This document shows, piece after piece, positions 1 to 64,000 of a stretch of 64,000 bases of DNA (the first letter of the stretch is position 1; every line of letters begins with the position of its first letter). A program made the translations under genes and the position numbers. Under the pieces are notes generated by a model. The model was not told where the DNA came from and ran no database searches. It worked only from the letters and a program-made list of their open reading frames with translations. Source of the stretch: Lytechinus pictus (lineage: Eukaryota); assembly GCF_037042905.1 (NCBI RefSeq), contig NC_087251.1, positions 42,224,001 through 42,288,000 on the forward strand, given 5' to 3'.

Positions 1-3000
1 TTATATCAATTCCTGAATAAGGCTTCGAATAGAGTGATTCATCAGTCTTGATAATATTAAGTTATTTTTCATATTTGTACAATGTTGTTTTCATTTTTAT
101 ATGATAAATAAAACTAAACTAAACATAATTTCAAGAGAAGGCAAGAGCATTGGCAGATAATATTAAACCATCACTACATCATCATCAACGTATATGATTA
201 CAGAAATGAAATTGTTAATTATTGGCGAGAGGGTTGCCAATGTATATGAGTTTGATTGAATTAGTGATAAAGATTTACTTCTTTAATGATATGCCATACT
301 CGAATGACTGTCTTAAGATTAATGATTATTATCCAAGTGTTTATACACACTTAAAATTCTGCCCCCCCCTTCCGCTCCTTGTTATAACATTATTTGAAAT
401 GTTATCTTGTATTCCATCTCAAAGCCAATGAAACTAAAGATGCCACGTCAACATCGTTATATGACTTGGATGCTTACATTATGATTTCTCCAGTCTCAAG
501 TGACTGTGTGGTGTCACTGGCATCTGCAGAGCTACATGTATGTCTTATTTATGTCTTATCAGAATACATGAATATTCATACCCATAAAAAAAGTGACACC
601 GTGGGGCTTCTGGCCTGAATATTTAACTGAATGACAATATTATATAGCCATAGCACATGGACATTCACCAAAATAAGAATTTGACCAACACATTTTCTTT
701 TTATTACTCGCTTGGAAAAAGAGAATTTCTTGCCTTTAATCAACTCCTAATTTAATGCATATAACCAATATTTTCAATTGGTGTAGGGACATTTTTACCA
801 GATTATATTACTCAGAACCTTTAAGTTTTAATTTAAAAATGTGATATAATTTTTATATTAAAGACATAGGTTAGCATTACAAATGTCTTATTTTAGAAAA
901 TTCTGTATCATTGATGCGTGTTATAATGCTGTTCTTGTAAATTAAATCTAAAAAAAAACACTTAATATGAAAATGCCCCCCCCCCCTTTGAAAGCCATAC
1001 AAATATTTTAATGAAAATTTGCAGTTCATAATTAAGTGATCCACCTTTTTCTTTTTTGCTTTTCAAATTATTCCTGGAACAAAGTCACCTCTATTTTGTA
1101 TAGTGATACCCCCCCCTTTTTTTTTGCTTGTCAAATTATTCCTGCAACAAAATGCCCCCCCCCCCCCTCTTTGGAAAATCCTGGATCCGCCCCTGATCCA
1201 AGGTACAGGTGTCAGAGGTGACAAATGGGAACTTGCAGCTCAAGATTTTTTAAAAGGTAAAACACCAATGCCTTTTTGTAATTTCTTCTATATGCTTATA
1301 ATACATGGTCGTAAATCCTTCAACAAAGATAGATTATTGTCATTAATGTGTTTACCATACTCCTAGGTTCAAAGGTCAGATGATGAGAAAATAACATGTA
1401 GATCAATGTATTGCAACACTATTTGCACAGGGGTGTATTTAGGGGAGAGCTTCATCAAGGAATTTGTTCTGTATTTGAACTGACAACAGCGAAAAGCTCC
1501 TGAATTCCTTGCATGTTATTGGTCCAAAGCTACTTTGCAAGTGAAAAATCACATGCAAGATACTTTGTGAAAGATTCCCCTGGATGAGACCTAGGAAAAT
1601 TGAAAAACCACAGAGATCGATCCATGAACTCAATTATTGAATGAAGAACTTGACAGACCACCAAACCAAATTATACAGAATGGTAAAACCATGGTGACCA
1701 GAGTTAGCTGCAATTTTAAAGATTAAAACAAACAACTTTAAAACAAAAATCAATAATTTCAGAGGGAAAAGTTCCCATGATTAGAGCAAAAGAGGAATTT
1801 TATTCACTCCAATAATTGCAATTTAGAATGTCTCTATGACGGGAAATCACGATATAAATTTGTTTAGTTACAACTTACAAGTATCTCATGCATTCAAGAA
1901 GGACAATACCTAACAAATTTTGTATGATGCAAAAAATATAGATTTTATCAAAACACTTCTTTCACTGTTGGCACAAGAATACTTTGGGTTTTTTTTTGTT
2001 GGTCGTTCTATACTGTGCTTCTCAAATCAAGAGAAGTTGATTACATATTGGCAAACATGTCCGAATGAATTATCTTGCATCATTACTCTGAGATAGAGTA
2101 AACAGCTGTCAATAAACAAAATTAAGCATAATTGTTTGTGGATTCTTTCCACATGGAGAATAAAATTATCTATATGCTTGGAAAAAAGGATTTGTACAAT
2201 ATTGAACTCGTTATATAAAGGCATGAGTTGAATAAGGGGTTAATCATCTCTACCTATAAGTACAAAAATATATAGAACTAGGGATTACGAGATTAAAACC
2301 TTATTGACATTGTTGTACCATTTTCTCCATCTAAATCTTAATCCAACAAATCTCTCCTCGATACAGGTAATACAATTCCTTTGATCAACCGTTCTTTCAG
2401 ATAATAGTTATCTTTAAAAAGAAAAAAAAAGAAGTTGTCAAACAGAAAACAAACAGACCTAAATAGTGACTTATTGGTAAAATGGTAGGCCTACCCCATA
2501 ATCTTTAATCTTTGAAAAGCGGGCTATTTTTTATCAACAAAAGCTCTGAAAAGAACTCCTACCACTGTAAGAAAAGTTATCATACAGGATGTAAGAGCTC
2601 CTAACATGTGATGTTCCTTTTCAGAATATCTGCAAAAGACATTCAAAAAAATTATCACTAAGAATATGACTAATTTGATTGTCTGAAGATAAAATCATGA
2701 TTGCTTGAAAGTGTATCGACTGGTAAATTAGTACCCTGTAATCTTTGAAAATAATTATCAATGAAAGCTTTTAAAAGAGCTGATAGGATATTGTTATAAT
2801 ACAGAATATAAGAGCTCGTAATGTGTTCAATTGCTTTTCAGCAAATCTGGAAAAGACATTTTTTTTTTATTGGTAAATGATTAATTTGATTAATTTGATT
2901 CTCCTAGGGTAAAATCATGAATTTGTTTTACAGGTACAATTTTAGCCTGTAATAGTGTAATATTTGATAAGCATGGTATTTCAATCAACTTAATCTATAA

Positions 3001-3622
3001 AAAGAGCTGCTTTCACTGCAAGAATATCTATCTAACAGAATGTGAGAGTTAGTAAAATATGCAGTTGCTTTTCAGATAATCTGGAAAAGACATACATGTA
3101 AGAAAGTATTGATGAATTTATAAATATAGAATATGATTAATTTGATTCTCTGAAGATCTACACATGCACTCTGCATACCATGTGAAGGAAAAAAAAAGAA
3201 GATTTTATGAAGATAGGTCTAAATTTAAATGGAAAACAAAATTGACGGAAATAGAACTGGAAATCCTTTTTTATTGGGGGATGCACTATTTGTAACCAGG
3301 AAAGTCCCTGGTATAGGCCCCATGATATATCGCACCATACTTTCTTTTTTTACACTGAAGAACAAAATTATACACATTCAAATTATGCCATCCTTCGGCT
3401 ATTTCCGGTGTTGAGGATTAAACACTGAGGTCCCTTGTCTTGATTGGATTGAGGCAATTTGAACTATTGTGAAGGAATAATGCTTGTTATGTGACTGACA
3501 GGATGTGCATGATTGCTAATCCTTCCTTTCTTCCAATCTCATTCACAAAAATACTACCCCATCCTAACCCCAACCCCCCAAAAAAAAATGATAAAAAAAG
3601 AAAGAATAATACTTCTTCTACA

Positions 3623-3674
3623 TCTACTACTACTACTACTACTATACTACTACTACTACTACTACTAGTAGTAG

Positions 3675-3767
<93 letters not shown>
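3623..3767. repeat. (CTA)n microsatellite followed by an (AAT)n-like tract
   Basis: Directly visible; it produces the spurious poly-Leu ORF. Confidence 0.97.
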
Positions 3768-4158
3768 ATAAAATTAAAAAAACTGGTTAAATGATAATAA
3801 TCATAATAATCATTGATAATAATGAGAATAATATAAGTATAATAATAATAATGATAAAATGGTGCTAGATTGATATAGCGCTTTTTGCCAGATGATACTA
3901 TTCAGACACGTTTCCCTAATAATAATATAAATATAGTATATTGAATATTATTAAAGCACTTTAATAAAATGTTTAAATATATCTAAGCGAGGGAGTGAAG
4001 ACACTGACTTTATCACCTGCAGAGCACTTTCATTTTTTGTAATTGAAAATTAAGGATCTGGTGGTGACTGACTTAATATGGATTTTTCAAACAGAAAGTT
4101 TGCAATTAAGGAAGGAAGTTGTTAAAATTTCAGGAGGGGGAGAGGGAGGTGTAACTAA

Positions 4159-4610
4159 GAGGCTGTTCTCACTACGTTCCTAAAACTAGTTTACTGGAAA
4201 CTAGTTTAGTGGAAACTAGTTTAACGCATAGTGAGAACGGTCGAAGCGGTCTTGGAAGCGATCTTCCAAACCAGTTTGGAAAACCACCTCGCGATGTAGT
4301 TTTCAAGATCGCTTTGCCTCGTTAAACTGGTTTTAGCGTAAGTAAGGACACAACCGTTCTTCGGGAAGCGATCTTCGCACATTTTGAGCGCGCTACTCAA
4401 CACGACAGGTGTAGAATGCCTCGAATTTCGCGCGAAACGTGTCACCCCACTGAGAGCGTTTCCATAGCAACAAGAGCGCTTTACGTGAAGTGATTTTGAA
4501 AACCACTTTCGTGTGATCAAGTGGGAACGCTAGCAAAGCGATCTTCCAAACTGGTTTCCTGAATCGGTTTCCAGTAAACTAGTTTTAGAAAGCGTAATGA
4601 GAACGGCCTC
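4159..4610. mobile_element. PIF/Harbinger-like MITE, copy A
   Basis: TIRs of about 40 bp (GAGGCYGTTCTCAYTACG...AAAACTAGTTTACTGGAAAC), flanked by TAA and TGA. Confidence 0.8.
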
Positions 4611-4613
4611 TGA

Positions 4614-5048
4614 GACACCGTTCTCATTATACTTTCTACAACTGGTTTACTGGAAACCGGTTCGGGAAACCAGTTTAGAAGATTGCATTGCTCGCGTTCC
4701 TATTTGATCACCCGAAAGTGGTTTTTAAAACCACTTCACGTAAAGCGGTCGTGTTGCTATGGGAACATTCTCAGTGGGGTGACATGTTTTCGCGTGAAAT
4801 TTGAAACTGCAGCGTAGGCATTCCACATACAGTGCGTGGATTAGCGCGCTCAAAATGTGTGAAGATTGCTTCCCGAAGAACGATTGTGCCCTCACTTACG
4901 CTAAAACAAGTTTAATGAGGCAAAGCGATCTTCTAAACTAAATCACAAGGTGGTTTTCTGAACTGATTTAGAAGATCGATTCCAAGAGCGCTTTGACCGT
5001 TCTCATTACACGTTAAACTAGTTTTAGGACGGTAGTGAGAATGGTGTC
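4614..5048. mobile_element. PIF/Harbinger-like MITE, copy B, inverted relative to copy A
   Basis: Ends GACACCGTTCTCA and TGAGAATGGTGTC, flanked by TGA and TAA. The internal sequence is the diverged reverse complement of copy A. Confidence 0.78.
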
Positions 5049-6235
5049 TAACAGTTTTGTGTAAAAATAAAGATACCAATGTCAAGCGATTTTCTTGGTC
5101 TTTCCAACCATTTTTTTTTCAAGCAATGAATATGTTGTAAGGCTGGGGAATTAAGTGTGAAAATCATAGTAAACTTTGAGGTCGATTTTCTTTGAAATGG
5201 GTTTGCACCGTCGTATGTACGACGGATGACCACCGACGATATTGCTAAACTTTAAAATTCAATAACCTATTTGTTATCAGATTTTGATGAAAATTTCAGC
5301 ACATTGATCTGTGAATTTTCCTCTATCTATTAATAGCTATGAGCCAACGTATTTTCAGCCTCGAGTACTTTAACTCTAAGTTTCCCACAAATTAGCAAGA
5401 ATAATGATCAAATTCCATTAACCAAGTCGTTACTTTTTTTGTTTTATACAAAATGCATGTTTATGTCTATCTTGCATACATTACATGTCTATATGTATAG
5501 TTATCAGAATATAAGAGTATTAATTTCATGCACAGGAATATTTAAATGACACAACTTTTTGCAAAGCCATCACCTTGTTCATTTTTTATTTTACTGCGAA
5601 GGGGGGGGGGGTTAAAACACACAGAAAAGTATTACACATGACATGATTCCTTCATCCACCGATCAAACAAAAAGGTGAAGAAAAAAAACAGAAGCGATTT
5701 TGTTTTTTAATACAGGCTTATAGCATTAAGAGAAATGGAAGAGAGGAGGGGTATTTATAAAATCACACAGATGTCTACAACAGTTGCATGTAATCTTTAA
5801 ATTGGGATTACCTTGAGACAGAAAGTATCTTATAAGATTTGCAATTCAAAAAGTTAGAGCCACAGGAAAGTAACGGATGACAAATATAGGTGAATTTTGA
5901 TGTCAGTAGGCCTATCAACTGTGATACTATTAAGGGCCAAAATATCTGGATATACAAGGAAGGTGTGGACTTGTATTTGGGCTTACAAAAGTTCTGTGAA
6001 CAGTTATGAAAGAGGGGTGGTCAGTTTCAAGATTAGGGTGTATTTCCTACAGTATAAGACCAAGGAGGAGTTCCAAGAAAATATTTGCAATCAATAACAC
6101 AATTATGTTGCTCATGTTTATTTATTTATTTATTTAATTATTTTGTTTTATTTATTTTATACTGCAGGGTAGGCCTGTTCAGTTCTTAAAACTGCTTTAC
6201 AAAGGCGCCCTGATGTACAATTGATACATGTATAT

Positions 6236-6471
6236 CAGGGCTCGACATTAGCAGTGGCCCGAGGCAACCAAAAATGAGAGACGGGCCACCAAAATTCTGT
6301 AAAAGCCCACAATTGGTGGCCCGGTCGGGCTACCAAAGTTTTTGATAAATTGTGAAGTTTTCTATTGTTTAAGGGCCACCAAATTTTGCATTTCGGGCCA
6401 CCAAGAATATGAAATTGATGATTTTGGTGGACCAATCGGGCCACCAAGAAAAAAGTTAGTGTGTAGCCTTG
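6236..6471. mobile_element. Short TIR element (CAGGGCT... termini) with internal GGGCCACCA motifs
   Basis: Imperfect TIR CAGGGCTCGACATTA against TAGTGTGTAGCCTTG; no clear TSD. Confidence 0.5.
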
Positions 6472-6492
6472 GACATAACAAGTATAGCTTAA

Positions 6493-6886
6493 AGATAAAT
6501 TCCAGTTTTGGTAACGATCTAAAAATGACTTTTTACAGAATCTAATATAATGACCACCTAAATGTCTGTTTGTATGAATAAAAAATATGTGCCAAAGGAT
6601 TCTGGAAGAAATTGTGTAATTGCTGAGAAATAAGCAAAATAAGCGCGGATTCGGTCACTTCCGTCGGGTCTTTATTTTAGCAATAATAATACAGTGTCCC
6701 ACGTGTGCCTATCTGTGTTGGTGATCTTCAGTGTGAACATTTTTCATCGTAGATTTCAAGATTTCACAAAGTTCAGTTTATGTAACTGTACCAGATCTAG
6801 ATCCTCGATGATATACTGACAATTAAGCCTTGTTTTACAGACTTTCTCATGAAATCAGTGTTTACTGCAAATACTGGAATTTCTCT
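6493..6886. mobile_element. TTAA-TSD MITE (Kolobok-like)
   Basis: TTAA|AGATAAATTCCAGT ... ACTGGAATTTCTCT|TTAA. A homologous copy is at 24051-24452. Confidence 0.8.
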
Positions 6887-7743
6887 TTAAGCAAACTGAT
6901 TTTTACTATTTGTTGCAAGAAGCAGACAGTCTGCAGACTAGCATTTAAATACAAATAATTTGCAATTAGCCGCCATACTTATGACTAATTTTAGGATAAA
7001 AAAATCGACTTGCAATTGATAGCAAGTTTCTTGCGCAAGTTTCTTGCAATACCCCCATTAGAGTGATTGGACGTTGTCTGAATGAGGTAAGATTTACAAA
7101 TGGAGGGGGGGGGGCTTAATGCCAGCATATATTATACAAGTACAACGTTTCATTGAGAAAAATAAACATTTATACCTTTATACTAGTATATTTTATCATC
7201 CTATTTGCTGTACCAAAAAATAGTCAATTATCACCATAATCCCGTATACCATATACGTTTCAATACACTCATATAGGGGGGGGGGGTTCGCTGACACTTT
7301 TAATTTACATATCATTACCATAGTTATATTTATATTTTGATATACATGTACTCTTCTCGATTTAAATTAGAATTACATCTGTGTACTACTACTCTCATAT
7401 TCATCTCTTCTGTCTTCATCTTCCCCCACCCTCTTTCCCTTCTCTATTGTACCTCCCTTTCCCCTTATCTCTACACTCTGTTCACCCCTTCCTTAATCTG
7501 TCAAGTTACGTACCTAATTGTTTGTATTTTTATTTGTAAATAATATATTTATAATGTTCGATTGCTATACCATGTTATCATTTTATTGTTATATTTTGTA
7601 AATCCAATGCAATTCAGTCTAAATGGCTGCCATATGTGGATATTTTAATAAAACCTTAAAACCTTCTTAATTATTTTTGTCTAATAAGATTTTAACAAAA
7701 TTTTGTTTAATCCCACCCCCATGATAAGCAAATATTAAGTGTA

Positions 7744-7973
7744 CAGTGGTGCTAAAAAAGTTGGTGAACCCCACCAGAAAATGAACATATTTAAGTGTTC
7801 AAGTTCTGCCATGTTTTAGATATTTAATTGTGAAGCCGGGCGATAAATTATCACACTGAATGAAGTTTGTTTCTCTAGACTCACTGAAAATTGTAATGCT
7901 GTTGTCTATATTCAACACTCTGCATGAAGTTGTGTATTTGTGGTGGGGTTCACTAACTTTTTTAGCATCACTG
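7744..7973. mobile_element. Tc1/mariner-like MITE
   Basis: TA|CAGTGGTGCTAAAAAAGTTGGTGAACCCCACCA ... TGGTGGGGTTCACTAACTTTTTTAGCATCACTG|TA. Confidence 0.88.
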
Positions 7974-10900
7974 TAAGTTTAAAGAAAAACTTAATAATAT
8001 TTCCCCTGGGTTTCCTACATTAAATCCTGAATGCAGAATGAATGCCACTATTTCACAGGAAGGAAATCATTCACCTGGTAAGACTACTGGTGTAGAAATA
8101 TGGCAATGCAAGGGAAATCATAAAACCTCTTGCCATAACCCAGATCATAGAGCTTCAGTGTGAAATAATCCTAAGAACAAACAACCTAGGAGCAAAAGTT
8201 TCTATTCAAATATTGACCTGCTGTATAGGGTGGATATTGAACAGACGTGATAGTAAACAAAAAAATTGGCACGAAACTTACTAAAAATGCTCAAAAAGAT
8301 CACACATCAATCATTTGCCTATTATACTACCGACTCCTGGCACCTACACTGGTACTTCACTGCACAAATCGAATTGGACTCAAACATATTCTCTAAAAAT
8401 TGTTATATAATCTTTCCATACTGTTCCTATCTGAAACACCCTAGTAATGATATAATTTGTTTCAATATATATATACAGTGTTATGGAGCCTGTTTCTTGT
8501 AGATTTCTTTGTTCAATGTTCATTTACTTGATTTGAATAAAGAAGACTTTAATTTGGACTCATAATGCAATACTATTTTCCTTCCAGTTGAAATATAGAT
8601 CTATTTAAGCAGCATCTCTGTGACTATCTTATCCTTATCTTGAATTCTGTTCACACACTCATTCAACGGATATTTTATAAAGAATTTGCACTCTTTTTGT
8701 CATGTTTTGAGCCAAAAATCTACTTTCATTGTCACAGGATTTCTTAAAATTAAAGTTCCAAGAAAGGACTCTGGATCTAAAAGTATAAATTCGAACATTT
8801 ACATAGAAGATCATCCGGATCATCTATTCAGCATTTATGAAGCCATGTTTTTACCTTTTGCAGTACATGACTGTATTGGTCCATGCATGCTTATATACCT
8901 ATCGATTCTTGGGGGGGGGGGGGGTTAATACAGGTATTCCACTAAAAGAAGACATGAGAAAGGATGAAGAAACACTCAAAACACAAAAGAGGAAAAGGGT
9001 GGAAAAGGGCCGAGAAATGACAGCATTTTCCAGAGCCCTATTATTTAAAGAGTAATGTCACTTCTCTGCCCTTTTAAAAGGTGATTTAGCCCTTTTCCAA
9101 CCCTTTCATTTTTTTTTTAGAATGCATGAAATAGTTCACTTGGTTAACATAAGATCTTTCGAGAAATGAATAAAAGAGATTAAAATTATATACCTTTGTA
9201 ATGGTTTGTGACTCCTTGTGTATGGTCTACAAAATACATCTTGGCAGAGTTAGAGTTTTAATAAAATACTTATACATGTATGTGGATTACCTGAGGAATG
9301 AATGAAGTAATCCTTATGGATTACATGGAAGTATTAATAAAATCATTGGATTACATGAGGTACTATGTAATAATGAAGTAATCTTGAAGGATTACATGAG
9401 ACATTCTTGAAATAATCTAAATGGATTGCATCATTTTCATGAGGTATACATCTATAGAATTTTGTCTGGATTTCTTTGAGGTGTCTATTCATGACCTACA
9501 TGTAGCATCAGTGATTATATTTTTTTGCTTGTCAAATTTTCCGTGGACAACAAATAGGTGAGAACCATATTTTTTTTTGCTTGTCAAATTTGATGACCTT
9601 TAATTTTAGGTGAAAACCATTATTTTTTTTGCTTGTCAAAGTTTCATCAGGAAAATGTGTCCCCCCTGGAAAATCCTGGATTCGACCCTGCCTAGCATAA
9701 AATTGATTTTATAATAAAACCCACTTTATATGGACTCTATAAAAAGCATGATTATAGGGATCATGAGGTATAATAGATTATTTTTCATGAATGGAAAAAA
9801 GTTTTATAGATTTGCACAATTAATAGCATATTCTTCATGGATTCTACAGGAAGTGGGGAATTTTTTACATAAAAGTGTATTTTGTATTTTATTTTCAAAT
9901 AATACATTCAAATATTATATTCAATTCAATGTTTTAGAAATGGAGTAAGGTCACTACAGAATATTTTATCCTGGCTCCTGGCAACTCTCATAAGCATCCT
10001 GATTAGCCCCCTTTCCTATAATTTATTCTATCCAGAATGACGGTTTAATGTCTCCAGGACAGCATGCTACAGACATGTTCTAATCAGTTCAATTAATTAA
10101 CTATCTTTGTGATTCATCTCGCAGTGCAGTTATCTTGACAGGTGCAGACAAGTCAGCGCCACAATGTAACAGTTTTACAATTCTGGATCTTCTTTCAATC
10201 CTGACCATGATGTGAACACGATCACTTGAAGCATAGTTGTAAAAGCAAACAAAAAACTCAAATCCAATATATCTTGTTTTTGTTTGCTCTCTGGGACTCT
10301 ACTTTTAGAAGATTGGTACCATTTTCTTCTGTATACTTTCTTCACTCAACAAACAGAGGAAAGTCAATATCTGAACCGAAGTCAGTGTTTAGTAAAATTT
10401 TCTCATTCCCTTAAATCATGGAGCTATTCTGTGTTAGCTCCATGCTTAAATGGTACATCAGAATATTACAGGGCTAACACTATATTATACACTTCTGATG
10501 TTGTAAATGTGGCTCTATTTCATTGTACAATGATACGCAACCAAAGTGGCAGGTATATTTTTCATTACTAGAATTCTACTACTAAATTTCCCAAGCAATA
10601 CTTTTGCCATATAACACAAATCCCAAAGTTCAGTGTTTCCCCTCAATTTATATATAGAGTACAATCCACAAGGGTATATGCTCTTGGTCTTAAAGCAGTT
10701 GGCCTATTTCTCAGAAAGTCTAAACACCACTTGGGCTATAAAACTAATTCTAAATACCACTTGGGCTTTTTGTTCTATCAATTTGGTCTAATATAGCTGT
10801 TTGGTCTACACTCCACTTGGTCTAACTGGAATTTAGAAATAATGGTTTATATGGGCTAAATGGCAATAAAACCGTAGAATTAGACCAAATGGAAAGTGGG

Positions 10901-11292
10901 CAGCAGGTGTAGACCAAGTGGTAACTCACCATCATTAGAGCAGGATGTAGGTCGATGATTTCAAGACATTCAGTGGAAACCTTTACCAAACATCAATCAC
11001 ACCAATAATGTGGTAATCTTGTCATCTTGAAGAGGACCCAGAAGAGGATTTTGTTACATGGATCAAGAAGAATCAATACAAGTGACACTAAAGGGATAAG
11101 CACTTCATACCCTGAGAGCATCTAGACAGTTCAAACGCTCAACGTCTATGGACCATTCAAAGAGGTAATGATCATCCTTTCTGCCAACACCGTCTGAAAG
11201 GGGGGTCTTACTTAATCTTCTGAGTCAGACAGACTTTCAACAATTCGTGGCACATCTGTCCGAGCCAGTTCATTGCACGAGCCAAGTCCACT

Positions 11293-11725
11293 CAATTTAT
11301 TCACTCATTACTTAAAAAAAAAAATTAATATTGAATACTGGATAGGTGTTAGTAGTCAGCAGCTGTCTTTTGTTTTAATAGGAGCTGCTTACTATCATAA
11401 TCTCACCCCCCCCATCCTCATCATGAGTTCCATTTTCCTTGTTTGTGAAAATTAATGAATAATTCTAAAAAGAAGTATTTATTAATCTTAATTCAAATGA
11501 CCTCAGGAGAGTCAATTTATTCACTCATTACTTTTTCAAAAAAGAATTATTTTGAATATTGGATAGGTATTAGTATTCAGCAGCTGGGTTTAATAAAACA
11601 GGAGCTGATTACTATCATAATCTTCTTCCCCTTATTATTGTGAGTAGGACTGCTTCTCCTTGTTTGTGAAAATTAATGAATGACTCAAAAAAAATATTGT
11701 ATCAGTCTTCATTCAAATGACCCCA
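11293..11725. repeat. Older tandem duplication, two copies of about 220 bp
   Basis: CAATTTATTCACTCATTACTT...CTTGTTTGTGAAAATTAATGAAT...ATTCAAATGACC is repeated. Confidence 0.8.
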
Positions 11726-11984
11726 AGGAGCATTTTGACCAAACAAATAAAAAGAGATGAGCCCCATGTCATGTGTGTGAGGGGCGGTGTCACAATGGGG
11801 GAGGGTTGGATATTTGACCAAAGATGAGTGCAGATAGCATCTTCTCAAAAGATGCAGGTTGTTGTGTTTTTCAAATCGCTGCTGCTGTTATGGTCAATGG
11901 CATTTTTTTTACAAGTATTTCAAATCTTATGAAGATATTACTGCATAGGAAATACATTTGTTTATAGACACATTGGTAGCTTAA

Positions 11985-12578
11985 AGGTCAAGTCCACCCC
12001 AGAAAAGTATTGATTTGAATCAATAGACAAGAATCAAACAAAAATAACACTGAAAATGTCATCGAAATCGGATGTAAAATAAAAGGTTATGAAATTTTAA
12101 AGTTTCGCTTATTTTTCACAAAATATTTATATGCACAACTCAGTGACATGTAAATGAAAGAGTCGATGATGTCCATCACTCACTATTCCTTTTGTTTTTT
12201 TATTGCTTGAATTGTACAATATTTCATATTTTAGAAATTTGACAATAAGGACCAACTTGACTGAACCATAAAATGTTAAAATAATGGTTATTCCACATGT
12301 TCAGAGAGGAATAAAACTTTGTTTCACAGGACAATGGGGAGGAAATCAGAATGTGTTTATATTTCATGCAATGAAATACAAAATAAATAGTGAGTGGATG
12401 ATGTCATCAGTTCCCTCATTTGCATACAGACCAATGCAGGATGTGCATATATAGAAATTAAGTGAAAGTTTGAAATGTCATAACTTTCTCATTTTACATC
12501 CAATTTGGAGGAAATTTTCAGTGTTGTTTGTTGGATTTTTCTCTTTGTATTATCATTTTGTTGGGGTGGACTTGTCCT
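11985..12578. mobile_element. TTAA-TSD MITE (Kolobok-like), second family
   Basis: TTAA|AGGTCAAGTCCACCCCA ... TGGGGTGGACTTGTCCT|TTAA. Confidence 0.85.
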
Positions 12579-13717
12579 TTAATTATAGAATTCTGGAGAA
12601 ACACTATTCGCAGACTGCACAAACAGTTCATCATGTAGGCCTGAGTGCATGATACTATCAAGGTGGTGATAAGACTTGTAATTCTTTTTCACAAATTGAT
12701 AGACTTTTGAACATATAGTGGGTGACCAAACTCGTTTTCCAAATGGTAATAATTAGAAGAGCAACAAATTTAAATGAGGAGGAAATAAATAAAGGATGTT
12801 CCCTCCGACCAAAATGGCAACCACCCTTTCCCTCCATCAAGAACCAAATCAGTGCTGGCATGTGGCAATATTCCCGACAGTAGCCACATGTTGCGTGCTG
12901 AGAATAAGCGGATGCGCAATGAAATATCAGAGTGCACGGACCAATGTGTCGGAAACAGCTTGTCCGTTATCCATCAATCTCCATTCCTAGTTCTACTGAA
13001 TTCAATTACAGCATCTAGAATGGGTTTTTAATGTTGTGAAAGGTTGCAAGGTCTATGGAGATGATGATACATAGTACACTCATTAGCTGAGAGGCAGAGA
13101 TTGACGGCTTTCAATTTCCTGATTTTATTCTAACATTTATCATAATTCAGATGAGGCAATTATGAAAAGTATAACCTCAAAATCATAAACAAGAATAAAA
13201 TAAAATTCAGAAGTGACTAAACATAAAAGATTTATGTATGATATAATACTAAAATAAAAGTTATACTTTCAACATACTTTTACCAAAGCATGAAATGAGC
13301 TGAGGAGAAAGGGCTTTGGCAATTTTTCACTCATAAATATTTAAAACAGAAAGTAGGCCTAAATGAGCTTTATTGAATAAATCCATGCATCAACAAATTT
13401 TCTGTAATTAATACAGGTCATAATACAAGAGTAATTGTTACACCACTCTATTGAATAATTAAATATTATTAAATATTACATGTATTTTACTTTAATTCCA
13501 TGGAACATAAAACAAAATCCTCTAATTATGGTTCACTAATATTATCAATCAAAACAACTCAGCATGCTACACAAGTGTATTTGGATACATGATAAAATGG
13601 GCCAAGTTATCGAGTTTTAACAGTATAACCAATCTGCTTGATATATTGGCATTTAAAATCGGCCATAAACACTTGAAGATAATTGTTGAATATTGTTGAT
13701 CATGCACTCTTCTCAAA

Positions 13718-13895
13718 CAAGAGAAGAAAGTGGAAGAGTAGAAGGGGAAGAGAGGGAGAAGATGGAGGAGAAGAAGGTGGAGGAGGAGGGAAAGAAGATG
13801 ATGAGGAAGAGGAAGGAGAAGAGGAAGAAGAAGGAAGAAGAGGAGGGGGAGGAGGAAGAAGGAGGGAGAAGAGGGGGAGGAGAAGAAGAAAGGTG
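13718..13895. repeat. GA-rich low-complexity tract
   Basis: GAA/GGA runs, directly visible. Confidence 0.9.
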
Positions 13896-14253
13896 ATCAT
13901 GGTGATAATGATGAAGTAAAACAAACGGCAAACAAGAAGATTATCAAGATGAATAAGATTTGGGAAGAAGAGGAACTCACTTCTCAGGAAAAGAAATAAA
14001 GTAGGAACAGGGAAAATATGAGAAAATGAAATCCAAAATTGAAAATCATATACTGATAGTGGTATAGATCTATAAAGAGTATTTAATCCTACCCATGCAT
14101 ATGTAAGTTTTTCCCTTGCAAACTAAAATTACTGTTCAGATCTAGACTTAACATTTCTTTTTCCATATGTGACAAGAGTAACTAACACCTTTCACAAATT
14201 ACCAGCATTTAATTACCTTAAATCTCATTTAGTAAAATTAATGGGATACTTAC

Positions 14254-14355
14254 AGCTATATCATGATCTTTGTATGTTGAATTAATCAGGTACAGTACAC
14301 TTGCGAAGGCGGCAAGAATAAGAGTGAAAAACCACAATCGCTTCCTTCGAGGCAT
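14254..14355 (-). CDS. First coding exon of a type II (signal-anchor) membrane protein, glycosyltransferase/sulfotransferase-like topology; downstream exons not identified
   Basis: MPRRKRLWFFTLILAAFASVLYLINSTYKDHDIA has a basic cytosolic tail, then a hydrophobic span, then a phase-0 GCT|gtaagt donor. In-frame upstream ATGs exist (up to 14454). A CpG-richer promoter-like zone lies at about 14550-15000. Confidence 0.6.
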
Positions 14356-15061
14356 CCTAAATCTCTTGATCGTCACTCCGCTCAAGATTTGATACCAAAT
14401 TGGTCTCCAAATGATTCTCATAAAAACACACAGAGGATGCACCATTAAAAACATACGTTCTCTTCAAGATAAAGCACGAATATATCCATGAACAATCCAA
14501 AGTTTAGAAAACGATAAATAAACATTGCATTTGCTTCCAACAACATTATATCGACCTCGCTAATGTTTTGAAGTCCAAATAAGGCAAACACGATTAAGGG
14601 CCTCGCTGGTTGCTGAGCGAACGACCGACCATTGTTCCCCGCAGAACTCACGGCTAACAAAGTCTTCGAACCTTCGCCTCTATGTCAAGTTCACTAGGAA
14701 TGAAGAACTTAGGCTTAAGAAACCTCAAAATAAACTTGCTTGAACATCACTGAGCACAACGGTAATGTGCATATTCAAACTTCTGCAGAATTGACGAAGA
14801 TTATTTTACGCAGAATATCCTACTCGGGCAGAAAAGAATACGGAGAGGGATGCCTAAGCCCTTATCGTTACTGTTCTCGGCTCCGTACCACCACCGGTAA
14901 CACACGTGGTGAAAACTGAATGAGGAGTGTATAGTACCGGGGACAAACTATACTGCATATGCACGGTCATTCTGGCCTGTAAGTGCGGTGCCATCGGGAC
15001 ATATCGCTGACCTGGGAATGCGGATTAGGGGGGGGGGGGGGGGGGATCTCTATTTTCATTG

Positions 15062-15643
15062 GAAAAGCTGTAATTTTTGTCAGATCGGTCCTTTCTGTTT
15101 AGAATTGCATCTTTCTAAGCAGATGGTATTACACTCAATTCAGGGAAATTGTCAACTAGATACTTATGGTGAATGAAAAGAAGTGATTTACGAATTTATT
15201 AAATTTGTTTACTAAACTCTTGTTATATTCACTGGCTTGTTTTGAACATTATTTCTCTAATCTAGGGCTTCTGTTTCTTTGTTTGGGTTACTTTCTTTAC
15301 CTTTGTCCTGTTTCTAAAATATTGAATTATTCTCAGCGATCTGTTTCACTTGAAAGTTGTAATTTTTGTCAGATCGGTCCTTTCTGTTTAGAATTGCATC
15401 TTTCTAAGCAGATGGTATTACACTCAATTCAGGGAAATTGTCAACTAGATACTATGGTGAATGAAAAGAAGTGATTTATGAGTTTGATAAATTTGTTTAC
15501 TAAACTCTTATGTTATATTCTCTGGCTTGTTTTTAGCATTATTTCTCTAATTTAGGGGCTTCTGTTTCTTTGTTTATGTTACTTTCTTTACCTCTGTCCC
15601 GTTTCTAAAATATTGAATTATTCTCAGCGATCTGTTTCACTTG
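15062..15643. repeat. Tandem duplication, two copies of about 290 bp
   Basis: TGTAATTTTTGTCAGATCGGTCC...CTCAGCGATCTGTTTCACTTGA occurs twice with few differences. Confidence 0.92.
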
Positions 15644-15887
15644 ATCTTATTTTAAACGCACAACAGTCCTTGATTGAACTGACATACTCGAGTCCCACCA
15701 GTGTATCCAACGGAAGCATTCATTGTTCTGCCCAGCCTGATGATTTTTTTATTGTTGAAATGAAATGCCCAAATAAGATAGGCATATTGATAATTGTTGC
15801 TGAAACTTTGTCTACAGCTGGGTCGAAAATAGAAATAGAATGATGAGTAGATGTAGTTTTTGTTTCTACACAACTTCACAGCATGAA

Positions 15888-17163
15888 CAAGTGCCGACCT
15901 GCACTTTGTTTAGTTTTATATTTCTTTTTATAAGAGGTCTGGTTTACATTTGAAATATAATATATTTGTGTTTTTCTTGTTGCAGATGCTGTCCACTCTC
16001 CAATAAGACAGTGACCCCCCCCCCACTAGGATCTGTAGAATACAAAGCACAGCATCAACAATAGGAGAGGTCTCTCTGTATCACACCTAATCAAGTCATT
16101 GTATATGGGTGTGTATACATGTAATTATGTGTATAGTGGCCTTGGGAAATGGGGTATCAAATTACAGTTTTAGTTTATACATATCTTAGGTACATATTAA
16201 AAAAAAATGACACTTAGATTATGTTTGTTTATCACATTTTTTAAATGAAATAGTTGTTTCAATTTAAAAAAAAGTAGAAGCAAAAATTAACATGTTTTCA
16301 TTGTTTTTACACTATGTACTCAAGATGAAAATTCACATACATATACACTAACCATTTAAAAACATACATCTTTAAGATGTCAAACTTTAAAAACTTTTTC
16401 TGACGCTCAGAGAATTGTGACTGTAAAAATAAGAACACAAGAGGGCGCACATCCACTTTGGAGAGAAGACAACATGAACAAAAAACATGAACAGGACTCT
16501 CTTCCTGGCTTTTGAAATGAGCAAGTGCCGACCTGCACTTTTTTTAGTTTTATATTTCTTCTTATAAGAGGTCTGGTTTACATTTGAAATATAATCTATT
16601 TGTGTTTTTCTTGTTGCAGATGCTGTCTACTGTCTAATAAGACAGTGCCCCCCCCCCCCAGTAAGGATCTGTAAAATTCAAAGCACAGCATCAACAATAG
16701 GAGAGGTCTCTCTGTATCACACCTAATCAAGTCATTGTATATGGGTGTGTATACATGTAATTATGTGTATAGTGGCCTTGGGAAATGGGGTATCAAATTA
16801 CAGTATTAGTTTATACATATCTGAGGTACATATGAAAAAAATGACACTTTTAGATTGTTTGTTTAATCACATTTTTTTAATGAAATAGTTGTTTCAATAA
16901 AAAAAAAAGTAGAAGCAAAAATTAACATGTTTTCATTGTTTTTACACTATGTACTCAAGATGAAAATTCACATACATATACAAGAACCGTTTTAAAACAC
17001 ATCTTGAAGAAGATGTCAAACTTTAAAAACTTTTTCTGACGCTCAGAGAATTGTGACTGTAAAAATAAGAACACAAGAGGGCGCACATCCACTTTGGAGA
17101 GAAGACAACATGAACAAAAAAAAACATGAACAGGACTCTCTTCCTGGCTTTAGAAATGAGCAA
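15888..17163. repeat. Tandem duplication, two copies of about 635 bp
   Basis: CAAGTGCCGACCTGCACTTT...CAGGACTCTCTTCCTGGCTTT occurs twice with few differences. Confidence 0.92.
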
Positions 17164-18395
17164 ATAGATATCTTTATACATGAAGTACAAAATCCCTAAA
17201 GTATGTGCAGTGCTCTGTTAATACACAGATGTACCAGTGTGATTCAATCGACACATTATAAACACAACTTCTCCATCTTGAATTTTGGTTTATATTCTTC
17301 AAAATAAAAAATCAGAGATAAAGAAGTAGATAATATTGGGTTTGACTCTATTCACCATGCTTATAAGCAGTTTTCTTCGTCAAAAACGATCATTTGTAAA
17401 ACATGAATTAGCATACAGACATTGGTACCATTTCCTATTTAATCTTAAATCGATATGAAATTTTTGTTCATTTGTTCCTAAAAAGAATGGTACAAAATGA
17501 CGTATTTGTAGAATATCACAGAATTTCCTGTTGAATTCTAGGTTTCACAAATGTGTCATATCATATCTTATGAAAACTCTTATCAAAATGGAAAAGAAAA
17601 TATCTGAAAAAAAAATGACATGGCATATGACCAAGCAATCATTGGCTTAAAGAAGTACCAAGTCAAAATATAAAATTATGAATATAAAGAGATGGTTATA
17701 ATTATTGAATAACACAGCATTTTCGTACATAAAACTGTTTTGACCATGAACACTTTATCACCTTTTTAGTTCAACACATTTGTCATTTTCCATATTGTAA
17801 CAGGGAACTGATAAACATATCAACATCAGGAAAGGATGTTTGGTGTTAATATGACTAAAACTTATTAAATTGTGGACTTACGATGTGATTTTCTACCCTT
17901 CTACACCCACTGCCTTTTAAAAATATCAAGTAATATTTTTTTTATACTAACACAAGTTTTAAAACACTATATTTACACATTGATAAAATAAGCAATGATT
18001 CCTTTTTTTCTGAAGGAAGGTTCTTGCAATTTCATATAAATCAAACCAATTTGGAGCAAAGGACTATCAACTTAGAAACAAAAACCACATAACAAGTGAT
18101 GAATGGGCCGATGACACAAAAGTGGTCTCGAAGAAGAAAAAAAAATCTTGATGAAGTAGTACTGTAATTAAAGTTTGCTTGACCAATCTATACGTCCTGG
18201 TCATGTATTCTGATTTGAAAAACTAAAATAAGTAGATACAAGTTTTACGTTCTTTTTTTTTTACAGCCAAGCAGTAAAACTTTCTGAAGACTTGTTTTTA
18301 TGAAACATTTTTTTTCTTCACAGATTATGCATGCATCCTGAAATGGCTAGGACCTATTGCTAATTGTAAATGTATCTTCAGTTACTACTAAATAT

Positions 18396-19588
18396 AACAA
18401 GTGGAACGCCTCTGGCAGTCTCGCCTGCATTACGCAATTTAATATAGCAGCAGTGCTAACTTTGAAAACTACTATAAAATAATCATTAACAAAAACATCA
18501 TTCATATAATGACATAATACCACGTTCATTGACCATAAATGACATTTGAACAGAGACTTAAGACTGTCAACTACACCCATGTCCACATTTCATTCACTCT
18601 ATCCATAAACTTTCAAAGTTATGATGGCACTTCAACAATTACCCCAACATGGCCTAAGTTTATTGACCTTAACCGACCTTTGACTTGGTTTTGTGACCTG
18701 AAACTCACAGGGGATGTTCAGTGATGCTTGATTACTCTTATGTCCAAGTTTTATGAACTAGATCCATAAACTTTCAGAGTTAGGATGGTAATTTAACATA
18801 TACCCCCAACACGGCCAAAGTTCATTGACCTTAAATGACCACCATTGACCATGGTCATCAGGTCATGTGACCTGAAACTCGCACAGGATATTCAGTGGTA
18901 CTTGATTAACCTAATGTCTAAGTTTCATGAACTAAATCCATAAATTTTCAAAGTTATGATGGTAATTCAACAAATACCCCAAACTTGGCCAAAGTTCATT
19001 GACCCTAAATGACCTTTGACCTTGGTCATGTGACCTGAAACTCAGGCAGGATGTTCACTAATACTTGATTAACCTTATGTCCAAGTTTCATGGACTAGAT
19101 CCATAAATTTTCAAAGTTATGATAGTAATTCAACAAATACCCCCAACTTGACCAAAGTTCATTGACCCTAAATGACCTTTGACCTTGGTCACGTGACCTG
19201 AAACTCGAGCAGGATGTTCACTAATACTTGATTAACCTTATGCCCAAGTTTCATGAACTAGGTCCATATACTTTCTAAGTTATGATGTCATTTCAAAAAC
19301 TTAACCTTCGGTTAAGATTTTGAAAATAATTTTCCCAACATGGTCTAAGTTCATTGACCCTAAATGACCTTTGACCTTGGTCATGTGACCTGAAACTCAG
19401 GCAGGATGTTCAGTAATACTTGATTAACCTTATGTCCAAGTTTCATGAACTAGGTCCATATACTTTCTAAGTTATGATGTCATTTCAAAAACTTAACCTT
19501 AGGTTAAGATTTGATGTTGACGCCGCCGCCGCCGCCGTCGTCGGAAAAGCGGCGCCTATAGTCTCGCTCTGCTATGCAGGCGAGACAA
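18396..19588 (-). mobile_element. Helentron-associated interspersed element (HINE/DINE-1/Tsp-like), copy 1
   Basis: Subterminal inverted repeats GTCTCGCCTGCAT (18418-18430) and ATGCAGGCGAGAC (19574-19586), an adjacent stem-loop, a (GCC)n tract, internal tandem repeats of about 120 bp (GACCTTTGACCTT...GTGACCTGAAACTC), and A/T-run termini without a TSD. Confidence 0.8.
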
Positions 19589-21451
19589 AAACGCATTTTA
19601 CTAATATGTTCTTCCACCAAATGACACATAAAACTACTTGAAAGTGGTCTATGGCTTTTACATATATATCTGAAAATGGAAAAATGGAAAAAGTCAAAAC
19701 TAACTTTTTCAACATGATCATGGTGATTTACAGAATTTGTATGGTGGGATACACCTCTAGATTAATGCAGACTATTACCAAAAGTTCTCATCATGGGGGG
19801 GGGGGGGGGGTTGCAAGAGTAAATTTTGATTAAATGTCAAACTGAAGTGCAAATGTACACATGGTATTCAACAAAGCAATCTCACTGATTAATATGCAGT
19901 AGAACTTACGACGTCCCATGTGTATCAAATCACCAATAAATGAATAGGTTTCATGCATTATTTCATGATGATGATGATCCACAGCATTCAGATTGCGTCA
20001 TATTTCTGTTAAAAACATTCATAACATATATAACTTGGAATTTAAACGTAATTCTTAGTCACACTTAATATCTGTGAAACACCCTCCTGAATATCACCCG
20101 AACTCTACATTTCCTTAAAAAATCAAATTGAATGTAAATGAAAGGTGTTAAAAAAAGTCTATTTCAGCTAAATGCATGAGATCAGGTGGTGAGTGTCAGA
20201 TAGGTAATAAGAGGTGCAAACTAAAACCCAATACAGTACAAGCTCACCGTAAACCCTGTGTAATATCTCATGAAAATGTTGAATGAGATATAAATGGCAA
20301 AGGGTAAAATGGTAAGTCGGAATTTGCATTACATACATTGATTAGAAAAATTCAGTGATGATAAAGTTTCCAGTCAATCTGAAGAAATCTTATTACTTAT
20401 TCTTTAAAAACCTATTAAGGATGCCAACTTTTACAAGATCTCATTACGTGATGACTGATCTGATAAGCTCCAAAAACTAAAGGTGTCTTTCTCCAGCAGA
20501 CAAAGATTAAGGAGGCTTCCTTTCCATCAGAAAACTTTAAATGAGAATGATGCAACAGATAACAAAATGACTAAGTTTTATATTGGAATAAATTTACTGT
20601 CTTTCTCCAGCAAACAAAGATTAAGGAGGCTTCCTTTCCTTTAGACAACTTTAAATGAAAATGATGCAACAGAATATAATCAAAACACACCAAAAATAAA
20701 CCATCCATATATCAATCAACTATGAATGTAAAATGTCAGCTGTATATCACCAAAGTTTCATACTTTTAACAAACAAAACTACAAACATACTCTTATATTT
20801 GCAGTATATGTAAAACAAAAAATAAAAATCTCTTCCTAAAAGAGTTGGTACATAGTTATTCACTGGTCATATCTGATATTTTGTTTTCCCAAAATAATAT
20901 TCAAGAATTCGAGTAAAATGATACTTGCTGAATAAGTTAACATCTGACTAAGACATGATTCCATATTACTCTTCAATCCCCTTGACACACAATGGTAAAG
21001 TGATGTATTGTAAAGTCAAGTCAAGAATTTTATGACTGCTAGTAATTCTACTTCATTTTCATGTTTTTCCCACTTTAATCAGATTTCTGGGTTTTTTCAG
21101 ATTTTCTGCAAAGTAGGGGCCTCTCGGATACTAATATGGTAAAAAAGAAAAGGGGTATTTTGTCATTTTTTAATCACTCTATCATTCCCTCATCCTACCC
21201 CCTCAAAAAAAGAAAACTGTTTTGCAAAAGCAAATGTTACATATCATATCTCACCTCAATTGTGCTTGTAAATGTAACAAAAATAATACAAGTAACCCAC
21301 AACACTGAGAAAACATAGCAACTCCATGATCAAGCCTTCCAGTCAAATACAGCATAATGTGATCTCAATCGAAGTTCCATCATCTTTTTTCATCGTAAGT
21401 TGTAATCAAATGTTCAAAGTTTGGATGAGAAATCTTGGATCCACGTAGTCA

Positions 21452-24400
21452 TCACTTAGCCGCTTGCTTCCTGAGCGTAAGGTATATCTTCTCCTTGATC
21501 CAGTCCTTGTTAACAGGAACATACATGTTTGCAGTTGGTTGGAAGCTGAGATGAAATACAAACAAATAATGTATTCAATTATTATCATTGTCATATAAAA
21601 CAAGTGGAATGCCTCTGGCCGTCTCACCTGCATCACGCGATTCAATATAGCAGCAGTGCTGATTTTGAAAACTACTATAACTCGCACAAGATGTTCAGTG
21701 ATACTTGGTTACTCTTATTTCCACGTTTTATGAACTAGACCAATACACTTATAGAGATATGATGCCAATTCAACAAATACCCCCAACATGGCCAAAGTTC
21801 TTTGACCTTACATGACCTTTGACCTTGATCATGTGACCTGAAACTCGCACAGGATGTTCAGTGATACTTGATTACTATTATGTCCAAGTTTTATGAACTA
21901 GACCAACACACTTTCAAATTTATGGCTGTAATTCAACAAATACCCCAATTTGGCCAAAGTTCATTGACCCTAAATGACCTTTGACCTTGATCATGTGACC
22001 TGAAACTTGCACGGGATGTTCAGTAATACTTGATTACTATTATGTCCAAGTTTCATGAATCAGATCCATAAATTTTCAAAGTTATGATGGTAATTCAACA
22101 GATACCCCCAATTCGGCCAAAGTTCATTGACCCTAAATGACCTTTGACCTTGGTCATGTGATGTGAAACTCATGCAGGATGTTCAGTGATACTTGATTAA
22201 CCTTATGTATAAGTTTCATGAACTAGGTCCATATATTTTCTAAGTTATGATGACATTTCAAAAACTTAACCTTAGGTTAAGATTTTGATCTTAGGTTAAG
22301 ATTTTGATGTTGATTCCCCCAACATGGTCTAAGTTCATTGACCCTAAATGACCTTTGACCTTGATCATGTGACATGAAACTCAGGCAGGATGTTCAGTAA
22401 TACTTGATTAACCTTATGGCCAAGTTTCATGAACTAGGTCCATATACTTTCTAAGTTATGCTGTCATTTCAAAAACTTAACCTCAGGTTAAGATTTGGTG
22501 TTGACGCCGCCGCCGTCGGAAAAGCGGCGCCTATAGTCTCACTCTGCTATGCAGGTGAGACAAAAAAAACCAAGTTATTGAATTCTAAAGTTTAGCAATA
22601 TTTTGTAAAAAGATTTATCTGCATGTCGTTATGAATATTCATTAGGTGGGCTGATGATGTCACATCTCTACTTTCCTTTTTCTTATGTTATTACATGAAA
22701 TCATAATTATTTCATTTTTGCATACAAGTGTGAATGAGGTGTCTCCCAAATAAGTTGCAGCAATGAATATCTAATGAGTTAAATCAGTTATCAATGCAAT
22801 CTTTTTTAGCTCTTGGAGGAAAAAAAATGACTTAACATAATTTAATGTAATAAATTACAAAATAATAAGTTGGGATATAACACAATCAGTTTGCTCATTG
22901 AATATTCATGAAGACATGAATATAATGCAAATCTTTAAAATCCTATAACTTTGTTATTCATTGTCCGATTTTGATAAAATTTTCTGTGTTTTGTTGGTCT
23001 GATTTTATCCTATACCTGTTAAAATCATATTATTTTCAGCCTGTAGAACCCTTTTAATTTTGGGACAGTCTACAAGTAATGATACACTATTGATAAGAGA
23101 AAGGATATTGGGGGATGGAAATCAATGTTATTTCCTTGCAACACCCCAAATAACTTTAAAAGTGTGAAGAAACTGAAGATTTTTAATTTTTTCTTCTAAC
23201 GGAAAAGACCACTTGGCTACTTTATATGTGAAATATTTAATTCTTAACATGCATTAAAATTCATAAAAAATATACAAAAGTGACTGTGTGACATGAACTT
23301 TACATATCACCAATTGTGTGGATATGATCATTTTTGTGAAATTCAGTAAAACTTATGTCATAACCTTATTATTTTACATCTAATTTCAATGAAATTTTTT
23401 ATAGTGTTATGCTTATTTTCTTTTTCTCTAGTTTATTTAATCAATTGATAACTTTATGGCATTAGCTTTTTGAAATTTTCATAATTCAGAACCAATAATT
23501 TAAAGTCAAAGTAACAGAAGATGATTTTCTTCTTTTTTTTTAATTGAAGGTTGGCAGAATTTGTATCAGTTTTATGTGATGACGTCAATAACTAAACGAA
23601 TCATTAAATCCTGTGACATTTGCACGTCAGTGGATTTCCTGTTAGTGGATAAAATATTGTAGTGCAAACTTTAAAAAATACCTATTTTCGCACAGTGAAG
23701 GATATTTTTGAAGTTCATAATTTCAATCACTATTGAGAATCATGCAAATAAACACACAGAAATAAAAGGTGGAATGCTTTCCATCTCAAGACGTAAATTG
23801 CATTCAAACTTGTATTAAAGTGGTTGATATATTGAACCTTGAATCTTTGAAAGTGATTTACTCTTTTGGTTCAGGCATTCGAATGTTACTTCGTGAAACG
23901 CACTAGTTTACTCAACTTACACCAGGCAGCTAAGGTCTGTGAGGTTATCAATGAAATCAAAGAGTTCACTGATATCATATGTGATGGATGGGCTGTTAGG
24001 ATGCAATCTCTTCAGGTGTTCTTCAAAGATCCGACAAATTCCTGAATTAAAGATAAATACCAGTTGTGGTAAAAAATATCAAAATGAGTTCGAATAGAAT
24101 CCAGTGAAATTACCTCCAAAGTGTCCGTATGTATAAAGGAAAAATATGTGCCAAATTGCTCAGGAAGAAAATGTGTAATAGCTTAGAAATGAGCAAAATA
24201 AACACGGAATTCCATCAAATGTCGGGTATTTTTTGAAGCAATATTAATATATGTCCCAGTCCCACATATGCTTTTCTGTGTTAGTGAATATCATTAGAAT
24301 TATCAATTTTGAGCAACGATTTCACAATTTTACAAAGTTAAGTTGTCATTAATGTACCAGATCTAGATATATGATAATATTTTGACTATTAACCTTGATT

Positions 24401-26955
24401 TAAAAGACTTTCTCATGAAATAAATGTTTGCTGCAACTACTGTCTTTTACCTTTAAAGTCAATTTTTAAAAAGATGAAATTCCAGTTAAGGTAATGAACA
24501 TAAAAAGAATTCAGAACACGGCAGGCACATTTCATACTGGCCTATCGCAATCAAGGTTTCCATGGTATTTACAATAATTGCAATGTTACCATCGTTAAGT
24601 CTTTATGAATCGGCTCGGCATGAGGTACTATGCTATAAATACCATGCAAAATCATTCTGTAATAAGGATAGTAATAGCTCAGTAATCACATTTAGCACAG
24701 CATTTTACCATTATATGTAGATGGATCATATTCCAAGCTATTATCAATGCACACACCCATGTATATATGCCTGTGTTTACCCGTGTTTTCAGCATATTCA
24801 TGAGCTAGTTTTCATTTGTCAACTTTTAGTTCGGCTTTATGTCATAACGATGATTATATATCAGTAAAGATATATAATTTGACTTCATAAGATGAAAATG
24901 TTTGTAATTTGAATTTTTTCTCTCAACAAGCTCAGATACATAAAAGAAACATATACCTGTATGCAGATTCTAACCAAACATTTATATTCATTCTCCAAAA
25001 CTCAAGTACTTTTAGACAAAATTAATATTGCTAAAAAATTATCATTATATTGAGTCTTATCCCCAGATACTCAAGGATTTCATGTATAACAGACTGGAGT
25101 TGAATTTGCAATAACTGATAATTGACAGGACTGGGATCATAATCAAAATCACTACTTGACTCTATCCAATTTATCATATATATGTAAGTGTATACTACAT
25201 GTAGATAACAAATACTCACCTTCCATGCATTCTCTCACCGAATTGTAATCCGTGTAAGTTCTTGTGTCCGCTATCTCTCCTGGCTGAATCAACAGTATTG
25301 TATGAGACTGCAATGAAAGTGTGAAACGATATTTAAACATAAGACAACCATACAGTTATTCTTAAGAATACTTTACTATATTTCCCAAAATTATTTGAAA
25401 AAAAAAATATGAAAAATAAATCAAAAATCTTAGTTTGTATAGGCAGAAATAATTTGTGGTTGTACAACATTTGCTCCTGCGACAATTGCTCTGGGCTTAA
25501 TTTCATCTTAGATGTAAGTTTTAGGTAGCAATATAGGGTTAATTTTTGGTTTAGTGTAGGGTATAGCGTTAAACCCAGGGTTGAAGTTGGGTCATTCGAT
25601 TAGTGAGTGGAATTTAGAGTGGAGAAATTGTCACCAGAGCAAATGTCATGAAACCTAATTTGTTGTTTAAACAATCAAGCAATTATTTGGGGGTGGGGGG
25701 GGGGGATAGAGCACAATTTTCATTTTCAATTGCCAAAATCGATCAAGAGTAATAATCTACGGTGTAAGTTCTGATTGGAGTCAAGCAAGCAGTGGAATTC
25801 CACAAGGAATATTTTTGGACCCATTCCATTCGACATCTTCATAAATGATTTACCAAATATCTTGGAAAATTCTGTGTTATTGTGCTACTGGCAACTCGAG
25901 TTTAACAATATTTAATAAATGCAAGGTTTTACATTTTGGGAAGAACAATTCAAGAAGTGTTTACACTAGGAATGGAGATGAATGGAAGTGTGTACACGAC
26001 CAGTCATCATTCTTTGACTTACTATTACCTATTAAAAACCAGAGAATAGATTCAGTGGACTGAATCTATTGTTCTCTGGTTGAAACAGGGTTATAGAGAT
26101 ATAATAAATAAATCCTTAAATGGGGACCTCTGGGAAAATAATTATTAATCTTGTGATTGTTACTAGTAAATGTTCACTGCTTGTATCAAATCAACTGAGC
26201 TACATATATTAACATTGAATGTATGTAGCAACACAAATTTTAATAAAGGGGCCTCATTTTCCCCATTTTGATGGGGCAAATAAGGTCCTCTGACAACAGT
26301 GTCTAATGCTAATATGCAAATGAGATGAATTTTCATATTTCTATTGGATAATGTAGACCTATTGTAGGCTAGTGTTAGACATCTAATCATGTTTCTACTG
26401 CTATGAATTAAAAAGATATGATTGAATTATGAAAAAGGAGGCCTTATTTATCCCATTGTCCCTTAAAGATCAGTTGGACTACATGTAGTACAGGTGTGGA
26501 AAGATTTGAAACCTCCATTCCTCAACTAATATAAAATAAACTGTTTAGATATTAAATCATCAATACCAGAAGTGAAGACAGGAAAATCTACAGAAAGTCT
26601 TTATTTTCTGTACCCGATGTAAAAAATAATTTAAAGAATCAAATTTTTTTTTTTAATACTTAAGAGCCAAGTTGTATGATGAATGGAATAGGTGTAATGG
26701 AAACTGTCAGTGTAAAAAAATCAAGCATTTGTCCCAAAGAAAAAGAGAAAATAAGCCAAACATTGCCACCCTTATTTTGCCACACATGGAGTCTTGGACT
26801 CGGACTCACGGAGATACAAAACAGAGTCAGACTCAGAGAACAAGGTTCATGAGGTTATTTATATGATAACCTTGTTCATTGAAAAGAATGAGTGGTTATA
26901 AAATGATATATATATGGGGAAAATAAAACAAAAAATAATAGCAATATCATACCAT
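21452..26955 (-). CDS. ERH: Enhancer of rudimentary homolog, 101 aa, spliced: join(26953-26955 tentative ATG-only exon, 25220-25307, 23921-24041, 21452-21545)
   Basis: Spliced translation is [101 protein letters not shown]. It matches the ERH signatures [22 protein letters not shown] and [10 protein letters not shown]. Internal exons are 88 and 121 nt with GT-AG sites and consistent phases. The start exon (ATG|gtatga at 26955-26953) is the best candidate but is less certain. Confidence 0.95.
21599..22563 (-). mobile_element. HINE-like element, copy 2, in the last ERH intron
   Basis: Same architecture as copy 1, with subTIRs GTCTCACCTGCAT (21621-21633) and ATGCAGGTGAGAC (22549-22561). Confidence 0.8.
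24051..24452. mobile_element. TTAA-TSD MITE (Kolobok-like), same family as 6493-6886, abutting the ERH exon 3 acceptor
   Basis: TTAA|AGATAAATACCAGT ... ACTGTCTTTTACCT|TTAA, with internal similarity to 6493-6886 (TGTACCAGATCTAGAT, AGACTTTCTCATGAAAT). Confidence 0.78.
25791..25995 (+). pseudogene. Decayed CR1/L2-type LINE reverse transcriptase fragment in an ERH intron
   Basis: Frameshifted remnants [25 protein letters not shown] and [11 protein letters not shown]. Confidence 0.75.
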
Positions 26956-28317
26956 AATTATTATTATAATGAACCTTCTGTTTGATACTGATTAAGATTA
27001 AGTTCCAACTGGCGAGGTGAGCGCGCGAGGTCCAGATGCTGTATTGTCGATGCTGTATTGTCGAAGTGCCACAGGCTCAGATCAGACTGTGATGGCCAGT
27101 GTCGGTGGGGGTGAGTCTAGGCCAGCGCCAGGGCAGGGCCGGGTACCGCCAAGCAAGCCTCGCTGGAGCTGGAGTCGCGTCGAGCTCGAGACAGCTGAAA
27201 AGAACCTAGATGCAGATCTCAAGTCGCAGGTTTCAATTCAGGTTCCGGGCTCGTATACCGTAAGAGTTATTATTTCAGCAATAATACAAACACGGAATGT
27301 AGATAACATGAACAAAACTAGTCAAATCTGTCCAAAATATGGGGCCTCACAAATAAACTTGTCACACATCAAAACAACGTGGAGTACGGAAGCCATTCGT
27401 TGGTTTATTACGCGGCCGCGCACGAACGCACGACGAGTGTCGACGGCTGACGTGACGTGACTGACTGACTGACACGTACGTGCTGCTGACGGAATGTATT
27501 TTTTTATCTCTGGAATGAATGAATGAACGCACAGGCAGGTTCGGTTTATATACACAACAAAAAAAGTAAGTCCCCCCCATAGAGATGTATACTAACTACG
27601 CTAGAGTGCGGAGTCGCCATAGGCGCGCGTACTTAACTTAACGTCTGTGATTGTGTGGAGCGTGGCGGCCATTGCTCGATAGGTATAGATTCGCAAAAGT
27701 ACCCGGATGTACCCATAGCTCGTGCGTTGTAACGCTGTGAAAAGGGGTGCCGTCTCCGGCCTTTATCTTGAAGAAAAGAACACAACCTCATAAAAATCGA
27801 AAATATGAATGACAAATTGCATCTCAATACACTATTAGAGTGATTACATGGGGATTATGCTATTAATTTGGCATTTAAAAAACCTGATTTCTCGGGATGA
27901 AATTCTAAATAATTTGCATTTACCTGTCCGTTTATAGGCCTGTAATAGATAACAATGTTGATATACTATCATATAAACAATCATATAAAAATAAAAACAT
28001 ACAGCGGACATTAATAGAAAGATTGACAATTAATTCAAAAGACTGCAGTGAATTAACCCTTCTCTGGATTTCCCTACCTTTAACTGCATCGCCGTCCTCC
28101 TTCCATCCTTCCCACATATACGTCCTTTGATTCTATGTTTATGTTGGATATAATTTTGTAATTTCTATATAGGCCTACATGATATGTAACTTGCTTTAAT
28201 TTGTATGAAATATAGGCCTATCATTTTTATATATTAAGTTGTACAATAATTCTGTATAAGTTAGTGTTTTGATCTACATGCGCTGTTAAAGGGCATCCCA
28301 TTATTGTTCTTGGTGAG

Positions 28318-29706
28318 CAGTGGCGTAGCTACGGGGGGGCCTGGGGGGGGCACGTGCCCCCCCTGAGATTTGGTGTGCCCCCCCAGGTGCCCCCCCAGAA
28401 AAAATTGGCAGAGCAAAAAAAAAAAGAAAAAAAAGGAGAAAGGAGAAAGAAAAAAGGAAAAGAAGAAAAGAAAAAAGGAAAAGAAGAAGAAAGACAGAAG
28501 TAAAAAGAAGAGGAAAATAAGAGGAGGAAGACGAGTGAATGAAATAATGTAAGGGGAAGACTTGCAATTAAAAAAAAAAAAAACTTTTCATGTTACTATA
28601 TAAATTTTTTGCCGGCGCTTCGCGCCAGAATTGCCTGTTCGATGGGATTCATATCTTGCTCAATAGGCTGATATGGAGCAAGTTTTGAAGTCAATATGCA
28701 AAACATATTTTAGCTCGGACATCGAGCTTTCATTATTTTTTTGCTCTGTAAAATGTCCGTTTTATGGTCTACATATCAGCATTTTAAGCTCACGCTGCGT
28801 GGTCACATTGTTTGATTTGCCAAGTTCATATTGTCTACGTGTATTCCATAATGTTCCATTAAACAAATGTATTCAGAATGCCCAGATTCTAGGTCTAAAT
28901 CTAAAACATGTGCGATAGCCTGCATGTTCTTTATTTAAAATGTACTTAATTAAATTATCCAGTTTCACATCAGAATATCAATAATTGTCTGCTCACGCTT
29001 CACGATCGCATTATTAATGATACCCAATTGACTATATCCTATTTATGACTTACAAAATATGAATAGAGTGTCCCGCTTTTAGGTCTAAAATCTCAATTTT
29101 CTTCCTCTCGCGTTTCGCGCTTGCATCAATTGTTTAGTTACATACCTATCCCATTTATTAATACAAAAAGTGCTTAGAATTACCATTTTTTTTAGGTCGG
29201 AATGTCAAAAAATTTGCTCGCGCTTCGCGCTCACATTATTGAAATATATACCGTCTTCGTGGGTAACTGTAAGCAGTCCTTAACAGGTCTCTTTTCGATA
29301 ATGCTAGAACAGTTGATAAAAATTTCAGTTCGCGCTTGGCGTTTGCAGTAACCATCTAGTTACATACGAATCTTGTTCAGGATCACACATAACATTGCCC
29401 AGAAAATTAGATTTTCAGGAAAAATACATTAAAGTAAAAATTAAAAAAAATCGCTCGCGCTTCACGCTCGCACTTTTTTTTATAAGGCATATGAGATTAT
29501 TTTATGTTTATGTTGTTTTATAAGAATAAAACTAAGAAGTGACTGATATAGGTGAAGATAATTTCGGGCACCGTCCCCTATTGGCGAAAGTCGGATCCGC
29601 CCTTGTGGACACATACACACACACCGGAAAAATGGCCGGTGGCCCCCCTGAAAAAGCAAGGACCCCCCAGTGCCCCCCCGAGAAAAAAATCCTAGCTACG
29701 CCACTG
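28318..29706. mobile_element. hAT-like non-autonomous element
   Basis: TIR CAGTGGCGTAGCTA; 8-bp TSD TTGGTGAG at 28310-28317 and 29707-29714. Confidence 0.88.
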
Positions 29707-31615
29707 TTGGTGAGCCTCCCGTTACACCATCAATGTTGAAATTTGTGTTATTTGGTGAACGTGCTGATTTTGTTCTTATAGGAACATAATAAATTCCCCA
29801 AAATCTGCAGGCCTATATGGCCCGAAAATAAAATATTGATTTAAAATGTCGAGAATATAGCCTAATTTGTTCAAACTTTTCAAAAATGACAGTTTTAATT
29901 CCCTTCACTTTAAGTTAGATTTGTTTTAATTCGCTTTTTAGGGGCCGTGTGTGCAATTAAAATAACAAACACACCTAAGCAAATTCGCTTTAACATACTG
30001 ATCAAAATAAAATACAGGGGGCGCGACCGGACCCCTCCCTGAAATGAAAATGAACATTACACATAATAAATGATTGTGATTTTATACACCCCATCACTTT
30101 CAAAATCATTCCGCGACGCCGTAACATAATATAATAATTTTGTTCATCCATGGAAATCTTATTTAAAAAAAACTGATCGAATAACCAAACTCAGGTCCAT
30201 AGGCCAGCAAATGACATTAAAGGAAGAAAACTAGAAAATCAAATTCAGTTATACTTTTAAAATGAAAAACAAAACTGGATATTCAAAACGCGTGTTTATC
30301 TGTTTATATGTTAGGCCGGTGCCAGTGCTTACAAATATTTGCCATAAAGTTCATTTATTCAAGCGACACAGACACAGTTAATTAACACAATTTCAAGGCA
30401 GGTATCAAATTTGAGATTAAATTAGGATTTTTAATATCTTATTCCAAGTATTGTCACTTTTGCAATATTATTGTTTCATAATTATGTTTGGTTTTAGTAC
30501 TCACAATTTTGCAACCGTTTTCATAATTATGATAAGTTTGCATTGATGTCTTTCATGATATTAGTTTTATACACTCTTGCAGTAGTAATAATATTCTTTA
30601 TAGTATAATACAAATTATATATCATAATCCCGCCCCTTTTCTTCTCTCCTTCTCCCCCTTCTTCCTCTCCTTATTATTCTATCCTTGATTTGTTCACATG
30701 ATATTGGTCCAATCATTATAGGATCAGAAACAACGGCGATAAACAAAATATTTCAGCCAGTTTGCCGATCAGCATATTTTCAGCCGGGGAGAATCAAGTC
30801 TATACTTTCCAGAAAATCAAAGTAAAATTGTTTTGCGCATTGTGATTTGTTTACTCTCCGAAGTTTTAAAATGTTTGCAAGGTAATAACACTGTACATAA
30901 ACATCCAACCCCCCATAATTAGGCCTCCTGTACATTGCAAAATTGTACGACTGCATGCGCGCATTTGATATGCAAATTTTGCTGTCAACAAACTTTTCTA
31001 TACATTGATCGCAAGTAAGAAAGTATACTTTTATATACATATTTATAAATATGATGGGATGGTTGCCAGCAAAGGAAATCTAAATCATCAATTTTTAACT
31101 GAATCAATGCGTAAATCATTTCCAAATATCAATAAAAAGTCATTTTATGATTCGCGAGTTTTTGTGATGTTGGTTTACATCAGCCGCGTGTAAGACATGG
31201 GGAAAAGGGATCGAGTTATTATAGGCCCTATTGTGTAGATATATATGGAAAATGAATTATAACAATTATCTAAAGTGAAGAAATAAATTATCAGCAATCA
31301 GCATAATAGTAATTAGGAAACTATGAACTATAAAAATACAATCGTGGTTTTTTTTTCGATACAGCGTCTCAGATGCATCAGACACTGTGATATGGCCTAT
31401 GAATTTTCTTAGGTTAATGTACATCAAATCATATTAAAACACATTAAATTTATTTATCAGGACCTAGGCCTAAATGTTATTTTTGATATTCATCTCTTCC
31501 AAATCATTAGAAAATAGAAGTCATATTAATGTATCGAAATTTTACCTAAGCAAAAACAATTGGGACTTTAAATCGTTTGCCTGTATTATAGCTGTATCGG
31601 CCTATATTATGCGCT

Positions 31616-32489
31616 TGTAGTGACTTGACTATATCTCTTTATATATATCTACATCTATATATTCTTTCCTTGTATATATATTCATTTATATTTCTACATT
31701 CTGTATATGTATATAAATTCTTTCTTTTATTTCCAATTTCATATATTCTCACTTGTTCACGCCATGTGTATGTACCACAATACTCTACATTCACAGAACA
31801 AGGCAATTCATTTCCTGCCCAGATCTACTTGGCAAACACATTTATATTGAGAAACAACCTTTCTTTTGTTCCTAGACTTGGAGCAAACATCCTTTCATTG
31901 TTCCTTGTTTATTGCAATGAACTTGCAGGTATATACAACATCACTACAGAGATGCTGGCATGTTTGCTTTTCTCACAGTCTACCTCTCTCTTCTTTGTTC
32001 TTTTCAACTGTGTTATGCCATCCTTTTGGCGCTTATTTCTTTGTCTCACCTTTTCTGATGTTGGTAAAAACAACTTGTTTTCTCCATCACATTATCACTC
32101 TACTCTCTGCCTTCGTCCTGTCCACTCATGCTGACCATCTCATCCCGCTGCTAGTGAGGATTGAATCAAATCTTGTGGAGGATCAACTTATACTTAATTA
32201 TTTCTCTACATTTTCCAATCTTATTCCTTACCGTCACTTCCACTCATTCGAAGTCTATATTCTCTGCATATTTAATGAGCTCATTACTTCGCGAGACATT
32301 TTGTGACATCTGTCCCTTTATCTACTGTATTTGAAATTGTGAAGTGTATATATTTCTATTCACGGATTTGTGCAATTTATCTGAGATTCTGAGCGGCTGG
32401 ACCACATTCTATCTTCTGGCGAGCAAGAATTAAGGTAGGACCTAACTTTTATATAAATATTAGGAGATCGGCTTTGCCAATTTCCTAAA
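31616..32489 (+). repeat. 5' LTR (874 bp)
   Basis: Direct repeat of 36223-37098; starts TGTAG and is followed by the PBS. Confidence 0.95.
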
Positions 32490-32490
32490 C

Positions 32491-32508
32491 TGGTGATCCC
32501 GACGTGAT
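32491..32508 (+). promoter_or_regulatory. Primer binding site, tRNA-Trp
   Basis: TGGTGATCCCGACGTGAT against the tRNA-Trp 3' complement TGGTGACCCCGACGTGAT (one G:U-type difference). Confidence 0.9.
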
Positions 32509-32645
32509 CCTGAAACCTTAATTTTCTTTTATCGCCTTCTATTCATTTCGCTATTTTCGCTTCCTCTCGAGCTCTCACTTCTCTATTCTCACTTCGCTAT
32601 TTTTTTGTTTCCTTTCTACTCCTCAATTTTTCTTAACCCTACAAC

Positions 32646-32942
32646 ATGACTATCCCTAATGTTTCTTCTACTCCTGAATCTTTCCTTTCTCCAATCGACC
32701 AACTCTCTGCGCAGGTTGACCAGCTCACAATGCAGATTCAAGCATTAACCATGCTGAAAAACCAGAGAGGGACTTGTAGTCGACAGCGCAAGTCGGTTTC
32801 ACGCGGCCTGCATCGCAGTGAACAGCATGCAGGTGCCCAGTGCTGGTATCACTGGAAACATGGGAGTAGTGCTCAAAAGTGCATTAGTCCTTGCTCTTTC
32901 TCAGCAAGACAAGCCCAGGGAAACGGTCCCGCCAAGGAATAG
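32646..32942 (+). CDS. gag: Truncated Gag: C-terminal coiled coil plus CHCC zinc knuckle only
   Basis: 98 aa from acaacATG, containing [18 protein letters not shown]. No capsid-like region lies between the PBS and this ORF. Confidence 0.8.
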
Positions 32943-35900
32943 CGGCGACTAACCCCCTTGGCAGCACCCAACCCAGTCGCCTTTTCTTTGTCAACGATAA
33001 GTACACTGGTACACGCTATCTCGTCGACACAGGTGCTGAGGTGAGCATTTTCCCTCATTCAAAATTGGGAAAACCGGCTAGGGTTGACGCGACAAATATC
33101 CAACTACAGGCTGTAAATCGATCACCAATCAAGACTTTCGGACAAAAGTCTTTCACACTTGATCTCGGTTTACGGCGTGTTTTTCGCTGGATATTTGTTG
33201 TGACAGATATACCCACGCCGATTTTGGGTGCCGATTTTCTTGACCAATTTGGACTGTTGGTGGATATCAAACACCGCCGATTGATAGACACCAAAACCAC
33301 TCTAACAGTCCAGGGATGTGGTTCATATACAGGTACTATTAGCCCGATGTATGTTCAACACGACTCATCGGAGCGGTTTCACTCCATTCTCCGTCAATAT
33401 CCGGATATCACACGACCGGTTTACAAGCACTCAGGAGTGAAACATACTACCACGCATCACATCCCAACTCGAGGCCCGCCCGCGGCAGCGCGTCCTCGTC
33501 GACTTGCACCAGATCGTCAGAGAATTGCCCAAGCAGAGTTCGAGCACATGCTTGAACTTGGCATTATCCGACAATCTGAGAGCAACTTGTCAAGTCCATT
33601 GCACATGGTTCCCAAGAAGACGCCAGGGGACTGGCGGCCTTGTGGTGATTATCGCTTGCTCAACGCTCGCACGGTCCCGGATCGATACCCTATCCCACAC
33701 TTGCAAGATTTCTCTTCAACTCTTGCAGGTAAGACAATTTTTTCCAAAATTGATCTCGTTAGGGCATATCATCAGATCCCAGTCGAGCCTAGCGACATTC
33801 ACAAGACTGCCGTTACCACTCCATTCGGCTTATTCGAATTCGTTCGAATGCCATTCGGCCTTAGGAATGCAGCACAAACATTCCAGCGATTGATGGACAC
33901 CGTCATTCGCGGCCTCCCATTTGTCTATGTTTATCTGGATGATATACTGGTAGCCAGTTCCTCTAAGGATGAACATGTGACACATCTCCGTCAGCTTTTC
34001 GATCGCCTGCAGGAGTATGGCATCATCGTCAATCCCTCGAAATGTCAGTTTGGTGCTTCATCGCTTTCTTTCCTCGGACATATGGTGGACAACACCGGAA
34101 TCCGCCCGCTTAGCGACAAAGTGAAAATCATCCGTGATTTTCCCGCACCTACGTCACTCACCAAACTTCGAGAATTCCTGGGATTGATAAACTTCTACAG
34201 GCGATTCATTCCTCGTTGTGCAGAGGTGCTGCAACCACTGACTGATCTGTTGAAAAACAGAACAAAAAAGAACATGCCAATTGATCTTGGAGAGAAAGAG
34301 CTTCTTGCTTTCAATCATGCTAAAGATCAATTGGCTAACTCTACTGTTCTTGTGCACCCTCGCACTGATGTTCCCTTGTGCCTACTAGTCGACGCTTCTG
34401 ACGTAGGAGTTGGGGGAGCTATCCAACAACGAGTAGATGGAGTTTGGCAACCTCTGGCTTTCTTCTCTAAGAGGTTACAACCCGCTGAAACCAAATACAG
34501 CACTTTTGGTAGGGAGTTGCTTGCAGCATATCTGGGTATCAAGCACTTTCGCCATCTTCTTGAAGGTAGGTCATTTACTATCTACACTGACCACAAACCT
34601 CTTACCCATGCACTCAAATCGAAACCGGATAGGCATTCGCCACGTGAGATCCGACAACTCGATTTCATTTCTCAGTTCACTTCTGATATACAGCACATTT
34701 CAGGTAAGGAGAACACAGCAGTAGACGCTCTCTCTCGTCTGTATATTGACAGAGTTGATTCTTCCTCAATCATAGACTTTGCGGCCATCGCAAAAGATCA
34801 GGAAGATGAAACTGAGGTGAAAGACTCCTCACTTCAACTCAAGTCAATTGCTCTCCCAGGTTCTACCACTACCATTCTGTGCGATATATCAACTGGTACA
34901 GCCAGGCCTTTGGTACCAGTCAAACATAGAAGAGCTATTTTTGATTCCCTTCATGGACTTTCTCATCCAGGAATCAGAGCTACTCAAAAGCTCATTACAG
35001 AGCGCTTTGTTTGGCCTAGCATCAACGCTGATGTCAGAAAATGGGCCAAAACATGCCTCGAATGTCAAAAGTGTAAAGTACATCGGCACACCAAAGCACC
35101 ACTTGGTACTTTCACTTCACCTGATGCACGCTTCTCTCATGTGCACATTGATCTTGTTGGCCCGCTTCCTTCATCAGAGGGTAACAATTATCTTCTTACT
35201 TGTGTTGATCGCTACACCAGATGGCCAGAAGCTATCCCTATCCCAGACATCACTGCGGAGACGGTAGCGCGAGCATTTGTGGCCAGATGGGTAGCAGTGT
35301 TTGGCGCACCTACTACTCTCACAACTGACAGAGGTAGGCAATTTGAGTCAGCACTTTTCCTTGCACTCACCAACCTCCTCGGCACTAAACGCATCCGCAC
35401 AACAGCATACCATCCTGCCGCAAATGGTTTAGTGGAGCGTTTTCACCGCCAACTTAAAGCTTCTCTCAAGGCTCATAACAAGGTCCGTTGGACTGAGTCA
35501 CTCCCTTTAGTCTTGCTAGGTATACGCACAGCAATCAAGGCGGACATTGGATGCTCTGCAGCAGAACTAGTATTTGGGACTACAGTCACTCTACCTGCAC
35601 AATTTGTAGCTCCTTCACAAATTGATTCTGCCGATGACCCATCTAACTATGCCCACAGACTAAAGAGAATGATGCGGGAATTACATCCCACTCCTACTCG
35701 AAAACAGCAAACTCGAACACAGGTACATCCTGAACTCCATTCTTCATCTCACATCTTTCTTAGAGATGATACTGTTACAAAGCCATTGCAGCCTCCATAC
35801 AGAGGACCCTTCCGAGTCATCCGTCGCACTGACAAGTATTTTACCATCGATTATAATGGTAAACATGAAAATGTCAGTGTCGACAGACTGAAACCGGCTT

Positions 35901-36091
35901 TCATCGAGCAGGAGGCTACCACTCCATTTCATCATCAAGATCCACCTGACCAAGTTCATCAACAATCCAACTCCACGGACTTGGCAGGGGATCCTGATGA
36001 CGAGCATATGCCTCCCGAAATTCGTAAGACCCGTTCTGGTCGCCATGTCAGGTTTCCTGCCAAGTACGTTCAATTTTTCGGAGACGGTTGA
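32891..36091 (+). CDS. pol: Gypsy Pol polyprotein (protease-RT-RNase H-integrase), most likely expressed by -1 frameshift from gag
   Basis: Uninterrupted frame of about 1060 codons: LVDTGA protease, RMPFGL and YLDD RT, DAS...TDHKPL RNase H, H-x3-HPG...C-x2-C integrase zinc finger, DDE core ([22 protein letters not shown]), and GPF motif. Confidence 0.97.
32918..32960 (+). promoter_or_regulatory. -1 ribosomal frameshift signal (G GGA AAC plus candidate pseudoknot)
   Basis: The heptamer is in the gag frame and pol is in the -1 frame. Downstream CCGC/GCGG and CAAGG/CCTTG pairings are possible. Confidence 0.75.
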
Positions 36092-36222
36092 AACATGTCT
36101 CAAAATTCACTAGTGTTTCCACTCCTTTTATTCTCTTGTTTTATATAGCCAAGTTCCCTTTTACTTTCCTTTGTCGATTTGTTACTACATTTCTATTCGG
36201 TACAAATCTAGGGGGGAGCTAC

Positions 36223-37098
36223 TGTAGTGACTTGACTATATCTCTTTATATATATCTACATCTATATATTCTTTCCTTGTATATATATTCATTTATATTT
36301 CTACATTCTGTATATGTATATAAATTCTTTCTTTTATTTCCAATTTCATATATTCTCACTTGTTCACGCCATGTGTATGTACCACAATACTCTACATTCA
36401 CAGAACAAGGCAATTCATTTCCTGCCCAGATCTACTTGGCAAACACATTCTTATATTGAGAAACAACCTTTCTTTTGTTCCTAGACTTGGAGCAAACATC
36501 CTTTCATTGTTCCTTGTTTATTGCAATGAACTTGCAGGTATATACAACATCACTACAGAGATGCTGGCATGTTTGCTTTTCTCACAGTCTACCTCTCTCT
36601 TCTTTGTTCTTTTCAACTGTGTTATGCCATCCTTTTGGCGCTTATTTCTTTGTCTCACCTTTTCTGATGTTGGTAAAAACAACTTGTTTTCTCCATCACA
36701 TTATCACTCTACTCTCTGCCTTCGTCCTGTCCACTCATGCTGACCATCTCATCCAGCTGCTAGTGAGGATTGAATCAAATCTTGTGGAGGATCAACTTAT
36801 ACTTAATTATTTCTCTACATTTTCCAATCTTATTCCTTACCGTCACTTCCACTCATTCGAAGTCTATATTCTCTGCATATTTAATGAGCTCATTACTTCG
36901 CGAGACATTTTGTGACATCTGTCCCTTTATCTACTGTATTTGAAATTGTGAAGTGTATATATTTCTATTCACGGATTTGTGCAATTTATCTGAGATTCTG
37001 AGCGGCTGGACCACATTCTATCTTCTGGCGAGCAAGAATTAAGGTAGGACCTAACTTTTATATAAATATTAGGAGATCGGCTTTGCCAATTTCCTAAA
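36223..37098 (+). repeat. 3' LTR (876 bp)
   Basis: Preceded by the PPT and followed by the TSD CGCT. Confidence 0.95.
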
Positions 37099-40000
37099 CG
37101 CTATATAGATAGGCCTATATTTTTGACCTCAGTTTTGCTAGATTTTTGTTGTATTTGAACTTTAATCCAGTGCAATATTTACAATTTTGCTTCTCCATAT
37201 GCTTTCGTGCTCATATGTCATCAATTTGTCATGTTCTGTGCTCATCCGTGTACATGCCCCATAGGTACTGTACGCGCATGGCAGGCTGCGAATACCTATC
37301 GAGCAATGGCGGACGGTCTCCACGTAATCACAGCGATTTGACGAAGTACGCCCTCTAGCGTTACTAGTATACATCTCTATGGTCCCCCCTTTAAACAAAC
37401 ATCAATAATTTCCGAACCAATGCGAGTTTTTAATATATTTTTACATGAGCGTGTAGGTAATTTTATAAGCTACCCTCTGAGTAAACGTTATGGACGTATT
37501 TTACTTCATGGTTCAGTGAGCACCGTCAGAAGGCAAAAATGTCACTTTTCAAAAGTCACAAGCCAAATATCATGACTTTGATTCCATTTTATTGGAACTA
37601 ATTCCACATTCTCATCATAAAAAAATAGTCAGAAGGCTTGTAAAAGGTACTCTCTAAAAGACGATACAACTTTTTTGGGTTAAATTTCACGGTTGAATAA
37701 ACACAAGTCCAAATTTGCTATAATTGGATTTTTTACACATTTATGTCAATAAAAATGATAGAATATGATGACAGTTATTTTTGGAAGAGTTTCTTCAACA
37801 ATATTCATCGTTTCACGGTTCAATGAACATTTATGGAAAACAAAAAATACGATTTTCAAATAAGTATTGGTTCATTTTGAGAACTGAAAATGATCTTTTC
37901 TCAACTTTTTCGTTATGTTCATGACCAATTAACATGCTTCAATGATTCAAAGGCGTTTAATTAAATATCCACGCTTGAATGAACATGTGGAATGCGATTA
38001 GCTCTTTTTTACGTTATTGGAAAAAATGCAATTTGTTACTATGGATATCTGTCACAAACCTCCTTGCATAGTTCATTTGATTTGATTTTTATGAAAATCA
38101 CGATGTTTAATGCATCAGTGAGCACACAATATTAGAAAATTATGCAAATGAGAAGAAAGTTCAAGGCCTTGGCCCCACTCTGTGTCGTATCGAATGGTTA
38201 TTTTGGTGTGCGCGCCTTTTGGATAGTGTTACTCTGAAGCCATGTACGAAGTTTCATGAAATAAATATTGGCAGAAGTAACAAAATCCGTCCATGAAACA
38301 AACCCTCATTTCATATTTGTTAAAATTTTGACTTCGTCTCTCATAGACTTGTGTACATTATGGGTGCATAATATGTTTAAGAATAAGTAACCCCTTATTC
38401 AATATGGTGGATCTTTTTTTCACGGCTGTCTTTAGCAATGTAACTTGGCAGTAATGTTTATCAACCTATGGGCAGAATTCTGTGCAAATATGAAATCGAT
38501 TTGGTTATTTATGGATGAGATAGCACGCATCAAAGTGGGAAAATTTGTATTTTCAATGTCACAGACTCATTTTAAAGGGTAATAAAGTGAATATTGGGGG
38601 CAAATTCGGTTTCAAATAAGACTTAAATTGCTATTGTTTTATCATCCATCATTTCTGTCACTTTTCGAACTTTAAACATTTTCATGGTTGAGCAAGCACA
38701 TTCGAAAACTTAGGAATGAATACTCTTTATACTGCATAAATGTATTCTTTTCCTAACAATTTCTCATGATCAGTTTAATTTATGGACAAATCAGTGGTGG
38801 GTCCAGAATTTTAAAATGGGGGAGGGGCCTATAATCTGGGTAGCCACCAACATTTTCAAATTTTAACATGATCTAACAAGTTGTAGAGGATACTACCATA
38901 AACCCCTATGATGATACGTCACAATACAGGGGCCGGGGAAGGGTTTTCAAAGTGGGGGGGGGGGGCTGACCATGCAAAAAATCACAATCGTATGGTCATT
39001 TTTACATTTTTGTACATGCTTTTGGAAAAAAGTGGGGGGGACTGAAGCTCCCCGCCCAGCCCCCCTCGCTTCCGCAGCCCCTGCAATACATTGTGCTCAC
39101 TCAACCATGAACATATGATATCAAAATTGTGTGTGGAGTGTCCAAATGATGGATATTAAAACAGCATAACACCATAAAAATCACCTAAAGACAACATTTG
39201 CCCAACTTTGTATTTTCACAATCTGAAAAGCGACTCTTGTGACTTTCAAAAATGGTCATTTTTAATTCAATCTTTAATTACTCATGCATGACTCAACCGA
39301 TCAATCTTATATTTCACCAGGAGTTGCTTAATGAGTGTAAAAAACCACCTACGGAATATCATATCTAAAAATAATTCCGTTCAAAAGTTACAGCAATTTG
39401 ATTTAGGGAGGACTTACTTTTTTTTGTTGTGTATAGATATAGATAGGCCTAGGGGCCTAGATGGATGGATTGATAGATAGATAGATAGTTAGATAGATTT
39501 TTTATTTATTTAGGAGCCTCCCAAGAAGCAAAAATCAGGGGTTAATGACCGGGCCGGGGGAGGGGGGGGGGGGGGGGCAAGAACCCTAAATTTCCCGGTC
39601 ATAATTAATGATAATAATTATGTGAACATGATTTTTTTATAATCTGCGAGAGTGCTAGCGCAAAGCTCTCTGCGGCAGGAGCGTGATGAGTAAAAAAAAG
39701 AGGGGCACAGCATATGGCGCGTGTGGCAAAATTTGTAGATGAAAGAGTCACGAGTGAGAGAGCAAACATTTCACCTTTTCATAATAATCTAACCTTGTGA
39801 AGATTAACATTTAATCTTACACTTTTTCCTTTCCTTTTCAGTCTTTTCTCCGTTTTCTGTTCTTGGTCGTAGAACCCTGGACCTATACTGCATATAAAAC
39901 CATGCTAGTCAGTATGACCAAACTGAGTTTAGGAGTGTAGAATACCTCCAAAGTAAACCCTTCCTTACGCAAGTTATTGCTTGAAATTTTGCAAGCCCAT

Positions 40001-42181
40001 ATAGGCCTAGACATCATCCATAATTACGCCTTCACATTTTCTTCCCGTTCTTTATTTTTAATTATTGACATCCCAACCGTTATTTTGTCCCTTATTAATT
40101 TTCCCTTTAGTTTCCTAACTTCATTTCCCAATACAGCCCCCTTTCCCTTTTAGACTTTTACCATAATATATTACCAGTGGCGTAACAGGTATTGGTGGCC
40201 AGGGGGGGGGGGGGGGGGCAAGAGAAAAAAATCATTCCCGGTCATATCATGGTATGAACAGGTATAATGGTGTAAAAAGGCGAAAAAGGCCAGATATTGC
40301 GTATCGGGCAGAATTATTTATTTTTTGATAAAAAGTTGCAAGCGAGCGAAAATCATATATCCTACACTTTTCTTTTGCTTTTCTTTCCTCTTTTTTTTTG
40401 TTATTGGCCCTTGTAGACCTTTTGGGGGCCATGGCCCAACCCTTCCATAATCATATACGGTTGTGCTATGCGGTTGGGGTCGGGGGAGGAGCCCCTGGAA
40501 CTTCTTGTTATCAAAGCCATTTTAAATCTCGCAGATTGCCGTTATTTTACTTAGCGGGTATATAGCTTTTACATAAAACACATTTATTTAACCCAGTCAT
40601 TGGCGGCGGAAGCCAAAAATTTTAGGGGGGCCACAAAATTTTTTGACAAGCAAAAAAAAAAAAAGGTTATCAACCCTAAATTTTAGGGGGGGACGCAGGA
40701 AACTAAATTGATAACCAGAAAAAAAAAGAAAAGGTTATCAACAAAAAATTTGGGGGGGATCGTCCCCCCACCTCAAATTTAGGGGGGACACATCCCCCGT
40801 CCCCTCCGCTTCCGCTGCCTATGTGTGGAACCAATATCCCCCCTCCTGTATGCCAGTGATAGAACGTAAAGCTAGGAAGGGTACCTATACAGGGGGCGTA
40901 AAATACCAATTTGAAGGTTGAAGATGTAGAGCCCCTACTGCGAGGGGTCTGGGGCAGAGCCCCGGTAGCTTATATAATTGCATAAAATTTAGCAAGCATT
41001 ATTATAACATCATGTTGTATGCAGTCCATCTTTCTTCCCGCTCTTTATTTTCAATCCTCAGCAGCCCGGTCGTGTAATAAGTTCTTTTTTTTTCCTTGTC
41101 CCTTTTTTTCGTTTTCCAATGTAGCTTTTGGCTAATTCCATTCTACATCAAGTTCATTTCCCGCTATTGTTGGCCATTTTGTCATCTTTTGATTTATTTC
41201 CCTTTCTTACTAATCATGCTATTGTATTACATAGGCCTATTTCGGAATGATTTGTTCTTTCTTAAATGTTCTTCTTTCGTTCATTTTCCCGCTTTCGTTT
41301 CTTTTTCCATTTTTATAAATATTTTTTTATTCGTTTTCTTTTCACTTTTCCCTTTCCCTTTCCTCTTTACTCCCCCTTTCTTTCTCACTCCCTTCCCCTA
41401 TTCCTGTTTTTCAGTTATTTTCCCGTCCGTGATATCCGCAGTTTCCCCCTTGCCCCCACCCACGCCTGTTACGCCACTGCTCAATTACTTTCCCTTTCTT
41501 TTTGGCTCCCCCATCTCTCCATTTTGCCATGCTTTAATTCAGTTCCCCTGTCTCACTCATTTATTATTATTTCGGGATGAATAATTTTGTTCTTGATTGT
41601 CACAATTTTTCCCCCTATTTCCTCCCGTTCTCCCTAAGTTATTCTTTTCTTGATCTTTCTTTCATCCTTACCCCCTTGGAGTCCCTTTATTCCACGTACC
41701 CTCTTATACTTTACTTTTACTTACCTTTCGCTCTCTTAATTATTTTTCCTCGGTTCCCTTTTCCCGATTTTGTTTTAATTTTGCGAAATCTCGGGGGGGG
41801 GGGGGGGGGGGGCGCCTGTGTACGCCACTCGAAGGTGGGGCCGGCGTGGGGGAGGGCGGTGTGGGGAAGATGGGAACGTGAAGGACTTGTGTGTGGCATG
41901 TGCGGGTGTGTTTATTCTTCTTTTTCCCCCTCTTTTTCTGACATCAATTCAGTGAATTGTAAAAATGAATGGATCAATAATTAATGTATGTGTTTATGAA
42001 TTACATATTTTACTGGTACCTTGATGTATGAAGTTATTATGATGTATTATTTATGAAGTTGGTCCAATTCACTAGCTGAAAGCAGCAATAGGAGAATAAA
42101 AAAAACACAAAATCTCTGGCCTTTATATATGCTTGGTTCCAACATGATTTCATATATTCTTTTGTATATTGTCTCTGGCAG

Positions 42182-42400
42182 GGCCCGTTTCATAAAACAT
42201 TTGCCGCAGCGGCAACTCCCATTTTCTGCGGCAAATCTGTGTTTCTGCGGCAAATCTTAAAACAGCGTCAAGTTTCCGTTTCATAAAACTTTGCCGCAGA
42301 TACTTTCTGCGGCAAATGACAATTTCAGCGGCAATATTTGACGCAGCTCAAGGAGCTGCGGCAAATGACAATTTCTGCGGCAATATTGCCGCAGAAACAG
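42182..42400. mobile_element. Terminus of a Harbinger-like element with multiple TTGCCGCAG/CTGCGGCAA subterminal motifs
   Basis: CAG|GGCCCGTTTCATAAAAC start with repeated 9-mer sites in both orientations. No matching opposite end was found in the window. Confidence 0.55.
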
Positions 42401-42741
42401 CTTTTTCATCAAAATACCAACAATTTTGAGGGCCTAAGAGCCATATTGGTCAATTTTTTGATGATTTTGATTTGATAAATTGCTTTTTGTCATTCTAAAT
42501 AGAAAATACATGTATTTTTACTCATTGACAAATAAAAAGTAGATATTTATTGAATCATCATTCATTCTTTTTAAAGTCAAATTTATTTCAATAAATAGAT
42601 ACAGAGGGAACATACATTGCGTTCCTGCAAATTTACACTTTCAAAAAAGCTTTCCTTTATCCTGTAAAAGAATGAACAAATGATGTCTCATTTTGTAAAA
42701 GATGTTTCCTCATTGGCTTTTGAGTTTTAATTAAATTCATT

Positions 42742-45548
42742 TCATAAGTGCTGTTGTTGCTGCTGCTGTTGGTTTTTGCTGATGTGTTTGTTGAAACTCT
42801 TGCTGAAGTTGTGGTTGCTGTTAATGTTCCCGGAGTGGTTGTTGGACATCTTGATGTTGTTGAGGTTGCCGGTGTGGTTTTTGCACCTCCTGCAGAAATT
42901 GTTTATGCTGCTGTTGTTGTTGCTCCTGCTGCTGTTCATGTGATTGAAGTACCTGAAATAGAAATTAATTCATAATGCATATAAGCAAGATACCAAAGTT
43001 ATTCCTAATTTCATTTTCATTGTTAACCCTTAATAGACTGGGGGGGGGGGGGGGTGGAGGCACCTTTCGATACTTTGCAAGATTTCTCAAAATGGACAAG
43101 ATCCTCAGGCGCCCCCGGGATGATCTACCAGAATAGCCTCACCTAGTAAGGTTTATTAACAGGATTTTGTACTCCTTACATTCAGTTGATTTTGCATCAA
43201 CTCAATTCATCAAATGAATGTAAAGGGTCTACCAGTAAAAAAAATTATGTGAGCTTCTTCGGGTAATCTACCTGAGTCCTATTACTCCTTTACTGACAAA
43301 TTAATGATTAAAAATATGATGAAGTGAATAACTAGCATCTATGTCTTTGCAGTAATTTGACATGTTGCATCTTAGGTGGTAGTGGTGGGGGTCAATAATT
43401 ATAGAAATGCAGAATATTCATGTACCACTTTGGCAAGAGAAAGCAAGTCACATTATCTACCAATGATTGATATTGGTTTGTTGTTTTTGCAGCTGTAAAA
43501 GAAATATCATATATCAATTTAACACTTGACGAAGAGCAAATCAAGAAGACAAAAATCATTCAAATTGTTATCATGTGACATACTTCCTATGCCAAAGTGA
43601 ATCAGAATTATAATCAAGAGTGTTTAACTTACAGGTGATATCACATTTCTAGGCTCTTTGAATGGCTCTCCGAACCCTTCAGTCGTTGATTTTGGCATGG
43701 CTTTCTGATACTATCTTGTGTCTTTCTGGAAATGTGGACAAAGCCTCACCTGAAGGAATAAATTAAATTGAAATTTTCAAAAAATGTTTGGCACTTTTTT
43801 CTCTCACATGTATACATTGCATGTATATCAAAAGAAAATAAGAGGAAACGTCATTTGACTACTAAGTTTTTATCATGGGGGGGGGGGGGGGGTAAAGGGA
43901 TCAAGATGGGTTAATATGATGAACAAAAATGCAAACATGCAACAATAGATAATATATAAGGAATATCTGGTTGAGAAACATCACTTCATATGCTATGCAA
44001 TTGTTCCTCATAATTTATCTTGCACACACATGTACACGTAGTGAGGATGGGTGAGGGAGAGAGAGCGAGCGTTGTCATCGTACATGCAAAAAGTATTAAA
44101 TCCATCACTGGTGTATAGATGAGGGGGCAATGCCTCCCCCCCCCCCAATGTTTCATGACCAAGAAAAAAAAAAGGGAATGGGAAAGGGTGAAATAGTCTA
44201 TTATTTTCTGATTACGTCAAAATCTTTCTAAAAATTTGATTTCTGTATTTAAAAGTTCAACAATTTTGCTCACTCCCTTCGCTCTCTTGCATCTTTGGAG
44301 AACTTTTGTTCCATCCACCATATTTAGCCCTCTCAAAATATTTGGCTCATTACGCCACTGAAATCCATTGTAAGAATTTTATATTTTAATGTAAACCTAA
44401 TCTAACCCTAATAAGACTGCCAGGGTATTTTGGAGGCAGGAAAGATGGGCGGAAGGGGGGTGGGGGCCCTCAAGATCTTGACCGTTAATTGCGCAATTGT
44501 GAAAAAATGCAACATGCCTGTCACAGATGAAAAAATTGTATATTTGATCGTTCTAAAATTATTTAAATTTATTTGTAATTAATAAATTTTACTTATTCAT
44601 GCATGAAATTAGAATTTGGCTGGAAATCTATAAACAAAGCCCTTGAAGTGTTTTTTTTTTTGTTCAGACACATAAACGTTAAATGATATCAAATTCCATT
44701 TATCTGTTTTTTTTTTTTCTGAAGTATTTCTTTGTTGTTTTTTTTTACTTTTTTTTTATATTGTTGACAAAATTTTCTGATCATAAGCAACTTGAAAGTA
44801 ATTGATTTTAATCAGTAAAAATAAAAATTACCGGTATGATACAATTATGAATTTTGGCTAGAAACAGAATTTGCATTGGATTTGTTCATGAAATCACATC
44901 TTAAAGTAATTCTGACATGTACTTACACAACGTTGCGTAATTACAGAACCGGGTACCCACGTGTCACAAATTTTGTCTGAAAACTCATGAATCTTTAAAA
45001 AAAAAGGCATATAATGACGCGGCACCATCTTTCACGTTGTGGATTTATCGCGAAAATTTTTGAGCCCCCCCCCCCCACCGCCTTTTTACGGTTAAATCAG
45101 ATTGCACATCATGATGGGTTTTACTGATATTCATTCTGCAACCCATATTTCAAAGACTATCCATCATATCTGACATTGATTTTTACCTGTGGCTGCATGT
45201 TAGTCTCTGCTTTTCTACAACTGTGGCCAAATATTCTGCAACAAGTTCATTAGATGGGCCCTTGGCATTTTTCTTATTGTAGGAGACCGGCAAGCCCTGG
45301 CTTTGAAGTTCCTTGTCTATCCTTCTCCAGCTGAAATATCTGGTCAGTTGAGGACTTGGGGGCTTAGTGTCAGGAGTGGTCTTGGTAGTGGCGGTGGCAA
45401 TGGTGATGGCAGTGGCAGAAGCAGACTTGGTGGTGGTGGCATTAGTAGCACTGATGGTGGTGGCAGCAGTGGTGGTGGTGACTGCAATTGCAGCATTGTT
45501 GATGGTGGTATACGCCTCATCACGACCAACATTTGCTCCTGCTGCCAT
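42742..45548 (-). pseudogene. Degenerate spliced low-complexity (Thr/Pro-rich then Gln-rich) coding remnant, possibly a transposon accessory gene
   Basis: Three exon-like blocks with GT/AG borders (about 45186-45548, 43633-43749, 42742-42952). The Gln-rich frame VLQSHEQQQEQQQQQHKQFLQEVQ... is interrupted by stops. Confidence 0.35.
44106..44360. mobile_element. hAT-like MITE
   Basis: 8-bp TSD AAATCCAT at 44098-44105 and 44361-44368; imperfect TIR CACTGGTGTA / TACGCCACTG. Confidence 0.75.
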
Positions 45549-46775
45549 CGATTATGTTTTAAGTAGAATAAACATTAAAACATTTGATTATTAAAGGTAT
45601 AGTGTATGATTGGTTGATCTCAGACAAGGGCAATGAATCAATTTTGAAATTATTACATTCATTAAATACCTATATTATTGCTCTATTTTATCACGGAAAA
45701 GAAACTTGCATAACTTTTATATTCTCATGATATTGAGGGGTGAAACATATATTATAACAAATCTCGGTTAAACGATAAAAGTTTGAACTTTCTTATTGAC
45801 GCCCTCTCGGGTTAAAAAATAAATTGATATTAGAACACCGTTCGAATCATGCATATTCATTACGACTCATGCATATTGATGAAATACGTCATGGCGCATG
45901 CGCAGTATCAAGAAATCCCCGTATCAACAAAGTGCAGTACTCTGTGTGTGTAGCTGAGTAGAAAGCAAACATCGAACGGTGCGTGCAAGCTCAATGAGCC
46001 GATGCTAGGCGGCTAGCGACATGCTTGCGCTCTGCATTAGTTTCAGATATAATCCACTATTTGCGATAGCACACACAGGATAAGAATACTATATTGAGCT
46101 ATATCCATAAATGTATCGTACGCGTGAAAAAGGATTCAGACACGTTGATTATCTGACGTGAATGACGAAGCAAAGGATTGCCCAATACGGCTTACTTTCG
46201 GACTCTCATGTCATGAATCTGAAAGTATTCCAAGACTAAAAGAGATACGAGAATCCCAGAGATGGGCAAGGGCCGAGTTCCGAGTTTGATCTTTATTCAT
46301 GTGGATTGTAGCTCTTTTATGCACCTTTCCCTTCATGTATAGCTTGGCGTGATACATATACGGGAACTACAGCGAGGCGCTATAGCGCAGCTCACTGTAT
46401 GTATACTCTGTATACTGACTCCTTGGCCCTCCCCAAAGGAAAGGGGGAGGGAGGAGAGAGAAGAAAGAAAGAAGTGGATTGGTGAAAGAGAATCAGGAGA
46501 GCCATCATAAAGGGATATGGATACAACATACCCTAATTTGATATTTTGGTGTTTTTTTTATCTTTCCTGAATGTTTCAGTCAGTTTCAGATTATTTAGAT
46601 CCACTCGCAAAGTACAGAGGAGAAATTGGAAAAAAAAGTTAGCCCAAAAATATTTAAAACTCTAAACAGACGGCCACCACCATTCTGTCTACAGCCAAGC
46701 ATGAAGGGAAAGGGCGAAGAGAAAAACGATTACTTTCAGAGCAGGTTCTACGATATAAAACAGGGTTTGTTTAAT

Positions 46776-46970
46776 ACGGGGTTAAATATAGGCCTATAGT
46801 AAAACATAACGAAGATGCAATCATATATGCCTATAGTAAAACATAACGAATATGCAACCCCAATGCGGGGTTAAATATAGGCCTATAGTAAAACATAATG
46901 AAGATGCAACCCCAATGCGGGGTTAAATATAGGCCTGTAGTAAAACATAACGAAGATACAATCCCAATGC
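46776..46970. repeat. Minisatellite, unit of about 57 bp
   Basis: GGGGTTAAATATAGGCCTATAGTAAAACATAACGAAGATGCAA is repeated about 3.5 times. Confidence 0.85.
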
Positions 46971-49045
46971 AACACTTGACTACTCTTCGTTTGTTTAGAT
47001 TGAACTCGCGAGGTCAAAAGGTGAGCTGAGAAACCTGTTGATGCGAAGTACGTACGTGTAGTCTACATTGTGTAGACCGTGATAGCATGAATGTGACCAA
47101 CGTACGCATCAAGTTGCTAATTTCTGTTATTTCTGTGCCGAGGTTTTTACCTGACTGCTAAGAAAGCACGAATGCCTGTGAGCAAGCAACCAGGGGACCA
47201 ACGGCTCAAGGTCGAACAAGCAGAGTAAAGGCGTCATGAGTCAAAAAATGAGGGGGGGCAGACATGACGTCAGGGACAAGATTTCTGGGAAAACTCTTAT
47301 TTTTGCATCCACACAAGAAAGCTTGCATCGAGATATGGAAAAATGAGAAGTTGAGTATTGCGCGGTGCACGTGCTTCAGAGTTGTGATTTCCAGGGCCGA
47401 CCAGCATGTAGAGTCTTACAACAGAACTTTACAAGGCACGCCGTGGGGCAAAGTGCAACAACGTATGTGAAAGAAGACTAAGCAAACCTGGAGAAGCAGC
47501 AAGGTGCAACATGTACAAGGGAATTGTGCATGTACATTACGTCTGCTTTGAAATGTGTACATGGGTCGCCGAGTTTTTATGTAGTATGGGGAGGGGGTGG
47601 GGGTAGCCTATAATGATATAGTAGGGCGCTTTATACTTTATACAATCATGGACCTATTACGTCCATGCTATAATCAAACCATCAGCACGACCGGTGGATG
47701 GATGACTGAAAGAATTGATGGATAGGCATATATAAATGGATCATCCAATTGATGTATTTTCCCAAGAAATGGATGGTCAAAGAGAAATGGATACAAATGA
47801 TGCAGCAATAGATAGGGGCACCCCATGGGAGATCAACTTGCTACCCCTTCATAGACAGTAAACAAGTAGAAAGAATTGATAAAAAGATGAAATTTTATAA
47901 CAAATGAGAGGAAGAAAGGCCTCCGGGAAAGGCCTATACGCATACAGAGTGTGCACGAGCAGTTCAACCGTTGAAAAAATGTGAATGACTGCAACATGAG
48001 CAGGACAAAGACATTACTTGCATCCGGGACTTGCATCTTGATTGGCATAACATTTTAGACTTATTTATCAATGGAATTGTAACTCCCATTTCCCTGCTAT
48101 AACTATAGGAAAAACGAATGATAACTGTTGTTTTATAGACGTGGAAATTTATGCTTCATATTAGGACCAAAGAGATTCTGGCGTACGTGTCAATATTTCA
48201 AAACTCATGCGGGAAAATAATATAATCATTTTTTATGATTGAAAAAAAAGTGCCAAGTTCACACTGTCACGATTTTTTTTTTTGGTGGCGGTGCTGAGGA
48301 AAATTTGACAAAGCAAAAGAAAAACATTAAAAAAGGTTCCAATACAAAATGTTGGTAATTTTCCTACATTTATCAAATTCGACACCTATACCAGAATCCC
48401 AGGGGGAGCTGCCTACATGGAAAATAATGCACGCCGCACCCCATTGTAAAATCTTGGGGGTGCTTTGCACCCCCGGTTCCAAGGGCCTTAATTATAATCG
48501 CGGAATAATTAATCGTATCAGATCAGTCGAGGCGATCGTATTGATCGTATAAATAGTTGGAATGGTTCAACTATGTGGTGATGTGGCTTTTTTTGCAGGA
48601 TTTTTTTGCATTTATTGGAATAATATACAAAACAAATTTACAATGCTTGAGACATGATCATAATACAAGTGACAATCGTATATGTAGTGACTGGAGAAAT
48701 ACAATATATAAAAAAATATATATATAATGAGTAAAATGCATAGGCAAACTATATACAGTAAGCAAATATGTGCTTGAAGCATATAGCAGCCAAAATAAAA
48801 ATGAAATTTCGAAACGAGACAAAAATAAAATTTTTATTTTGGGACAAGCCCCATCTGGCGAGGTTTAATGGGTATACGCTTTTTCTGATCATGGACCCTG
48901 ATGTACTTAATTTATGATGATGTAATTAATGCACATGTGCTGCCGATGAAAATATAATATTTTGCCTTTATGGGTTTTTTACAACTCCAGGGGGATCAAT
49001 GAGAATACAGTAATAGTTCTGAATACGCACTGAGAGAAGTGAAGG

Positions 49046-49555
49046 CCGGGGGGGGGGGGGGGCACTTCCATTGACGAGTGGATACCATGCGCGACCATGG
49101 GGTCTCGAAAAGCACCCAAACACGTATTTTCCATATTCTCAAACTGCACCCCTTAACAAGTATTGGCGTCTCAAACCGACCCTTAACAAGTATTGGAAAC
49201 AAAACGATACTCTTGGCAAGTATTCCCGAAATGAACCCCTAAACAAGTACAGCGATATTTTATTGTTATGTCGGGTCCGTCGGTCGTTGGTTTTACCTTT
49301 ACACATCATTATTTTGGTTTAGTACGGCCCCATGCACCTTCCACAACTCGCGCAAGTCGGACTTTAAACACGTAGTGTTGGGGCAAAAAGGACATCCTTT
49401 ATAAAACATTTTAATTTTGTTTCATCATCCCCGAAAATATTACCCTAAACACGTAGCTTTCCTAGCAACATAGATACCCTTTTTTTAATATTTTTGTGTT
49501 TTTGGGGTCGCGCATGGTATCCACTCGTCAATGTAAGTGCCCCCCCCCCCCCCGG
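49046..49555. mobile_element. MITE with poly-G/poly-C TIRs and 8-bp TSD (superfamily unassigned)
   Basis: TIR of about 50 bp, CCG(G)nCACTT.CATTGACGAGTGGATACCATGCGCGACC; TSD AGTGAAGG at 49038-49045 and 49556-49563. Confidence 0.88.
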
Positions 49556-51509
49556 AGTGAAGGCAAAGCGGTCATGGAGCATGCAAGCAAACGAGTAATT
49601 ATAATTCCTTGAATAGTCATACCATAATAAAGTTGGAGAGGATAATATTGAAATAAATAGAAAAATAACATTAAAAAATGCGAACATAAGGAATACACAC
49701 AACCCCCAACCCAAGGCTAGGAATTGTGTAAACATCGAAAAATACAGAAAGATGTTAGGAACCTTGCTTGAACTATTGGCGTAAATAATAAACGTAAAAT
49801 ATATGAATTAAGGGGCCAGATATATGTGTCGGGCACAAATCATTTTTTATCGGTGATAGATTTTGACATAATATTCAGATATTAGTTCCCCTTCTCGCTT
49901 TCTTTTTGTATTGGCCGTGACAAATTTGGGAATCCATATAGCCCCAATCCTTCCCCATTATTTTGAACGCCACTGATTTCAACTGGATATCGTCAAAAAA
50001 TATTGATTGATTGATTTTATTTCGCAAGTCACCATAATATATATACAGTAGCATTAAAAACAACAGGCTTACACAGGATGACCCACGGAAGCTCTAAAGC
50101 TATTTTCCAGTGGGGAAATAGGCTTTACCTTGTAAATAAATATTACCTTGGAAATAAGCTTTACCTTGTAAATAAATATTTACAAGGTAGTCAAACTGAC
50201 AGCAGATGCAGCGTGTAAACACAGTATGAATTTCATTACATGATAATAATAAAATGATAATTACGTAATGTCATGGGTGGTGAAACAAGGATGGGACGTT
50301 TTGTAATTCGCTACGCAGGCTTTTGATAGTAAAGCTGATGAAATACAGGGTTGAAAGTAAAATAATGTGAAAGACTGAAATGAAACGATCTATTCAAAAT
50401 ATAAATTCCATGAAAGAGAAGCGATTCAAACAGAGTATGATATTGCGTTTACATTCCCTTTGATTCATATTATTTTGATTCCCTTTCAACAATCTACTTC
50501 TTTCTTTATTGCTTCTCTCTCCTCCATGCCCCCCTTCCCTTTCTTGGGGCGGCGGGGATGGGGGGGGGGTATCGGATATGAGAAAGCCTGCAGTTTAGGT
50601 GTTATGGCACACTCGGACAAGTTCAATTTAGTGGCCTAGTAGGTCCATTGGTAAATTGCCAAGTCGTCGACTGCCAAGTGCCAACTTGCACTCACCACAT
50701 GGTCTGATTTAATTTAGTCCATATCCATTCCGTCCATCAATATTTCGTCGAACAACTATTTGGTCCAGTATCCAATTCATTTTCATTCATTTTGCACAAT
50801 AGCACGTTGTCCAATTAGACCAAATGGTATATGGACTGAATGGCTATTGGACCAACTGGTTACTAGACGATAGTGGATGAACATAATTATGGTAGACTTT
50901 AATGATAGTAGGCGAGTTGGCAATTTGACGATTTGGCATCAGACGAAATGGAAGTAAACTGATCCATGGACTTATATAGTATCACACCGGTATAGATAAA
51001 GAGGTACAAAAGTGGAAACGATGCCCGACGGACATGCGCATATCCAGGATTTTGCACCACGAGGGGGTCACTATTTTTGCGCCCCTGTGAACTTTTCGGA
51101 AAATTGCACCCCGACCCGACCACTCAGGCAATCCCAAAGTGCCTAAATGCATTTTGAATTGTCTTATTCCACAACCACGTGAAAAAGGCAATCGAAGACC
51201 ATTTTTTTTAATGTGTCCATAGTGTGTCCATGTAAAAAAAGATCAAAGTTGTATCCACTTCTTGAAAAGAATGAATGCGACCAGAAAGCATAGAATTTTT
51301 AAGCGTTTTGGGGTTTCAATTTAGTTCAACTTTTCATCAGAGTGGTAGACCATACTAAAATTATGTGCGGGAGCTGTAATTTCTTAACCGGGGCTAGATC
51401 CAGCTTTCGCCAATAGGGGAGGGGGATATTTTCATCTGTTTTCCGATCAAACATTCTACGCTTTTTGCAACCGTGAACATGATATGTATATGAATTATTT
51501 AAACAATTA

Positions 51510-52600
51510 TTATTGATACGAGCGCGAAACGTGAGCTGAATTTTTTTTATATTCTGACCTAAAATTTGAGGGGAAAAAAATCTATGAGCACTTTTGGCAA
51601 TCAAGAACAGGATGAGTATCTATCAACATTTTATGCGATCACGAAGTGCGAACTGACAATTTTTGAATTCCCAATCCAACACTGGACATCATAAGCACTT
51701 TTTATAACCATGAACAGGATGGGTATATAGCTAAATAATTAATGCGAGCGCTAAGCGCGAGTTCAAATTTTTTGATATTCTGACCTCGTAAATTTGTGCG
51801 AGTGCGAAGCGCGAGCTTAAAAAGTGATTGATATTTTGACCTAAAATGTGGACATTCTAAGCACTTTTGGTAATCATGAACAGGATTGTCATCTAACTAA
51901 ACATTGATGCGTCCGCAAAGAGCGAGATGAAATTTTTTTCATATTCTTACCTAAAATTTGGACATTTGAGTAAGCATTTTCGGTTATCATGAAAAGGATG
52001 ATCAGTAACAAAACATTTTATGCGATCACGAAGTGCGAACTGACAATTTTTGAATTCCCAATCCAACACTGGACATCATAAGCACTTTTTATAACCATGA
52101 ACAGGATGGGTATATAGCTAAATAATTAATGCGAGCGCTAAGCGCGAGTTCAAATTTTTTTATATTCTGACCTCGTAAATTTGTGCGAGTGCGAAGCGCG
52201 AGCTTAAAAAGTGATTGATATTTTGACCTAAAATGTGGACATTCTAAGCACTTTTGGTAATCATGAACAGGATTGTCATCTAACTAAACATTGATGCGTC
52301 CGCAAAGAGCGAGATGAAATTTTTTTCATATTCTTACCTAAAATTTGGACATTTGAGTAAGCATTTTCGGTTATCATGAAAAGGATGATCAGTAACAAAA
52401 CAGTTTATGCGAGCGCGAAGCGCGAGCTGAATAAAAATCTATATATTTTGATACAAAGTCAGACATTCTAAGCACTTATCTTACCATGAACAGGATCGCC
52501 ACCTTACTAAACAATTAATGCGAAGAGTAGGATGAATTTGTTTTTATATTCTGATCTAAAATTAGGACTTTCTAGGCACTTTTGGTAATCATGAACATGA
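51510..52600. repeat. Degenerate satellite-like array (GCGAGCGCGAAGCGCGAG core) containing a near-exact 387-bp higher-order duplication
   Basis: TGCGATCACGAAGTGCG occurs at 51634 and 52021. Related units lie at 53850-54200 and, on the other strand, inside 28318-29706. Confidence 0.85.
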
Positions 52601-52619
52601 TTGGTAATTGATGGGAGCA

Positions 52620-53105
52620 AACATGAGTTTGGCACCCCCTCCCCTCCCTAGGTAAATTGAACCTGAATTTGATGCACCGAGACAAATATCAAATTGGCGT
52701 GTGGTGAATATCCATTCGGCACCCCCTAGGTTGAACATCAATTCGGCGCCCCTATATGTCAAACAGCAACTCGACAACCGTATATAGAAAAAAATTATTC
52801 GGCGCCCCATCCCCAAGGTTAAACATCATTTCGGTGCCCTTCGGTGCCCCTATGTCGAACATCTATACGGCGCCCCGAGGTAAAACATTAATTCGCCCCC
52901 CCCCTAGGATGAAGATCAATTTGGCACATCCTAGGTCGAACATCAATTCGGCGCCCCTAAGCAAAACATAAATTCGGCACCCGCTATATACATACTCTAG
53001 GTTGAACATCAATTCGGCGCATCCACCCCCCCCCCCCATGTCAAACAGCAATTCGTCAACCCCTTTTCTTTCCTTCCCTTTTCTCCCTATTTTGGCGCCC
53101 CCGAA
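52620..53105. repeat. Degenerate short-unit array (AATTCGGCGCCCC core)
   Basis: The core motif recurs about every 30-40 bp. Confidence 0.75.
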
Positions 53106-56100
53106 TACGCACATGGTAGAGCTACGGATATAGAGAAATAAGGACAAAGATGTAATGAAAATATAAAAACTCTTGAAATACTTTACGTTTTCTAGGCAAA
53201 CAAGAATCCAAACTCCAAAGCGTATAATAACGTCCGGCTGAATAGACCTCCATTTGCATCCTGTTTGATATGCTTTCCTGTAAGTTCCATTGTGGGCAAA
53301 ATAAAGGGCAAAAGTAAGTCTGCTTTCTTTGAGAGGGTGTAAATGATGATATATTCAAATACCAGCGAGTGCCATAGGTGACGGAATCATAGGCGACGGA
53401 ACGTATTTTCAATTTTTTTTTTTTTGGGGGGGGGGGGGACAAAGCGAAAAAAGGCACTTATATGCAAAAAATTGCATTTTTTATGCAAACTTATATTTTC
53501 ACCATGAGATTATCATCTGTGTTAAGTAGTTGTGCGTTTTGTAGTAATTAAATTGAGCAAAACCTTTTTAAAGTCTTTTCTGATTGATAAAATATCTATT
53601 TAGGCTTTATTTTTCCGGGAGCGAGCGTAGCAAGCAAACAGTTTGAACATTTTCAAATCTGAAGTTGTGAAACTCGCCGCTTTTTGGTCAAATCGCGCAA
53701 ATTATTGTTAAAAGAGCATTCTTGCGAGGTGTTAAGAGCGCAAATCGCGAGCTATAAATTCTAGACATTGCTTGTACTAACATGACTAATAAGACATGAA
53801 AATCAAACATTCCGAGCAATTTTGTTATGAAAAAGATGTGCATCTAATTGAAGAATGGACGCGAGCGCGATATTCCAACCAGAAAACTGGACATTCTAAG
53901 CACTTTTTTAACCCAAGAACTTAATTGTGTGTCTTAATAAATAATAATTGATGCGAAGCGCGGCGAGCCGAAAATTTGTAATATTTCAACCTGAAAACTG
54001 GATATTCTAAGCAGTTTGAAACCAAGAACATAATGTGTACCTTTGATGCGAGCGGAAAGCGCGAGCTGAAGATTTTTGACATTTAAACCTGAAAATTGAA
54101 CATTATAAGCACAAGTTGTAACCAAAACAAAGTGAGTGCCTTCCTAAAAAATAAATGATGTGGGCGCGAAGCGCGAGCCAAAAATGTTGTGATTTCCAAC
54201 CTAAAATGTATCGTTTGACTTCAAAAAGGGTATTTTATTTTGAAAAGGGACATTCATGTACATCATTTTGAAATAAGTGCACTCTCCATTTAAAAAAGGC
54301 ATTTTTTCCTACTGGGATTTTTTTATGTAGGGGGTTAAGTGCCCCTGCCGCCCCCCGGTTCCGCCGCCCCTGCTGCTAATATAGCCTCGGGTTATAATTT
54401 TTATCTAAGTTCAAACTGGTATTAACAAAAATATGTTGGTATGACTGCATTTTATAACGATGGTTTTCTTTAAAATATATATTTTTTACCATTTCGATCC
54501 ATCACATTTTTGCATTTTTTTGTCCGTCGATATGCCCAGCGCTGAGAGGTCATGCCAAAACGTGATTTTGCATGAAGTACATTCTCTGAACCATCATCGG
54601 AACTTCGGAATCACACAGAGATGGAAGACCCCTTCCCCCAAATAGTTCCGCCTAGCTGTATGTCCTCGAATATATATATATATATTTAATAAGACATCAG
54701 AAATGCGAAACACAAATTCACGAGTAATGCAGTTTTTGCAATAAAATTTGCAATTTTATTATATATATATCACCATGATAAGTACGTAATTTTATTATCC
54801 GAGCACATGCAGCAGACCGAGGAGGAGTGGGTGGAGGGAGAGGCACCTAGGAGACGTCATACTTGTTCTTGTTCAGTATACTACCATAACAAGTTGAAAA
54901 GAAAAATGCAAAGAGAAACTTGGAGGGGGATCGATGTTACATGGTTATAACATACAGACCTACGCACCGGTATCATAGGCGGATCCAGGAGGCCGACGTT
55001 ACGCCCCCCCCCCCCCGATATTGGCGGCGCAAAGTAATATGAACGAAAGCAGAGGGGGGGGGGGATATAAGAGGAAGAATGAATAAAAAAAGGTGAGGGG
55101 AATTCAGACTTGGGGAGGGGTGGGAGCCAATCATGTCACTACACAAGTATAAAAACAATTTAGCCCGCGCTTTGTGTTCGCATTGCCTGTTCGATGGAAC
55201 ATATTTTCATCTATACCAATTCATTTATTGATTTATTCATTCAGTCATGGTTAAACAGGTTCACAAGTTCAGAGTTATTAGTATATAAAATCATAGTAAC
55301 AAGTACAATGACAAGGTATAATTCATATCGAAATAGTATGAGACATAAAGAAATATTAACTGATCAATGTAATACAAAACACGGAAACATTGTTGAAGGG
55401 CTTATAGTAAAACGAACAAGGGAACTAAATAGGCCTTTACTTATTCAAATTTTTGAGCACCTTATCCGTCAGTGTGCATCTTAATTGTTTAATGATCATA
55501 TTGCTCAGATCAATTTTCAGGACACAATACACAGTCCGAAAATAATACCTCACGCTCGCATTTTTTATAGGGTTTAGTACTGTTACGACTATAGATTCCA
55601 ACAAAAACTAGCTTTGAGCTGCCGATCGATCGGGAAAAATGTGGATGAAAATATTGTTCACCCCGGCCCCGTTATTAGTGAAAGCTGGATCCGCCCCAGA
55701 ATATATTGTTTAAAAAAAAAGGCATAGGCCACGCGGTATTTGTCATTTTTTTGTGATAAATACATTGAGGCAGTATATTGACAAATAATCACTGGAAGAG
55801 AAAGAGCATCTTATAGGCCTATATAACGCACAAAGCAAAATAATGAAGAATGGCGGCAAAGCTAGTTCAATACAAAATGATTTCCTTTTCCTTTAAAAAA
55901 AATGTTACAACACGTTATAATAATGAACAAATCAAAATACAGAACCTGAAGAAATTGATAACGATTCAGTGAATCGGAATCGAAACAAAAATGCGTATGT
56001 AAATATAATTATAAAATAGAAATAAAAAACGGGAAAAAAAATAAGAATAGCCCTTTCACAAGCAACCATAATTCTCCCTCCCTTCATACCCTGGACAAGT

Positions 56101-57060
56101 AAAGAAAAAAAAATACAGCTAGAGAAACGAAGCAAAGATGAAAAGCAAGGAAAGGGAAGGAAGCCGTCTCTCGGTACCTGGTACTCTGCCCAGATATCAA
56201 GATGTACGTAGGACCTATTCTCCGCGATTTGAAAAACAACGTGCATAACATCACAATTATTATGATGGTCATTTAAAAAAGTTCCTTGGTTGTTTCCAAG
56301 TTATTTAATTTGCCGTCGAGGGACTGCGCGAATGCACACGCTCCTACAGGATATGAATGAAAAAGTCGCAAACAGACTCCGCCGTTCAATCCGATACTGT
56401 ACTGTATAGCCGGTATACAGATCGGCACGTGAGACAAGCGCAGAGGCGATGGATATGAATATTCATGAGCAGGTATTGATGTCATTTGGTCTCAAGGTGG
56501 CGCTCTTCATTTTTTATATCAATTTCAAAATCTGCATCAAAAGAAAGCTCACTTGGCAAAATTTCTCTTCTTTATATATTTTTTTGAGAATAAAAACAGT
56601 TCTTTTGGCCAATGCAATACATTTTATGGACTCAGAACTTGTTTATGAGTATTTTGAAAAGCGAAGAGTGAAATCTAAAAGAAAGTTTTGAAATAAACCA
56701 ATGTCACAATTTACCTTTAACACATCAACTTCAGAACACTAGTATATTGATAATAAAACTTGTAGATATAGCAGTCAAAGCATAAAATGAACTTCCACAG
56801 AAGAGTACATGTACCTTCTTCTAATAGAATTTCAGACCACCTTGAGGATGTTATGCTCAAAGCAAGGTTTTTATTTGACAACATTGGTCAAAGAGGAACA
56901 TGGATTTAAATCTCAGAATACAACTCGTATCATTGGTTGATCAATAGTACTGTACAATACCCCATTCAGATATACGTTGACCAATTATTTCTTGTTGAAA
57001 CACATATGTCTTTGTTAAAAATCTTGTAGGGTATAGAGAGCATGCTGATTCTATAGCTAT

Positions 57061-57486
57061 CAGTGTTGTGTACCGAGGACGGCCTCGGGACCAGAATTTG
57101 CGTCCTCGGCCTCGAAGCCTGATGTCTCGACCTCGGTCGCTCTGTCTTGATGTCTCGGCTCCGAGGCCTGACAAATGCAGTCATTTCCAGCACATAAATT
57201 GTGTCCATCATCAACGCAATGTGAATTTCTAATGCACACACTATTATTAGATCTAGATTCCACCCCACCCCCCCCCCCCTCTCTATAGATTATACCGGTA
57301 ATATATATATATTTTGCCTGTTTTTTTAATTTATTCTATTTATTTATTTTCAATTTTTTACATTCATTTATTCATTTATTTATTTTTCTTGAGGGGGGGT
57401 CAATGGTCAATTGAATTCAACAAAAAAACATGCAAATTTTTTTAGCGGTCTCTGTCTCGGCTGACCCAGCCTAGGATACAACACTA
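57061..57486. mobile_element. hAT-like MITE
   Basis: TIR CAGTGTTGT / ACAACACTA; TSD ATAGCTAT / ATAGTTAT (7 of 8); internal CCGAG/CTCGG motifs. Confidence 0.7.
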
Positions 57487-57551
57487 ATAGTTATGCATTT
57501 AGATATGATTCACACATAGAAGTGTTGTATTGTCTAAATTAAAAAAAAAAT

Positions 57552-57739
57552 GGTCTATTGAGAGACACATTCCTAACGTCGATGCATAAACTGTAAGCTC
57601 AAAAAAGCAAAAGTAGCCCCGGTATCGATCTGTCATTTTGTTTTCAATTTTGAAAGCAGGAGAACGAAAGCGACATAACTTTCGCCTTTTTTGAGCTTAC
57701 ACTTTATGCATCGACGATAGTATTGTGTCTCGATAGATC
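57552..57739. mobile_element. Short foldback MITE
   Basis: GAGACACA...CGTCGATGCATAAACTGTAAGCTCAAAAAAG is inverted to CTTTTTTGAGCTTACACTTTATGCATCGACG...TGTGTCTC. Confidence 0.7.
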
Positions 57740-58350
57740 TTCATCAATGTAATAGAGGCAAGTGCATAATTTTCCCCCTTTAATTTGGGGTGATATGGTG
57801 ACCACAATTCTACCCCATTTGTCTGCCAACTAGCGCTAGCCCAGGAGCTGTCCGTGTAATACACGGGCAGCTCCTGGGCTGCAGCCCGTACAGCGGGCCG
57901 CAGTTGCCTGGGTTACTCGAAATCTATCACAAAATCAGATTTTGTATAGAGTCTAGATCTAGAAGTACTTAGATCCTCTAAAAAAGGCCCAAATTTTTGC
58001 TAACTGACTCACAGCTTTCAAAAAAAAAAAATTTTGCCTTTTTTTTATTACTGTCTGGCCACCAAACTGTTTATACTCGCAAGCCACCCACCCCCCTGAA
58101 AACTAAAAGAAAAACAATCCCTCACAGTTACAGAGTACAATATTTGTGACAGTCACCCCCCCCCAAAAAAAAAAAAAAAAAAAAAAAACATGCCAAAGCC
58201 GAGGCCAAACATGAGCGTGAATACCAATCAACACCCATCAATGCTCCTCGATTCTTGACTGTATTTTTGTCGCCCACAACAACCCAAGCCACAAAAAAAT
58301 AAAGGCTCACTCTCACACAGCTGTTCACATATCGCACTGAATTAGGTAAT

Positions 58351-59025
58351 TAGTGGGTTTTCGCCCAGCGTCGTACGACGTAGAACGTACGTGTGCAAAA
58401 ATCGCCAACTTTCATGGAAACAGAGGCCCGAGCGTTCTTGAGCTCAAATCACGGACGGTTCTTCCGCAAATTAGCGGGCGTCCGCATTAGAACGTAGGAT
58501 TTGTCAACAGCCGTCAACAGCCAATCAGATCGCTTGTAGAGCGAGCAAGCTGAGCCGATCGATGTAAACACATTCGCCCATCGCGTGCATGCACATGTTG
58601 TACTCTACTCTGACTACACTGATAGCTGAAAGCTTCAAAACATGGACTCGAATGCGAGTTTTTCGGTGAGTACCATTTCAATTATACTAAAATCAAGCTA
58701 AGTATAATTTCAAAATGTTACAGTAGAAGTTTAAACGAGTATGATTATTGAAATATGATTGAAAAGCCGTTGCATGGCTCGGCCGGTCGACGACGCGACT
58801 GCAAGACACATGGCACTGCCAGTTGTGTGCACATAGTAGGAACATATACAATGCACATGTTGGCGTGTCAACATTACATGCCAACCATGCCAGCCGGTCG
58901 ATCCGGCCGCGTTCAGCGATTTGCGAAACTGCTTACAAGCGAGAGTTGAGCGCGACGGACGCACTAACAAAGAGATCGTTCTACGTCGTAGATAGCGTCG
59001 TACGACGCTGGGCGAAAACCCACTA
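58351..59025. mobile_element. Non-autonomous ISL2EU-like TIR element with AT TSD
   Basis: Perfect 30-bp TIR TAGTGGGTTTTCGCCCAGCGTCGTACGACG with AT on both flanks. Confidence 0.85.
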
Positions 59026-60749
59026 ATAAAGACTAAAGTCAGAAAGAAAGACAGATGCAACTCAAGTCGCAACGCCGCTCATTCGAGCTCCACCCCGGCC
59101 CCACACACATCAACACTACTGCCGTGTACTACGCCGAAGCTCCGTGATAGCGACCACTCGGCATCTCGATGATGCCTCCACGATATCCCCGGGCAAAATG
59201 CATTTTTACCTCGTAGAAAACGATGGAAATATGATATGTATTATCAATGTCATTCTTTTGGAAGTGATTTATTTACTACTTTATCAAATGATGTAATAAT
59301 TGAATAAATACAATAATTAGAAAGTACTTACATCTCCGATTCAAATTTTACTTCAATTCTGTCACCATCAACATTTTATCGCAGACGACGTGTGTGAAGA
59401 AAAAAACCGGCTGTTAGCTGCAAATCAGGCTCGTTCACGAACTATTTTTCATTTATTTATTTTTATTTACGATAACAATTTGTTATTGCTTTTATGAAAC
59501 GGATATTTGCAACTATACAAGATTTGTCATAGATATGGGAGATGTTACAGTTGCAAGCAAAGACCTTATAATATATTACTAGACCGAAAGCTGCGTGCGC
59601 GTTCAGCACAAAACAAATGAGATTAGGCTCCGCCTACCGCGATCATTTGAAGACAAAAATAAGCCCTCATTGACATTCATGAGCATGAAGATATTCATAA
59701 TCCGGCCTTTTCATTGGCTAAGAGCGTCATTAATACGCGATTTCCCCGATTCCTTGTCATCGATACTAGTGGTATCGTGTTACAGAAATAATTATTCATT
59801 TGACCTCATTACGTCATCTAATTTATTCATTCTGAAACTTTTCTTTCCACACACAAAATGGACCTACGAACACTCCGGTGAGTACGTATAAATTGATATA
59901 ACCACATGAATTCAGTGGACTATTTACACATTTCACACTGTATTTTGTGATCTTAGGTTATTTCTTTAACAAATTAGAGAGTTTGCTATCATTCTTCTGT
60001 TAAAGGAAAGCAGAATTTGGTCTTTGAAATTGAAGTTAGATTGTCATCGTCGCACAGTGCAGCCAGTATGTTGCTTGCAGTGTATTTTGTACGGGCTCCT
60101 AGCCGGCTGGGAATCGAGAGATAATCGGGCTGGTTTGGTTCACCTCCAACAAGGACCAACCCACGATTGATTAAAACAAGAAGAATGAGGCTTCTTTTTG
60201 TACACTGTAACGTTAGATCTAGAGGGAGATCTGCATCTGTCTTCAGTAGATCGAGACTCAGTCAGGAATAAACTGTGAAGCGGAGTGTGGATGAAGATAC
60301 GCCTGTCATGCCTGTCATTGACATTGTGTCAGTCCTCACTTTCAGATCTAGGCCTAGGCCTATATGTATATCAAATTTATTGTGCATAACTTCAGGCTTC
60401 TGCATTTAGCCCCCGCCATTTTAACTCTTATTGTTATTCATAAATATATAGACTCGGTCTTAGAAATAACATGCTGCTCTGCATGTTTGTTTTATTATCA
60501 ATAGATCTATGACCTAGATCTTCTTAATCATAGGCCCTACTTACTTTATCATGTTTATACTTAGATCTAGGCTACTTTACTTTTATTTATTCATCGATGC
60601 TATCATTTTATCAAGAGCTAGGCCTACCTAATTAAAATCTAGTCTAACTTATACTTTCCCAACCCTCGATACTTACCCCCAGGGCTTATGATCTAGGTCT
60701 GTAATTTAGGCCTAGATCTAGGTCTTGGCCTAAACGACTCCATTTACAT

Positions 60750-63700
60750 TGTTGTTCGAGTGCTCAGTTCGAACAATCTTAAAAGTGGAAATGTACTGCA
60801 CAAAAGACGAAATACATGCATCACATATATTCAGTCAAAAGTATATTGACTCACCGTAAGTTCTGTCCCACGATGAATCCAGTAGAACAACTGAACAGGT
60901 AGAAAACAGCAATATAACTCAGCAATAACAACAGTATAACTTCTCAATAGGTTGGTTCCAGTACATCTCTCAGCAGTATCCAAAGATGGCGATGCCGTCC
61001 GCATCCTCCATCACGGGGTGTCGAATCCCTGCTTCTGATTGGTCACCTCTGGTGAAGTTGCACGCGGCACTACATCTTGGCTTGCCATGAGGTCTCCAGC
61101 AGCAGACGACGATGGTAGCAGACGACAAGGATCAGTAGCTGAAAACGCCAAATCGGCCTGGCCGTTTTCACTACACTGCTCCCTTCCCAATTTTTTGAGG
61201 ATCGATACGGGGATCTCTGAAGAAGCACTCAAACTCTGGATGAGCAAGACCGTTGGAACCCGAAAGAAAGTCCCTCGGCCATGGCTACACCCATGAGGAA
61301 TGCCAACAACCCCTATCTGAACCTAGCCAAAACACAGCAATCAGTAGTTCTGTTAACCACCTTCGGAAACTGCTCACTCGGCACCCCCGCTTGGACATTG
61401 GGTCCTCACTAGAGCTTCCGCAGAGCACAGAGTATCCATGACTCAACGGGATAAGAGCAAGGCTCCATTATCTAGACCGGAGTCATAGGCGAACCAAACC
61501 TAGTATTCACTTCCCATAAACTTCCCAGGGGCTGCAAATTATGCCATGCCAGCCCACTGGGTAAACCACTAACCCAGTGCTTGGATACAAATCCTACGCA
61601 CTCTAACTCTTCGACAACATCCTGAACTATCTAGAGCAAGAATCTAAGTTATGCAAAACGCACTACATCAGACGGCAACAAGTCGCGAACATCCACCTGT
61701 ATAAAATATACAACAGGGACGGCGCTCGTGTTCCAGATATTCTCGAAGAATTATCCCAGAAGAGGAGAATTCTCCATCTTCATGGCAAGTAATTACTGGC
61801 AAGTGGAACCGTAAGTTCCAGGCTTACACACTTCATTCTAGCATGATCGGACACAATCCGAGACTAGTCACCAAAAGAAACTCTTTCCATAGAGAAGCCC
61901 AGCCTACAACAAGCTCAGAGCAATGCTATTGACAATCCAGTACTGCACCACCAAAGCAGGGTTATCAGCATGTGGCAACTGCAATGCTCGGAGATCATTA
62001 TGGAAAATTCTGAGTATCCATCTCGCCCTGGAAAGAACATCCTTTGTAAACCCATCTCGAACATGTTCATGGTACGGCTGCACAATCCAGCTGCCGACCA
62101 TACCTCAAGAAGTATTCTCCTTAACTGTCGTGGCGTTGGCAAAGAAGAATTCTTCTTGCCAGCCACTGCCACAGTAAGAGAAGACGGAAGCGAAACATGA
62201 AATATAACACCCGGTGCCTCAGGGTATATACTTAAATCACTTCACGATCATCCACTTCTGACACAGTATGGAGCGTCGTTTTGGTGCTGATGACCCTTTG
62301 GAAATAGCACACAGAAGGATGCATCTCATCTTATAAGTACACCATCAGGGAAGAGTAGAAGCTTCATGCAGCTACTTAACATCACACCTGAAGTCAGGTA
62401 AAACGTTCCCTTACACTACTTCTTGTGATGTCAGCCAATCATCGGCGAGTAAAGCTACTATGAATAGACGGCTGCTACTCTGGCAGATCATACAGCCTCC
62501 GGGCGTTTGCATTCGCCACAGTGACCACCTCCGCAAAGGTCTCCCCCCTTCTCATGGCTATCTCCTGAGCGAGCTCACCTAAATACATCGGTGTATTCGC
62601 CACAAGGGATCGCTCCGGTTTAAAATAAGGAGCGTCCGTTTCCAGAAGCAACCTTTCGATAGGGGTGTCCCTCAGCGCCTCATCCTGGGGGCCAGTGAAT
62701 TCTCTCACCTTCCCAGTGAAGCCGAAGTGCGCTTGGGGAAATGCTTCGGACCATGTTCTCCGCTCCTCTTTAACAAGTGTGCAGCAATGGAGGTGAATCC
62801 TCTGTTGGCGGGAACAATGTTCAACCAGCAATCGTCGGACATCTCGACTGATAGCAGTAGCACATGGATCCCCGGATGACCCACATAGATGTAGGATTAA
62901 CACCTTATTCCCTATGGGCATTCCCAGAATCTGGACCAACATGTTGATCTGCTGCTCCCAAGTCGTGTCCGGGATAGAGAAGTCCAGGCCCAGCTCAGAG
63001 ACACCACAAATCCGCTGGCTGGCCAATAGCGATCGCAGTCTACTCATCGTCTTCATAGTCACATTAGTGGCCTTCTTTGGATGAATACCAACTGCCACCT
63101 TCCAACGGGGGTCCTCTGGATACCAGATTCTTCCCCACCGTTGGGGGTCACAATAGTTAAGTATCCCTCCGGTCACACGCACCGGTTTCAATGGTAACCG
63201 CCCGGGACAAGCTCGAAGAGCAGAAACCCCTCGCATTCCCAGGTATTGCTCCATTCTGTCCAGGTGTAAGTGACTATCAATGACGATTGGAAGTCTATCC
63301 CCCTCATACTCCACCGGTGCTAGGCTAATTCGCCCCGCACGGCTAATGCCTGTCTCGACAGATTCGGATGACCTTGGTCTAACCACAGGAGAAGGTGACG
63401 CAACAGGAGACTCGTCTCTCTGCCATTCACCAACCTGGCCCCGCGGTGTAGCCGATGTAGCAATTGCCCCCTCAGCTCCCAACGGAACCTCTGATACCCC
63501 TGGGGTTATTAACTCGGCAGCCTCAACCTGACTCACTGAAGGAGCCTGGGAGTCCTCGAGTTCCTCAACAGAGATTATCCGAACTACTTCCACCCTCTGG
63601 AAAGACTCGACAACTTCAGTTTGTGTATTAGGCTTGGGCGAGACAGCTCCAAACCTTGGGAAACCTTCGGCCAAACTCAACCTAGGTTTCCGCTCCGGGG

Positions 63701-64000
63701 ATGGTTGGGCAATTGTGGGCACTGCCATTCTTTGAGGGAGGAAGTTGCCCAGCCCTCGTAACACAGCAGGCGGCCTCACCACCCCAGAAGTACCTGGTTG
63801 AAACGGAATACCAGCTCTAATGAACCCCTGTTCAAATGCAGAACGATGGAAGCCTAATGACGGGTTAACTAATAACTCCCTCCAATGTTCTTCTGGTGTT
63901 GGGTCTGACAAACCTTGTGCAGACACATCGCCCAATTTAGATCCAGCGGAAGGGAAGTTCATTCGGGAGTTGATAAGCAACTCCTCAGAACATTCACCTG
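60750..64000 (-). mobile_element. 3' part of a putative LTR retrotransposon carrying the TatD ORF (PPT 61176-61188, candidate 3' LTR 60750-61175)
   Basis: On the minus strand, GGGAAGGGAGCAG is immediately followed by TGTAG, and a 426-bp segment ends in CAACA. The segment holds CCAAT and YY1-like motifs. Composition shifts abruptly at 60750 from AT-rich to GC-richer sequence. The partner LTR and TSD are not in the window. Confidence 0.65.
62475..64000 (-). CDS. Intronless TatD-family (amidohydrolase TIM-barrel) metal-dependent nuclease with a long Pro/Ser/Glu-rich N-terminal extension; 5' end outside the window
   Basis: Motifs DSHLHLD, AVGIHP, GVSELGLD, LILHL, IHLHC, FGFTG, LLLETDAPY and NTP are present, and the TatD domain spans about 62478-63290. 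The frame stays open upstream of 63980 to the window end (GECSEELLIN...). Confidence 0.9.
   Translation of the reverse strand, partial: GECSEELLINSRMNFPSAGSKLGDVSAQGLSDPTPEEHWRELLVNPSLGFHRSAFEQGFIRAGIPFQPGTSGVVRPPAVLRGLGNFLPQRMAVPTIAQPSPERKPRLSLAEGFPRFGAVSPKPNTQTEVVESFQRVEVVRIISVEELEDSQAPSVSQVEAAELITPGVSEVPLGAEGAIATSATPRGQVGEWQRDESPVASPSPVVRPRSSESVETGISRAGRISLAPVEYEGDRLPIVIDSHLHLDRMEQYLGMRGVSALRACPGRLPLKPVRVTGGILNYCDPQRWGRIWYPEDPRWKVAVGIHPKKATNVTMKTMSRLRSLLASQRICGVSELGLDFSIPDTTWEQQINMLVQILGMPIGNKVLILHLCGSSGDPCATAISRDVRRLLVEHCSRQQRIHLHCCTLVKEERRTWSEAFPQAHFGFTGKVREFTGPQDEALRDTPIERLLLETDAPYFKPERSLVANTPMYLGELAQEIAMRRGETFAEVVTVANANARRLYDLPE

Follow-up and report, generated by a model that had tools for sequence, protein, structure and literature searches.

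LTR retrotransposons are thought to need gag and pol alone. The described systems closest to the locus reported here carry a third open reading frame (ORF) after pol. Among these, the env-carrying Ty3/gypsy elements (errantiviruses) encode an envelope in this position, and the excerpted text of a 2026 survey places env-carrying Gypsy elements in most animal phyla and in no Echinodermata (PMC13524379). In bdelloid rotifers, the LTR retrotransposons Juno and Vesta possess a post-pol ORF3 encoding a 3'-5' exonuclease-type nuclease with intact catalytic residues, which resembles its counterparts in other element copies more than its cellular homologues and which, in excerpts of its description, was acquired at least twice and shows no clear departure from neutrality (PMC5408684). 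Enzymes of the TatD family act as 3'-5' exonucleases and as AP endonucleases, with an HxH motif marking the class II members TATDN2, TATDN3, YcfH and YjjV (PMC10085689, in part), and human TATDN2 acts on R-loops, degrading their RNA strand (PMC10711561, in part).

Here we describe a Ty3/gypsy element of the sea urchin Lytechinus pictus with a TatD nuclease encoded by its third ORF (ORF3). The element has in common with errantiviruses the third ORF after pol and resembles the env mRNA layout, with a donor close to the 5' end and a splice acceptor just upstream of where ORF3 starts, whilst its ORF3 encodes TatD rather than an envelope: TatD_DNase was the only Pfam family found in ORF3 at E ≤ 0.01, and none of the envelope families matched. 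As in Juno and Vesta, ORF3 follows pol, encodes a nuclease with intact catalytic residues and has its nearer relatives among element copies, with cellular homologues more distant. The folds, however, are unrelated (DnaQ-like DEDDy in the rotifer proteins, a TatD TIM barrel here), making this an analogy of layout and not shared ancestry of the ORFs. Whereas the rotifer ORF3s were gained at least twice and do not clearly depart from neutrality, the TatD ORFs form one clade, have diverged together with pol and show dN/dS values of 0.2-0.3; the hosts also differ, being rotifers in one case and echinoids and bivalves in the other, and the C2H2-helical domain described below is specific to the TatD elements.

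The window, i.e. the whole stretch of 64,000 nt that was analysed (NC_087251.1 positions 42,224,001-42,288,000, on the contig termed C7 below), contains the 3' end of a complete Ty3/gypsy LTR retrotransposon of 14,818 bp on the minus strand, the remainder of which lies beyond position 64000. The 3' LTR (60750-61175, minus strand) is a 426-bp TGTAG..CAACA segment identical at 426/426 positions to a 5' LTR outside the window, 13.97 kb beyond it at C7:42299142-42299567. Comparison of the flanks at both ends identified the target site duplication as ACAT, present on the plus strand at 60746-60749 on the 3' side of the element and again at C7:42299568-42299571, outside the window just after the 5' LTR; it is 4 bp long and not 5. 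The polypurine tract (PPT) GGGAAGGGAGCAG (61176-61188, minus strand) lies directly 5' of the 3' LTR, and a TGG-starting site resembling a primer binding site (PBS), TGGCGTAGTCAGCAGTGCG, begins 1 nt after the LTR. In a 15-nt genome search restricted to exact matches, all eight matches to this site were the elements' own PBS sites and none was a tRNA gene. The element runs in the order LTR, PBS-like site, a leader of 2.3 kb that contains two tandem arrays, gag, pol, ORF3, a 3' region of 1.3 kb, PPT and LTR. We conclude that it is an intact, recently inserted and very young Ty3/gypsy LTR retrotransposon.

The gag ORF contains a zf-CCHC domain by Pfam. Pol, in the -1 frame relative to gag, contains an aspartyl protease in the upstream part of its frame, followed on the pol segment by RVT_1 (208-367), RT_RNaseH (430-558), Integrase_H2C2 (790-848) and rve (865-961), with a PHD finger completing the order PR-RT-RNH-INT-PHD. 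ORF3 lies in the same frame as pol and is separated from it by two stop codons, so it is a separate third ORF and is not fused to Pol. Its C-terminal 507 codons and stop occupy 62475-64000 on the minus strand (the window ORF, 62475-63998, being open to the edge), and the full ORF3 comprises 1245 codons from the ATG within a 1267-codon open frame, reaching C7:42290212 (L021:2475-6212). Between ORF3 and the PPT lies a non-coding stretch of 1.29 kb (61189-62474, minus strand), which differs by an indel of approximately 400 bp from the copy on C17 (the alignment breaks at ext 1738-2309). Within this stretch we also observed a short, inverted gag-like fragment on the plus strand at about 62268-62312 (15-aa gag match, E 6e-6). 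The C17 copy is 99.5% identical to the window element and its ORF3 is likewise open at 1267 codons. Seven LTR-bounded copies of the element family were found, two of them linked to TatD; the other five are deletion derivatives of 8.4-12.2 kb with no TatD match, hence ORF3 is not required in cis in every copy.

Much of this anatomy had been anticipated by the initial annotation, made from the window alone. Its intronless minus-strand ORF of 507 codons with a complete TatD domain, the PPT and the TGTAG..CAACA segment about 1.3 kb downstream were all recovered, and its reading of the region as the 3' end of an LTR element was borne out by the partner LTR, PBS-like site, gag and Ty3/gypsy pol found beyond 64000. 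The proposed duplication ACAT/TACAT holds in its four-base form only, and the suggestion that TatD occupies an env-like position or is fused to Pol stands in its first part and falls in its second. With TatD linked in two LTR-bounded copies, the LTR is not a solo LTR of a family unrelated to TatD.

The TatD domain (62490-63281, minus strand; class II, predicted TIM barrel) matched Pfam PF01026 TatD_DNase with 108.2 bits against a cut-off of 27, covering profile positions 1-252 of 253 (E 4.5e-29 to 5.8e-31). The translation contains every one of the metal-ligand motifs (DSHLH, SELGLD, LILHLCG, RIHLHC and LETDAP), and their columns are invariant or nearly so in the family alignment (A1), with all six ligands (H, H, E, H, H and D) retained in 113 of the 131 representatives covering them, and at least one lost in the other 18, which include the one named oyster protein. 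Other active-site columns (D510, D608 and E722, numbered as in A1) are conserved in 133-149 of 150 sequences. An AlphaFold2 model of the domain (pLDDT 96.0, pTM 0.93) retrieved only TatD-family structures at Foldseek ranks 1-17 (E 4e-16 to 3e-11). The best profile match among solved structures was E. coli YcfH (PDB 1yix, E 8.4e-29), and bacterial class II TatD hydrolases share with the element domain the fold (TM 0.72-0.78), the HxH motif and the E/H/H/D ligands; they differ in being stand-alone proteins of about 260 aa, with about 23% identity to the element TatD, which scored 84.6 bits on NCBIfam TIGR00010, under the cut-off of 206 bits. Judged by its residues, the ORF3 TatD is predicted to be a catalytically complete class II metal-dependent nuclease.

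The host genome also encodes a TATDN2-like gene, found by a TatD family scan at a single locus with at least four exons (C3:58226001-58232000). Host TATDN2, like ORF3, has a class II (HxH) TatD at the C-terminus after a long, mostly disordered N-terminal extension, and the host TatD domain scores 117.8 bits on the element profile, in the same range as the best cellular TatDs. Unlike the intronless, multi-copy element ORF, however, the host gene is multi-exon and single-locus, and nothing in it matched the portion of the element profile that covers the finger and the helices. In a TatD tree the element sequences formed one clade (SH-aLRT 100) with the host TATDN2-like gene on the other side amongst cellular TatDs, the tree being a quick, unrooted search of sequences other than TATDN1 and TATDN3 with SH-aLRT as its only support measure. 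ORF3, which is intronless, multi-copy, between LTRs and outside the host branch of this quick tree, is thus not an orthologue of host TATDN2, and the possibility raised at the outset, that TatD here is a single-copy gene nested within host TATDN, does not describe the locus.

TatD makes up less than half of the ORF3 protein, which has four parts: a basic, low-complexity/disordered N-terminal half, a C2H2 finger with a six-helix domain, a proline-rich linker, and TatD. The CCHH residues of the finger are retained in 82/82 relatives and the family-specific N-domain (finger plus helical part) accompanies TatD amongst them. Its model was well resolved (pLDDT 90.2, pTM 0.84), and it matched nothing in Pfam or NCBIfam and no PDB structure by Foldseek at E ≤ 0.001; the best scores from a wide VIA-align search (Z 3.6) and from the ESM Atlas (0.76) were unusable. 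The C2H2-helical domain belongs to no known family, although missing matches do not prove a new fold.

The association of pol with TatD extends well beyond this insertion. The L. pictus genome contains 87 TatD-like matches to ORF3, far beyond chance, and in five of six diverged loci that were fetched gag is followed by PR-RT-RNH-INT(-PHD) and then by a TatD ORF, with PHD scored in four of the five; the TatDs of these loci are 36-42% identical to the window copy. Between families, pol identity is 49-62% and TatD identity 33-44%. Outside the six fetched loci linkage was read from the coordinates of protein matches: of 35 TatD matches at E ≤ 1e-30, 23 are preceded at a distance of 0.5-2.6 kb by a same-strand integrase of the clade type, and for the remaining 12 no clade integrase is listed upstream. 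In metagenome contigs, pol precedes TatD at eight of the ten loci having at least 3 kb upstream (two are without pol), and five shorter contigs start in the pol C-terminus. Trees built from pol and from TatD of six elements both separate the window element, L025 and L026 from L028, L029 and L030 (support 99 and 99), and both recover the pair L025 and L026. Between families, dN/dS of TatD was 0.28 across 140 codons and 0.21 across 248 codons. A profile search returned 863 sequence clusters at E ≤ 1e-30; the named relatives that were looked up come from other sea urchins and three bivalves and are labelled 'TATDN2', 'YcfH-like' or 'mucin-17-like'. This layout is clade-wide and not a one-off capture, marking an old Gypsy clade of sea urchins and probably of bivalves, and the description of TatD as cargo in the initial annotation gives way to that of a gene belonging to the element.

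With respect to expression, the ORF3 ATG is preceded at 8 nt by a textbook splice acceptor (ttttcccctctgtttgtatttcag followed by atccgaagATG; boundary tttcag/ATCCGAAGATG). Similar pyrimidine-AG sites occur at or near the ATG in three of the five other families, directly in L026 and L030 and 66 nt upstream in L025, and no clear acceptor is seen right at the ATG in L028 and L029. The LTR contains a donor, ACG/GTGAGT, with the exon end at window position 60854, and RNA reads in the sense of the element cover 60669-61002 with a loose end at 60854 (15 reads in run X7 and 8 in X8). The acceptor 8 nt before the ATG, together with an LTR donor that is used in RNA reads, suggests env-like subgenomic expression of ORF3. 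The LTR-spliced reads themselves were considered as ORF3 mRNA and rejected, since their partner lies outside the element and the window at C5:14598246-14598275, which identifies a chimeric LTR-driven transcript from elsewhere. Within the approximately 6% of each of three same-species RNA-seq runs that was searched, no reads fell on ORF3 (L021 1337-7014) and only a handful on pol. Run X1 covers pieces of ORF3 at a depth of 2-5; these reads may be DNA and were excluded from the RNA support.

Taken as a whole, we consider it very probable that this is an intact young Gypsy element whose ORF3 is a gene of the element rather than passenger cargo, acquired once, deep in the Gypsy clade, and since then inherited together with pol under purifying selection. 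ORF3 would be produced from a spliced subgenomic mRNA joining the LTR donor to the acceptor 8 nt before the ATG, in the manner of retroviral env. The protein may work in the nucleus, where the finger and helical domain would bind nucleic acid, leaving the TatD barrel to cut at 3' ends, at AP sites or in the RNA strand of RNA:DNA hybrids. As to what such a nuclease does for the element, a plausible though still tentative role is the trimming of the element's own replication or integration intermediates: RNA left behind on cDNA, 3' ends that are blocked or overhang, and gap repair at the insertion site. That it nicks host DNA, aiding integration, seems to us quite unlikely, and what remains of our expectation after these roles and the counter-defence role discussed next goes to some other function.

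Counter-defence is possible, if somewhat doubtful. Here ORF3 would destroy surplus cDNA or RNA:DNA hybrids that trigger sensors, or degrade silencing small RNAs or their precursors. Being encoded outside Gag-Pol, the protein need not be in the particle, and TatD nucleases serve conflict elsewhere, as in the nuclease QatD of the bacterial Qat anti-phage system (PMC13434339, in part), to which the ORF3 TatD shows a weak NCBIfam match (2e-9); a silencing-related role is also among the ideas put forward, in excerpts of PMC5408684, for the rotifer DEDDy exonuclease ORF3. TatD does evolve faster than pol, as their between-family identities indicate, but an accessory gene would be expected to do so even without conflict, and dN/dS is well below 1.

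A different route to the protein is stop-codon readthrough or reinitiation after pol, giving a Pol-TatD fusion in place of a product of spliced mRNA. ORF3 shares the pol frame in the window element, L025 and L029, with a single stop between them in L029, one integrase match sits in a 2165-codon open frame, and one database protein runs from a partial PHD finger into TatD. Against this, two stops intervene in the window element, the pol and ORF3 frames differ in L028 and L030, and four of the six families have a strong acceptor a short way ahead of the ATG; we regard readthrough as unlikely.

A structural or targeting role for ORF3, with a TatD barrel that does no more than bind nucleic acid and whose catalysis is irrelevant, seems to us decidedly improbable. 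The loss of ligands in 18/131 relatives and the non-catalytic nature of more than half of the protein would fit such a role, as would L027, a pol-less copy with H-to-R and D-to-N changes whose frame is still open over 1180 codons and whose named relative from a different urchin species is almost identical to it; the six ligands are nevertheless intact in the window copy and in the great majority of relatives (113/131), and the additional active-site columns D510, D608 and E722 are similarly maintained.

Least probable by far, and already largely refuted, is a one-off transduction in which a host TatD, such as a processed TATDN2 copy, was recently captured as inert cargo, for although ORF3 is intronless and in a position typical of captured genes, has relatives called 'TATDN2' in RefSeq and a host counterpart that also bears a long N-terminal extension before TatD, and is absent from deletion derivatives, the same gene order recurs in diverged families (at the pol and TatD identities given above), in metagenome contigs and in other species, the pol and TatD trees agree with one another, dN/dS is 0.2-0.3, and the TatDs of the elements make up a single clade away from the host gene, with a family-specific N-domain that travels with them.

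Returning to ORF3 as an inherited gene of the element, our searches of the full-text literature, which did not extend to Repbase, Dfam or subscription journals, found no published description of a TatD gene in a retrotransposon among the titles and abstract openings listed, and a search on PHD finger, integrase and LTR retrotransposon gave, judged by titles, nothing clearly on this Gypsy clade. RefSeq lists ORFs of these elements as host genes under the three labels given above, so TatD gene counts are inflated, and such mislabelled ORFs can mislead work on TATDN evolution in invertebrates. The TatD ORF3 fills the third-ORF slot in a phylum for which excerpts of the 2026 survey report no env-carrying Gypsy (PMC13524379).

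It is conceivable, albeit rather unlikely in our estimation, that an ancient Gypsy lineage of marine invertebrates replaced its env slot with a clean-up nuclease in two parts, a hitherto unseen C2H2-helical domain for nucleic-acid binding and a class II TatD, that removes RNA:DNA hybrids and surplus cDNA and lets the element escape host nucleic-acid sensing or small-RNA silencing, catalytically dead pol-less copies such as L027 then being host-domesticated decoys or regulators; were this so, the protein would be a retrotransposon-borne counterpart of TREX1 or TATDN2 in cells. More generally, every conserved additional enzyme reveals something that the core genes leave uncovered, be it a step in the element's life cycle or in its conflict with the host; here, deeply diverged lineages have retained TatD alongside pol, and with it a companion domain of unassigned fold. 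The TatD elements therefore offer a tractable system in which to ask what use a nuclease for 3' ends, AP sites or RNA:DNA hybrids may be to reverse-transcribing elements.

The initial annotation had read the end of the window as the 3' end of an LTR retrotransposon carrying a TatD nuclease, and its observations were reproduced: the minus-strand ORF open to the window edge spans 62475-63998 (507 codons), its final 264 residues give a full-length Pfam TatD_DNase match (profile 1-252 of 253, E 5.8e-31), all five proposed ligand motifs occur in the translation, and the polypurine run (61176-61188) and the 426-bp TGTAG..CAACA segment (60750-61175) lie where they had been placed. In the 812 Mb assembly the window occupies C7:42224001-42288000; the next 16 kb beyond it were then fetched, and the second LTR expected there was present at C7:42299142-42299567, identical at all 426 positions, with ACAT (+ strand) as target-site duplication at both element ends. 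Since the LTRs are identical, the insertion is very recent. The minus-strand Ty3/gypsy element measures 14,818 bp and is ordered 5'-3' as LTR, PBS-like site (beginning TGG, one base past the 5' LTR), leader, gag, pol, ORF3, non-coding region, polypurine tract (PPT) and 3' LTR. The 2.3 kb leader between PBS and gag holds two tandem arrays, 66 bp x 6.6 and 75 bp x 6.7 (L022:3084-3539 and 3819-4318, in sequence beyond the window). The gag gene (L022:649-2853, minus strand) encodes 735 aa with a zinc knuckle, and pol, in the -1 frame with a 100-nt gag overlap, encodes protease, RT, RNase H, integrase zinc-binding and core domains and a C-terminal PHD finger. TatD had been assigned either to the env position or to a fusion with Pol; the former holds, as a separate ORF3 of 1245 aa from its ATG, and the latter falls because two stop codons separate pol from ORF3, which share one frame. 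Between ORF3 and the PPT lie 1.29 kb of non-coding sequence, within which a gag-like 15-residue fragment (MERRFGADDPLE..) is inverted (window 62268-62312, plus strand).

The N-terminal ~490 residues of ORF3 form a basic, low-complexity region in which runs such as RGRRPRGGRRKKRP could be NLS-like. A conserved finger block (C2H2 finger plus helical domain) reads CPxxGC, nine or ten residues, HxYxHxPxC and then ~110 residues ending NSPAALxHWRxLAFL; its C, C, H and H are invariant in 38/38 aligned sequences and in all 82 representatives covering them, and its AlphaFold2 model (pLDDT 90.2, pTM 0.84) consists of a small finger and helices. Searches with the block returned no Pfam or NCBIfam match, no Foldseek match at E <= 0.001 and no usable ESM Atlas match; the highest Z in VIA-align was 3.6. 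Not every family has the block: it is missing from the 441-aa ORF3 of L030, one of the related loci of this genome. A proline-rich linker with a 12-residue repeat joins it to the TatD domain, whose model has a pLDDT of 96.0 and for which Foldseek ranks 1-17 are all TatD-family structures. The HxH motif places this TatD in class II, which is described as including TATDN2, TATDN3, YcfH and YjjV (PMC10085689).

ORF3 matched 87 places in the genome, most of them 34-40% identical and intronless with open frames of 440-1270 codons, and six of these loci were fetched with up to 8 kb of upstream sequence. Five of the six (L025, L026, L028, L029 and L030) showed gag, PR-RT-RNH-INT(-PHD) and TatD ORF in that order, with the PHD scored in four, and pol was absent from the 5.5 kb upstream of the TatD ORF in the sixth, L027. 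A genome search with the element's own integrase-PHD gave 33 rows at 55-100% identity before a fall to <=51% (94 of 1220 candidates scored). Such a clade-type integrase lay 0.5-2.6 kb upstream on the same strand in 23/35 TatD matches with E <= 1e-30 and was not listed upstream of the other 12; a reading of both match lists pairs four more TatD matches, of weaker score, with additional integrase rows. On these sequence comparisons the TatD-bearing elements are best read as a clade rather than a single capture.

Several loci showed features of their own. L027 (G000:C4:20312731-20322730) has a TatD-type ORF at 986-4525 (minus strand; 1180-codon open frame) with two altered metal ligands (H>R, D>N). 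Two Lytechinus variegatus 'mucin-17-like' proteins (P0140 and P0273) are almost identical to it in the TatD domain, and more TatD fragments lie directly downstream of it (C4:20310755-20311542); L027 could be a derivative that has been domesticated or is decaying. At G000:C11:23762575-23764730 (plus strand) an integrase match falls within an open frame of 2165 codons and a TatD match comes directly downstream of it; pol and ORF3 may be fused in one frame in this copy. The PHD finger ends the integrase in our element (L021:6360-6500, minus strand) and in four of the five related families (pol C-termini of L025, L028, L029 and L030; E 2.5e-8 to 7e-11), was not matched in L026, whose pol is broken, and might help the element choose its targets by reading chromatin. 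Related gags, at L028:7411-9057, L029:7603-9105 and L030:6630-8819 (all minus strand), start with a helix-hairpin-helix unusual for Gag (Pfam HHH_3, E 3.6e-8 to 1.3e-4); the N-terminus of our gag looks alike and was not scored by Pfam.

Pairwise identities among the six elements were 49-62% for pol, 33-44% for TatD and 28-39% for gag. Separate pol and TatD trees shared the split {own, L025, L026} / {L028, L029, L030} with support 99 in each, both paired L025 with L026, and their sole disagreement was a branch with support 10. Between families the TatD dN/dS was 0.28 (own element versus L003, 140 codons) and 0.21 (L005 versus L020, 248 codons), within-family pairs having too few changes for the calculation. 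The six ligands H, H, E, H, H and D were retained in 113 of the 131 representatives, among the best 150, that cover all six columns.

Within the element's own family, the LTR matched 18 places in the genome: seven pairs at 98-100% identity, one more pair at 82-83% and lone matches at 81% and 69%, with no solo LTR among the 98-100% matches. The TatD ORF is present only in the two 14.8 kb copies, on C7 and C17, as a 1267-codon open frame in both and with 99-100% protein identity; the most diverged part of these two copies is the leader (~90% identity). The other five pairs span 8.4-12.2 kb, have near-identical LTRs and lack a TatD match (C8:23447786-23456971, C5:22643910-22655881, C1:7637849-7650043, C3:63841628-63850105 and C16:276860-285249), and are internally deleted derivatives of this family; the C1 copy has retained an integrase segment with the same protein sequence as that of our element.

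By profile the nearest solved protein to the element TatD was E. coli YcfH (8.4e-29), followed by E. coli TatD (7e-20), YjjV (8.5e-17), human TATDN3 (2.8e-11) and TATDN1 (~3e-6). A multi-exon host TATDN2-like gene was found at L031 (G000:C3:58226001-58232000, minus strand), with one large exon encoding a long disordered N-terminal extension and the HxH domain start, then three small exons; its TatD scored 117.8 bits against the element profile, in the 90-125 bit range of the best cellular proteins. In a TatD tree of 65 rows (quick search, SH-aLRT support only, midpoint drawing, TATDN1 and TATDN3 rows left out) all 37 element-type rows formed one clade with support 100, and the host gene grouped opposite them with 27 cellular proteins, also with support 100. 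Because the host gene lies outside the element clade and scores like other cellular TatDs, the TatD of the element was not recently copied from it; the donor lineage could be either ancient TATDN2-like or bacterial YcfH-like.

The ORF3 family profile A1 matched 863 cluster representatives at E <= 1e-30 among 1.84 billion. Named relatives that were looked up came from L. variegatus, Ostrea edulis, Argopecten irradians, Mercenaria mercenaria and one bacterial 'MAG' record, and other searches added Diadema, Strongylocentrotus and L. pictus, under the database labels 'TATDN2', 'YcfH-like', 'mucin-17-like' or 'uncharacterized'. Bivalve RefSeq relatives are filed as host 'TATDN2' or 'YcfH-like' genes (P0169/P0275, P0192, P0215, P0282 and P0283), and four of the six ligands are gone from the Ostrea edulis protein XP_056014015.1 (P0169/P0275; HYDKCD); these relatives were placed in the family by protein match, and their linkage to pol is presumed. 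On metagenome contigs 32 loci encode an ORF3 relative; where at least 3 kb lay upstream of TatD, pol was found there in the same orientation in 8/10 (44-58% identical to our pol) and not in the other two, and five shorter contigs begin within the pol C-terminus.

Eight bases before the ORF3 ATG, ttctaat...ttttcccctctgtttgtatttcag carries a branch site, a pyrimidine tract and an AG, all of textbook form. In L026 and L030 a comparable acceptor site sits right at the ATG, in L025 one lies 66 nt before it, and in L028 and L029 the sites near the ATG are unclear. The LTR holds the donor ACG|GTGAGT, and in two of three RNA-seq runs element-sense reads on the 3' LTR (window 60669-61002; 15 in X7, 8 in X8) cover the LTR up to this site and continue into foreign sequence on another chromosome, at G000:C5:14598246-14598275, where no LTR copy is assembled. 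In these reads an LTR of this family serves another sequence as promoter and splice donor, which suggests either a chimeric transcript driven by an LTR or an insertion polymorphism. As the LTR reads join foreign sequence and none fell on ORF3 in the three runs (~6% of each run sampled), we infer an env-like subgenomic ORF3 mRNA from the signals only.

Reverse-transcribing elements yield RNA:DNA hybrids, RNA primers on cDNA, 3' ends needing trimming and integration-site gaps. E. coli TatD is described as a Mg-dependent 3'-5' exonuclease (PMC4176340), AP-site cutting in duplex DNA is reported for TATDN1, TATDN3 and the three E. coli paralogues (PMC10085689), and TATDN2 is reported to degrade hairpin RNA and the RNA strand of R-loops (PMC10711561). 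Since reverse transcription makes known TatD substrates, we favour a nuclease that would act on the element's own replication intermediates; counter-defence ranks second and host DNA nicking third.

The nearest described case is the DEDDy exonuclease ORF3 of the rotifer elements Juno and Vesta, which resemble ours in layout and in the open question of role and differ in that their ORF3 has a fold unrelated to TatD and was acquired at least twice (PMC5408684). A 2026 survey places env-carrying Gypsy elements in most animal phyla and gives none in echinoderms (PMC13524379). Our search of full-text papers returned no description of TatD in a retrotransposon; an entry in Repbase or Dfam is possible. 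As a lead only, the 'TATDN2' that a figure legend of the giant-squid genome paper lists among transposon-like genes inside the Hox cluster (PMC6962438) may belong to the same TatD-element family. We rate the finding as a clade of LTR retrotransposons that combines a new accessory enzyme, TatD, with a new companion domain, the finger block.
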